31,321 bases of DNA from NCBI GenBank assembly GCA_046484755.1, contig JAWOII010000104.1, positions 64,001 to 95,321 on the forward strand, written 5' to 3'. Origin of the DNA: Enhygromyxa sp. (GTDB lineage Bacteria; Myxococcota_A; Polyangia; Nannocystales; Nannocystaceae). A model generated the notes under the pieces. The model was not told where the DNA came from, did no database searches, and saw only the letters and a program-made list of their open reading frames with translations. The translations under genes and the position numbers were made by a program. Below, one piece after another: positions 1 to 31,321 of this stretch (the stretch's first letter is position 1; the number at the start of each line of letters is the position of its first letter).

Positions 1-87
1 CTCGCGGCCGAGCTCGAGCTCGCGCTCGGCTGCGGCGAGCCAGTCGCGATCGCTCAGGCGCCAGAGCCAGTGATCAGCGTCGAGCAT
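1..87 (-). CDS. Possible 5' end of a minus-strand gene running off the window (MLDADHWLWRLSDRDWLAAAERELELGRE...). The plus frame is also open here, so this is ambiguous.
   Basis: ATG at 87..85; open frame with GC-rich third positions to window start. Plus frame also open until TAG at 91-93. Confidence 0.25.
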   Translation of the reverse strand, partial: MLDADHWLWRLSDRDWLAAAERELELGRE

Positions 88-90
88 CGC

Positions 91-255
91 TAGCAGCCCG
101 TGGTGAAACCCATCGCGGCCCAGAGTGCGTCACTGGGGTTCGAGGCCGCGAAGCCAAAACGAAGTTGTATCGGGATACTACGAGCTTTTGGCGACAAAGG
201 CATCGGACGTCAGGGGCGTGCTCTGGGGTGCGAGGGGTTTCACCACGGGCTGCTA
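91..255. repeat. About 165-bp imperfect palindromic element. It has perfect 21-bp terminal inverted repeats (91-111 tagcagcccgtggtgaaaccc; 235-255 gggtttcaccacgggctgcta) and a nested 7-bp IR (GCCAAAA...TTTTGGC).
   Basis: Reverse complement of 91-111 equals 235-255 exactly. The interior is about 75% self-complementary and has lower GC. It lies just downstream of the minus-strand lipoprotein stop codon. Confidence 0.7.
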
Positions 256-885
256 GGGCTCGCCGTCGCCGTCACCATCACCGGTCGCATCGCCGTCGCC
301 GTCGCCGGTCGCATCGCCGTCGCCGTCGCCGGTCGCATCGCCGTCGCCGTCGCCGTCGCCGTCGCCATCACCGGTCGCATCGCCGTCGCCGTCGCCGGTC
401 GCATCGCCGTCGCCGTCGCCGGTCGCATCGCCATCGCCGTCGCCGGTCGCATCGCCATCGCCATCGCCGGTCGCATCGCCATCGCCATCGCCGGTCGCAT
501 CGCCATCGCCATCGCCGGTCGCATCGCCATCGCCATCGCCATCGCCATCGCCATCGCCATCGCCGGACTCATCGCCGGTCTCGTCGATCGGGAGGTCGCG
601 CTTGCTCGGCATGTCGTCGAAGATCGGCGGATCCCCGAGCCCGTCGTCATCGTCGGGCACGGTGTCGTCGGTCGTGCAGTAGCCGATCGCGAGGTTGGCG
701 GAGCACTCCCCGGGCGCGAGCACAGTGCTGCCCTCGACCACGCACACCAGCCCGTCGCGGCAGTCGGAGGCGCAGCGGCAGACCTCACCGTCCTTGGCCT
801 TGCAGCCGAAGCCGAGGGCGCCGAAGCAGAAGGCGAGCGCGAAGCCGAAGGCCGGGGCGAAGTGGCGCCGCATCAGTCGCATCAT
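253..885 (-). CDS. Lipoprotein. It has a lipobox signal peptide (LGFGC), a Cys-rich N-terminal module and a C-terminal tract of (ATGDGDGD)n acidic repeats.
   Basis: ATGATG start at 885/882 overlaps the greA TGA stop (translational coupling). The MMRLMRRHFAPAFGFALAFCFGALGFGC signal has Cys at +1. Stop is TAG at 255..253. Confidence 0.75.
   Translation of the reverse strand: MMRLMRRHFAPAFGFALAFCFGALGFGCKAKDGEVCRCASDCRDGLVCVVEGSTVLAPGECSANLAIGYCTTDDTVPDDDDGLGDPPIFDDMPSKRDLPIDETGDESGDGDGDGDGDGDGDATGDGDGDATGDGDGDATGDGDGDATGDGDGDATGDGDGDATGDGDGDATGDGDGDGDGDGDATGDGDGDATGDGDGDATGDGDGDGEP
256..566. repeat. Tandem 24-nt coding repeat (ggtcgcatcgccgtcgccgtcgcc and variants, ~12 copies) encoding (ATGDGDGD)n in the minus-strand lipoprotein.
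   Basis: Directly visible periodicity. The complementary-strand frames give the spurious RRRRSH / AMAMAM ORFs in the track. Confidence 0.9.
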
Positions 886-1367
886 GGGATCCGCTTGTAC
901 TCGACCTTGACGACCTCGAACTCGCGATCGCCCTTGGGCAGCCGTACGACCACGTCGTCGCCCTCGGCCTTGCCGAGCATCGCCTGGGCGATGGGGGCGG
1001 CGATCGAGATCTTGCCGGCCTTCACGTCGCTCTCGGTCTCGCCGACGATCCGGTAGACGACCTCTTCGTCGCTGTCCATGTCGGTCAGCGTCACCGTCGC
1101 CCCAAAGCCGATCGTCTCCGACTTGATGGTCTCGGGATCGATCACCTGCGCGAGCCCGATTCGGCTCTCGAGGTTGGAGATGCGCGCCGCGATCTCGGCC
1201 TGGCGCTCCTTGGCCGCGTGATACTCGGCGTTCTCGCGCAGGTCGCCGTGCCCGAGGGCGACCTCGATGTCCTGCACGTTCTGCGGTCGCTCGACCTCCT
1301 TGAGGCGCTTGAGCTCCACACGGAGCGTCTCGAGTCCAGCGGGGGTCATGGGGAAGCGTTGGGTCAT
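882..1367 (-). CDS. greA: Transcription elongation factor GreA
   Basis: 161 aa. Canonical GreA N-terminal coiled coil (LETLRVELKRLKEVERPQNVQDIEVALGHGDLRENAEYHAAKERQ) and C-terminal FKBP-like domain. Lies downstream of carB as in many bacteria. Confidence 0.95.
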   Translation of the reverse strand: MTQRFPMTPAGLETLRVELKRLKEVERPQNVQDIEVALGHGDLRENAEYHAAKERQAEIAARISNLESRIGLAQVIDPETIKSETIGFGATVTLTDMDSDEEVVYRIVGETESDVKAGKISIAAPIAQAMLGKAEGDDVVVRLPKGDREFEVVKVEYKRIP

Positions 1368-1646
1368 CGGACAAAACCTCGCAAAAGCTGGCCAGGGGCC
1401 CGGGCGCGGGTGTCCGCGCCAGAGGGGCGAGCGACGGGCGGCGCTTGAGTCGCCGGCTTCTCGTGCACTCGCTCCTGCCGGGCCTCGTGCTGGGGGATCT
1501 TAGCCCCTGAGGCGTGGGGGGCTCAAGCGTGGGAGCAGGGCCTGGTCGGGTGTACAGGGAGGAGCGAAGCCACTCGCCGAGCGCGCTGGCGATCTGGATC
1601 TTTGATCATCTCGCCGAGCTTGGCCCGGCGGACAGGCTCCGCCCAC

Positions 1647-4925
<3,279 letters not shown>

Positions 4926-5057
4926 GGCGCGGGGCTTTTACCCCTTGAAGCGATAGGGAACAAGCGCGCAGCACTTGTCCGACAATCGCGAAGGCGTCAC
5001 GGGAAGTGTTCGGTGTCCGGGACGCCCCGACCCACTGACGTGTTATGATGCGCCCGA
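4926..5057. promoter_or_regulatory. Divergent intergenic region between carB and the 5058 gene. It contains a GGGG-CTTTTA-CCCC mini-hairpin (4931-4944) 6 nt upstream of the carB GTG and a lower-GC stretch (ttgaagcgatagggaacaag).
   Basis: Position between divergent starts and the local GC drop. No confident -35/-10 assignment. Confidence 0.35.
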
Positions 5058-6653
5058 ATGGCCCTGATCGGTTCCATGACGGCGTCGGTCTGGTTGGCGC
5101 CGATGATCCCCAAGCTGCCGCTTCCGCTCGCGCAGCGGATCGATCGCTTGCTGCAGGCCAAGCCAGGACGTGAGACCGAAGCGCACGCGCTGAAGCTGTG
5201 CGAGGCGATCGTCGCCTACGCCGCCTGTGTGCGCGTGGCGGTGGCGGTGGCGGTGGTACCGGCCGCTCGGCGCTCGGCGCTGAGCAAGGCGGTCGATGAG
5301 CTTCGCAAAGTGGTCGAGCGCGGCGAGGCGAGGATCGCGAACTTTCGCGACCTGCTCGTCGCGGCCGCCAACGCGATCGAGGCGCTCGAGCCCGGGCACC
5401 CCCTCGGCCGGACCGAGCTGACCCGGCCGCGCACCGCCTGGGTCGCGCGCACGCAGCTGGTCGAGGCGCTCGGCGACAGCGTCGCAGTCGACGAGGCGAC
5501 CCGAAGTGGGGCGCTCGAGGGCGGGATCGCGGGGATCGTCGATCTGTGGGTCGCGCTAGTCGAGGCTCGGCACGAGGTCGAGATCGAGGCGCAGGGCGAT
5601 CCGTGGCTGCCCGCGCTCGGGGACGTGATCGTCGACATGCTCGGGGCCTCGGCGCTGCTCGGGGAGGCCTCGCTCACGCATCCCGAGCCGCTCGACGAGG
5701 GCGGCGTCGGCGAGCTGCGACGTCTGCACGGGCTCGAGGCCGAGCCCGACGACGAGCCGGCCCCGCGCGAGGCCTACGAGCCGGGCGTCGTGTGCTGGCG
5801 CTTCGATGATCAGGTGGTGTCCTCGTGCGGGCTGCTCGGCTACTGGGCCGACGAGCACGACTTCGATCACGTCGGCGTGATCGCTCGGCAGCGCCAGACC
5901 GCTGCCTCTCAGGCATCCCCGCCAGCACCGACCGTCGCTTCGCTTCCGTCGGTACACCCATGCCATCCCGGGGATGCCGAGTACCTCGACTACGGCTCCG
6001 GGTCGCGCTCACCGGCCACCGGCGCAGGCCAGGTGGCCTGGGATCGGCTCCGGGTCACGGCCGTCGAGGTCGAGCCCGAGCGGAGCGCCTCGCCGGTGTT
6101 CGTGCTCGTGGCCGCGGCGATCGCCTTGTTGCTGGTGATCGCCGGCGTCGCCTGGGCGCTGTGGCCAGTCTCTGACTCGGGCGAGCCCGGCCAAGCGACC
6201 GGGAGCTCGGGCCAGCCGATCGCGCGGACCCAGCAGACCAAGGCTCAGCCCGAGGAGCCCGGGCCCGATCCGGAGTCGGAGATCGTCATCGAGACCGAGC
6301 CGGAGCCCGAGACCTCCGCACATGGGCTGGGCGGGCGCTCGTCGGGCGCCGAAGGCGAGGAGCCGGAGACCGCCGAGGCCGAGCTTCCGAGCGCTTCGCT
6401 TTGGTTCGAGAGCGAGCGCAACCTCGGCACCTGCTCGGTCACCTACGACGGCCGGACCCGCAACGCGAACCTCCACCTCAAGACCAGGGCGCCCGAAGGA
6501 AAGCTGGAGTTTTCCTACCGCTGCGGCGAACATCGGGGGCGAGGGTCGATCGACGTCAAGCGCAACCGGGTCAACGGAGTGCTGTTTTGCAAGAAGAACG
6601 GAGCGGTCAAGGTGAAGACCGTACGCAGCAACGAGGGCCGCTGTGATCGTTGA
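5058..6653 (+). CDS. Hypothetical membrane protein. It has a ~290-aa cytoplasmic N-domain, one TM segment (VFVLVAAAIALLLVIAGVAWALW), an acidic EPE linker and a C-terminal Cys-containing beta-rich domain.
   Basis: 531-aa ORF with good GC3 except in the 5913-5979 inserted palindromic element. Its stop overlaps the start of the next gene (GTGATCGTTGA). Confidence 0.6.
   Translation: MALIGSMTASVWLAPMIPKLPLPLAQRIDRLLQAKPGRETEAHALKLCEAIVAYAACVRVAVAVAVVPAARRSALSKAVDELRKVVERGEARIANFRDLLVAAANAIEALEPGHPLGRTELTRPRTAWVARTQLVEALGDSVAVDEATRSGALEGGIAGIVDLWVALVEARHEVEIEAQGDPWLPALGDVIVDMLGASALLGEASLTHPEPLDEGGVGELRRLHGLEAEPDDEPAPREAYEPGVVCWRFDDQVVSSCGLLGYWADEHDFDHVGVIARQRQTAASQASPPAPTVASLPSVHPCHPGDAEYLDYGSGSRSPATGAGQVAWDRLRVTAVEVEPERSASPVFVLVAAAIALLLVIAGVAWALWPVSDSGEPGQATGSSGQPIARTQQTKAQPEEPGPDPESEIVIETEPEPETSAHGLGGRSSGAEGEEPETAEAELPSASLWFESERNLGTCSVTYDGRTRNANLHLKTRAPEGKLEFSYRCGEHRGRGSIDVKRNRVNGVLFCKKNGAVKVKTVRSNEGRCDR
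5913..5979. repeat. About 66-bp palindromic REP/RPE-like element (10-bp TIR GGCATCCCCG/CGGGGATGCC) embedded in-frame in the 5058 ORF. Its paralogue lies at 31233-31298.
   Basis: About 92% identity to 31233-31298. Perfect terminal inverted repeats. Low GC3 in the host frame. Confidence 0.7.
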
Positions 6654-7770
6654 GCTGATCCTGAGCGCGGCGCTGGTCCTCGGTCCGCCGATGGGCGCGA
6701 GCCCGGAGGGACCGGCCGCGCCCGAAGAGGGTGAGCTGGGCGATGGCGAGCCAGGGGAGGGTGAGCCGGTCGAGGGTGAGCCGGGCGAGGGCGAGCCGGT
6801 CGAGGGCGAGCCGGGCGAGGGCGAGTCGGGCGAGGGTGAGCCCGAGGAGGGTGAGGGTGAGCCCGGCGAGGGTGAGCCCGAGGAGGCGATCGACGTCGAG
6901 ACGGAGGCGATCGTCGAGGCCGCCTCCGAGGCCGTCCAGGATCGCGCGGTGCTCGAGCGCAACAACAAGGAGGTGCCCGAGTTCGTCCGCCACCTCGACG
7001 CGCTAGCGACCGTCGAGGGCCGGCTCGACACCTGCGGTAAGGCGGTCCAGGCCGAGGCGCGCATGGATCTCGCGCTCGCCTACCTGCGGGTCGCCGGCAC
7101 CTGCGACGCCAACGAGCTCACCGACGATCAGCTCCCGGAGCTCGAGTATCCCCGCGAGTGCGCCGGCGCGGCCACCCCCCACGACTGCGCGGCCTACCTG
7201 CTCGAGCGCGCGGCCGAGTTCGGCGACAGCGGGCCGGCCGGGGCCGAGGACCCGCTCGCCCAGGCCGCGGGCTGCCCTCACGCGGCCGAGTCGATGTCCG
7301 TCGAGCGCATGTTCGGCGGCTGCGTGGCGCAGGAGTACGAGGCCGCGGTCGAGCGCTGGCGCGCGAGCCAGGGACCCCCGGCGCCGATCGTCGACGGACC
7401 CCGTCGCATCAACCTCCCGGTCCCCCGCTGGGGCAGCATCCTCGGCGTCTCCCTCGGCGTCGGGGCGATCGCCGCGGGGGCGGCCCTGGTCGCGATCGAC
7501 GGGCGCTGCCCCGGCGGCCACGACCCGATGACGGACATCGAACAGTGCCCGAACGTCTACAACACCGACGCGGGCGGAGCCGTGCTGCTCAGCGTCGGCG
7601 CCCTCGCGGTGCTCAGCATGGGCGCGATCTTGACGATCACCGAGATCCAGAAGAAGCGGGGGCGAGGCAAGGCCAGCGAGGCCGCGCTGCGTCGGCGGAT
7701 GGACCGGGTCGCCGCGATCACTGGATGGCAAGCACCGCGCCTCCGACTTCGGCCCCAGCGCCGGCTTTGA
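6643..7770 (+). CDS. Hypothetical protein with N-terminal (GEPGEGEPVE)n acidic repeats, a Cys-containing middle domain and two C-terminal TM segments.
   Basis: GTG start at 6643, 8 nt before the upstream gene's stop. 375 aa. The 3' ~50 codons are Arg-rich and overlap the convergent lipoprotein gene, so the true end may be earlier. Confidence 0.55.
   Translation: MIVELILSAALVLGPPMGASPEGPAAPEEGELGDGEPGEGEPVEGEPGEGEPVEGEPGEGESGEGEPEEGEGEPGEGEPEEAIDVETEAIVEAASEAVQDRAVLERNNKEVPEFVRHLDALATVEGRLDTCGKAVQAEARMDLALAYLRVAGTCDANELTDDQLPELEYPRECAGAATPHDCAAYLLERAAEFGDSGPAGAEDPLAQAAGCPHAAESMSVERMFGGCVAQEYEAAVERWRASQGPPAPIVDGPRRINLPVPRWGSILGVSLGVGAIAAGAALVAIDGRCPGGHDPMTDIEQCPNVYNTDAGGAVLLSVGALAVLSMGAILTITEIQKKRGRGKASEAALRRRMDRVAAITGWQAPRLRLRPQRRL
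6726..6890. repeat. 18/36-nt tandem coding repeats (ggcgagggcgagccggtcgagggtgagccg) encoding GEPGEGEPVEGEP.
   Basis: Visible periodicity in the sequence. Confidence 0.85.
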
Positions 7771-8670
7771 AGCCGACTAGGGTGTAGTCGCAGGTGTAGG
7801 GCGGCTGGGCGTCGCACTCGACCCGGTAGCCGAGCTCGGGCACGCTCTGGTGGTTTAGCGCGTGGGCGCCGATCAGGTGGACGATCTGGTCGACGGTGCC
7901 GAGGGCGGTGAAGCCCTCGCTCAAGCCGGCGGCCGAGCTCACGGTGGCCCCGGCCGCGACCGCGAGCGCGCCCTCGGGCAGGTCGAAGGCGACGAGCTTG
8001 ACCCCGAGGGTCGCGTCGAGGCCCTCGGGCTGGGTTACGCAGTACTCGACGGTGGCTGCCTCGCCGACGCTGGCCGTGCGGGAGAACTCGAACACCGGGG
8101 CCTCGCCGGGCAAGTAGCGCTCGACCGTGTCGACGAAGAAGCGCCCGTCGAGCGCGGCGGTCGAGAGCTCGCCGCAGCCCTGCTCGGTGGTGATCTCCAG
8201 CTCGTGGATCTCGGGCGCGGGGAAGTCGTCCCCGAGGCCGATGACCACGGCCACGCCCGCGACCCGCGAGTTGGGGGCCGCGCCGCTGGTCTCGATCTCG
8301 ACACCCCAGCTGTCGCCCTCGTCGGTCCAGGCGATCGAATAGCCGAGGGTCTCGCTCTGACCGGGCTCGTAGCGGCGGACCGCGGCGATCGGGACCGAGA
8401 CCTGCTCGGCCGGCTTGGGGATCTGCGCGGTGAAGGTGTCGTTGCCCTGGAGCGAGAAGCTGATGAACTCGAGCCCGAGGCTGCACGCCGGCTCGCCGCA
8501 GCCGGGCGGCTCGCCGGTCTCGGTCGGATCGCCGTCGCCAGTCGGATCGCCGTCGCCGGTCGGCTCATCGGTGGTCCCGTCGGCGCCGGCCTCCTGCGCG
8601 TAGGGGTTGGGTTCGGTGCAGGCGAGCCCGCCACCGATCACGAGCGCAATGACCATCGACGAGCGTCGCA
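7718..8670 (-). CDS. Lipoprotein. It has signal VRRSSMVIALVIGGGLAC (lipobox LAC), an acidic TGDGDPTGDGDP linker and a ~270-aa beta-rich domain of unknown function.
   Basis: C-terminal ~315 aa of track ORF 7718..9667 has protein-like composition, whereas the upstream part is Arg-rich noise. Start is GTG 8670 or ATG 8655. Confidence 0.7.
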
Positions 8671-8730
8671 CGCGGCGATCATGCGCCCCCACGAACAAAC
8701 CCGTCAACCGGGGGCGAGGGGCGGCCTCGC

Positions 8731-9510
8731 TCAGCGCCGGGTCAGCCGCTTGCCGTCGAACGAGTGCTCGTCGTCGAGGTGCTTGCGGACCATCGCGGCG
8801 TGCTCCGACAGGTCCCAGCCCAGATCCGCGAGCCCGTCCAGGATCCGGGTGCGGAGCCGGACCGAGTCTTCCTCGGGGCTGTCGAGGTGGCCGACGAGGG
8901 CGGCCTTGGCCTGCTCCTCGGCGTTGTCGATCAGCGCCTCGATGCAGAAGTAGCGGATGTTCTCGTCGGGATCGGCGAGGTAGCGGATCAGGATCTCGCG
9001 GACCCGCTCGTCCTCGATCTCCTTGAGGTGGGTGAGCATCTGCAGCTTGGCGCTCGAGTCCCGCTCGTAGACCGGCGGGTGGACCTCGAGCAGGGCCTCG
9101 AGGATCTCCCACTCCTCGTCCTCGTTGGCGACGTCCTCGACGATCCGCAGCGCCCAGGCGATGCCCTCGGCGTCCCGGCTGAAGGTCTTGATCGGCCCGA
9201 GGACCGGCTTGCCGACCGCCGTCAGCCGCCGGTAGAGCCAGCCCTTCTCCTCTTCGTCGTCGATGCTCTTGCTCGAGTTGACGGTGAAGCGCCGCAGCAG
9301 GCCCACGTAGGCCTCGTCGCTCTGGCGCTCGAGGGCGGCGCGCTCGGGCGAGCCCTCGGGCAGCTTCTCGGCCTTGTCCCAGCTCGAGGCCGCGAGCTTG
9401 AAGAGGTCCTCCATGGCCGCGTAGCGGTCGGGCGACTGCGCATACTGGTTGATGACGCGGCGGGTCAGCTTCTCGACGCGGGTCTTCCCGCGTCCCGCTC
9501 CGAACAACAT
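8731..9510 (-). CDS. HEAT/PBS-lyase-type alpha-helical repeat protein
   Basis: Real start is ATG 9510 (MLFGAGRGKTRVEKL...). The upstream 70 codons of the track ORF are Arg-rich noise. HEAT-like repeats IRYFCIEALIDNAEEQAKAALVGHLDSPEEDSVRLRTRILDGLADLG. Confidence 0.65.
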   Translation of the reverse strand: MLFGAGRGKTRVEKLTRRVINQYAQSPDRYAAMEDLFKLAASSWDKAEKLPEGSPERAALERQSDEAYVGLLRRFTVNSSKSIDDEEEKGWLYRRLTAVGKPVLGPIKTFSRDAEGIAWALRIVEDVANEDEEWEILEALLEVHPPVYERDSSAKLQMLTHLKEIEDERVREILIRYLADPDENIRYFCIEALIDNAEEQAKAALVGHLDSPEEDSVRLRTRILDGLADLGWDLSEHAAMVRKHLDDEHSFDGKRLTRR

Positions 9511-9612
9511 GTCTTTGAGTCCCACTGCGGCCCTCGTGCCCGTTTGTGCCCGCAGGCGGGCGAATCGCCGGGCTTTTACCCGCTGCGCCCGAGTGCGGCA
9601 AGTCTCGATCTC

Positions 9613-9641
9613 GGCCGCGAGTCTGCCACGGACTCGCGGCC
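9613..9641 (-). terminator. Perfect 11-bp-stem hairpin (ggccgcgagtc-tgccacg-gactcgcggcc) 36 nt downstream of the small-lipoprotein stop. It is a candidate intrinsic terminator or RNA-processing hairpin with no U-tract.
   Basis: Exact inverted repeat read from the sequence. It sits between the 9677 stop and the 9510 start. Confidence 0.4.
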
Positions 9642-9676
9642 GTCTGACTCGAGCGGAGCCCCGGCAAGGCGCGCGC

Positions 9677-9964
9677 TCAGCCGGTCTCGTCACCGGTCTC
9701 GGTCGAGCCGGTCTCGTCACCGGTCTCGCTCGAGCCGGTGCCGCCCGAGTTACCGCCGAGCGCGCAGGCGCCGAACTTCGCGTCGACGTCCGAGCCGATC
9801 CGATGACAGCAGCCGTCAGCCTCGCAGCGGTAGTCGGGCGGGCAGCGATCGTCGCCCTCGACCTCGCAAGAGAACAGCACGTCGTCGGAGGGCGGCGAGA
9901 AGCAGGCGAGCGCGCTGCCGAGCGCGAAGCCGAAGAATGCCAGGAACACGCCGCGCATGGTCAT
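9677..9964 (-). CDS. Small (95 aa) Cys-rich lipoprotein (signal MTMRGVFLAFFGFALGSALAC) with 8 Cys and a C-terminal TGDETGSTETGDETG acidic tail.
   Basis: ATG 9964 overlaps the upstream TGA by 1 nt (TGATG). The lipobox and protein-like composition are confined to the last 95 codons of track ORF 9677..10933. Confidence 0.6.
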   Translation of the reverse strand: MTMRGVFLAFFGFALGSALACFSPPSDDVLFSCEVEGDDRCPPDYRCEADGCCHRIGSDVDAKFGACALGGNSGGTGSSETGDETGSTETGDETG

Positions 9965-10695
9965 CAAAACCGCAGGGTGAGGCCGCCAGGCGCGAGCTGC
10001 AGCCGCGCGGCGCTCGAGCGCGCGGCCTTGCGTCGCTGGACCCCGTCGACCGCGAACAGGGCGACGCCGGTGATCAGCGCCACGCCACCGGCGATGATCA
10101 GCCCGCGGGCGACCCACTGGTAGCTGTGGCCCTCGTCGAGCAAGCGCTGGTACTCGCCCGCGACCGGGCCGTAGGTGGTGGTCCGGCCGGTCGAGAGGTC
10201 GAAGCCGTAGGCCAGGCGCTCGGCTTCGTCCTCGCGGACCTCGGCGATCCCGGCAAAGATCCCGCCGCTGGTCGCGAGCGCGACCGCGGTGAAGGTCATC
10301 CACCAGCCTGCCGCCTGGAGCTTGGGCAGCCGCTCGGGCACGCCATCGACCTCGCCGGCGAGGCTCTCGCCTTCGAGGTCGGACTGGGCTCGGGTCGCGT
10401 TGGGGTCGTCGGGGTCGACGATCGCGCCCGCCACTCCGCCGCCGCTCGGGACGTCGCGGTGCTCGACCTCGACCTCGACCCCGGGCTCGCTCTCGGGCTC
10501 GACCTCGCTCTCGACCTCGCTCTCGGTCGCGTCGCTGGCTTCTCGAGCCGCGGCCGGATCCTCGTTGGCCGGCGGGGCGGCCCTGGATCCGATCGGTGCG
10601 AGCACGAGCGCGAGCGAGCCCAGCACCGCAGGCAGCCCGTGAAACCCACGACGGGCGCCCAGATCGGGGCAGCGCTCGATCAGCGTGGCGGGCAT
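9964..10695 (-). CDS. Hypothetical membrane protein with a signal/TM N-terminus, an acidic SEVESEVEPESEP tract and two TM helices.
   Basis: 243-aa ORF with hydrophobic segments and good GC3. Stop-start overlap couples it to the small lipoprotein gene. Confidence 0.6.
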   Translation of the reverse strand: MPATLIERCPDLGARRGFHGLPAVLGSLALVLAPIGSRAAPPANEDPAAAREASDATESEVESEVEPESEPGVEVEVEHRDVPSGGGVAGAIVDPDDPNATRAQSDLEGESLAGEVDGVPERLPKLQAAGWWMTFTAVALATSGGIFAGIAEVREDEAERLAYGFDLSTGRTTTYGPVAGEYQRLLDEGHSYQWVARGLIIAGGVALITGVALFAVDGVQRRKAARSSAARLQLAPGGLTLRF

Positions 10696-10793
10696 GTGCG
10701 CGGCAGGATAGCGGCCCGCTCGGGCTCGGGAAAGTCCGACCCTCGGGGTTCGGTGCCGGCTCGGACCTGCGCTCGTGTCCGTCGCGTGGACAA

Positions 10794-11333
10794 ATGCTAT
10801 GCACCCTCCACGTGGCCGCCGCGCGAACAGCGAGCCGATCAGCGGCTCGGACCGGAGGCCGAAGGCCCAGCACAGTCGCGCTCGGCTTGCTCCTCAGCCT
10901 CGCGCTCGGGTGTCCCGCCAACCTCGCGACCACCAGCTCGTCACCGCAGTCGAGCTACCCGCCCCCCTCGGTCTACGACTTCGACCCCGAATTCGCCGGC
11001 GAGTGGCTCGGCGACGTCGACGGGCTCGGGGGCACCCTCAAGATCGGGGTGCTCGACGATCGGACCTTCTTCGGATCCTTCGTCACGGACGACGACGGGA
11101 CCGAGTACACGCTGCTGCTCGACCACACCTACGTCGAGACCGAAGAGGGCGGCGAGGCGCCGAGCAACCGCACGACCTTCACCTGGCAAGACGGGCTCGG
11201 CAGCCGCGGCAAGGGCTGGCTGCTGATCAACCGCGAGGACACGGCCTTGACCGGGTCCTTCGGCTACGGGCTGGCGACCACCGGGCTCGGGCAGTGGAGC
11301 TTCGAGCGGGTCGACTCGATGCTGAGCGAGTGA
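10794..11333 (+). CDS. Lipoprotein (…RRPSTVALGLLLSLALGC lipobox) with a ~150-aa domain of unknown function.
   Basis: ATG 10794 within track ORF 10596..11333. The upstream residues are Arg/Ala noise. Signal peptide with Cys lipobox. Confidence 0.6.
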   Translation: MLCTLHVAAARTASRSAARTGGRRPSTVALGLLLSLALGCPANLATTSSSPQSSYPPPSVYDFDPEFAGEWLGDVDGLGGTLKIGVLDDRTFFGSFVTDDDGTEYTLLLDHTYVETEEGGEAPSNRTTFTWQDGLGSRGKGWLLINREDTALTGSFGYGLATTGLGQWSFERVDSMLSE

Positions 11334-11356
11334 CGTCGAGCGCCGCTCATCGTCGC

Positions 11357-12574
11357 TCATCGTCGCGGACGCCGACGCAGGCCCAGCCCGAGCAGCCCGA
11401 GCAGCCCGAGCCCCGTGAGCGCTGAGCCGCCCGGCGCGCTCGAGCAGCTGCAGCCGACGTCGGCCTCCTCGCCGCCGATCGGCACGAAGCCGCCGCCGCC
11501 GGCCGTGGTCTCGGGCTCGTCGCCGTCGTCGGTGCCCGGCTCCCCGTCGCCCGGATCGCCGTCGCCCGGATCGCCGTCGCCGTCGCCCGGCTCCCCGTCG
11601 CCGTCCCCGGTGGCGTCGCACATGTCGACGCAGATCGGCACCTGCGTGGTCGTCTGCCCGCCGTCGAAGTCGTAGGCGGTGATCTCCAGCACCTGCGAGC
11701 CCGCAGGTAGCTCCACGTTGTTCCAGCGAAACGGCCAGTCCTCATCGACGACCGGCGGCGCGTCGAGGCCGACGACCGAGAGCTCGGCCGAGACCCCGCC
11801 GAAGTCGTCGATGATCTCGACGACCACGTCGAAGGGCCCGGACACCAGGGCGTCGACGGCCGGCTCGAGGACCACGAGCTCCGGGGGGCCGTCGTCGACC
11901 CGGGCGCCGTGGCGCGCGACCATCTCGGCGGTCCCGTTTTGCTGCCCGGCCGGGCACAGCTGATGGTTGCAGTTGGAGGTCCCGCTGACCGGCACGCAGC
12001 TGTCGCCGTACTTCAACCCGAAGTTCGAGTAGCTGCCCATGACCTGGCCCGAGACGCTCACGTTCTCCATCCCCCAGCTGTAGCCGAGCGCCCCGAGCAC
12101 CGAGAAGGCCACCCGGTGGGGGTCGAACCACTTGCTCTCGTCGAGGCAGCCCCAGAATAAAAAGCCGATCGACACCCCGTTGCCGTCATCGCAGTCGGCG
12201 ATCCCGACCTGCGGCGAGCAGGCCCCGCCGAAGGCCGAGGCGTGATCGCCCGCGTCGCCGAACACGATCATGTCGTAGGGCCCGACCGCCGGCCGCTCGA
12301 GGGTGAAGACCACGTCCCAGTAGACCGTGGTCTGCTTGAGCAGGTGGAGCAGCTCCTGCCGCTGCTCCTCGGTCGCGCCGTTCCAGCCGGCGAAGCTAGT
12401 CGGCGTGTAGCCGTTGACGCTGATCGTGTCGGCCGCCGGATCATTTTGATCGCCGGCGAGCACCGTGACCGGACCGGTGTTGATGTAGACCACGCGCTTG
12501 GCCTCGGCCCGGGCGGGCACGAGCGCGCAACAAAGGCCCGCGAGGGGGATGAGCAGGCGTCGCTTCGAAGTCAT
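11357..12574 (-). CDS. Secreted protein with N-terminal signal peptide, central domain, (GDGDGEPGDGDGDPGDGDP) acidic linker and C-terminal MYXO-CTERM-type sorting tail (GCSCSS…LTGLGLLGLLGLGLRRRPRR).
   Basis: 405-aa ORF. Signal MTSKRRLLIPLAGLCCALVPARAEA. The C-terminal Cys motif, hydrophobic helix and Arg cluster are the hallmark of the Myxococcales MYXO-CTERM signal. Confidence 0.75.
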   Translation of the reverse strand: MTSKRRLLIPLAGLCCALVPARAEAKRVVYINTGPVTVLAGDQNDPAADTISVNGYTPTSFAGWNGATEEQRQELLHLLKQTTVYWDVVFTLERPAVGPYDMIVFGDAGDHASAFGGACSPQVGIADCDDGNGVSIGFLFWGCLDESKWFDPHRVAFSVLGALGYSWGMENVSVSGQVMGSYSNFGLKYGDSCVPVSGTSNCNHQLCPAGQQNGTAEMVARHGARVDDGPPELVVLEPAVDALVSGPFDVVVEIIDDFGGVSAELSVVGLDAPPVVDEDWPFRWNNVELPAGSQVLEITAYDFDGGQTTTQVPICVDMCDATGDGDGEPGDGDGDPGDGDPGDGEPGTDDGDEPETTAGGGGFVPIGGEEADVGCSCSSAPGGSALTGLGLLGLLGLGLRRRPRR

Positions 12575-12714
12575 GCGGCGATGCTAGCTCGGCTCGGCGG
12601 CGCCGAAGGGTGTCCGTCGATCTTTCGCCCAGCGCCGATGTTCGGGCCTCAGCTCACGTTCGGTGGCCCCGCCGGGCTCCGGCGCCCGGACCACCAGCGT
12701 GCTACCGATCCGCC

Positions 12715-13734
12715 ATGTCGACCGCCCGCCAGTACATCCTCCGCGCGCGCCCCCAGGGCGCGCTCTCAGACGACGACCTCGAGCTGCGCGAGGTCGAGCT
12801 GCCCGAGCTCGGCGCCAACGAGGTCCGGGTTCGAACCACCCACATCTCGATCGATCCGACCATCCGCATCTGGATGAGCGACGTGCCCCAGTACCTCCCG
12901 CCGATCGAGCTCGGCGAGGTCGTGCGCGCGGCCGGGGCCGGGGTGGTCGAGGCCTCCAAGCACCCCGACTTCGCCGAGGGCGACGCGGTGTTCGGCTTTT
13001 GCGGCTGGCAGACCCGCTTTCAGGGTGACCCGCAGGCCCTCGCCCTGCACAAGCTCCCGCCCGGCACCGACCCGGCCATGGCGATGGCGACCACCGGCAT
13101 GACCTCGGGCATGACCGCCTACTTCGGCCTGCTCGACGTCGCCGATCCCCAGCCCGGCGAGACCGTGGTGGTCGACGCCGCCGCCGGAGCGGTCGGCAGC
13201 CTGGTCGGACAGATCGCCAAGATCAAGGGCTGTCGGGTGATCGGCATCGCCGGCGGCCCCGACAAGTGCAAGTACATCGTCGACGAGCTCGGCTTCGACG
13301 GGGCCATCGACTACCGCAACGAGGACGTCGGCGAGGCGCTCGATCGCCTGTGCCCCGAGGGCATCGACGTCTGCTTCGAGAACGTCGGCGGGCCGATCTT
13401 CGACGCGATCTTGCTGCGCATGAAGCTGTTTGGCCGGGTCTCGCTGTGCGGGCTGATCAGCAGCTACGACGCCGCCGGGACCGACAAGAAGGTCCCCGGG
13501 CCCTACGCCTTCGGGATGATCCTCATGCGCCGGCTCAAGGTCCAGGGCTTCATCATCCTCGACTACGTGAGCCGCTTCGAGCAGGCCGTCAGCGAGATGC
13601 TCGGGTGGCTCAACGAAGGCAAGCTCCGGTCGCGGGTCTACGAGATCGAGGGCTTCGAGTCGCTGCCCGGGGCCCTGCGCGAGCTCGTCGGCGGGCGGTC
13701 CGGCAACATCGGCAAGATGGTCGTGAAGCTCTGA
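12715..13734 (+). CDS. NADP-dependent oxidoreductase of the medium-chain dehydrogenase/reductase (MDR) family, YncB/CurA/PTGR-like.
   Basis: ATG 12715 (MSTARQYILRARPQG). Rossmann motif AAGAVGSLVGQIAKIKGCRVIGIAGGPDKCKY typical of this subfamily. The upstream 35 codons of the track ORF look like noise. Confidence 0.85.
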   Translation: MSTARQYILRARPQGALSDDDLELREVELPELGANEVRVRTTHISIDPTIRIWMSDVPQYLPPIELGEVVRAAGAGVVEASKHPDFAEGDAVFGFCGWQTRFQGDPQALALHKLPPGTDPAMAMATTGMTSGMTAYFGLLDVADPQPGETVVVDAAAGAVGSLVGQIAKIKGCRVIGIAGGPDKCKYIVDELGFDGAIDYRNEDVGEALDRLCPEGIDVCFENVGGPIFDAILLRMKLFGRVSLCGLISSYDAAGTDKKVPGPYAFGMILMRRLKVQGFIILDYVSRFEQAVSEMLGWLNEGKLRSRVYEIEGFESLPGALRELVGGRSGNIGKMVVKL

Positions 13735-13741
13735 CCGCCAG

Positions 13742-14239
13742 TCAGTTGTTCTGCTCGACCGCGTCCTCGAGCTCGCGGGTGGCCTTCTTGGCCTTGTCGC
13801 CCTTGGCCTTGGCCTCGCGCTCGACCTCGCTGGCCTTGTCGGGGTCGACCCGCTCGAGCAGCTTCCACTCGAGCGCCCAGTCGCGCTCGCGGACCAGCTT
13901 CTCGTTGCCCTCGGCGTCCTTTTGGGTGCGCTCGACCTCGATCTCGACCCGGTGCCCGCCGTCGCGCGGGTCGACTCGCAGCCAGCGCTTGTCGTTGGCC
14001 TCGCACGCCAGGGTCTCGCCGATGACCGGCTGCTCCGGAGCCTCGCAGCCGTGCGAGGTCCACAGATCGCGGACCTGCTTCCACAGCACCGCGATGTCCT
14101 CCTCGTAGACGTGCTGCTCGAGCGCCCGCTGGCGGTGGAGCTGCTGGGTGATCTCGCCGACGATCCACCCGCAGGCCGGCAGGGTGGGGGCGAGGGCGAG
14201 GGTGAGGGCGAAGGCCAAAGACCGAAGCCAACGAGGCAT
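13742..14239 (-). CDS. Lipoprotein (MPRWLRSLAFALTLALAPTLPAC), charged, with a Lys/Glu-rich C-terminus.
   Basis: ATG 14239 within track ORF 13742..14320. Lipobox LPAC. Convergent with the oxidoreductase gene (stops 7 bp apart). Confidence 0.6.
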   Translation of the reverse strand: MPRWLRSLAFALTLALAPTLPACGWIVGEITQQLHRQRALEQHVYEEDIAVLWKQVRDLWTSHGCEAPEQPVIGETLACEANDKRWLRVDPRDGGHRVEIEVERTQKDAEGNEKLVRERDWALEWKLLERVDPDKASEVEREAKAKGDKAKKATRELEDAVEQNN

Positions 14240-14307
14240 GCCGGCAGAGTATGAGCCCGGCATCCGAGGTGCAATGTGACTGGCACAGCCGGTACAGTGG
14301 ACGGCGC

Positions 14308-15279
14308 ATGAGCGCTCCAATTCTGCTCACTGGGGCGACCGGCAACACCGGTCGAGTGGTCGCCGAAGGTCTGCGAGAGCGCGGGCACGCCTTCGTGGGC
14401 CTGGTCCGCAGCGAGGCTCGCCGTCGTCAGCTCGAGGCCGCCGACGTCGACACGGTCATGGGCGACTTCGACGATCCGCGCGGGCTGGTGAGCGCCCTGC
14501 GGGGCTTCGAGACCGCCTACCTGGTCTGCACCCCCGACGAGCTGCTGATCCCCCGCGAGGTCGCCTTCATCCGCGCGGCCAGGGAGGCCGGCGTGCGGCG
14601 GATCGTCAAGTGCTCGGCCTTCGCCGCCGACCTGCTCGCGCCGACCCAAAACCTCCGGGCCCACGCCGCGATCGAGGCCGAGCTCATCCACTCGGGCCTC
14701 GAGTACACCATCATTCGCCCGCACGGCTTCATGCAGAGCTTCACGCTGTTCAACTGGCCGATGATCGAGAAGGTCGGCGTGATCTCGCTGCCGGCCGGCG
14801 ACGGCCGCATGCCGCTGATCGACGTCCGCGACGTCGCCGAGGTCGTGGTCCGGGCCCTGACCGAGCCCGAGCACGTCGGCAAGATCTACGACCTGACCGG
14901 GCCCGAGGCCATCGACATGTACGAGCAGGCCGCGACCTTCGCCCGTCACCTCGGCCGCCCGATCCGCTACATCCCCGGCCAGGACTGGCAGCTGCTGATG
15001 CTCATGAAGCTGCTCGGGGTCCCGCCGACCCCGACCGAGCACGTTATCAAGGTGTTTCGGATGCAGCGCGAGCACGCCTTTCATCCGACCACGACCCTGG
15101 CCGAGCTCGGGATCACGCCGATCACCTTCGATCAGTTCGTCGTCGATTACCTCGCCGGCCGAACCGGCGGCGGCAACTCCTTCGAGCCGCCGGCCGGAGC
15201 CGTGGGCAAGGCCATCGACCTGCTCACGACCGCGGCGATGAAGCTCGACCTGCGCCGACGCGGGGGCTCGGGACGCTAG
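14308..15279 (+). CDS. NmrA-family NAD(P)-binding atypical SDR protein
   Basis: ATG 14308 (MSAPILLTGATGNTGRVVAEGL, a GxxGxxG Rossmann motif). NmrA-like length and pattern. Stop TAG sits inside the palindrome GCTAGC, which it shares with the convergent minus-strand gene. Confidence 0.8.
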   Translation: MSAPILLTGATGNTGRVVAEGLRERGHAFVGLVRSEARRRQLEAADVDTVMGDFDDPRGLVSALRGFETAYLVCTPDELLIPREVAFIRAAREAGVRRIVKCSAFAADLLAPTQNLRAHAAIEAELIHSGLEYTIIRPHGFMQSFTLFNWPMIEKVGVISLPAGDGRMPLIDVRDVAEVVVRALTEPEHVGKIYDLTGPEAIDMYEQAATFARHLGRPIRYIPGQDWQLLMLMKLLGVPPTPTEHVIKVFRMQREHAFHPTTTLAELGITPITFDQFVVDYLAGRTGGGNSFEPPAGAVGKAIDLLTTAAMKLDLRRRGGSGR

Positions 15280-15535
15280 CTGCCCTGCTCGGCGCGGATC
15301 CGGGCGAGCTCGAGCAGGATCTGGACCACCAGGCGCTCGAGAGCGTTAAAGAGGCGTGCGGCGGTGGTCGGCGTGCGGCGGTAGTCGGCGTGCGGCGGTG
15401 GACGCTGTCGATGTCCTGCGTCGTGATCGGGGCGCCGTGGACGAGCGCTGCAGCGCCTCCGATCAGAATGAACTCGACGCCCGCCTCGGCGAGCTGTGTG
15501 AGCAGCTGATCGAGCTCAACCTGTTCGTCGGGCAT
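15276..15535 (-). pseudogene. Minimal nucleotidyltransferase (MNT/MntA-like antitoxin fold) gene interrupted by a 17-bp x3 tandem repeat that shifts the frame. The N-terminus is MPDEQVELDQLLTQLAEAGVEFILIGGAAALVHGAPITTQDIDSV and the C-terminus (other frame) is RLFNALERLVVQILLELARIRAEQGS*.
   Basis: hGG…G…T.DID nucleotidyltransferase motif. After 15404 the protein-like continuation is in a frame that needs a 17-nt deletion (one repeat unit) to join. The real C-terminal frame ends at TAG 15278..15276. Confidence 0.5.
15354..15404. repeat. 17-bp tandem repeat x3 (gcgtgcggcggtggtcg / …gtagtcg / …gtggacg).
   Basis: Direct reading of the sequence. 51 bp in total, and loss of one unit changes the frame by +1. 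Confidence 0.85.
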
Positions 15536-15654
15536 CGCGAAGCCTGCTCAGCGCTCGACCGGCCCGCAATCCGCGACGCAGGCGCTCGCGTACCGGGAGT
15601 TGCAAGTAGGCACGCTGGGATCCAGAAGCTGAGTGATTTGGAGCTAGTACGAGC

Positions 15655-16131
15655 TCAGGCCACCAACAGCTTGGCGGTGGCCGTGGGATCGATCTGCCCG
15701 CGAATGTCGACCTGCGCGTGGACGGTGATCGTGCACGCGTGGGTGGTTCGGTCGCAGTGCTCGGGCACCGGGAGCTGCACGCTCAGCTCGCGCTCGTGGC
15801 CGGGGTCGATGTCCTCCTCGACCTCGACCCGGGTCTGGCCGAGCAGCTCGCGGCTCCACGCCGGCATCAGGTGGCCGCGATCCTCGAGCTCGCGGGCCTG
15901 GTCTTCGGTCAACGCCATGCCTTGCCCGTCGCTCCAGTGGCGGTGGCGGATGATCACCCGCAAGACCACGCCCTCGACTCGCGCGGTCTTGGTCCCGCCG
16001 GTCAGGCGGATCTTGGCCTCGGCGGTCTCGCCGGGGGCGACCCGGGCGCTCCAGCCCTCGTCGTCGGTGAGGAACTGAACTCGGGCGCCCTCGCTACCCA
16101 GGGTTTCGCGCATCTTGTCGGAGAAGCCCAT
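15655..16131 (-). CDS. Spo0M-like (sporulation-control protein family) protein, 158 aa.
   Basis: ATG 16131 (MGFSDKMRETLGSEGARVQF…) matches the MGFFxKLKxxLG start of Spo0M. The upstream part of track ORF 15655..16731 is out-of-character noise. Confidence 0.6.
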   Translation of the reverse strand: MGFSDKMRETLGSEGARVQFLTDDEGWSARVAPGETAEAKIRLTGGTKTARVEGVVLRVIIRHRHWSDGQGMALTEDQARELEDRGHLMPAWSRELLGQTRVEVEEDIDPGHERELSVQLPVPEHCDRTTHACTITVHAQVDIRGQIDPTATAKLLVA

Positions 16132-16212
16132 CGCGGCCGACTGTAACAGCTTCCCCCCCGAGCGGGCGGAGCAACTTGCACGGCCCCAGGAGGGCTGCTT
16201 CGATGGCCCTCG

Positions 16213-16779
16213 GTGGCCCGGCGGCTGAGCAACTCGATAGCGATCGACGACGCGCCCTTTGACCGGGCCCACCGCGGCGACGTGGCGATCGTCGGCGTCG
16301 TGTTCACCCGCACCCGGCTCGACGGGGTCATGACCGGCAAGCTCCGCAAGGACGGCGCCAACGCGACCTCGGCGATCGCCGAGCTGGTCGAAGGCTCGCC
16401 CTTCGCCGCCCACGCCCAGGTGCTGCTGCTCGGCGGCATCACCTTCGGGGGCTTCAACGTGGTCGACATCCACGCCCTGCGCGAGCGGCTCGAGCTCCCG
16501 GTCCTGGTCCTCGCCCGCAAAAAGCCCCGCTACGCGATCATCGAGGAGACCCTGCGCGAGAAGGTCCCGGGCGGGGCTCGCAAGTGGGCGCTGATCGAGA
16601 AGGCCGGGCCGATGGAGGCCTGCGCGGGGCTTTGGGTGCAGCGAGCCGGGCTCGAGCTCGACGCGGCCGCGCAGGTGATCGGCGACCTCACGATCCACGG
16701 CAAGCTGCCCGAGCCGGTCCGCATCGCTCACCTGGTCGCGGGCGGCTACGGCTGCGGGATCAGCCGCGGGCGAGCTTGA
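16213..16779 (+). CDS. DUF99/UPF0215-family protein (archaeal-type RNase-H-like-fold protein of unknown function).
   Basis: GTG 16213. Motifs IAIDDAPF, VAIVGVVF, DGANATSAIAEL, LLLGGITFGGFNVVDI and LPVLVLARKKP match the DUF99 pattern as I recall it. Confidence 0.6.
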   Translation: MARRLSNSIAIDDAPFDRAHRGDVAIVGVVFTRTRLDGVMTGKLRKDGANATSAIAELVEGSPFAAHAQVLLLGGITFGGFNVVDIHALRERLELPVLVLARKKPRYAIIEETLREKVPGGARKWALIEKAGPMEACAGLWVQRAGLELDAAAQVIGDLTIHGKLPEPVRIAHLVAGGYGCGISRGRA

Positions 16780-16801
16780 GGGTGTGTAGCGAACGACCGG
16801 G

Positions 16802-17812
16802 CTACTGCTGGACGCAGTACAGCCGCCGCGGCCACTGACACTGGGACATGGAGTTGTTGCTGATGAAGTTGCTCTCGTGGGTGGAGATGCCCGACCTGCC
16901 CGTCGCCGCGTCGGTCCCGATCGACCAGTTGTTGCAGTTCGAGTCGGACCGCCAGCTCGGGATCATGCCCGTCCAGACCCCGTTGCCGCTGTCGGGGCCG
17001 ATCGCGTGCTGGAGCGGCATGGCCTGGCCCATGGCGACGCCGAGCAGCGCCTCGTGGCCGGTGATCGCCAGCAGCTGGCCCTGGTCGTTGATGTAGTGGG
17101 TGAAGGGCTGGAGCACCCAGTCGACCTGGCCATCGCCGGCGAAGTCGGTGAGGGTCGCAACCCGGTTCACGCCGTCGGAGATCATCGCCCGGTAGCCGCC
17201 GGGGCACTTGCTGTCGGCGCCCGCGATGCCGCCGAGGTCGCCGCTGAAGGTCTCGAGGGTGATCAGGATCTCGCGCTGCTCGACGTAGCCGGAGCACTCC
17301 GGGTTGCAGTCGCCGAGGTTGATGCCGTTGTTGGGCCCTTCGTCGCAGACCTCACCCTCGCCGATCTGGCCGTCGCCGCACACGTTCGGCGGATCGCCGT
17401 CGCCGTCTCCGGTGTCGCCGTCGCCGTCACCAGAGTCGCCGTCACCGTCACCGGAGTCACCATCGCCATCGCCATCGCCATCGCCGTCGCCGGTATCGCC
17501 ATCGCCGTCACCGGAGTCGCCATCACCGTCACCGGAGTCGCCATCACCGTCACCGGTGCTCGGGTCGCCGTCGCCGTCGCCGGTCGCCGAGGTGTCGACG
17601 CACAGCCCCTGAACACACTCGTAGGTGCCGAAGCAAGTCAGGTTGGGCAGGCACTCACAGTCGACGCGGCCCGGCTCGCACGCGTCTCCGGTCTCGCTCG
17701 AGTCGTCGTTGCCGACTGGATCCGGATCCTCGAAGCAACCAACCAGGGCCCCGGCCGCGAACAGGCCCAGGGACGAGAGGAGCAAGGTCAGAGGACGAAG
17801 CTGCATGGGCAT
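16802..17812 (-). CDS. Lipoprotein (MPMQLRPLTLLLSSLGLFAAGALVGC). It has an N-terminal Cys-rich module, a (GDGDGDSGDGDGDT)n acidic repeat, a Myxococcus-type Cys-rich repeat (CGDGQIGEGEVCDEGPNNGINLGDCNPEC) and a C-terminal ~200-aa domain, possibly DUF1554-like.
   Basis: ATG 17812/17806 inside track ORF 16802..18145. Lipobox LVGC. The CxDGxxxxGExCDxGxxN…C module is typical of myxobacterial secreted proteins. Confidence 0.75.
   Translation of the reverse strand: MPMQLRPLTLLLSSLGLFAAGALVGCFEDPDPVGNDDSSETGDACEPGRVDCECLPNLTCFGTYECVQGLCVDTSATGDGDGDPSTGDGDGDSGDGDGDSGDGDGDTGDGDGDGDGDGDSGDGDGDSGDGDGDTGDGDGDPPNVCGDGQIGEGEVCDEGPNNGINLGDCNPECSGYVEQREILITLETFSGDLGGIAGADSKCPGGYRAMISDGVNRVATLTDFAGDGQVDWVLQPFTHYINDQGQLLAITGHEALLGVAMGQAMPLQHAIGPDSGNGVWTGMIPSWRSDSNCNNWSIGTDAATGRSGISTHESNFISNNSMSQCQWPRRLYCVQQ
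17395..17592. repeat. 18-nt tandem coding repeats encoding GDGDGD(S/T) in the 16802-17812 lipoprotein.
   Basis: Visible periodicity (tcgccgtcaccggagtcgccatcaccgtcacc…). Confidence 0.85.
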
Positions 17813-18132
17813 GGGAGGATGGTTACCACAACGGGCGAACGCCGAGGACTCCCAGCGACCCCCGAGCGAGGCCTGGTCGACCGGGCAGGGAGCTCGAACC
17901 CTCACATCGAGCCCTCCCCACGTCCGGGCTCGTGAGCCGAGCGAGAGATCAATCTGGGGCCAAGACGGTCTCGCGCAGATCGAGGCCCGCACCCACGGCG
18001 AGCGGGCCCCCTGCGAGGCCCAGAGCCGGGCCTGGCTCGTCGCAGGGGGTCGCGGACGAGCCCGAAAAAAGATCGAGGGCTCGAGCAAATAGTCTGCAAT
18101 CGCCCGATCGGCGGGCCGACAAGGCTTAGGCC

Positions 18133-19203
18133 ATGTCGTGGTCACCTCCGCAATGTCCCGAGTGCTCCTCCTTCTCCACCCGTTTCGAGCGCGTGATGCC
18201 CTTCGGCCCGCCCGACCTGTACGGCCTCTACTGGGAGTGCGAAAGCTGTCGCTCCCGGGTGCTCGAGCTGTGCCCGACCGGGGTCGACGATCCGCGGCCT
18301 GGCGGCTGCCTCAATTGCGGGGCAGCGGTCGACGCCAGCGGCCGCTGTCCGGACTGCGGCGTCGAGCGTCCGCAGCTGCTCGAGCGCGTGCACGCCCACT
18401 GCGGCTCGCCGCCGCAGCTCGACGCCGTCGAGGCGCTGATCGACCAGGGCCTGTTTCGCCTGGCCTTCAACACGGTCGACCTGTGCCTCGAGCAGCGGCC
18501 GGATGATCCGCCGGTCCTCGCCCTCAAGGCCAAGCTGCTGCTCGAGGTCCAGCGTCCGGAGCGGGCCGTGCCCCTGCTGCGCCGGGCGCTCGATCGGGGG
18601 CTCGACGAGCCTAGCGCTCGGATCAACTTCGGCATCGCGTTGTCACGCAGCGGCCGCCAGCAAGAGGCGATTCGTGTCTACCAAGATCACCTCGCTTGCG
18701 AGACCGAGCCCTCGTGTCGGGCGATCCTGCTTAGCAACATCGGTGGCTGCCTCAGCGCCCTCGGTCACACCAAGCAGGCCGAGGCCTATCACCGCCGGGC
18801 GATCGAAGCCGACCCCGAGCACCTCGGCCCGCGCTGGAACCTGTTCGCCAACTTGTTTGGTAGCCAGCAGTACGAGGGCGCCCTCGAGGTCGTCGAGCAG
18901 ACCATGGCGCTGTCCTTCCTCGAGCCGGACGAGCGCGAGAACCTGCAAGCCTACCGCTCGGAGGTCCTGATCTCCTTGCGTCGCTACCAAGACGCGCTCG
19001 CGGCCATCGACGCCAGCTTGGCCAGCGATCCTTGCGAGCTCAACCGGCTCGGGACCCGGGCCCGGATCCTGATCCACCTCGACGCCGTCGAAGCGGCCCG
19101 GGCCTGCATCGCGCAGATCCTCAGCCTCGATCCCAAGCACAAGATCGCTCTGCACCTGCTCGAGCGGCTCGATCGCCGGGCCGGGCCCGGGGCGCGGAAT
19201 TGA
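18133..19203 (+). CDS. Protein with two N-terminal zinc-ribbon motifs (CPEC…CESC; CLNC…CPDC) followed by tetratricopeptide (TPR) repeats.
   Basis: 356-aa ORF. Four CxxC pairs in the first 80 aa. TPR-like 34-aa helical repeats (AEAYHRRAIEADPEH…). Stop TGA is inside the palindrome TGATCA, shared with the convergent gene. Confidence 0.7.
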   Translation: MSWSPPQCPECSSFSTRFERVMPFGPPDLYGLYWECESCRSRVLELCPTGVDDPRPGGCLNCGAAVDASGRCPDCGVERPQLLERVHAHCGSPPQLDAVEALIDQGLFRLAFNTVDLCLEQRPDDPPVLALKAKLLLEVQRPERAVPLLRRALDRGLDEPSARINFGIALSRSGRQQEAIRVYQDHLACETEPSCRAILLSNIGGCLSALGHTKQAEAYHRRAIEADPEHLGPRWNLFANLFGSQQYEGALEVVEQTMALSFLEPDERENLQAYRSEVLISLRRYQDALAAIDASLASDPCELNRLGTRARILIHLDAVEAARACIAQILSLDPKHKIALHLLERLDRRAGPGARN

Positions 19204-19887
19204 TCAGCCTTCGAGCGACTCGATCCCGAGGGTCTTGGCGGTCTTGCTGCTCTCGACCGCCTCGGCCTCCGGGAAGGTCCCGAGCACCATGTCGCCGAGG
19301 TGCCGGGTCACGCCCATCCAGTAGCGCTCGTTCTTGAAGTGGTGGAGCCGGTGAAACCGCCACTGCCGCTTGTAAAACCAGCCCCTCGGCCGATAGCTGG
19401 TGTGGGTCAGGAAGTGGATCCACTCGTAGTAGAGCGCGGTCGCGGCGGTCACGATCATCGCCGTCGCCCACACGCCGGGGCTCGAGGTGATCAGCCAAAA
19501 CAGCAGCGCCGCGCTCGACAGCCCGATGACCATCGCCGGCAGCGGCATGAGGATGAAGCGCAGGTCCCAGGGGTCGCGGTGATGGAGGCGGTGGTAGCGG
19601 GCGGCGTGGTAGTCCCAGCGCAAGCCCAGCAGCTTGCGGGGCTTGTGGTGGAGGATGAACACGTGGATCAGCCACTCGACGAAGGGGTGCAAGGCGACGA
19701 TCGCGACGATCGGGATCAGGTCCCGGGGCCCCCAGTCGCCGCGGCCGAGCAGGACCACCCGAAAGCCGATCCACCCGAGCAGGTGCGCGAGCAGGAATTT
19801 GGGCTGGAGCTCGCGCAAGAACAGCGAGAAGGCGCGGCCGAGGCTCATGTCGGGTTCGCGGGCGTAGCGGGCTTTGGATTCGATCAT
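19204..19887 (-). CDS. Fatty-acid hydroxylase / sterol-desaturase superfamily integral membrane protein
   Basis: ATG 19887 (MIESKARY…), overlapping the gntR stop as ATGA. Histidine boxes HVFILHH, HRLHH and HRLHHF plus hydrophobic helices. Confidence 0.75.
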   Translation of the reverse strand: MIESKARYAREPDMSLGRAFSLFLRELQPKFLLAHLLGWIGFRVVLLGRGDWGPRDLIPIVAIVALHPFVEWLIHVFILHHKPRKLLGLRWDYHAARYHRLHHRDPWDLRFILMPLPAMVIGLSSAALLFWLITSSPGVWATAMIVTAATALYYEWIHFLTHTSYRPRGWFYKRQWRFHRLHHFKNERYWMGVTRHLGDMVLGTFPEAEAVESSKTAKTLGIESLEG

Positions 19888-20645
19888 CGATCTTGCTCCG
19901 GGGTTTGGTCGAGCTTGTCGAGCAGCTCGAGGGCGGTGAGGATCCCGTCGCTGCCGCGCTGCACGATCGCGCTCGCGTGGGTGCGGGCGCGCTCGGGCTT
20001 GCGGGATGCGATCGCTTCGACCAGCGCCGCGCACAGCTCGACCTGCCGCAGCTCGTCGGCGAGGGCGATGACCAGCGCTTCGCGGATCTGCTCGTAGGTG
20101 TGACGCAGAGTGTTGAAAGCGAGGCGATAAGCGATGTTGTCGGCGCCCTGCACCAACAGATCCCAAAGCTCGAGGGAGAGCTGCTGCAGGCGCCCGAGGT
20201 CCTCGGGGTCGGCGGCCCCGCGCATGTCCGAGACCAGCTCGCGGAGCATGCCGACCAGCGCCGGCTCGGCCCGCAGGGCGCACAAGCGGGCCACGTCCGG
20301 ACCCAGCGCGGCGCGCATCTCCATGATCGAGCGCGCGACGTGATGGTCGGGCTCGCCCTCGGGCGTGACCAGCAAGCGGGTCAGCAGATCGAGGCCCGCG
20401 TGGCGGCGATAGTCGAGCACCGTGGTGGCGCCGCCGTGGCGCTGCTCGACCAGCCCCGCCTGCGCCAGGCGCTTGAGGCCCTCGCGGATCGCCCCGCGGT
20501 TGACGCCCAGCCCCTTGGCCAGCTCGCGCTCCGGCGGCAACGCGGCGCCGGGCTCGACGCGCCTCGAGAGGATCTGCTGGGCGATCTGATCAAAGACCGC
20601 GTCCGACAGCGAGCTGCGAGAGACGGGCTCCAGTCCGAGCGTCAC
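19884..20645 (-). CDS. GntR-family transcriptional regulator (FadR/FCD-type C-terminal domain).
   Basis: N-terminal wHTH (LPPERELAKGLGVNRGAIREGLKRLAQAGLV) and helical FCD domain. GTG start at 20645. Confidence 0.9.
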   Translation of the reverse strand: MTLGLEPVSRSSLSDAVFDQIAQQILSRRVEPGAALPPERELAKGLGVNRGAIREGLKRLAQAGLVEQRHGGATTVLDYRRHAGLDLLTRLLVTPEGEPDHHVARSIMEMRAALGPDVARLCALRAEPALVGMLRELVSDMRGAADPEDLGRLQQLSLELWDLLVQGADNIAYRLAFNTLRHTYEQIREALVIALADELRQVELCAALVEAIASRKPERARTHASAIVQRGSDGILTALELLDKLDQTPEQDR

Positions 20646-20650
20646 TAGCG

Positions 20651-20692
20651 ACCAGTACCACCGGATGATCTGGTGGTCAACTGGTCAGACCA
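20651..20692. promoter_or_regulatory. FadR-type operator region. It has the perfect palindrome TGGTCAGACCA (20682-20692), the adjacent half-site TGGTCA (20674-20679) and ACCACC-N9-GGTGGT (20655-20675), 6-45 bp upstream of the gntR start. It is a likely autoregulatory/divergent control site.
   Basis: Palindromes read directly. TGGTC·GACCA is the classical FadR half-site arrangement. The region lies in the lower-GC divergent intergenic 20646-20856. Confidence 0.6.
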
Positions 20693-20856
20693 ATATTTGC
20701 TGATGATGCCAGAGAGCGTGAAATTCGGCATAGTTTCAGCGCAATGGACGCGTTTCAGCTGTGTGACAAGAGCGGGCCGACTTTGTGACGTTCATGCAAA
20801 ACGTCGATCTGGCAGATTGATCAACCCAGCCCTGGCGCCGAGCCTCGCCGCGACCC

Positions 20857-21975
20857 ATGCAGCAAGCGCTCCTCCGCAAGAACGGTCGTCGGGACGCCTT
20901 CACGGGGTTTCCGCGGGTCTTCGTCGAGCTCGTCGCCCGCGAGCGGACCTTCTTACTGGTCCTGTCGGCCGGCTTCCTGCTCGCCGGCATCGCTTACCCC
21001 TACCCGCGGGTGGCCATGTGGGTCGCGTTCTTGTTCGCGGGCTATGCCGTGGTCGCCAACGACAGCATCCAGACCATCGGCACCTTCATCGCCTCGAACA
21101 AGCAGCGCCCGTGGTGGGTGCTGTGGCTGTTCATCGGCGGGCTGATGATCGCCACGCTCGGCTACAGCTGGCTGCTCAACGGCGGCGACGTCAGCCACGG
21201 CCGGCTGATGTCGAAGGGCTTCGCCGAGGCCCCGAGCAACTTCGCGTTCTTGCAGGTCGCCGGGCCCTTGTTCCTGTTGATCCTGACCCGGATGAAGATC
21301 CCGGTCTCGACGACCTTCTTGATCCTCTCGTCCTTTGCGACGAGCGCCAAGGGAATCACTGCGGTCCTGAGCAAGAGCCTGACTGGCTACGTGATCGCGT
21401 TCTTGGCCGCGATCGTGATCTGGCTGGTGCTCGGTCGGCTGATCGACCGCAAGTTCAAGGGCGAGGCCCACCCGGCCTGGACGGCGGTGCAGTGGGTCAC
21501 GACCGGGGGCTTGTGGTGCATGTGGCTGGCCCACGACGCGGCCAACGTCGCCGTGTTCTTGCCCCGCTCGCTCGAGTTCGCCCAGTTCGCCGTGGTCGCC
21601 GGCGTGCTGTTCTTCGGGCTCGCGCTGCTGTTTCGACTCGGCGGCGATCGGATCCAGCAGATCGTCGAGGAGAAGGCCGTGGTCGTCGACGTCCGCCACG
21701 CGACCCTGATCGACGCGGTCTACGCTGGCGTGCTGGTGGTGTTCTCGATGTGGTCGAAGATCCCGATGAGCACCACCTGGGTGTTCCTCGGGCTGCTCGC
21801 CGGCCGCGAGCTGGCCATCAACCTGACCCGGGCCCGGGCCGAGCGTCGGAGCATGCGCGAGGTCGGGCGGCTGATCGGCAAGGACCTGGCCTCCGTCAGC
21901 GTCGGGCTAGCGATCTCGATCGTGATCGCAGCCGCGGTCAACCCCAACATCGCGGACAGCTTGCTGAGCTGGTGA
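20857..21975 (+). CDS. Putative inorganic phosphate transporter of the PiT/Pho4 family (multi-TM permease).
   Basis: 372-aa hydrophobic ORF. Internally duplicated ANDxxxxIGT-like motifs (VANDSIQTIGT; HDAANVAV). It neighbours a porin O/P-like gene. Confidence 0.55.
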   Translation: MQQALLRKNGRRDAFTGFPRVFVELVARERTFLLVLSAGFLLAGIAYPYPRVAMWVAFLFAGYAVVANDSIQTIGTFIASNKQRPWWVLWLFIGGLMIATLGYSWLLNGGDVSHGRLMSKGFAEAPSNFAFLQVAGPLFLLILTRMKIPVSTTFLILSSFATSAKGITAVLSKSLTGYVIAFLAAIVIWLVLGRLIDRKFKGEAHPAWTAVQWVTTGGLWCMWLAHDAANVAVFLPRSLEFAQFAVVAGVLFFGLALLFRLGGDRIQQIVEEKAVVVDVRHATLIDAVYAGVLVVFSMWSKIPMSTTWVFLGLLAGRELAINLTRARAERRSMREVGRLIGKDLASVSVGLAISIVIAAAVNPNIADSLLSW

Positions 21976-22087
21976 GCCGCCAGCTCGCTAGCAAGATGAG
22001 GGTCGTGCCGGCGGGTTGCGACAGCTGATCGCCGACGCGATCGCTCTCGTCTCCATCGCAGGTTCGCCTACCGGCGAGTGCCGGCAC

Positions 22088-23626
22088 TCACAGGGCGATC
22101 TGGAGCTGCAAGCGGACCTGGTCGCGGCCCTCGCCGATGACCTCGTCCCAGAGCCGGAAGTAGTCGAGCTGCAGCTTGTAGGCGTGGCCGGCGATGTACC
22201 AGCTGATGCCGCCGCCGAGCTCGTTTCGATCGCGGGAGGAGGTCGACTTGGGGGAGCCGAGCGCCCGGATCTGGCTGTGGCGGGCGGCGAGCTCGACCGG
22301 GACTCGGGGGATCATGTAGCCGGCCTGCGCATACCAGCCCATGGCGTTGCGCGGCGCTTCGATTGGAGCCGGCACCAGCTCGCCGAGCTCGTCTTCGAGC
22401 ATCGCGTCGCCGGGGTGCCGGACGCCCCGTCGCCAGAAGAACTCGCCCATCAGCGAGAACCCGGCCATGTGGAACACCAAGCTGGCGTTGGCGTTGTGGT
22501 AGTCGGCCGTGCCGCCGTCGCTGAAGGTCTGGCCCTTGGTCCCGCGGTTGTAGGTCGCCTCGTCCATGTACGAGTAGGTGCCGCCGAGCGCGAGCCGAGG
22601 CTTCATGCGCCGCGCGAAGTCGCCTTCGGTGTAGTCGTCGAACATCCCGAAGGGCAGCACCTCGATCCGGGCCAGGTACACGAGGCCGCCGCCGCGGATG
22701 ACGGGCTCGGCCGCGAAGTTGTCGCGGCCGCCCCCGAAGTACACCCCCGCGTAGTAGCGCAGGCGGCCGAGGCCGAGGAAGTCCTCCGAGCGCAGATCGA
22801 GGCCGATCTCGCGGTCGAAGTCGAACTCGGGCCCGACGATCGAGCGGTCGTTGAGCTGCAGCTTGCCGGAGGAGATCACCCGCTGGAGGCTGTAGGGCAC
22901 CTTGTATTGGCCGACGCGCACGCTCAGATCTCGCAAGCGGTCGAAGTCGAAGTAGTAGTCGCGCATGATCGTGAACCGGGTCCCGCCGGGACCGAGGCCC
23001 ACGTCACGAGGCGACAGCGACAGCTCGATCTTGTACTTGGTGTGCTTGCCGAAGACATGGCCGCCGAACACCAGCCGTGCCCGGCGAACTTGGAAGGAGT
23101 GATTGAGCGAGGGATCGTCTTGCTGGTCGTGGTCGAGGGTGTAGAGCATCTGCGCCCGGGCGCCGATGCTCAGGGCGAACTTCTCGCTCTTGCTGGTGAA
23201 GTTCAGCCCGTTGCCGGGGCGGAAGCGGAAGCGCTCGAGATCGACCGCGTGGCTCTCGAGCCAGGGGAGCTGCGAGCGAGGCACCAGCGGCGAGATCTCG
23301 TCATCCGTGGCGGGCTGAGCGGGCTGAGCGGGCTGAGCGGGCTCGGCTTCGGGTTCCGCGGGCGCGGGCTCGGGCTGAGCGTGTTCGAGCTCCGGCTGAG
23401 CGGGCTCGGGCTCCGGTGGCTCCGGTGCGACGATCGTCACCCAATCCGTCGCAGCGGGGATCTGCGCGCCGGAGCCCAGTTGTGACGAGGAGGTGTCGCT
23501 GGGATCCGCTGGCGGCGGGCTTTCGACCCCAGGCGCCTGGCCAAGCAGCAACGCGACGAGCGTAAGATTCGAAAAGCCCACGTTCGCGGCGGAACCTACT
23601 GGCACATCGCTACAGCCAGGTGACAA
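22088..23626 (-). CDS. Outer-membrane beta-barrel porin, phosphate-selective porin O/P-like, with an N-terminal Pro/Ala/Glu-rich (AQPAQPAQPA) extension.
   Basis: 512-aa ORF. Signal-like N-terminus. Alternating amphipathic beta-strand pattern with aromatic girdle residues to the C-terminus. The exact start is uncertain. Confidence 0.5.
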   Translation of the reverse strand: MSPGCSDVPVGSAANVGFSNLTLVALLLGQAPGVESPPPADPSDTSSSQLGSGAQIPAATDWVTIVAPEPPEPEPAQPELEHAQPEPAPAEPEAEPAQPAQPAQPATDDEISPLVPRSQLPWLESHAVDLERFRFRPGNGLNFTSKSEKFALSIGARAQMLYTLDHDQQDDPSLNHSFQVRRARLVFGGHVFGKHTKYKIELSLSPRDVGLGPGGTRFTIMRDYYFDFDRLRDLSVRVGQYKVPYSLQRVISSGKLQLNDRSIVGPEFDFDREIGLDLRSEDFLGLGRLRYYAGVYFGGGRDNFAAEPVIRGGGLVYLARIEVLPFGMFDDYTEGDFARRMKPRLALGGTYSYMDEATYNRGTKGQTFSDGGTADYHNANASLVFHMAGFSLMGEFFWRRGVRHPGDAMLEDELGELVPAPIEAPRNAMGWYAQAGYMIPRVPVELAARHSQIRALGSPKSTSSRDRNELGGGISWYIAGHAYKLQLDYFRLWDEVIGEGRDQVRLQLQIAL

Positions 23627-25593
23627 AACGGTGTCGGTTTGGCCATCCTGTCACCGATCCGTGTCGTGAGGAGCCACTCGGTTTTCGAAGCTGTAACGAT
23701 CTCCGCTTGCCGGAGCCCCGGACCCGGCGAAGAGTGCGAGAGGTGTTCCGCGATCTCCGTCACGCGCGATCTCTCGCGCAGCTCGCGGCCTCGAACTGGT
23801 TGCCCCTGTCCGTGCGCCATCGGCTGCGCCGCTTCGAGGCCCGGCTCCGCGGCGAGCCGGCGGTGGTCGTCTACGGGCAGCCCTACGAGCACGAGCTGCC
23901 CGGCGCCCCCCTCGATGGCCACCGCGGCGAGCGAATCCTGACCGCTTTGGTCCGCGAGGGGCTCGTCGGCCGCGAGGCCGTGGTCACGCCGACGCTGGCC
24001 GCGATAGCCAAGCTCGAGCGCGTCCACGATCCCGCCTACATCGGCGCGCTGACCAGCCCCGAGGTGATCGAGGCGACCTTCGGGCTGACCCTGACGCCGG
24101 GCCTCGCCGAGCAGATCGTCGAGCTGCAGCGCACCATGACCGGCGGCACGCTGCTCGCCGCGAGGGCGGCCCGGCGTCGCCGGACCCTCGCGGTCAACCT
24201 CGGCGGCGGCTTTCACCACGCCCACCGCGATCGCGGCCGCGGCTTTTGCCTGATCAACGACATCGCCGTGGCGATCGCCGAGCTGCGCAGCCGCGGCTTC
24301 ACCGAGCCCATCGCCGTCATCGATCTCGACGTCCACGACGGCGACGGGACCCGCTCGCTGTTCGTCGACGATCCCTCGGTCTGGACCTTCTCGATCCACA
24401 ACCAGCACTGGGGCCCGGTCGAGGGCCGCAGCTCGACCGCGATCGCCCTCGGCGAGGCGGTCGAGGATCGGGCCTACCTCGACGCCCTGCACGAGCACCT
24501 GCCGGACATGCTCGATCGCCACGAGCCCGGGCTGGTCTTTTATCTGGCCGGCTGCGATCCCGCGGCCGACGATCCCCTCGGCAACTGGATGATCTCCGAC
24601 GCCGGCATGCTCGCCCGGGACCGCTACGTGATCGAGCAGCTCCACGCCCGGGGCATCGAGTCGATCGTCTGGGTGCTCGGCGGCGGCTACGGCAACGAGG
24701 CCTGGCGGCACAGCGCCCGGGGGCTGATCGCCGTGCTCGGCGGCCCCGACGATCCCAAGCTGCCGAGCACCGAGGCCATCACCCTCAGTCGCTATCGCCA
24801 CCTCGCTTCGATCATGGATCCCGCCGAGCTCTCCGGTCGCGAGCCCGGCGAGCTGCACCTGAGCGAAGCCGATCTGTTCGGGGCCACCTACGACCCGGGG
24901 CAGGGGCCCCGGCTGCTCGGCTACTACACCCAAGGCGGCCTCGAGTTCGCGCTCGAGCGCTACGGCCTGCTCGAGCGCCTGCGGCAGCTCGGCTACGATC
25001 CGCGGGTCGAGATCGATCCTCACCCCGAGTCCGGCGACACCGCGCGGATCTGGGGCGACGCCGGCACCAACTTGCTGCTGGTCGAGGTCCGCCTCGCCCG
25101 CGACCGCCGGAGCGTGCCCGGCATGGAGCTTCTGCGCATCGAGTGGATGCTGCTGCAAAACCCCCGCGCGAGCTGGTCGCAGGGCCGGGCCCCGCTCCCG
25201 GGTCAGCGCCACCCGGGCCTGCGGATGTTCGAGGAGATTGCGATCTTGATGCTGCTGATCTGCGAGCGCCTGCGCTTCGACGGGATCGTGGTCGTGCCCT
25301 CGCACTATCACGTGGCCGCGCGCTGGCACGGGCGCATGCGCTTTTTGGATCCCCAGGTGGAGGGCCGCTTTCGGGCGCTCGAGCGGGTGCTCGCGCCCTT
25401 GCCCCTCGCCGAGGCGAGCGCCGCCGTCGAGCTCGGGCGGGTGGTCGATCTCGACAACGGTGAGCGCGGGGGCTATCGGCCGGCGCCGCTGATCCTGGCC
25501 TCGAGCGAGGCCCTGCAGCGGCGCTTCGATCAGCGCTGGGAAGCGCAGGCGAGGGCGGCCGAGGCCGCGGCTCGCTTTGGGCTGGAGCGCTGA
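23620..25593 (+). CDS. Histone-deacetylase-family (AcuC/acetylpolyamine amidohydrolase-like) enzyme fused to a ~250-aa C-terminal domain of unknown function, possibly GNAT-like.
   Basis: HDAC signatures GGGFHHAHRDRGRGFCLINDIAVAI and IAVIDLDVHDGDGT. The true start is probably a GTG/TTG downstream of 23620, since no ATG precedes the HDAC domain. The C-terminal 250 aa are unlike AcuC. Confidence 0.8.
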   Translation: MTKRCRFGHPVTDPCREEPLGFRSCNDLRLPEPRTRRRVREVFRDLRHARSLAQLAASNWLPLSVRHRLRRFEARLRGEPAVVVYGQPYEHELPGAPLDGHRGERILTALVREGLVGREAVVTPTLAAIAKLERVHDPAYIGALTSPEVIEATFGLTLTPGLAEQIVELQRTMTGGTLLAARAARRRRTLAVNLGGGFHHAHRDRGRGFCLINDIAVAIAELRSRGFTEPIAVIDLDVHDGDGTRSLFVDDPSVWTFSIHNQHWGPVEGRSSTAIALGEAVEDRAYLDALHEHLPDMLDRHEPGLVFYLAGCDPAADDPLGNWMISDAGMLARDRYVIEQLHARGIESIVWVLGGGYGNEAWRHSARGLIAVLGGPDDPKLPSTEAITLSRYRHLASIMDPAELSGREPGELHLSEADLFGATYDPGQGPRLLGYYTQGGLEFALERYGLLERLRQLGYDPRVEIDPHPESGDTARIWGDAGTNLLLVEVRLARDRRSVPGMELLRIEWMLLQNPRASWSQGRAPLPGQRHPGLRMFEEIAILMLLICERLRFDGIVVVPSHYHVAARWHGRMRFLDPQVEGRFRALERVLAPLPLAEASAAVELGRVVDLDNGERGGYRPAPLILASSEALQRRFDQRWEAQARAAEAAARFGLER

Positions 25594-25595
25594 GG

Positions 25596-26111
25596 CTACT
25601 GCTGTCGCGCGTACTCGGCCGCCCGCTTGACGTAGGCGCGCCAGCTAAACTCGATCATCGCGCGATCCTTGTCGAGACACTCGCGCAGCACCTTCAGTGG
25701 GTTACCCGCGACCAAGGTCCCGGCCCTGACGATCTTGCCCGGCGGCACCAGGGTCCCGGCCGCGACTAGGGCCCCGGACTCGACGACCGCGTTGTCGAGC
25801 ACGATCGAGCCCATCCCGATCAGCACCTCGTCGTGGATCGTGCAGCCGTGGAGGACCACCGAGTGGCCGACGGTCACCCGATCCCCAACTGAGGTCGATG
25901 ACATGCCCTCGGTGCAGTGGATCACCGAGTTGTCCTGGATCGAGGTCTGACGGCCGATCACGATGGGCCCGTCGTCGCCGCGCAGGGTCACGTTGGGCCA
26001 CACGCTCGACTCGGGGCCGATGAGCACGTCGCCGATCAGCACCGCCGCCGGGTGGACGAAGGCGGCCGGATCGACGCGCGGACGCTTGTCGCCGAATGCT
26101 TGATGGGTCAT
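25596..26111 (-). CDS. Gamma-class carbonic anhydrase / hexapeptide-repeat (left-handed beta-helix, LbH) protein, YrdA/PaaY-like.
   Basis: 171 aa. Hexapeptide repeats and the conserved HxxxxH…VGxxxxVGHxxxLHG pattern. Confidence 0.9.
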   Translation of the reverse strand: MTHQAFGDKRPRVDPAAFVHPAAVLIGDVLIGPESSVWPNVTLRGDDGPIVIGRQTSIQDNSVIHCTEGMSSTSVGDRVTVGHSVVLHGCTIHDEVLIGMGSIVLDNAVVESGALVAAGTLVPPGKIVRAGTLVAGNPLKVLRECLDKDRAMIEFSWRAYVKRAAEYARQQ

Positions 26112-26125
26112 CGGTCTCGGTCCGC

Positions 26126-27583
26126 TCAGATCGGCAGCAGCTCGAAAAACCAGGCCGCCGCGAGGCCGCCTCCGAGCAGCAACAGCACGATCAGGATCCA
26201 GATCCCGGCGTTGCTCGGGGCCTGCTTGGGCGGCGGGCTCGGCAAGCGGGTGTGGGCGATCGAGTGCTCGGTGATCGCCGGAGGATCGTCGACGTCGGGC
26301 AGCTCCTCGGGCGGAGTCGGGGTCGGGGCCGGGGCCGAAGGCTCGCGGACGGCCGCGGGCTCGCTGGCGGGCGGCGGCTTGCTCGTGACCGGCGGCTTGC
26401 TCGTGACCGGCGGCTTGCTGACGCTCGGCGGAGGAGCCGAGTCCGGGGCCGGGCCGATCAGATCATCGAGCCCCTCGACCAGCGGCGCCGAGGAGTCGAA
26501 GTCGCCGAGCTCTTCGTCGAGCAGCGAGCGCGCGCCGGACGGGCCGCTGCCACCGCTCTTGCCGCTGTCCTCGTCGATCGAGCGGAAGTTGGCCAGCTCC
26601 TCGGCCAGCAGCTGCTCGATCAGGTTCATGCTCCGGTCGCCGGCGGCCTTCTCCTTGGCTTCCTTGGCCTCCTTGAAGCGGCGCAGCTCCTCGAGCAGCT
26701 TGGATAGATCGCGGGCCGAGACCTTGAGCCGGTGCGAGAACAAGAAGCCGAGCAGGTCGTCGGCGAACTCGCTGGCGGTCCGGTAGCGCTGCTCGGGGTC
26801 GCGGGTCAGCGACTTGCGGATGATGTTCTCGAGCTCCTCGGGGACCTCGGGGTTTTGCGCGCGGATGCTGGGCACCTCGGCGGCGCGGATCATCTCGACG
26901 GTCTGGTAGTCGGTCTCGCCGAGGAACAGCCGACGCATGGTCAGCATCTCGTAGGCGAGGATGCCGACCGCGAAGATGTCGGTGCGCCCGTCGACCGGCT
27001 GGCCGTGGGCGGCCTCGGGCGACAGATAGCTGAACTTGCCCTTGACCACCCCGGCGTCGGTCGACTCGAGCTGGGTGGTCGCCTTGGCCAGACCGAAGTC
27101 GGTCAGCTTGACCTCGCCGTTCCAGGAGATCAGCAAGTTGGGCGGCGAGATGTCGCGGTGGACCACGTGGAGCGGCTCACCGGTCTCCGGGTCGCCGAGC
27201 TTGTGGGCGTACTCGAGGCCCTTGAGGGTCTCGTTGAGGATCCAGATCACCAGGGGCAGCGGGACCCGCTGGCCACGCTCTTGCAGGAATTCGAGCAGCT
27301 GCTTGAGCGTCGTGCCCTCGACGTACTCCATCACGATGAAGTAGGTCTCGTCGGACTTACCGAGGTCGAAGACGGTGACGACGTTGGCGTGGTTGAAGTG
27401 CAGGCTCAGCCGCGCCTCGTCGAGAAACATCCGGACGAAGCGCTCATCCTTGAGCAGCCCGGGGAGGATGCGCTTGATCGCAACCTTCTTCTTGAACCCG
27501 GCGACCGAGACGGACTGGGCGACCCAGACTTCGGCCATGCCGCCGGCTGCGAGCCTGTACAGTGGTTTGTAGTTCTGCGCCAT
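26126..27583 (-). CDS. Ser/Thr protein kinase with C-terminal Pro-rich (KPPVTS)x3 linker and TM anchor.
   Basis: Hanks kinase motifs: GxGxxAxV, VAIK, HRDISPPNLL, DFGLA and SPE. Confidence 0.92.
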   Translation of the reverse strand: MAQNYKPLYRLAAGGMAEVWVAQSVSVAGFKKKVAIKRILPGLLKDERFVRMFLDEARLSLHFNHANVVTVFDLGKSDETYFIVMEYVEGTTLKQLLEFLQERGQRVPLPLVIWILNETLKGLEYAHKLGDPETGEPLHVVHRDISPPNLLISWNGEVKLTDFGLAKATTQLESTDAGVVKGKFSYLSPEAAHGQPVDGRTDIFAVGILAYEMLTMRRLFLGETDYQTVEMIRAAEVPSIRAQNPEVPEELENIIRKSLTRDPEQRYRTASEFADDLLGFLFSHRLKVSARDLSKLLEELRRFKEAKEAKEKAAGDRSMNLIEQLLAEELANFRSIDEDSGKSGGSGPSGARSLLDEELGDFDSSAPLVEGLDDLIGPAPDSAPPPSVSKPPVTSKPPVTSKPPPASEPAAVREPSAPAPTPTPPEELPDVDDPPAITEHSIAHTRLPSPPPKQAPSNAGIWILIVLLLLGGGLAAAWFFELLPI

Positions 27584-27634
27584 GAGCGGGCGTGCGGCCG
27601 GAGTGTACCGTTGAAAGGCAGGCCAGGGCGACTT

Positions 27635-28852
27635 TCAGGGCTCAATCGAGCCGGCTCCGCCCCCCTGCGGCGGGTCGTAGCGGTTGAGGACCAGCTTGAG
27701 CACGCCGAGCCACATGTCGGTCTCGATCGCCAGGAGCAGCCGGCGCTCGTCTTGGGTCAGGTAGGCCCGGAAGGTGAACTTGCGCTTGTCCTCGCGGACG
27801 ACCCCGTAGCGATCGACCCGCGAGAGCGTGCCTTCGAGCAGGTGCACGTCATCGGGCTTGACGCCGAGGCCCTGCGCGACGCTCGGCAGCGGATCGAGCT
27901 TGGCGCGGCCGCGGCCGACGACCTCGACCTTGAGCAGGATCCGGCCGTCGAGCACGTGGGCCGTGGCCTTCTCCCCCTCGGCGAGGTCGAGGGAGCGAAC
28001 CCAGGCCATCGCCGACAGCGGATCAAACGTATCGCGCGGGACCTGCTGGGTCACCTTGGTGGTCTTTTGGTCCCGGGCGTCGACGATGCGGATGTGGCCC
28101 CGGCCCTCGAAGTCGGTCTCGGTCACCCGCCGCTTGTACTTGCCCGAGGTGCCGAGCCCGGCGCGCTCGAGGATGTTGACGCTCGACACCACCGCGCCCG
28201 TGCCTGCGTCGACCCAGGTGATCATCCGGTCTTCCATGGACGAGAGCAGCGAGACCACCCCGGAGGTCACGGCGCGGCCCTCGAGCCGATACTTGCCGCT
28301 GCCTTGCGGGGCCTCACCCCGAGGATCGGACTGGTACTCCACGACCCCAGCCTCGGCGAGCCCGGCCGGGTTGCCGGCGAAGAACACGTCGAACACGAAG
28401 CGCTCGCCGACCCGCAGCGCCCAGGCGTAGGGCGGGGGGACCGGGGCGGCGGGCAGGCGCCGGCGCCGGTCGTTGAACTCGGGCTCCTCGAGGGCGGCCG
28501 ACCAGCCGATCAGCGGCTCGGGGCTGGGCTTGGGCGTGGTCTGGACCGTGGGGCTGGAGATCCGCGGGACTCGGCTGGCGTCGCCGCGGGTCGTCCGACG
28601 GCGCGGGCGCTCGTCGGTGGTCCCGCGTCGCTCGGCTTTGACCCGCGCCTCCTCGCGCGCCTGGTGGGCGATCCGAACCTGGTCGCGCTTGGGCCCGGCC
28701 GCCGAGGCGGGGGAGCCGAGCAGCGTGATCAGCAGCGCCGCGGGGATCAAGCGAGAGGCGGAGGCCAAGCGAGAGGCGCAGTGGGAGCGAAGGAACCGCG
28801 GGTCCCGAGTCTCTTGGCTGCGCCGAAGCGAGATGACGGAGGTCAGCGCCAT
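27635..28852 (-). CDS. Exported hypothetical protein, possibly DUF3108-like, with signal/TM LIPAALLITLLGSPASAAG.
   Basis: ATG 28852 inside track ORF 27635..29617. The upstream part of that ORF is Ser/Arg-rich noise. The family call is a weak recollection only. Confidence 0.5.
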   Translation of the reverse strand: MALTSVISLRRSQETRDPRFLRSHCASRLASASRLIPAALLITLLGSPASAAGPKRDQVRIAHQAREEARVKAERRGTTDERPRRRTTRGDASRVPRISSPTVQTTPKPSPEPLIGWSAALEEPEFNDRRRRLPAAPVPPPYAWALRVGERFVFDVFFAGNPAGLAEAGVVEYQSDPRGEAPQGSGKYRLEGRAVTSGVVSLLSSMEDRMITWVDAGTGAVVSSVNILERAGLGTSGKYKRRVTETDFEGRGHIRIVDARDQKTTKVTQQVPRDTFDPLSAMAWVRSLDLAEGEKATAHVLDGRILLKVEVVGRGRAKLDPLPSVAQGLGVKPDDVHLLEGTLSRVDRYGVVREDKRKFTFRAYLTQDERRLLLAIETDMWLGVLKLVLNRYDPPQGGGAGSIEP

Positions 28853-28868
28853 GCGTCGCAATGTTAGA

Positions 28869-29885
28869 ATGCCAGCCCGCTTTGCGCACCGCCGCGCGTT
28901 CGAAGCTGTGACACGGCTCGTCATCACCCAAGGAGACCCGGCCGGCATCGGCCCCGAGCTGCTCTTGCGCATCGCCAACGAGGGGGTGCTCGACGCGGAC
29001 GACGTGGTCGTCGCGGACCGCGGGGTCCTGCGGGAGCTGGCCGCCAAGCTCGCGGCCCCGTGGGCGAGGGCAGGGCTCGAGCGGATCCTCGATAGGGAGG
29101 GGGCGCTCGATCCGGGCTTTGGATCGGGCGGGCAGTTCGCGGCCCTCGAGCGGGGCGTCGATCTCGTGCTCGCCGAGCCCGATCCCGCGCGCCGCCCCGC
29201 GCTGGTCACCGCCCCGATCGACAAGGCCGTGGCCAGCCGCGAGGGCCTGCGCCACCCCGGCCACACCGAGTACCTAGCCGAGCGCGCGGGGGTCGAGGAC
29301 TTCGCCATGCTGATGGCCGGGCCGACGATCCGGGTGGTGCTCGCGACCATCCACGTCCCCCTGCGCGAGGTCCCGCGGCGCCTCGACGAGGCCGCGATCC
29401 TCCGGGCCGGCTCGCTGCTCGCCGAGGCGCTGGTCCGCGACTTCGGGATCCCGGCCCCGCGAATCGGCGTGCTCGGCCTCAACCCCCACGCCGGCGAGGG
29501 CGGGCTGCTCGGCGACGAAGAGCTGCGGGTGATCGCCCCGGCGATCGAGCGGCTGCGCGCGTGGTCGGCCGCGCGGCAGCTCGCCGCCGAGTTTCGCGGC
29601 CCGCTGCCGGCCGACACCGCCTTTCACCACCACCGCGTCGGCGAGCTCGACGGCGTGGTCGCGATGTACCACGACCAGGGCCTCGGCCCCTTCAAGCTCG
29701 CCCACTTCTACGACGGCGTGAACGTGACCCTCGGGCTGCCCTTCGTGCGGACCTCGCCCGATCACGGCACCGCCAAGGACATCGCCGGCCGCGGCCTCGC
29801 CGATCCGGCCAGCCTGCTCGCGGCGATCCGGCTCGCGCGATCGATGGCCGCGCGTCGGGCAGGAGCTCCAGATGACAGCGGCTGA
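28869..29885 (+). CDS. pdxA: 4-hydroxythreonine-4-phosphate dehydrogenase PdxA
   Basis: ITQGDPAGIGPE motif and PdxA-like length. The start is either ATG 28869 (MPARFAHRR) or the in-frame ATG 28851. The latter overlaps the divergent gene's ATG in a CATG tetramer. Confidence 0.85.
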   Translation: MPARFAHRRAFEAVTRLVITQGDPAGIGPELLLRIANEGVLDADDVVVADRGVLRELAAKLAAPWARAGLERILDREGALDPGFGSGGQFAALERGVDLVLAEPDPARRPALVTAPIDKAVASREGLRHPGHTEYLAERAGVEDFAMLMAGPTIRVVLATIHVPLREVPRRLDEAAILRAGSLLAEALVRDFGIPAPRIGVLGLNPHAGEGGLLGDEELRVIAPAIERLRAWSAARQLAAEFRGPLPADTAFHHHRVGELDGVVAMYHDQGLGPFKLAHFYDGVNVTLGLPFVRTSPDHGTAKDIAGRGLADPASLLAAIRLARSMAARRAGAPDDSG

Positions 29886-31321
29886 GGAAAGGATCCCCCC
29901 CGGGGGTCAGCACGAGCGGCCGCGGTCGACGGGCCCCGAGCGAGGGAAGCGAGCTGCGCAAACCCAGACGGTCGCGGCGGGCAGGAAGATCCGGATCCGC
30001 GGAGCCCGGACCCACAACCTCCGCGACCTCGATCTCGACCTCCCCCGCGACAAGCTGATCGTGGTCACCGGCCCCTCGGGCTCGGGCAAGAGCAGCCTCG
30101 CCTTCGACACGATCTTCGCCGAGGGCCAGCGCCGCTACGTCGAGAGCCTCAGCGCCTCGGCCCGGCAGTTCCTCGCCCAGCTGCCCAAGCCCGACGCCGA
30201 CCTGATCGAGGGCCTGAGCCCGACCATCGCGCTCTCGCAGGAGAACCGGGCCCGAAACCCGCGCTCGACCGTCGGCACCACCACCGAGGTCTATGACTAC
30301 CTGCGGCTGTTGTTCGCCCGGATCGGCGAGGTCTACAGCTGGCGCAGCGGCCAGCCGATGCGGCGCCACACCGTCGAGGAGATGGTCGACGCGATCGAGG
30401 CCCTGCCGCCGCGCAGCAAGTTCTCGGTCATCGCCCCGGTGGTCCGCGGCGCGCCCGGGGATCACCGCGAGCTGCTCGAGGATCTGCGCCGGCAGGGCTT
30501 CGTGCGGGTCGCGATCGACGATCAGCTGCGCGACCTCGACGAGGACATCAGCCTCGACCCCGACGCGCGCCACAGCGTCGAGGTCTACGTCGATCGCCTG
30601 GTGCTCAAGCCCGGGATCCGCTCGCGCCTCGCCCAGTCGATCGAGCTGGCCCTGCAGGTCGCCGAGGGCCGCGTCACGATCCTCCCGCTCGAGGGTGAGC
30701 CGCTCGAGTTCGCCGAGCGCTACACCGACTTCGAGCACGGCCTGAGCTACCCGGAGATCACCCCGGGCCTGTTCTCCTTCAACAGCCCCGAGGGCGCCTG
30801 CCCGACTTGCGGCGGCCTCGGCCACCGGCGGGTGATCGACCCCCGGCGGCTGATCCCCGATCCACGCAAGAGCATCAAGGAGGGCGCGCTCGCGGGGCTC
30901 GGCCGGGCCGCGTCCAGCCTCGAGCGCCAGCTCGCCGCGCTCGCGGCCCACCTCGACATCGATCTCTACGCCCCCTGGGAGGAGCTCGACGAACTCGACC
31001 GCCTGACGATCCTCCACGGCAGCGGCGACCGGCTGATCCCGCCGCTCGACGAGGACCAGCCGGCCAGGCCCAAGCCCGGGACCAAGGCCAACAAGCAGGC
31101 CAAGAAAAAGTCCAAGAAACAGACCAAGAAAAAGCTCGAGCAGCAGCCCAGGCGAGCCGAGGCCGAGCGAGGCGAGCCCTTCCCCGGCGTGATCCCCCTG
31201 CTCGAGCAGCGCCTGCTCGAGAGCGTCTCCGGGTCTCCCCGCCAGCACCGACCGTCCGCTTCGCGTCCTTCGGTACACCCATCCCATCCCGGGGAGACGG
31301 GGAGCCGGGTCGACGCCGATC
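29872..31321 (+). CDS. uvrA: Excinuclease ABC subunit A (UvrA), 5'-partial, running off the window end. It carries a Lys-rich insertion and a ~66-bp palindromic element in the region equivalent to E. coli residues ~360-390.
   Basis: Not in the ORF track because it has no stop. I read the frame from ATG 29872, which overlaps the pdxA stop. Matches UvrA: [62 protein letters not shown] … [18 protein letters not shown]. Confidence 0.85.
31233..31298. repeat. Second copy of the ~66-bp palindromic element (TIR GTCTCCCCG/CGGGGAGAC), in-frame inside uvrA.
   Basis: About 92% identical to 5913-5979. GC3 drops relative to flanking uvrA codons. Confidence 0.7.

Follow-up and report, generated by a model that had tools for sequence, protein, structure and literature searches.

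The question raised by this locus is what a 165-bp imperfect palindrome represents beside the lipoprotein gene that is coupled to greA. The first-pass annotation of the window (the whole 31,321-nucleotide stretch of DNA that was analysed) had noted the palindrome and offered a MITE-like element, a structured sRNA or 3'UTR, or a protein-binding site as explanations. Its description of the sequence was accurate. The perfect 21-bp termini are exact inverted copies, TAGCAGCCCGTGGTGAAACCC being found at 91–111 on the plus strand and at 235–255 on the minus strand, and this is far beyond chance. With up to three mismatches allowed, the 31,321 bases contain no third site, and 100 shuffles gave no match at all. 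The pairing gains one base on each side, C90 and G256, to give 22 out of 22. Self-complementarity, put at about 75% for the interior, was 76% in a repeat search, for inverted arms at 77–147 and 199–269; counted symmetrically about its centre, the palindrome has 52 Watson-Crick and 7 G:T pairs in 82 positions. The nested inner inverted repeat was returned by the same search as arms at 153–171 and 174–192 (GCCAAAAC...GTTTTGGC), and the locally lower GC content is also real, 0.57–0.58 within the element versus 0.70–0.78 in the flanks. Folding the RNA, as had been proposed, gave one long hairpin on either strand, with -119.7 kcal/mol (z -12.7) for the plus strand and -93.8 kcal/mol (z -10.3) for the minus strand. 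The corresponding DNA folds gave -66.5 kcal/mol for the plus strand and -51.6 kcal/mol for the minus strand.

The number of copies was examined by scanning the terminal 18-mer CAGCCCGTGGTGAAACCC over one genome per species. It was found at a minimum of 116 genome stretches, with at least 130 instances in several phyla, usually as inverted pairs about 158 bp apart. Among the matches listed, the hosts include Acidobacteriota (chiefly chromosomes of the Vicinamibacterales, of which there are many, besides Thermoanaerobaculia and Bryobacterales), the Nannocystaceae and other Myxococcota, Planctomycetota and one Longimicrobiales genome. Individual genomes of the Vicinamibacterales or Nannocystaceae often contain several loci. 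A single Vicinamibacterales record, OZ253576.1, holds at least 8 family loci, and the 31 kb of the source genome holds one family copy. Inverted pairs of ends with no more than three mismatches numbered 63, and 33 of these measured exactly 158 bp from CAG to CTG, which is the mode; the remainder range from short fold-backs of 51–89 bp to long variants of up to 385 bp, with none above 400 bp. In aligned copies the similarity is bounded sharply by CAGCCCG on one side and CGGGCTG on the other, with no relationship between the sequences outside. The 18-nt ends vary little or not at all among the 37 copies aligned, and a profile made from these 37 has its sole match in the window at 90–256, with 85.6 bits on the plus strand and 41.2 bits on the minus strand. 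In the interior the nearest sampled copies are just 52–55% identical to the window's element, which thus belongs to a subfamily outside the sample. A distant blastn search of the element against a plasmid collection gave no match, and one match in a viral contig, which fell inside a phage ORF, was discarded as chance.

The boundaries of the element follow from the family length mode, the profile match and the alignment of copies (alignment A1), which place the MITE proper, 159 bp reading CAGCCCGTGG...CCACGGGCTG on the plus strand, at 94–252. Its left terminal inverted repeat, CAGCCCGTGGTGAAACCC at 94–111 on the plus strand, is the exact inverted copy of the right one at 235–252 on the minus strand. 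The apical nested hairpin at 153–192 on the plus strand, found in the repeat search and in the alignments, is homologous to the apex of the Nannocystaceae-type copies (GCCGAAAC...GTTTTGGC). ORFs crossing 94–252 are either mechanical ones of 37–43 aa or long spurious ones of the kind typical of high-GC DNA.

Several departures from the standard form were seen among the copies. Locus L006 contains, at 5860–6201, three head-to-tail copies at a spacing of 162 nt joined by CTGC (...CCACGGGCTG-CTGC-CAGCCCGTGG...), which looks like either the insertion of neighbouring copies or tandem amplification. Longer copies in L014, L040, L049 and L079 (Vicinamibacterales OZ244838.1 and OZ253576.1) hold one or several GTAGGGGCAACCCTTGTGGTTGCCC units inside them, and these units may be another small palindromic repeat family. 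The fold-backs of 51–89 bp (L003, L027, L045, L054, L062, L107 and L036 6560–6635) have kept both ends and the hairpin and lack the centre; one of the short fold-backs, in the Longimicrobiales genome, abuts a tRNA gene. Solo ends of about 22–25 nt with no partner were found in L089 at 7550–7567 (Nevskia soli), L073 at 4096–4113, L110 and L102. A solo end sometimes lies directly upstream of a gene start, and that of L073 precedes the ATG of an epimerase-like gene by 9 nt. The ORFs beside solo ends in these genome loci were ordinary genes, with no transposases among them.

The bases immediately outside the ends were then compared for signs of a target duplication. The outer four bases are CTAG at 91 of 164 element ends, followed in frequency by CTGG, CCAG, CTAA and TTAG. 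In the window CTAG is present on the left at 90–93, in agreement with the flank consensus of the family, and on the right at 253–256. Since CTAG is itself a palindrome, from this copy alone a duplication is indistinguishable from two extra repeat bases per end, and copies flanked by other tetranucleotides are needed to decide. Non-palindromic direct 4-bp repeats were found in at least seven copies other than that of the window, namely TTAT/TTAT (L067), TACA/TACA (L063), TCCA/TCCA (L077), ATAG/ATAG (L109), CCAG/CCAG (L055), CTGG/CTGG (L031) and CTAA/CTAA (L105). These flanks are direct and not inverted, a pattern diagnostic of a cut staggered by 4 bp. The landing sites are also characteristic with respect to genes. 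At 33 of 164 ends (20%) a flanking ORF, supported by the GC content at third codon positions (GC3), terminates in frame at the duplicated TAG or TAA, and in L101 and L022 there is stop-codon overlap at both ends. Copies touch the 3' ends of genes 49 times versus 24 times for 5' ends, and their contexts were convergent in 12 cases and divergent in none.

A candidate for the source of the transposase was found from two Planctomycetota contig ends, each carrying a family terminus and then the start of an ORF, MALGKRKPLEQPLF. A degenerate peptide scan of metagenomes with MALGKRKPLEQPLF led to L125; a metagenome scan with a 26-mer from the end of the Planctomycetota element gave zero matches. L125 contains a complete 1,500-bp element with one ORF of 461 aa. 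Its left end is CTAG followed by CAGCCCGTGGCGAAACCCC and its right end is GGGGTTACGCCACGGGCTG followed by CTA, the terminus next to the right flank reading CCACGGGCTG and then CTA. In Pfam the 461-aa protein matches DUF772 (2.5e-16) and DDE_Tnp_1_6 (1.6e-5). Its best NCBIfam scores are 150.1 bits for IS1182 (cut-off 270) and 71.6 bits for IS5_4 (cut-off 140); as both fall below the cut-offs, the protein is called related to IS5 and IS1182 and is assigned to neither. Fourteen further full copies (L126–L139) have a left end equal to the MITE end over 18–20 nt. Together with L125 they measure 1.49–1.50 kb and encode a transposase of 461–464 aa, and duplications of CTAG/CTAG (5 copies), TTAG/TTAG and GTAG/GTAG were seen among the fourteen. 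IS5 duplicates a Py-T-A-Pu tetranucleotide, most often CTAG (PMC5493358), and the IS found here shares this trait of the IS5 group in making a 4-bp duplication of a Py-T-A-Pu target.

The transposase is abundant, with at least 8,000 homologues at E ≤ 1e-20, mostly on contigs of 1.5–2.5 kb; such short contigs are typical of a repeat that breaks assemblies. Annotated homologues on plasmids, which bear the labels ‘transposase’ or ‘IS5 family transposase’, do not exceed 48% identity. In one Vicinamibacterales genome a transposase remnant with 60% identity was found 200 nt away from a MITE, and no transposase gene is present in the 31-kb window. In L124 (1–3554) a 96%-identical transposase gene stands beside an rve-type (IS3/IS481-like) ORF and another IS5-type transposase ORF, a small nest of IS elements.

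The relationship between the MITE and the IS is confined to the ends. The window's left repeat at 94–111 corresponds to the outermost 18 nt of IRL, the left end, in the IS copies L126–L131, and its right repeat, reading inward, agrees with the IS left end for 20 nt. Both MITE ends therefore resemble the left end of the IS, whose right end shares just 12 nt. Past the first 20 nt, comparison of the MITE interior with the subterminal regions of the sampled IS copies gave nothing significant (z ≤ 2.6), and origin of the MITE by simple internal deletion of the IS was ruled out on this ground. The likeness to the left end at both ends, combined with an unrelated interior, makes the family look like a fold-back built on one end.

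If the palindrome is an insertion then relatives with an empty site might exist. The first-pass annotation had asked for the synteny of the spacer to be compared. By its GreA homologues the organism belongs near Enhygromyxa and Pseudenhygromyxa in the Nannocystaceae; named genomes are 76–79% identical in GreA, metagenome contigs reach 92%, and no exact match to the window's GreA was on record. The closest relatives, at 91–92%, are uninformative on the site because their contigs break inside the lipoprotein repeats. Contigs that are long enough, with GreA 85–90% identical, are L119, L121 and L122/L123. All have the same gene order as the window, carB, greA, the lipoprotein gene and an ORF of 145–151 aa on one strand, and in each the element is absent, the lipoprotein stop being separated from the next ATG by 11, 13 or 0 nt. 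The downstream ORF in these relatives starts MVDSEHWLWRL or MHDADHWLWRL. In L121 the CTAG at the stop codon is unoccupied (...CCCTAGAACGAGGCTCCCCATG), and its junction ...GATCCCTAGAACGAGGCTCCCCATGCAC... may be set against that of the window, ...GAGCCCTAG, 159 bp, CTAGCGATGCTC.... The absence of the element from this junction in the relatives implies that the window copy inserted after these lineages split. L121 does hold a 72%-identical copy of the element at 3653–3820, in its carB–greA spacer, about 1.3 kb from the site that is occupied in the window.

The relatives also clarify the genes of the window, all of which lie on the minus strand in this region. carB, known from the ORF list, occupies 1647–4925. 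It is followed by greA at 882–1367, the first gene of a greA–lipoprotein–ORF unit, whose homologues carry PF03449 and PF01272, and by the lipoprotein-like gene with GDGDGDAT repeats at 253–885, which overlaps greA translationally and is syntenic in L119, L121 and L122. Its TAG stop codon is 253–255, that is, within the right CTAG. Positions 1–87, which read MLDADHWLWRL..., are the N-terminus of the conserved downstream ORF (MLDADHWLWRLSDRDWLAAAERELELGRE) cut by the window edge, with the ATG at 87–85; they are homologous to the 145- and 151-aa ORFs of L119 and L121 and to L122/L123. The start codon of this gene (85–87, minus strand) sits 2 nt past the left CTAG. It had been suggested earlier that 1–93 might be coding on the plus strand, with the inverted repeat arising from codon constraints, and this is not borne out, since 1–87 codes on the minus strand and is matched by the ORF in the relatives; a convergent plus-strand gene sharing the CTAG was considered and dropped for the same reason. 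The element thus interrupts an operon, falling after the stop codon of one gene and before the start codon of the following one. The earlier placement of the element downstream of the greA-coupled lipoprotein gene was correct insofar as it follows the stop codon of that gene, but the gene is not the last of its unit and the element lies between two genes of the same strand.

Two further features of these genes were recorded. In Nannocystaceae-like relatives (L119 5013–5450, L121 5141–5596) the lipoprotein gene coupled to greA is always followed by the ORF of 145–151 aa, M.D.(D/E)HWLWRL...AITHARRAAGMALNG, for which no Pfam family was found. Long tandem repeats of GDGDGDAT-type units with a period of 12–24 nt are present at 256–590, in the minus-strand lipoprotein gene, and at about 17363–17589; the stretch near 17.4 kb cross-matches the lipoprotein-gene repeats of relatives, whose contigs often end inside repeats of this type.

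Given these results, the sequence at 94–252 is very probably a non-autonomous transposable element, a MITE with an IS5/IS1182-related partner, that inserted into a CTAG at a stop codon. It is small and non-coding, has terminal inverted repeats and a 4-bp direct duplication, and both an autonomous partner and an empty site could be found for it. Of the explanations first put forward, the MITE-like element is thus the one upheld, by the copy number, the ends common with a transposase-bearing IS, the 4-bp duplications and the empty sites. Both ends of the element would be copies of the left terminal repeat of the 1.5-kb IS, and the shared ends and target suggest that the 461-aa DDE transposase (DUF772 with DDE_Tnp_1_6) recognises them and moves the element in trans. 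A staggered cut at CTAG would have led to its duplication to 90–93 and 253–256. The target CTAG probably held the TAG stop of the lipoprotein gene, and in that case the duplication kept the stop intact and left 2 nt between the other copy and the next ATG. A protein-binding site is appropriate as a description only for the ends, as putative transposase-binding sequences, and no other binding reading fits.

The element would now lie inside the greA–lipoprotein–ORF transcription unit, and the operon mRNA would carry its bottom strand, predicted to fold between the stop and start codons into a hairpin of about -94 kcal/mol. When folded in context the stem runs into the flanking coding sequence and the ATG is at the stem base. 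Through polarity or processing the element may reduce expression of the downstream ORF, or the stem may keep stop–start coupling largely intact. There is a small possibility that the base of the hairpin, by joining an upstream stop codon to a downstream start codon, allows insertions at operon junctions to keep translational coupling and so to be tolerated. The most likely status of the window's copy is that of a tolerated selfish insertion.

The strength and conservation of the hairpin have nevertheless to be weighed, as they bear on the alternatives. In the 37 aligned copies pairing stands at 94.4% over 43 consensus pairs, of which 26 have changed on both sides; none of 500 shuffles reached this level and slid controls gave 35–45%, although the copies share ancestry so that the covariation counts overstate the number of independent events. 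One-sided changes are mainly wobble-compatible on the strand equivalent to the window's plus strand, with G:U in 93 cells versus A:C in 18. In the terminal helix wobble variants are found in 9 columns and A:C in 1, and wobble-compatible one-sided changes thus reach even into the putative transposase-binding ends. The top strand, to which the plus strand of the window's element corresponds, folds better in 36 of 38 copies. All of this would suit a functional structured RNA module acting from a top-strand transcript, mobile or not, as a stabiliser of mRNA, an RNase processing site or an attenuator. Such a module is improbable, however. Rfam 15 gave no match in the window, where positions 1–400 searched at E up to 10 yielded chance-level hits only, and nothing but a tRNA in nine family loci. 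The orientation of copies relative to flanking genes shows no significant bias (28 versus 21, p = 0.39; 16 versus 9, p = 0.23), which argues against an RNA role at the level of the host, and the operon mRNA of the window carries the weaker bottom strand. The birth of each subfamily by fold-back would mimic compensation, and the target duplications and empty sites mean that each copy is an insertion and not a conserved regulatory site. For the lack of an Rfam match, the absence of orientation bias and the weaker folding of the transcribed strand, the sRNA or 3'UTR of the first-pass annotation likewise gains no support as a host function. A cut-and-paste model on double-stranded DNA does not explain the covariation and the strand-asymmetric wobble. 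One might suppose that the fold-back is a selected feature and not a by-product, its pairing being maintained through compensatory changes in subfamilies with otherwise unrelated interiors, and that the life cycle includes a single-stranded form of the top strand (ssDNA during mobilisation or a transcript of a master copy), but this seems rather unlikely; if true, a single-stranded stage would be unexpected for a DDE transposon of the IS5/IS1182 type.

Two other readings also begin from the hairpin. A very stable GC-rich stem directly following a stop codon could be an unusually long terminator or attenuator that arose in situ in the spacer between the lipoprotein gene and its downstream neighbour, yet the ~80-bp stem is followed by no T/U run on either strand. 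A scan of 1–1600 for promoters and, on both strands, for terminators found nothing. That the sequence might be unique and simply an unusual terminator is contradicted by members of the same family at unrelated loci in several phyla; as relatives without the element have a spacer of 0–13 nt as well, this origin can be given hardly any credence. The remaining candidate is a REPIN, a doublet of REP sequences spread on single-stranded DNA by a RAYT (Y1, IS200/IS605-like) transposase. The element resembles one in being palindromic over its whole length, extragenic and multicopy, in the head-to-tail array of L006 and in having one strand that folds better, as expected of a single-strand substrate. 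Against it, the copies carry 4-bp direct target duplications, which Y1 transposases are not known to make, and the ends equal those of an IS with a DDE transposase that makes the same duplication. REP sequences are lineage-specific in REP/RAYT systems, whereas these ends are conserved across phyla, and no RAYT gene was noticed beside any copy on casual inspection of the neighbourhoods. A REPIN is therefore extremely improbable, and the MITE remains the preferred identification.

One feature of the hairpin was noted separately. AGGAGC or GAGG(G)AGC, which resembles a Shine-Dalgarno sequence, occurs on both arms on the same strand, as a direct repeat at about columns 70–80 and 100–110 of alignment A1. 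Two divergent subfamilies have it, in the upper part of the hairpin where pairing is poor, examples being L074 3456–3613 and L101 6670–6827.

The consequences of the MITE reading extend beyond this locus. For annotation, an odd 165-bp palindrome is explained as a transposon insertion and the gene model at 1–87 is corrected. The family is present in soil and sediment bacteria of at least four phyla, and its ends of 18–20 nt are nearly invariant. High-GC genomes contain few CTAG sites, and these tend to fall on TAG stop codons, giving a simple ‘safe landing’ rule, and the same rule also predicts where such elements break metagenome assemblies. A literature search for a 14-mer of the element end returned no paper, and nothing relevant was found on MITEs in myxobacteria or Acidobacteria or on MITEs of IS1182; an earlier description of the MITE family or of its IS partner was found neither in the papers searched nor in Rfam or plasmid records. 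The window's element is nonetheless of an ordinary, well-documented kind.

The terminal repeat of the partner IS, CAGCCCGTGGTGAAACCCC, is unlike the IS5 end. In other respects the partner is similar to IS5 of E. coli and the IS5/IS1182 group of DDE elements, having a single transposase with DUF772 and DDE domains and short terminal inverted repeats, and sharing with IS5 a 4-bp duplication of consensus CTAG with variants that include CTAA and TTAG (PMC5493358 for IS5). It differs in that its transposase scores below both NCBI cut-offs, and the window holds a non-autonomous derivative only. REP sequences and REPINs are likewise extragenic palindromes that form long hairpins at high copy number, sometimes in tandem arrays, and are set apart from the present family by its target-site duplications, its ends common to a DDE IS and the conservation of those ends across phyla.

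Closer parallels exist. ERIC of enterobacteria and Correia/NEMIS of Neisseria are MITEs that form a hairpin over their whole length and lie in transcribed intergenic DNA. Like the family described here they are 100–170 bp long and non-coding, with terminal inverted repeats and many copies per genome; they duplicate a short target containing TA, are often co-transcribed and exist as long variants and as short ones with internal deletions. The end sequences differ, however, as do the targets, TA in those elements and the 4-bp CTAG in this family, and the hosts here are high-GC Acidobacteriota, Myxococcota and Planctomycetota. A further difference is that here the cognate transposase-bearing IS, with identical ends, can be named.

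Follow-up and report, generated by a model that had tools for sequence, protein, structure and literature searches.

A 75-nt palindromic repeat residing in unrelated genes of Enhygromyxa sp. and related metagenomic DNA

In the DNA of Enhygromyxa sp., a short palindrome lies inside two unrelated open reading frames (ORFs), which raises the question of what this segment is, how it comes to reside within genes and by which route it may move. The DNA analysed here (the window, 31,321 nt) forms the final 31 kb of a contig in a metagenome-assembled genome (MAG; locus-tag prefix R6X02_) of Enhygromyxa sp. The two copies, A and B, are listed in Table 1 together with their host genes and a site that is empty in the window.

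Table 1. Positions of the repeat copies, their parts, their host genes and an empty site in the window
Feature	Position	Strand	Basis
Copy A, full 75-nt unit, 25 codons (ASQASPPAPTVASLPSVHPCHPGDA), inside host gene A	5904..5978	+	top covariance-model match, 90.5 bits
Copy A, 5' tail, 8 nt, pyrimidine-rich (GCCTCTCA; consensus GKWTCTCR)	5904..5911	+	22 complete aligned copies; insert size
Copy A, outer stem, left arm GGCATCCCCG, pairs with 5969-5978	5912..5921	+	folding; compensatory family variants
Copy A, inner hairpin ACCGAC...GTCGGT with cap GCTTCGC (minus strand GCGAAGC)	5927..5953	+	folding; six pairs invariant, others shift between subtypes with the structure preserved
Copy A, outer stem, right arm CGGGGATGCC; final GCC is the preferred trinucleotide 5' of insertions	5969..5978	+	
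Host gene A, R6X02_13545, conserved hypothetical membrane protein, 531 aa, without Pfam domain	5058..6653	+	
Element-encoded predicted peptide, example ASPPAPTVASLPSVHPCHPGDA			
Copy B, 76-nt unit, extra C at ~31250, in a variable linker of partial uvrA	31224..31299	+	covariance-model match, 70.5 bits; alignment to UvrA homologues
Host gene B, R6X02_13665, 5' part of a uvrA-family gene, cut by the contig end	29872..31321	+	
Empty site at the 5' end of a lipoprotein gene; insertion point ~10824/10825 +/- 7 nt	10815..10835	+	orthologous place in metagenome contig L075 with two tandem units

The repeat unit and its family

The similarity between copies A and B that the initial annotation had pointed out is real, with 93.3% identity over 60 nt and one 1-nt indel (within-window E = 7e-17), and with 59 of 68 positions identical over the whole palindrome. 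The perfect terminal inverted repeats described there were also recovered. They span 10 bp in copy A and 9 bp in copy B (GTCTCCCCG at 31233-31241 and CGGGGAGAC at 31290-31298), and the stem differences between the copies are compensatory as claimed, C-G being replaced by T-A and A-T by C-G. The second halves of both copies encode the reported peptide ...PSVHP(C/S)HPG(D/E). The first halves are read in different frames owing to the indel, and conservation therefore lies at the DNA level and not at the protein level. The low G+C content at third codon positions (GC3) was reproduced as well, at 0.60 in copy A against 0.89 in the rest of the gene, and 0.69 against 0.94 for copy B. The pair had been called the only one of its kind in the window. 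No other dispersed pair of this kind is present, and neither nhmmer nor the covariance model with its filters off detected a third copy in the window, but Asp-Gly-coding tandem repeats and an internal duplication of carB do exist there. A 10-nt match upstream of both window copies (CGGCGTGATC) codes for a conserved 'GVI' of each host, is missing at the other 18 sites and was judged a coincidence.

The size of ~66 bp given in the initial annotation was too small, as the conserved unit covers 75 nt in copy A and 76 nt in copy B and extends 5' of the palindrome by an 8-nt tail. The unit of 75 nt, or 25 codons, thus consists of this tail and a 67-nt composite hairpin, in which a 10-bp outer stem is followed by an asymmetric internal loop and an inner stem with a GCTTCGC/GCGAAGC cap. 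Each of the 22 complete aligned copies carries the tail 5' of its palindrome, no mirror of it exists on the 3' side, and in the family alignments its sequence varies much more than that of the core. Since the insert has a length of 75 nt and not 67 nt, the tail belongs to the inserted DNA. Furthermore, the 75-nt period is exact in three tandem pairs, the repeats at the protein level are 25 aa long, and the excess over solved homologues of nicotinamidase, Fpg/Nei and acetyl-CoA synthetase is ~+22 to +29 aa (nominal 25). The hairpin is maintained by compensation, as had been suggested: the outer stem is 98% paired over 21 distinct sequences and three pairs carry two-sided changes, a result reached by none of 500 shuffles. 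The fold z-scores range from -2.2 to -4.2. A GTAG motif occurs only in the metagenome subtype (GGTAGAACC), where it lies 3' of the inner stem, and window-type copies have GTAC; CGTC is located in the inner hairpin region and at no end of the unit.

The repeat family recovered here comprises 23 DNA copies or units over 20 sites, and three host proteins besides. Apart from copies A and B, 21 DNA copies are spread over four other assemblies, and in-frame copies were seen at the protein level in P0131 and P0134, which belong to the same MAG as the window, and also in P0135. The element is thus not confined to the two copies known at the outset. The 67-nt cores of the metagenome copies differ from each other by few substitutions, and such near-identity in sequence implies that the element has presumably been active recently.

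The searches behind these counts differed in their reach. With the first metagenome pattern no match was obtained, the JGI samples that hold copies (3300078363, 3300078497) lying evidently outside that collection, and a looser second pattern matched 15 contigs, all from one sample. A 17-nt block of the element (CCGCCAGCACCGACCGT) gave 58 matches in viral contigs, all of them chance matches from Gly/Thr-rich tail-fibre-like coding DNA, and two-block search patterns were therefore adopted. The element was absent from the viral contigs, plasmids and phages searched. A scan of species-representative genomes with the 19-mer GGTACACCCATNCCATCCCG, which is specific to the window subtype so that the metagenome subtype may be present in cultured Nannocystaceae, returned five chance matches and no element.

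Residence in genes and empty sites

At 12 of the 20 sites the element is clearly intragenic, with a high-GC3 coding signal in one frame that continues on both sides, and altogether about 60% or more of the sites lie within genes. The hosts include genes for acetyl-CoA synthetase, nicotinamidase, Fpg/Nei, UvrA, an MFS transporter and others, and the Pfam domains AMP-binding, Metallophos_2 and HupE_UreJ span the element or are split by it. Both orientations and at least five reading frames are used. The element is thereby tolerated as extra peptide within unrelated genes, which bears out the comparison with Rickettsia palindromic elements (RPE) made in the initial annotation.

Both window copies had been described as lying in ORFs without breaking the frame. 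This is correct for copy A. All eight orthologues of host gene A lack the segment, being shorter by exactly 25 residues at the copy A site, and in two of them (L082 and L083) the empty site ...GCC/GAG TAC... was read at the DNA level. It is less straightforward for copy B, which at 76 nt may shift the frame in uvrA, and the contig ends (31321) only 22 nt past it; the corresponding UvrA-family protein (P0010) is annotated as 'partial' on this contig of 95,321 nt. This copy falls in a linker that varies in length among UvrA homologues and is probably internal to a gene.

A second kind of empty site was found in the window itself. In contig L075, from a related species, a tandem of 150 nt (2x75) stands where the window is empty. 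The flanks of the two are orthologous, with 70-85% identity by blastn, and their lengths are equal in a manual alignment once the 150 nt are removed.

The consequence for a host gene may be mild. The landing of a unit in a gene would usually add a 25-residue loop rich in Pro, Ser, Gly and Ala and leave the gene unbroken, because the unit has exactly 25 codons, is G+C-rich (69-73%) and is open in four to six of the six frames. Copies in tolerant loops and linkers would then persist, with the inserted codons presumably translated. Avoidance of stop codons as an adaptation to coding DNA was considered and rejected. The scarcity of stops barely exceeds the expectation from base composition (P = 0.03-0.36), so there is no evidence for such an adaptation.

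Integration sites and possible modes of movement

The initial annotation had also proposed a check for target-site duplications, and no duplication of fixed length was found. The repeats that flank the copies measure 0-13 nt and most of them are imperfect, although the cores are near-identical. RCY stands on the left of 13 of the 20 sites, the background being 0.09 (p = 1e-9), and the right flank begins with G at 16 of 19 sites and has the tail-like consensus GGNTCNC. The targets thus resemble the head-to-tail junction of the element itself, RCY/GGNTC (GCC/GGTTCTC, with the slash at the junction). Moreover, when the copies are taken one by one, the 3' flank is more like the copy's own tail than the likeness between copies would give (permutation p = 0.0014). 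Pfam annotation of 19 window genes and 20 neighbour genes (~116 kb, 18 loci) revealed no transposase in the window or beside the copies, neither a Y1 HUH transposase nor a RAYT gene flanked by repeats.

Possible excision 'footprints' (tail + GGCC) were counted in the window and set aside, as six matches against 2.95 expected are not significant. On their right side, copies B, E (L066) and L080 have flanks that look footprint-like.

What is observed here is a repeat in multiple copies that resides in frame in unrelated genes, with empty sites, a compensated hairpin, a target bias and no fixed duplication. We favour, with moderate confidence, the reading that copies A and B are members of a non-autonomous mobile DNA family that has spread through Enhygromyxa-like (Nannocystaceae) chromosomes by HUH-type single-strand movement in trans. 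An HUH-type tyrosine transposase resembling those of the RAYT/TIRYT or IS200/IS605 systems would move the folded single strand, which would integrate at junction-like sites, 3' of an RCY (GCC-like) trinucleotide, and leave no target-site duplication. The 3' end of the element would recreate the target, which would explain the head-to-tail arrays. From these features we infer both the single-stranded intermediate and the enzyme class. Some observations count against the HUH-type reading, beginning with the absence of a transposase from the ~116 kb annotated. The 3' flank is also tail-like, which would fit a recombination or microhomology step at least as well, and the element has one composite hairpin and no conserved GTAG/CGTC tag. 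In the IS608 model only the bases 5' of the cut are recognised, and the element-like 3' flank seen here is not required by that model. In addition, cut-and-paste of a fixed unit does not predict the variability of the tail, which is far more variable than the core.

The tail-like 3' flanks bear directly on a rather unlikely alternative, in which no dedicated transposase takes part. Copies would arise by microhomology-guided template switching, or by recombination of a donor unit, array or small circle with junction-like sites, and arrays would grow by slippage between flanking short repeats. This would agree with direct repeats of variable length at the junctions (13 nt in L080, 8 in L070, 7 in L075, 6 in L069 and 4 in L068), with the likeness of each tail to its own right flank, with the target preference on both sides of the junction and with the failure to find a transposase in the DNA examined; the three GCTGGYT repeats around the L075 pair likewise look like slippage. 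However, at roughly half of the sites hardly any repeat extends past two or three bases, and the tails of neighbouring units differ in L071 and L077, so simple duplication does not account for these arrays. Untargeted template switching would hardly be expected to carry near-identical cores, always as whole units, to at least 20 unrelated loci, and the compensatory changes in the stem speak for machinery that recognises the hairpin.

The variable tail can also be taken as a joining scar. It is conceivable, though we consider it doubtful, that the element is a distinct gene-dwelling transposon, i.e., a 25-codon single-strand hairpin that is excised as a tiny circle or copied by a rolling circle and integrates without duplication at sites that mimic its head-to-tail junction on both sides. 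Its recombinase would be neither a RAYT of the tagged-REP type nor a DDE enzyme. In a remoter version of the same reading, the unit may be derived from retron-like multicopy single-stranded DNA, of which myxobacteria are abundant makers.

[quoted passage not shown] The perfect 9-10-bp repeats, the small size and the multiple copies would suit such an element, and the flanking repeat of L080 is perfect over 8 nt (in fact 13 nt). Yet there is no duplication of fixed length, and the flank matches the tail at no more than three of eight positions in about half of the sites despite the near-identical cores. The ends are asymmetric, with the 8-nt tail on one side only. Furthermore, the outer arms co-vary, which is the opposite of what sequence-specific binding of the terminal repeats predicts.

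The co-variation of the arms could in principle reflect selection for a role as an RNA or DNA signal and not selfish DNA; such a signal might be a ribozyme, a small RNA, a terminator or another regulatory structure, or a site to which a protein binds. The fold is indeed more stable than that of shuffled sequence. Such a role is very improbable, since no Rfam family gave a credible match at gathering thresholds or even at permissive ones (E <= 1-10), the copies face both ways with respect to their host genes and occupy catalytic domains of unrelated enzymes, and the orthologues function without it. It is scarcely credible that A and B share a homologous protein module, or that their similarity arose in assembly or sequencing. 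Copy B does lie at a contig end and the second halves of A and B do encode similar peptides, but the first halves are in different frames, the family as a whole uses at least five frames and both orientations, and the element recurs in independent NCBI, ENA, JGI and SRA-derived assemblies, each with its own variants, so that the assembly chimera feared at the outset is excluded.

Comparison with known elements

Bacterial MITEs with terminal inverted repeats and target duplications include Correia/NEMIS, ERIC, RUP, BOX and the Coxiella QMITE (PMC10969869). The element described here shares with them the small size, the terminal inverted repeats (arms of 9-10 bp), the multiple copies and occasional in-frame gene fusions. 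It differs in lacking a fixed target-site duplication, in its co-varying arms and asymmetric ends, and in having no known parent insertion sequence; a search for such a parent in plasmid, phage and viral collections returned nothing.

With the REPIN/RAYT, TIRYT and IS200/IS605 systems the element has in common the compensated hairpins, the absence of target duplication, a conserved short 5' sequence and a target-like 3' end. RAYT and TIRYT transposases have been described in the literature (PMC10969869, PMC3733652). As in IS200/IS605, insertion occurs without duplication and 3' of a short specific sequence (RCY at 13 of 20 sites, p = 1e-9; empty sites GCC/GAG), but the element has a single composite hairpin with a one-sided tail and not distinct left- and right-end hairpins. 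Copies B and D have a GGGGAGAC arm in agreement with GGGGWSAS, a motif reported for repeats associated with TIRYT (PMC3733652); this agreement is a lead and not a test.

Repetitive extragenic palindromes (REPs) of the GTAG/CGTC type measure 20-40 bp, lie mostly outside genes and have an unpaired tag at one of their ends (Di Nocera, De Gregorio and Rocco 2013, PMC3733652). Those within genes are found notably in uvrA and other genes for repair, singly or as dimers and clusters that encode 20-30 or more residues, and RAYT-type tyrosine transposases are thought to be responsible (PMC3733652). The element resembles them as a small palindromic repeat within genes of free-living bacteria, uvrA among them. 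On the other hand, its palindrome measures 67 nt and its unit 75 nt, no GTAG or CGTC end tag is common to the family, the GTAG of the metagenome subtype being at the wrong end, and 12 of its 20 sites are clearly in genes, probably with copy B in addition, so it is not predominantly extragenic.

RPEs are ~100-150 bp long and were described from the reduced genomes of intracellular Rickettsia (Ogata et al. 2000, as summarised in PMC10969869, PMC3733652), and intragenic palindromic repeats are known outside Rickettsia as well, uvrA genes included (PMC3733652). Both the RPEs and the present element are palindromic, without coding capacity of their own, located in frame in many unrelated and apparently functional genes to which they add a short peptide, and without a known dedicated transposase. 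Like an RPE, the element forms a stable hairpin, and orthologues of its host genes lack it. RPE descriptions set it apart by its 75 bp, its G+C content of 69-73%, its free-living myxobacterial lineage, its asymmetric 8-nt tail and its exact head-to-tail arrays, and the base composition and the host make homology with RPE families unlikely.

For RPEs and CGTC-type REPs we know of no transposase. The movement of short palindromic repeats and the frequency with which proteins are remodelled by them are unsettled questions, for which the element offers an unusually clean case, with near-identical copies, presence and absence between related species, and exact 25-codon units alone or in arrays inside well-understood enzymes. 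The host lineage also has cultivable relatives (Enhygromyxa salina). For annotation, such units matter in G+C-rich MAGs, where they break contigs, as at the end of the window, and add spurious-looking 25-residue inserts to proteins. The family is new and the kind is already known from RPEs and intragenic REPs; it adds no new principle and extends a known phenomenon to a new phylum-level lineage.

The repeat unit and its two copies in the window

Copies A and B share 93.3% identity across 60 nt, with a single 1-nt indel (E = 7e-17 within the window); the initial annotation gave ~92% over ~66 bp. Over the full palindrome, 59 of 68 positions match. The perfect terminal inverted repeats of 9-10 bp claimed for both copies were recovered as stems of 10 bp (copy A) and 9 bp (copy B). 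No third copy was found in the window, either with nhmmer or with a covariance model run without filters. Owing to the indel, copies A and B are read in different frames in their first halves and in a common frame in their second halves; thus, the DNA is conserved and not the peptide. The third-position GC is 0.60 in copy A and 0.89 in the rest of host gene A, and 0.69 in copy B and 0.94 in the rest of host gene B, which bears out the claim that the copies lie below their flanking codons.

Alignment of 22 complete copies defined a unit consisting of an 8-nt pyrimidine-rich tail (consensus GKWTCTCR) and a 67-nt palindrome. Its length is exactly 75 nt in 20 of them, copy B having 76 nt and a decayed copy on contig L069 having 74 nt. 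The folding check proposed earlier gave a hairpin whose outer stem of 10 bp is followed by an asymmetric internal loop (5 nt + 15 nt) and an inner stem with a GCTTCGC cap. The best fold is that of the minus strand as DNA (z = -3.4 and -4.2), where the cap reads GCGAAGC, a very stable DNA mini-hairpin. Among 21 distinct sequences, the outer stem shows 98% pairing, and three of its pairs are changed on both sides (GC to CG, CG to TA, AT to CG), a result reached in 0 of 500 shuffles, so the earlier claim of compensatory change is upheld. Between the window and metagenome subtypes of the element, the pairs of the inner stem are shifted, not lost.

Host protein A is identical to R6X02_13545, a hypothetical protein of an Enhygromyxa sp. 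MAG, and the uvrA fragment to R6X02_13665, annotated as "partial". Because both lie on the same 95,321-nt contig, the window represents its last 31,321 nt and the two 3' ends coincide. The surroundings of the copies are ordinary chromosome, with genes for greA, carB, a zinc-type alcohol dehydrogenase, NmrA-like and endonuclease-dU/NucS-like proteins, a GntR regulator, a porin, a deacetylase, a Ser/Thr kinase, pdxA and uvrA, and no transposase gene is annotated in the window.

Features of the window
Feature	Position	Remarks
Copy A	5904-5978 (+)	stem 5912-5921 with 5969-5978
Copy B	31224-31299 (+)	stem 31233-31241 with 31290-31298
Host gene A	5058-6653
Host gene B (partial uvrA)	3' end of window
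15-nt tandem repeat	6699-6906	encodes (GEGEP)n at the start of gene 6643-7770, downstream of host gene A
Lys-rich insert in uvrA	31040-31160	directly upstream of copy B
10-mer CGGCGTGATC	5870-5879; 31188-31197	identical, 35-47 nt upstream of copies A and B
12/24-nt tandem repeats (GTCGCC/ATCGCC, + strand)	230-630; 8493-8588; 11503-11638; 17346-17599	long; read on the minus strand, they encode Asp-Gly-rich repeats of several apparently secreted proteins
Gene with DUF1554	16805-18310	one of the Asp-Gly-repeat proteins
Gene with Endo_dU	16147-16776	strong Pfam match (PF01949, NucS/EndoMS-type endonuclease)
Inverted repeat, 71 nt	77-147; 199-269	76% complementary, 51 nt apart; adjoins Asp-Gly repeat region
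Direct repeats in carB	2294-2965; 3920-4603	71-80% identity, ~1630 nt apart; the well-known internal duplication of carbamoyl-phosphate synthase
Region orthologous to metagenome contig L075	10423-11315	70-85% identity
Start of lipoprotein gene	10794-10835	L075 3700-3740
Tail-like DNA 3' of copy B	31300-31315

The Asp-Gly tandem repeats are far more repetitive than the palindromic element. The host A family (host protein A and its relatives P0002-P0009) is without a Pfam domain and was seen in few metagenomes only; its N-terminus, MTAxVWLAPMIPKLPLPLAQR, is highly conserved, its C-terminal domain contains Cys (WFESERNLG.C...RCGEHRGRGSIDVKRNRVNGVLFCKK), and P0006 has a ~190-residue (PAPK)n expansion close to the same linker. 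The Lys-rich insert of UvrA is missing from most homologues and partly present in the closest one only; it is a second lineage-specific insertion in the linker that holds copy B. The shared 10-mer encodes the conserved "GVI" of both host proteins and is missing upstream of the other element sites, so the match is probably a coincidence.

Further copies, empty sites and residence in genes

The initial annotation had suggested a genome-wide search with the 66-mer; the protein and metagenome searches that were run gave many further copies. With six-frame translations of copies A and B as the query, the element was found in a wax-ester synthase, an Fpg/Nei glycosylase (Enhygromyxa MAG), a nicotinamidase-NUDIX fusion and an MFS transporter, being read in a different frame or orientation in each; the DNA of three of these four copies is 94-100% identical to copy A. 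A second search yielded two tandem 25-residue units in R6X02_28360 (a hypothetical protein of the same MAG as the window) and three in a protein from a read-based set. With a pattern common to all variants, 18 copies were found in 15 contigs of the JGI metagenome Ga0079224, including three tandem pairs spaced by exactly 75 nt. Several core positions distinguish the metagenome subtype from the window subtype; internally, the metagenome subtype is nearly invariant, with only a handful of substitutions across the 67-nt cores. A scan of a genome collection, which yielded no copy, relied on a motif particular to the window subtype and speaks for that subtype only. Copy B and several metagenome copies (L071, L076 and L077) sit near or at contig ends, so the repeats probably break assemblies.

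The orthologue comparison proposed for host gene A revealed empty sites. At the position of copy A, each of the eight orthologues (48-70% identity) is shorter by exactly 25 residues, which was confirmed for two of them on DNA: they read ...GCC followed directly by GAG TAC CTC GAC TAC, where the window has ...GCT, then 75 nt with GCC at their end, and then GAG TAC CTC GAC TAC. In the reverse situation, the 5' end of a lipoprotein gene holds two units (150 nt) in L075 and none in the window, and the two sequences are of equal length after the 150 nt are taken out. Alignment to solved structures showed an excess of ~22-29 residues between conserved blocks in the nicotinamidase, Fpg/Nei and acetyl-CoA synthetase proteins. 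In the window, the lipoprotein gene has its annotated ATG in frame, and a 2-nt difference throws the equivalent ATG of L075 out of frame; translation of the L075 gene probably begins at a GTG or else at an ATG within the inserted element (GGGGATGCC contains ATG).

Residence within ORFs without loss of frame, claimed for both copies, stood for copy A; in copy B, the uvrA frame is traced only up to the 76-nt unit, the contig stopping 22 nt beyond it. In all, 12 of the 20 sites have one open frame, rich in third-position G+C, that passes through the element and extends on either side. Three Pfam domains (AMP-binding, Metallophos_2, HupE_UreJ) extend across the element or are split by it, and seven sites are intergenic or at the 5' ends of genes. 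With respect to the host gene, the two orientations are about equally frequent (8 sense, 10 antisense). Four to six of the six frames of the unit are open, depending on the variant, a number only marginally above base-composition expectation (P = 0.03-0.36), and this comparison gave no sign that the element is specially adapted to coding DNA. Genes tolerate the element because of its 25-codon length and high G+C content, and we infer that the inserted codons are translated.

Integration sites and possible mechanism

Target-site duplications had been proposed as a check, and comparison of the flanks showed no fixed duplication. Immediately 5' of the unit, 13 of 20 sites have the trinucleotide RCY (background 0.09, p = 1e-9), matching the unit's own last three bases, GCC. 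The 3' flank, with the consensus GGNTCNC and a G at +1 in 16 of 19 sites, resembles the tail. Therefore, the targets look like the head-to-tail junction of an array (GCC/GGTTCTC). These features fit a mechanism in which a junction-bearing intermediate would integrate into junction-like sites. An HUH-type single-strand mechanism is favoured because the hairpin is kept by compensation, the ends are asymmetric and there is no target duplication. The tail is much more variable than the core and is more like its own copy's right flank than those of other copies (permutation p = 0.0014), with flanking repeats of 0 to 13 nt; a recombination or microhomology step is the better explanation of this 3'-side similarity. 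In ~116 kb comprising the window and the surroundings of other copies, no transposase was found.

The DNA directly 3' of several copies (copy B, L066, L080, L076) resembles a second tail with a collapsed palindrome behind it, the right flank being GGTTCTCA followed by GGCC in L080 and GGGAGCCG followed by GGTCGACG after copy B. Such flanks may represent a neighbouring unit that lost its hairpin; a search for isolated footprints in the window was not significant.

Comparison with known repeats

Rfam holds no family for the element, and the literature searches turned up no description of such elements from myxobacteria, as the initial annotation had supposed. Classical MITEs differ in their target duplication, which the element lacks. 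Intragenic GTAG- and CGTC-tagged REPs have been described in several free-living bacteria as single units, dimers or clusters that encode 20-30 or more residues, often in uvrA or other repair genes (Di Nocera et al., PMC3733652). The element differs from them in length, end tag and extragenic location, all of which are defining REP features. On these grounds, we file it as a new family of an already known kind of repeat. Its behaviour is that of the Rickettsia palindromic elements (PMC10969869), the likeness originally proposed.

What the first reader, a model, noticed from the sequence alone, without database searches (positions are those of the whole stretch)
31233..31321. uvrA interrupted by the palindromic element at a conserved position
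UvrA homology is clear up to …LLESVSGS. In E. coli this stretch is followed by …[23 protein letters not shown]. Here the following sequence is the low-GC3 inserted element ([23 protein letters not shown]). It is unclear whether the second Cys pair of the zinc module is replaced or merely displaced downstream beyond the window. Either UvrA tolerates an in-frame insertion in its insertion domain, or this uvrA copy is degenerating. Myxobacteria carry uvrA paralogues.
Basis: partly seen in the sequence, partly recalled or inferred. Interest (0 to 1): 0.5.

Follow-up and report, generated by a model that had tools for sequence, protein, structure and literature searches.

The report
Frame-neutral palindromic repeat inside uvrA
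A 75-base hairpin-forming repeat sits in frame, without stop codons, in a naturally variable linker of the DNA-repair gene uvrA of a marine myxobacterium (Enhygromyxa MAG); the same repeat sits in frame in at least six other genes, much like the 'protein-coding palindromes' of Rickettsia, and the gene only looks cut off because the assembled contig ends 16 bases later.

Summary
The uvrA frame (29872 to 31321, +) runs at codon 452 into a copy of a dispersed imperfect palindrome (31225-31305). A second copy lies at 5907-5978 inside another gene. The interpretation needs correcting on three points.

- **Contig end.** The window end is also the contig end. The exact protein is NCBI 'partial' MFO7563690.1 from an Enhygromyxa MAG, so the missing second Cys pair cannot be seen.
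- **Site.** The insertion site is a length-variable acidic linker, not a conserved position.
- **Frame.** The last five codons, RVDAD, resume UvrA homology (RADAD in the closest relative). The net insert is exactly 25 codons relative to two orthologues.

The repeat is a family. Copies occur in frame in Fpg/Nei, a DnaE-type PHP domain, nicotinamidase-NUDIX, AmpG, a GNAT and two hypothetical proteins, in all three phases and both orientations. It has a 75-nt unit, no stop codon in any of six frames, and no codon-position GC bias. Relatives show empty sites.

The best reading is an intact canonical uvrA carrying a tolerated, translated insertion like a Rickettsia palindromic element (RPE), not a decaying paralogue. 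The downstream half, the mobilising enzyme and actual translation remain unshown. I found no description of such elements in Myxococcota.

The parts
29872..31321 (+). 5' part of canonical (class I) uvrA, 483 codons. It is cut by the end of the contig, not only by the end of the window.
   Evidence: Translation. Pfam UvrA_inter 1e-32 and UvrA_DNA-bind 2e-19. PDB 2r6f E=4e-117. Identical to NCBI MFO7563690.1, 'partial', on a 95,321-nt contig. Orthologue locus L001 shows the same DUF3108-pdxA-uvrA synteny.
31225..31305 (+). Element copy B by its widest boundaries (81 nt, codons 452-478). The net insertion relative to orthologues is 75 nt.
   Evidence: nhmmer E=1e-22. Absent from P0121 and P0002/L001 at this place. 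G+C by codon position 0.70/0.74/0.70 against 0.72/0.47/0.94 in the gene.
31233..31241 (+). Left arm of the outer stem of copy B (GTCTCCCCG).
   Evidence: Pairs with 31290-31298 (CGGGGAGAC): fold, pair counts.
31290..31298 (+). Right arm of the outer stem of copy B (CGGGGAGAC).
31247..31274 (+). Inner hairpin of copy B (ACCGA ... TCGGT around an 18-nt loop).
   Evidence: The stem is 5-7 bp long in the six copies.
31306..31321 (+). uvrA resumes in frame after the element (R V D A D plus one base); the contig then ends.
   Evidence: Matches RADAD (P0121) and RADGS (P0002) at the corresponding place. A match of at least 4 of 5 residues to RADAD occurs at 2.6e-4 of six-frame positions in the window.
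31042..31179 (+). Lys-rich lineage-specific segment of the UvrA insertion domain ([46 protein letters not shown]). It is context, not part of the element.
   Evidence: GC3 is 0.89, so it is codon-adapted. Shorter K-rich counterparts occur in P0002 and P0121. Pfam and PDB alignments break here.
5907..5978 (+). Element copy A (TCTCAGG + GGCATCCCCG ... CGGGGATGCC), in frame inside ORF 5058-6653.
   Evidence: The homologues P0248, P0249 and P0261 lack it. The DNA empty site in L076 gives a net +75 nt.
5058..6653 (+). Host gene of copy A: conserved hypothetical protein (NCBI MFO7563666.1, R6X02_13545).
   Evidence: 16 relatives among the representatives; the best is 75% identical with E=1.6e-232. 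GC3 is 0.87-0.90.
28473..29885 (+). pdxA directly upstream of uvrA (a synteny marker). The mechanical ORF probably starts too early.
   Evidence: Pfam PdxA 7e-87. Same gene order in L001.

Best explanation
The window ends in the canonical class-I uvrA of an Enhygromyxa MAG. A copy of a small non-autonomous palindromic repeat has inserted between codons 451 and 479. The site is the acidic, length-variable linker that joins the last helix of the insertion domain to the second Cys pair of zinc module 2.

The repeat unit is 75 nt (25 codons) and has no stop codon in any of its six reading frames. An insertion in any phase and either orientation therefore leaves the host frame intact and simply adds about 25 residues rich in Pro, Ser, Gly, Arg and His.

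Shown:
- The repeat family exists, with its hairpin anatomy.
- It occurs in frame in eight host genes.
- Relatives have empty sites.
- The net insert is +25 codons.
- The uvrA frame resumes after the element.

Inferred:
- The insert is translated as a flexible surface loop and UvrA stays functional.
- The element is, or recently was, mobilised in trans by an unidentified enzyme that recognises its 9-10 bp terminal inverted repeat or hairpin.
- The rest of uvrA exists in the genome but was not assembled onto this contig.
For: - **Second copy.** A copy in the window is 93% identical.
- **Other host proteins.** A six-frame peptide search found the element inside other annotated proteins. Three are from the same MAG: Fpg/Nei MFO7564361.1, PHP-domain MFO7562888.1 and hypothetical MFO7563666.1. 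Four are from JGI or ENA metagenomes: nicotinamidase-NUDIX, AmpG, a GNAT and a DUF6265-like protein.
- **DNA copies.** The six DNA copies align at 82% mean column identity over 97 columns. winA and L019 have identical 58-nt cores.
- **Host proteins continue on both sides.** P0245 against PDB 2wt9 aligns residues 4-99 and 132-234 around the insert. P0242 against 8tjg aligns 1-150 and 188-300. The window ORF 5058-6653 against P0248/P0249/P0261 shows the same.
- **Empty site at DNA level.** L076 gives a net +75 nt.
- **UvrA.** Between QRLx and R[AV]D the relatives P0121 and P0002 have 4 residues and the window has 29, a net +25 codons, and RVDAD is equivalent to RADAD.
- **Unit length.** The tandem pair in P0246 has a 25-aa period.
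- **Open frames.** No stop codon in six frames.
- **Composition.** No codon-position GC periodicity inside the element.
- **Hairpin.** The outer stem is 95% paired, with two pairs changed on both sides.
- **uvrA is the orthologue.** Synteny and class-I domains support this.
- **Predicted structure.** In a weak AF2 model the helix 440-452 is followed by coil at pLDDT below 30 over 452-483.
Against: - The contig ends 16 nt after the element, so only five codons show that the frame resumes. The second Cys pair and the whole C-terminal ABC module are unseen.
- Copy B carries two 1-nt insertions relative to the other copies. The '75 nt' in uvrA therefore rests on comparison with orthologues across a linker that itself varies in length.
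- Element boundaries and any target-site duplication could not be fixed.
- No transposase lies in the window and none was linked to the element.
- Covariation is weak with six sequences: 29 of 500 shuffles reach the observed score.
- Folding energy exceeds shuffled controls in only 2 of 6 copies.
- The copies were found through a protein database, so the sample is biased towards copies inside called ORFs. Two hosts carry the element at a protein end (P0243 C-terminus, P0244 N-terminus), where 'in frame' means little.
- Translation and UvrA function are untested.
Confidence: 0.8

Rival explanations
1. This uvrA is a decaying copy or a dispensable paralogue that was knocked out by the element, and it is truncated or frameshifted downstream.
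For: The gene cannot be followed past codon 483. Zinc module 1 cysteines are absent. NCBI names the product only 'hypothetical protein, partial'.
Against: There is no stop or frameshift in 483 codons, and GC3 is 0.94 up to the junction. Walker A, the UvrB-binding domain, the insertion domain and the first CxxC of zinc module 2 are intact. The gene lies in the conserved DUF3108-pdxA-uvrA locus. Loss of zinc module 1 cysteines is shared by all Nannocystaceae-type orthologues, so it is a clade trait. The frame and the homology resume after the element. Other hosts of the element are clearly intact.
Confidence: 0.08
2. Assembly artefact: the assembler joined uvrA to a repeat copy from elsewhere at a contig end, and the real gene has no insertion.
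For: The contig ends 16 nt after the repeat. A second protein of the same MAG (PHP domain, MFO7562888.1) also ends at a contig end inside a tandem pair of the element. This shows that the repeat coincides with assembly breaks.
Against: The element is flanked on both sides by uvrA sequence: LLES before it and RVDAD after it, in frame. Copy B is unique in sequence, with two private 1-nt insertions and private substitutions, so it is not a collapsed consensus. Internal copies elsewhere (5907-5978, L019, L020) are assembled cleanly within genes.
Confidence: 0.05
3. The segment is a native, lineage-specific part of the UvrA linker, and its resemblance to 5907-5978 is convergent or due to gene conversion.
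For: The linker is highly variable and carries other lineage-specific inserts such as the K-rich segment.
Against: Copies in eight unrelated genes are 90-100% identical at the nucleotide level, in three phases and both orientations, so the encoded peptides differ. The segment is absent from the closest UvrA relatives. It shows no codon-position GC bias.
Confidence: 0.02
4. The element is removed or acts at the RNA level (a mini-intron, ribozyme, processing site or regulatory hairpin), so it never appears in the protein.
For: The hairpin is conserved and has compensatory changes in its outer stem. The nucleotide sequence is conserved, not the peptide.
Against: No Rfam family matches at E<=1 over four element-bearing loci. 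No U-tract follows the stem, as the sequence shows directly. A unit of 3n that is free of stops in six frames is what translation would select for and is not needed for an excised RNA. No self-splicing RNA of this size is known to me (my own knowledge).
Confidence: 0.04

Closest known systems
Rickettsia palindromic elements (RPE), the 'protein-coding palindromes' of Ogata et al. 2000 and 2002. Described in PMC1779305 and in the MITE review PMC10969869.
   Same: Both are dispersed short palindromic repeats found inside unrelated protein-coding genes. They are inserted in frame, so the host protein continues on both sides. They are lineage-restricted and absent from orthologues of relatives, and no transposase is encoded.
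   Different: RPEs are 100-150 bp and live in AT-rich obligate intracellular Alphaproteobacteria; according to the review each RPE encodes a conserved peptide. The element here is 75 nt, about 70% G+C, and found in a free-living marine myxobacterium. It is used in all three phases and in reverse, so no single peptide is conserved. I did not test sequence similarity to RPE families, and membership is not claimed.
Bacterial MITEs that occasionally make in-frame fusions (intragenic ERIC, BOX, Anabaena MITEs and others; review PMC10969869).
   Same: Small size, terminal inverted repeats (9-10 bp here), no coding capacity for a transposase, multiple near-identical copies, and empty sites in relatives.
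   Different: No clear target-site duplication and no parent insertion sequence with matching ends could be identified. The conserved 5' TCTCAGG has no inverted partner at the 3' end.
REP/BIME elements mobilised by RAYT (Y1) transposases, and the GTAG- or CGTC-tagged palindromes (PMC3733652, PMC2817692).
   Same: An imperfect palindrome with a conserved asymmetric 'head' next to the stem; tandem arrangement is possible, as in P0246.
   Different: REPs are 20-40 nt and by definition extragenic. No GTAG tag is present here, and no RAYT gene was seen in the 31 kb window.
Class I UvrA (Geobacillus stearothermophilus 2r6f, M. tuberculosis 3zqj, T. maritima 3pih).
   Same: N-terminal Walker A, UvrB-binding domain, insertion domain and the first CxxC of zinc module 2.
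   Different: This clade lacks the zinc module 1 cysteines, and it has a K-rich insert and a long acidic linker in the insertion domain. This genome additionally carries the 25-codon element.

Membership tests
UvrA, class I (canonical excinuclease ABC subunit A) | N-terminal ABC ATPase Walker A (GxSGSGKSS) and conserved neighbouring motifs | tested here: met
   [28 protein letters not shown] is invariant in alignment A2. The PDB 2r6f alignment covers residues 39-387.
UvrA, class I (canonical excinuclease ABC subunit A) | UvrB-binding domain present (absent in class II UvrA2) | tested here: met
   Pfam PF17760 UvrA_inter, E=1.2e-32, residues 167-271.
UvrA, class I (canonical excinuclease ABC subunit A) | Insertion (DNA-binding) domain flanked by the two Cys pairs of zinc module 2 | tested here: inconclusive
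   PF17755 matches residues 323-389, profile positions 1-68 of 110. The first pair, C310/C313, is present. The second pair lies beyond the contig end.
UvrA, class I (canonical excinuclease ABC subunit A) | Second ABC module and C-terminal zinc finger | not testable with these tools
   The contig ends at codon 483. No continuation was found. That search listed only short proteins, so the absence is not conclusive.
UvrA, class I (canonical excinuclease ABC subunit A) | Zinc module 1 cysteines flanking the UvrB-binding domain | tested here: not met
   EVYSWRSGQ and [10 protein letters not shown] replace the Cys-bearing motifs. The same is true in all Nannocystaceae-type orthologues P0002-P0008. 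This is a clade trait, not decay of this copy.
RPE-like protein-coding palindromic repeats (behaviour, not homology) | Dispersed repeat with several near-identical copies | tested here: met
   There are eight host loci. Five belong to the MAG counting the tandem pair, and the rest come from three JGI samples and one ENA sample.
RPE-like protein-coding palindromic repeats (behaviour, not homology) | Palindromic, able to form a hairpin | tested here: met
   9-10 bp outer stem plus 5-7 bp inner stem; 92% of cells are paired against 27-56% when partners are slid; two pairs are changed on both sides. Statistical support is modest (29/500 shuffles).
RPE-like protein-coding palindromic repeats (behaviour, not homology) | Inserted in frame in unrelated conserved proteins that continue on both sides; orthologues lack it | tested here: met
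   hypothetical protein, +75 nt; nicotinamidase; Fpg/Nei; UvrA, +25 codons; central region of AmpG.
RPE-like protein-coding palindromic repeats (behaviour, not homology) | Sequence homology to a described RPE family | not tested
   No RPE models were available. The size (75 against 100-150 bp), the base composition and the host phylum differ, so membership is not claimed.
MITE | Terminal inverted repeats, small size, no transposase ORF | tested here: met
   GG(C/T)(C/A)TCCCCG ... CGGGGA(G/T)(G/A)CC; unit of 75 nt.
MITE | Target-site duplication and a parent insertion sequence with the same ends | tested here: inconclusive
   Flanks show only short, inconsistent direct repeats: GCC in copy A, AGC in copy B, TCTC(A/G)GG in L020.
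REP / RAYT system | 20-40 nt extragenic palindrome with a GTAG or CGTC tag, and an associated RAYT gene | tested here: not met
   The element is 75 nt and all known copies lie within called ORFs; there is no GTAG, and CGTC occurs only inside the inner stem. No Y1 transposase domain was found in the window ORFs.
Described RNA families (Rfam 15) | Match to a covariance model | tested here: not met
   No hit at element positions at E<=1 in L019, L020, L021 or L023.

The most novel reading that the evidence does not exclude
A free-living, high-GC myxobacterial lineage (Enhygromyxa and relatives) carries its own family of 'protein-coding palindromes'. This is a 75-nt mobile hairpin whose length (3n) and lack of stop codons in all six frames make every insertion frame-neutral. 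That lets it colonise and persist, as translated 25-residue loops, in housekeeping genes including DNA repair and replication genes (uvrA, fpg/nei, dnaE). It would be an independent origin of the phenomenon once described as unique to Rickettsia.
Probability: 0.55. Interest if true: 0.6.

Novelty: new member of a known kind. Interest (0 to 1): 0.5.

Why it matters
For the finding itself, the apparent 'interruption' of uvrA is most likely neither a pseudogene nor a replaced zinc module. It is a tolerated insertion, followed by an assembly break. Annotators should not call this gene, or the similarly cut dnaE-type PHP gene, defective.

More generally, in-frame colonisation of essential genes by selfish palindromes has been treated as a Rickettsia peculiarity linked to reductive evolution. 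A compact analogue in a large-genome, free-living predator would have three consequences:
- It would show that the strategy (3n length, stop-free in six frames, landing in loops) arises independently.
- It would give a natural map of insertion-tolerant sites in UvrA, Fpg/Nei, PncA and AmpG.
- It would warn that such repeats fragment MAG assemblies inside genes.

Tried and rejected
1. **Extending the sequence.** The exact protein P0001 is not in the gene-position index, and neither are the other MAG proteins P0242 and P0246. A search with the region of orthologue P0002 downstream of the insertion site (ending near the end of its first ABC module) found no continuation from this MAG. That tool listed only short proteins, so the absence is weak evidence.
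2. **GTDB representative genomes.** A scan with the left 19-mer CCCCGCCAGCACCGACCGT gave 17 single hits in unrelated taxa. All are chance matches limited to the 19-mer. The source MAG is not among the representatives, and the family is not evident in any representative genome.
3. **JGI metagenome collection.** The 24-base right block gave 0 hits. A two-block gapped pattern gave 52 hits, all chance. The JGI samples that do hold the element (3300078353, 3300078363, 3300078497) are evidently not in that collection.
4. **Plasmid collection.** No match.
5. **Rfam.** No family.
6. **Further diverged copies.** A six-copy profile found none in the window or the related loci.
7. **Literature.** Nothing on such elements in myxobacteria in the held library. 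Ogata 2002 (PMC186582) is not held.
8. **Considered and rejected.** An intein is excluded because the peptide differs by frame and is 25 aa long. An intrinsic terminator is excluded because there is no T-run. A CRISPR or tandem coding repeat is excluded because the copies are dispersed in unrelated genes.
9. **Structure model.** The AF2 model of the 483-aa fragment is poor overall (pLDDT 64, pTM 0.38). I used it only to note that the insert is predicted as coil.

Full report
**What is at 31233-31321.**
The + strand frame that opens at 29872 translates as UvrA for 451 codons.
- It has the Walker A motif, the UvrB-binding domain (Pfam PF17760, E=1e-32) and the first two thirds of the insertion/DNA-binding domain (PF17755).
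- Its best solved relative is Geobacillus UvrA 2r6f (E=4e-117, residues 39-387).
- After ...[18 protein letters not shown] (nt 31224) the frame reads [27 protein letters not shown] (31225-31305), then RVDAD (31306-31320), and the sequence stops.
The boundary needs a small change: VSGS already belongs to the inserted element.
- The 'low GC3' remark is also correct. G+C by codon position is 0.72/0.47/0.94 in uvrA upstream and 0.70/0.74/0.70 inside the segment.

**The sequence stops because the contig stops.**
- A protein identical over all 483 residues is in NCBI as 'MAG: hypothetical protein R6X02_13665, partial [Enhygromyxa sp.]' (MFO7563690.1), on a contig of 95,321 nt.
- I could not find the other half. 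The MAG is not in the gene-position index and is not among the GTDB representatives.
- A search with the part of orthologue P0002 downstream of the insertion site returned no fragment from this MAG. That search listed only short proteins, so I treat its silence as weak evidence.

**The 'palindromic element' is a real repeat family.**
- 31236-31295 matches 5916-5974 at 93% over 60 nt (E=5e-18). A two-copy profile finds exactly these two places in the window (E about 1e-22).
- The second copy lies inside ORF 5058-6653 (NCBI MFO7563666.1).
- I translated both copies in six frames (none has a stop within the element) and searched the joined peptides against the protein collection. This returned the two window proteins and six others.

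| Protein | Host | Source | Position of the element |
|---|---|---|---|
| P0242 | Fpg/Nei glycosylase | same MAG | internal |
| P0246 | PHP-domain (DnaE-type) protein, 'partial' | same MAG | ends at a contig end inside a tandem pair of the element |
| P0245 | nicotinamidase-NUDIX | JGI | internal |
| P0247 | AmpG-type MFS transporter | JGI | internal, reverse orientation |
| P0243 | GNAT | ENA | C-terminus |
| P0244 | DUF6265-like protein | JGI | N-terminus |

- The MAG proteins have neighbouring accession numbers, so they come from one assembly.
- DNA was recovered for the JGI and ENA copies. All of those contigs are 69-70% G+C, like the window.
- The 58-nt core of copy A is identical to that of the nicotinamidase copy.
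- The forward copies use all three phases: ...SVHP.HPG..., ...FASVGTPMPSRG... and ...RYTHAIPG.... What is conserved is therefore the DNA, not a peptide.

**Anatomy.**
- From 5' to 3' the element has a conserved head TCTC(A/G/C)GG, a 9-10 bp outer stem (GG[C/T][C/A]TCCCCG ... CGGGGA[G/T][G/A]CC), 5 unpaired bases, and an inner hairpin (ACCGAC(C) ... (G)GTCGGT around a 12-18 nt loop). An invariant 15-nt unpaired stretch (ACACCCAT.CCATC) precedes the right arm.
- Across six copies 92% of cells pair, against 27-56% when partners are slid. Two outer-stem pairs change on both sides (CG/UA, CG/AU).
- With six sequences this is only suggestive: 29 of 500 shuffles do as well. Folding energy beats shuffles in only two copies.
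- There is no T-run after the stem, and no Rfam family matches.

**It is an insertion, and the unit is 75 nt.**
- For copy A the homologues P0248 (75% identical), P0249 and P0261 read ...HVGVIARQ[QDR]-(G)A-(A)EYLDYG..., where the window has 27 extra-looking residues.
- At the DNA level the homologous JGI contig L076 is collinear on both sides, and the window has a net +75 nt.
- The tandem pair in P0246 has a 25-residue period.
- In UvrA the two closest relatives have four residues between QRLx and R[AV]D: P0121 reads ...LLEQRLLDAESRADADPEHG...EVRCSACEGQRL, and P0002 reads ...LLEQRLRELETRADGSEGEG...VRCSLCEGQRL. The window has 29, again a net +25 codons.
- The nicotinamidase and the Fpg/Nei protein align to solved structures on both sides of an extra segment of about 24-27 residues.
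- A 75-nt unit with six open frames leaves the host frame unchanged whatever the phase or orientation of insertion. That explains why the copies seen in genes are all 'in frame'.

**The uvrA context.**
- The gene is the orthologue, not a stray paralogue. The order DUF3108-pdxA-uvrA is the same in the locus of P0002 (74% identical), and the domain set is class I.
- The insertion site is not conserved. Between the helix ...LLEQRL.E and the helix that leads to the second Cys pair, the orthologues carry an acidic linker of very different lengths. It is essentially absent in Geobacillus and about 20 residues in Labilithrix and P0002.
- Upstream, the same domain holds a Lys-rich, codon-adapted insert specific to this clade (31042-31179).
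- After the element the five visible codons, RVDAD, match RADAD. A match this good occurs at 2.6e-4 of six-frame positions in the window.
- A low-quality AF2 model of the fragment puts a helix at 440-452 and coil at pLDDT below 30 over 452-483.

**Best explanation and rivals.**
- I conclude with about 0.8 confidence that this is an intact canonical uvrA with a tolerated, translated 25-codon insertion of a selfish palindromic repeat, cut short by an assembly break.
- The rivals are a decaying gene (0.08), an assembly chimera (0.05), an RNA-level element that is removed from the transcript (0.04) and a native linker segment (0.02).
- Each has specific evidence against it, listed in its own section. 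None can be closed completely without the downstream sequence.
- I cannot explain why the contig ends 16 nt beyond the repeat rather than within it. The other contig-end case involves a tandem pair, so a second copy or a coverage drop just downstream is possible.

**Comparison with known systems.**
- In behaviour this matches the Rickettsia palindromic elements. Those are 100-150 bp repeats abundant in intergenic and coding regions, inserted in frame in unrelated genes and compatible with the host fold (PMC1779305; PMC10969869).
- It is not shown to be homologous to them and it differs in size, composition, host and phase usage.
- It also meets the loose definition of a MITE (terminal inverted repeats, small size, non-coding). 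I could not establish a target-site duplication or a parent element.
- It fails the REP definition (size, extragenic location, GTAG tag).
- Literature searches found nothing on such elements in myxobacteria. Pattern scans of GTDB representatives, the JGI contig collection and plasmids found only chance matches. The family therefore appears to be narrow: this MAG and close relatives in a few samples.

**Verdict.**
I rate it a new member of a known kind (an RPE-like, in-frame palindromic repeat) in a phylum where none has been described as far as I could find, with moderate interest (0.5).

Noticed in passing
window 31042-31179: The UvrA insertion domain carries a Lys-rich segment ([35 protein letters not shown]). 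It has normal GC3 (0.89), and shorter K-rich counterparts occur in the closest relatives (P0002, P0121). It is absent from Geobacillus and E. coli UvrA and may be a lineage-specific DNA-contacting tail.
   Followed up: partly
window 30328-30354 and 30724-30747: The cysteines of UvrA zinc module 1, which flank the UvrB-binding domain, are replaced (EVYSWRSGQ; TDFEHGLS). All Nannocystaceae-type orthologues in alignment A2 show the same replacement, whereas Polyangiaceae and Labilithrix sequences keep some Cys.
   Followed up: partly
protein P0246 (NCBI MFO7562888.1, same MAG), C-terminus: A DnaE-type PHP-domain protein ends at a contig end inside two tandem copies of the element (VSGLPASTDPRFASVGTPMPSRGGQ|VSGLPASTDPRFA, 25-aa period). 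This is a second gene of the MAG whose assembly breaks at this repeat.
   Followed up: partly
window 5916-5973 and L019:2163-2220: The 58-nt cores of copy A (MAG) and of the nicotinamidase copy (JGI sample 3300078363) are identical, although the host genes and the organisms differ. In that same sample the homologue of the window ORF (L076) has an empty site.
   Followed up: partly
eight host loci: Seven of the eight known copies have the same orientation relative to the host gene's coding strand, and only AmpG carries the reverse. Three of the eight hosts are DNA repair or replication proteins (UvrA, Fpg/Nei, DnaE-PHP). The sample is too small and too biased to judge either pattern.
   Followed up: no
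window 230-630, also 8493-8588, 11504-11636 and 17346-17609: Long runs of GTCGCC/ATCGCC-type repeats with 12/24-nt and 21-nt periods. On the minus strand they would encode Asp/Gly-rich repeats. One run lies in an ORF with a DUF1554 domain (16802-18310, minus strand).
   Followed up: no
window 6705-6905: A 15-nt tandem repeat (GAGCC.G..GAGGG.) encoding (E-G-E-P-x)n at the start of ORF 6643-7770, which has no Pfam match.
   Followed up: no
window 77-147 and 199-269: An inverted repeat with 71-nt arms, 76% complementary and 51 nt apart, at the very start of the window next to the Asp/Gly repeat region.
   Followed up: no
protein P0003 (Nannocystaceae UvrA, 833 aa): Its C-terminal part turns into an Arg/Pro/Ser/Ala-rich sequence after ...IDQSPIGRSPRSNP in alignment A2. 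This looks like a frameshift in that MAG's uvrA or in its assembly.
   Followed up: no
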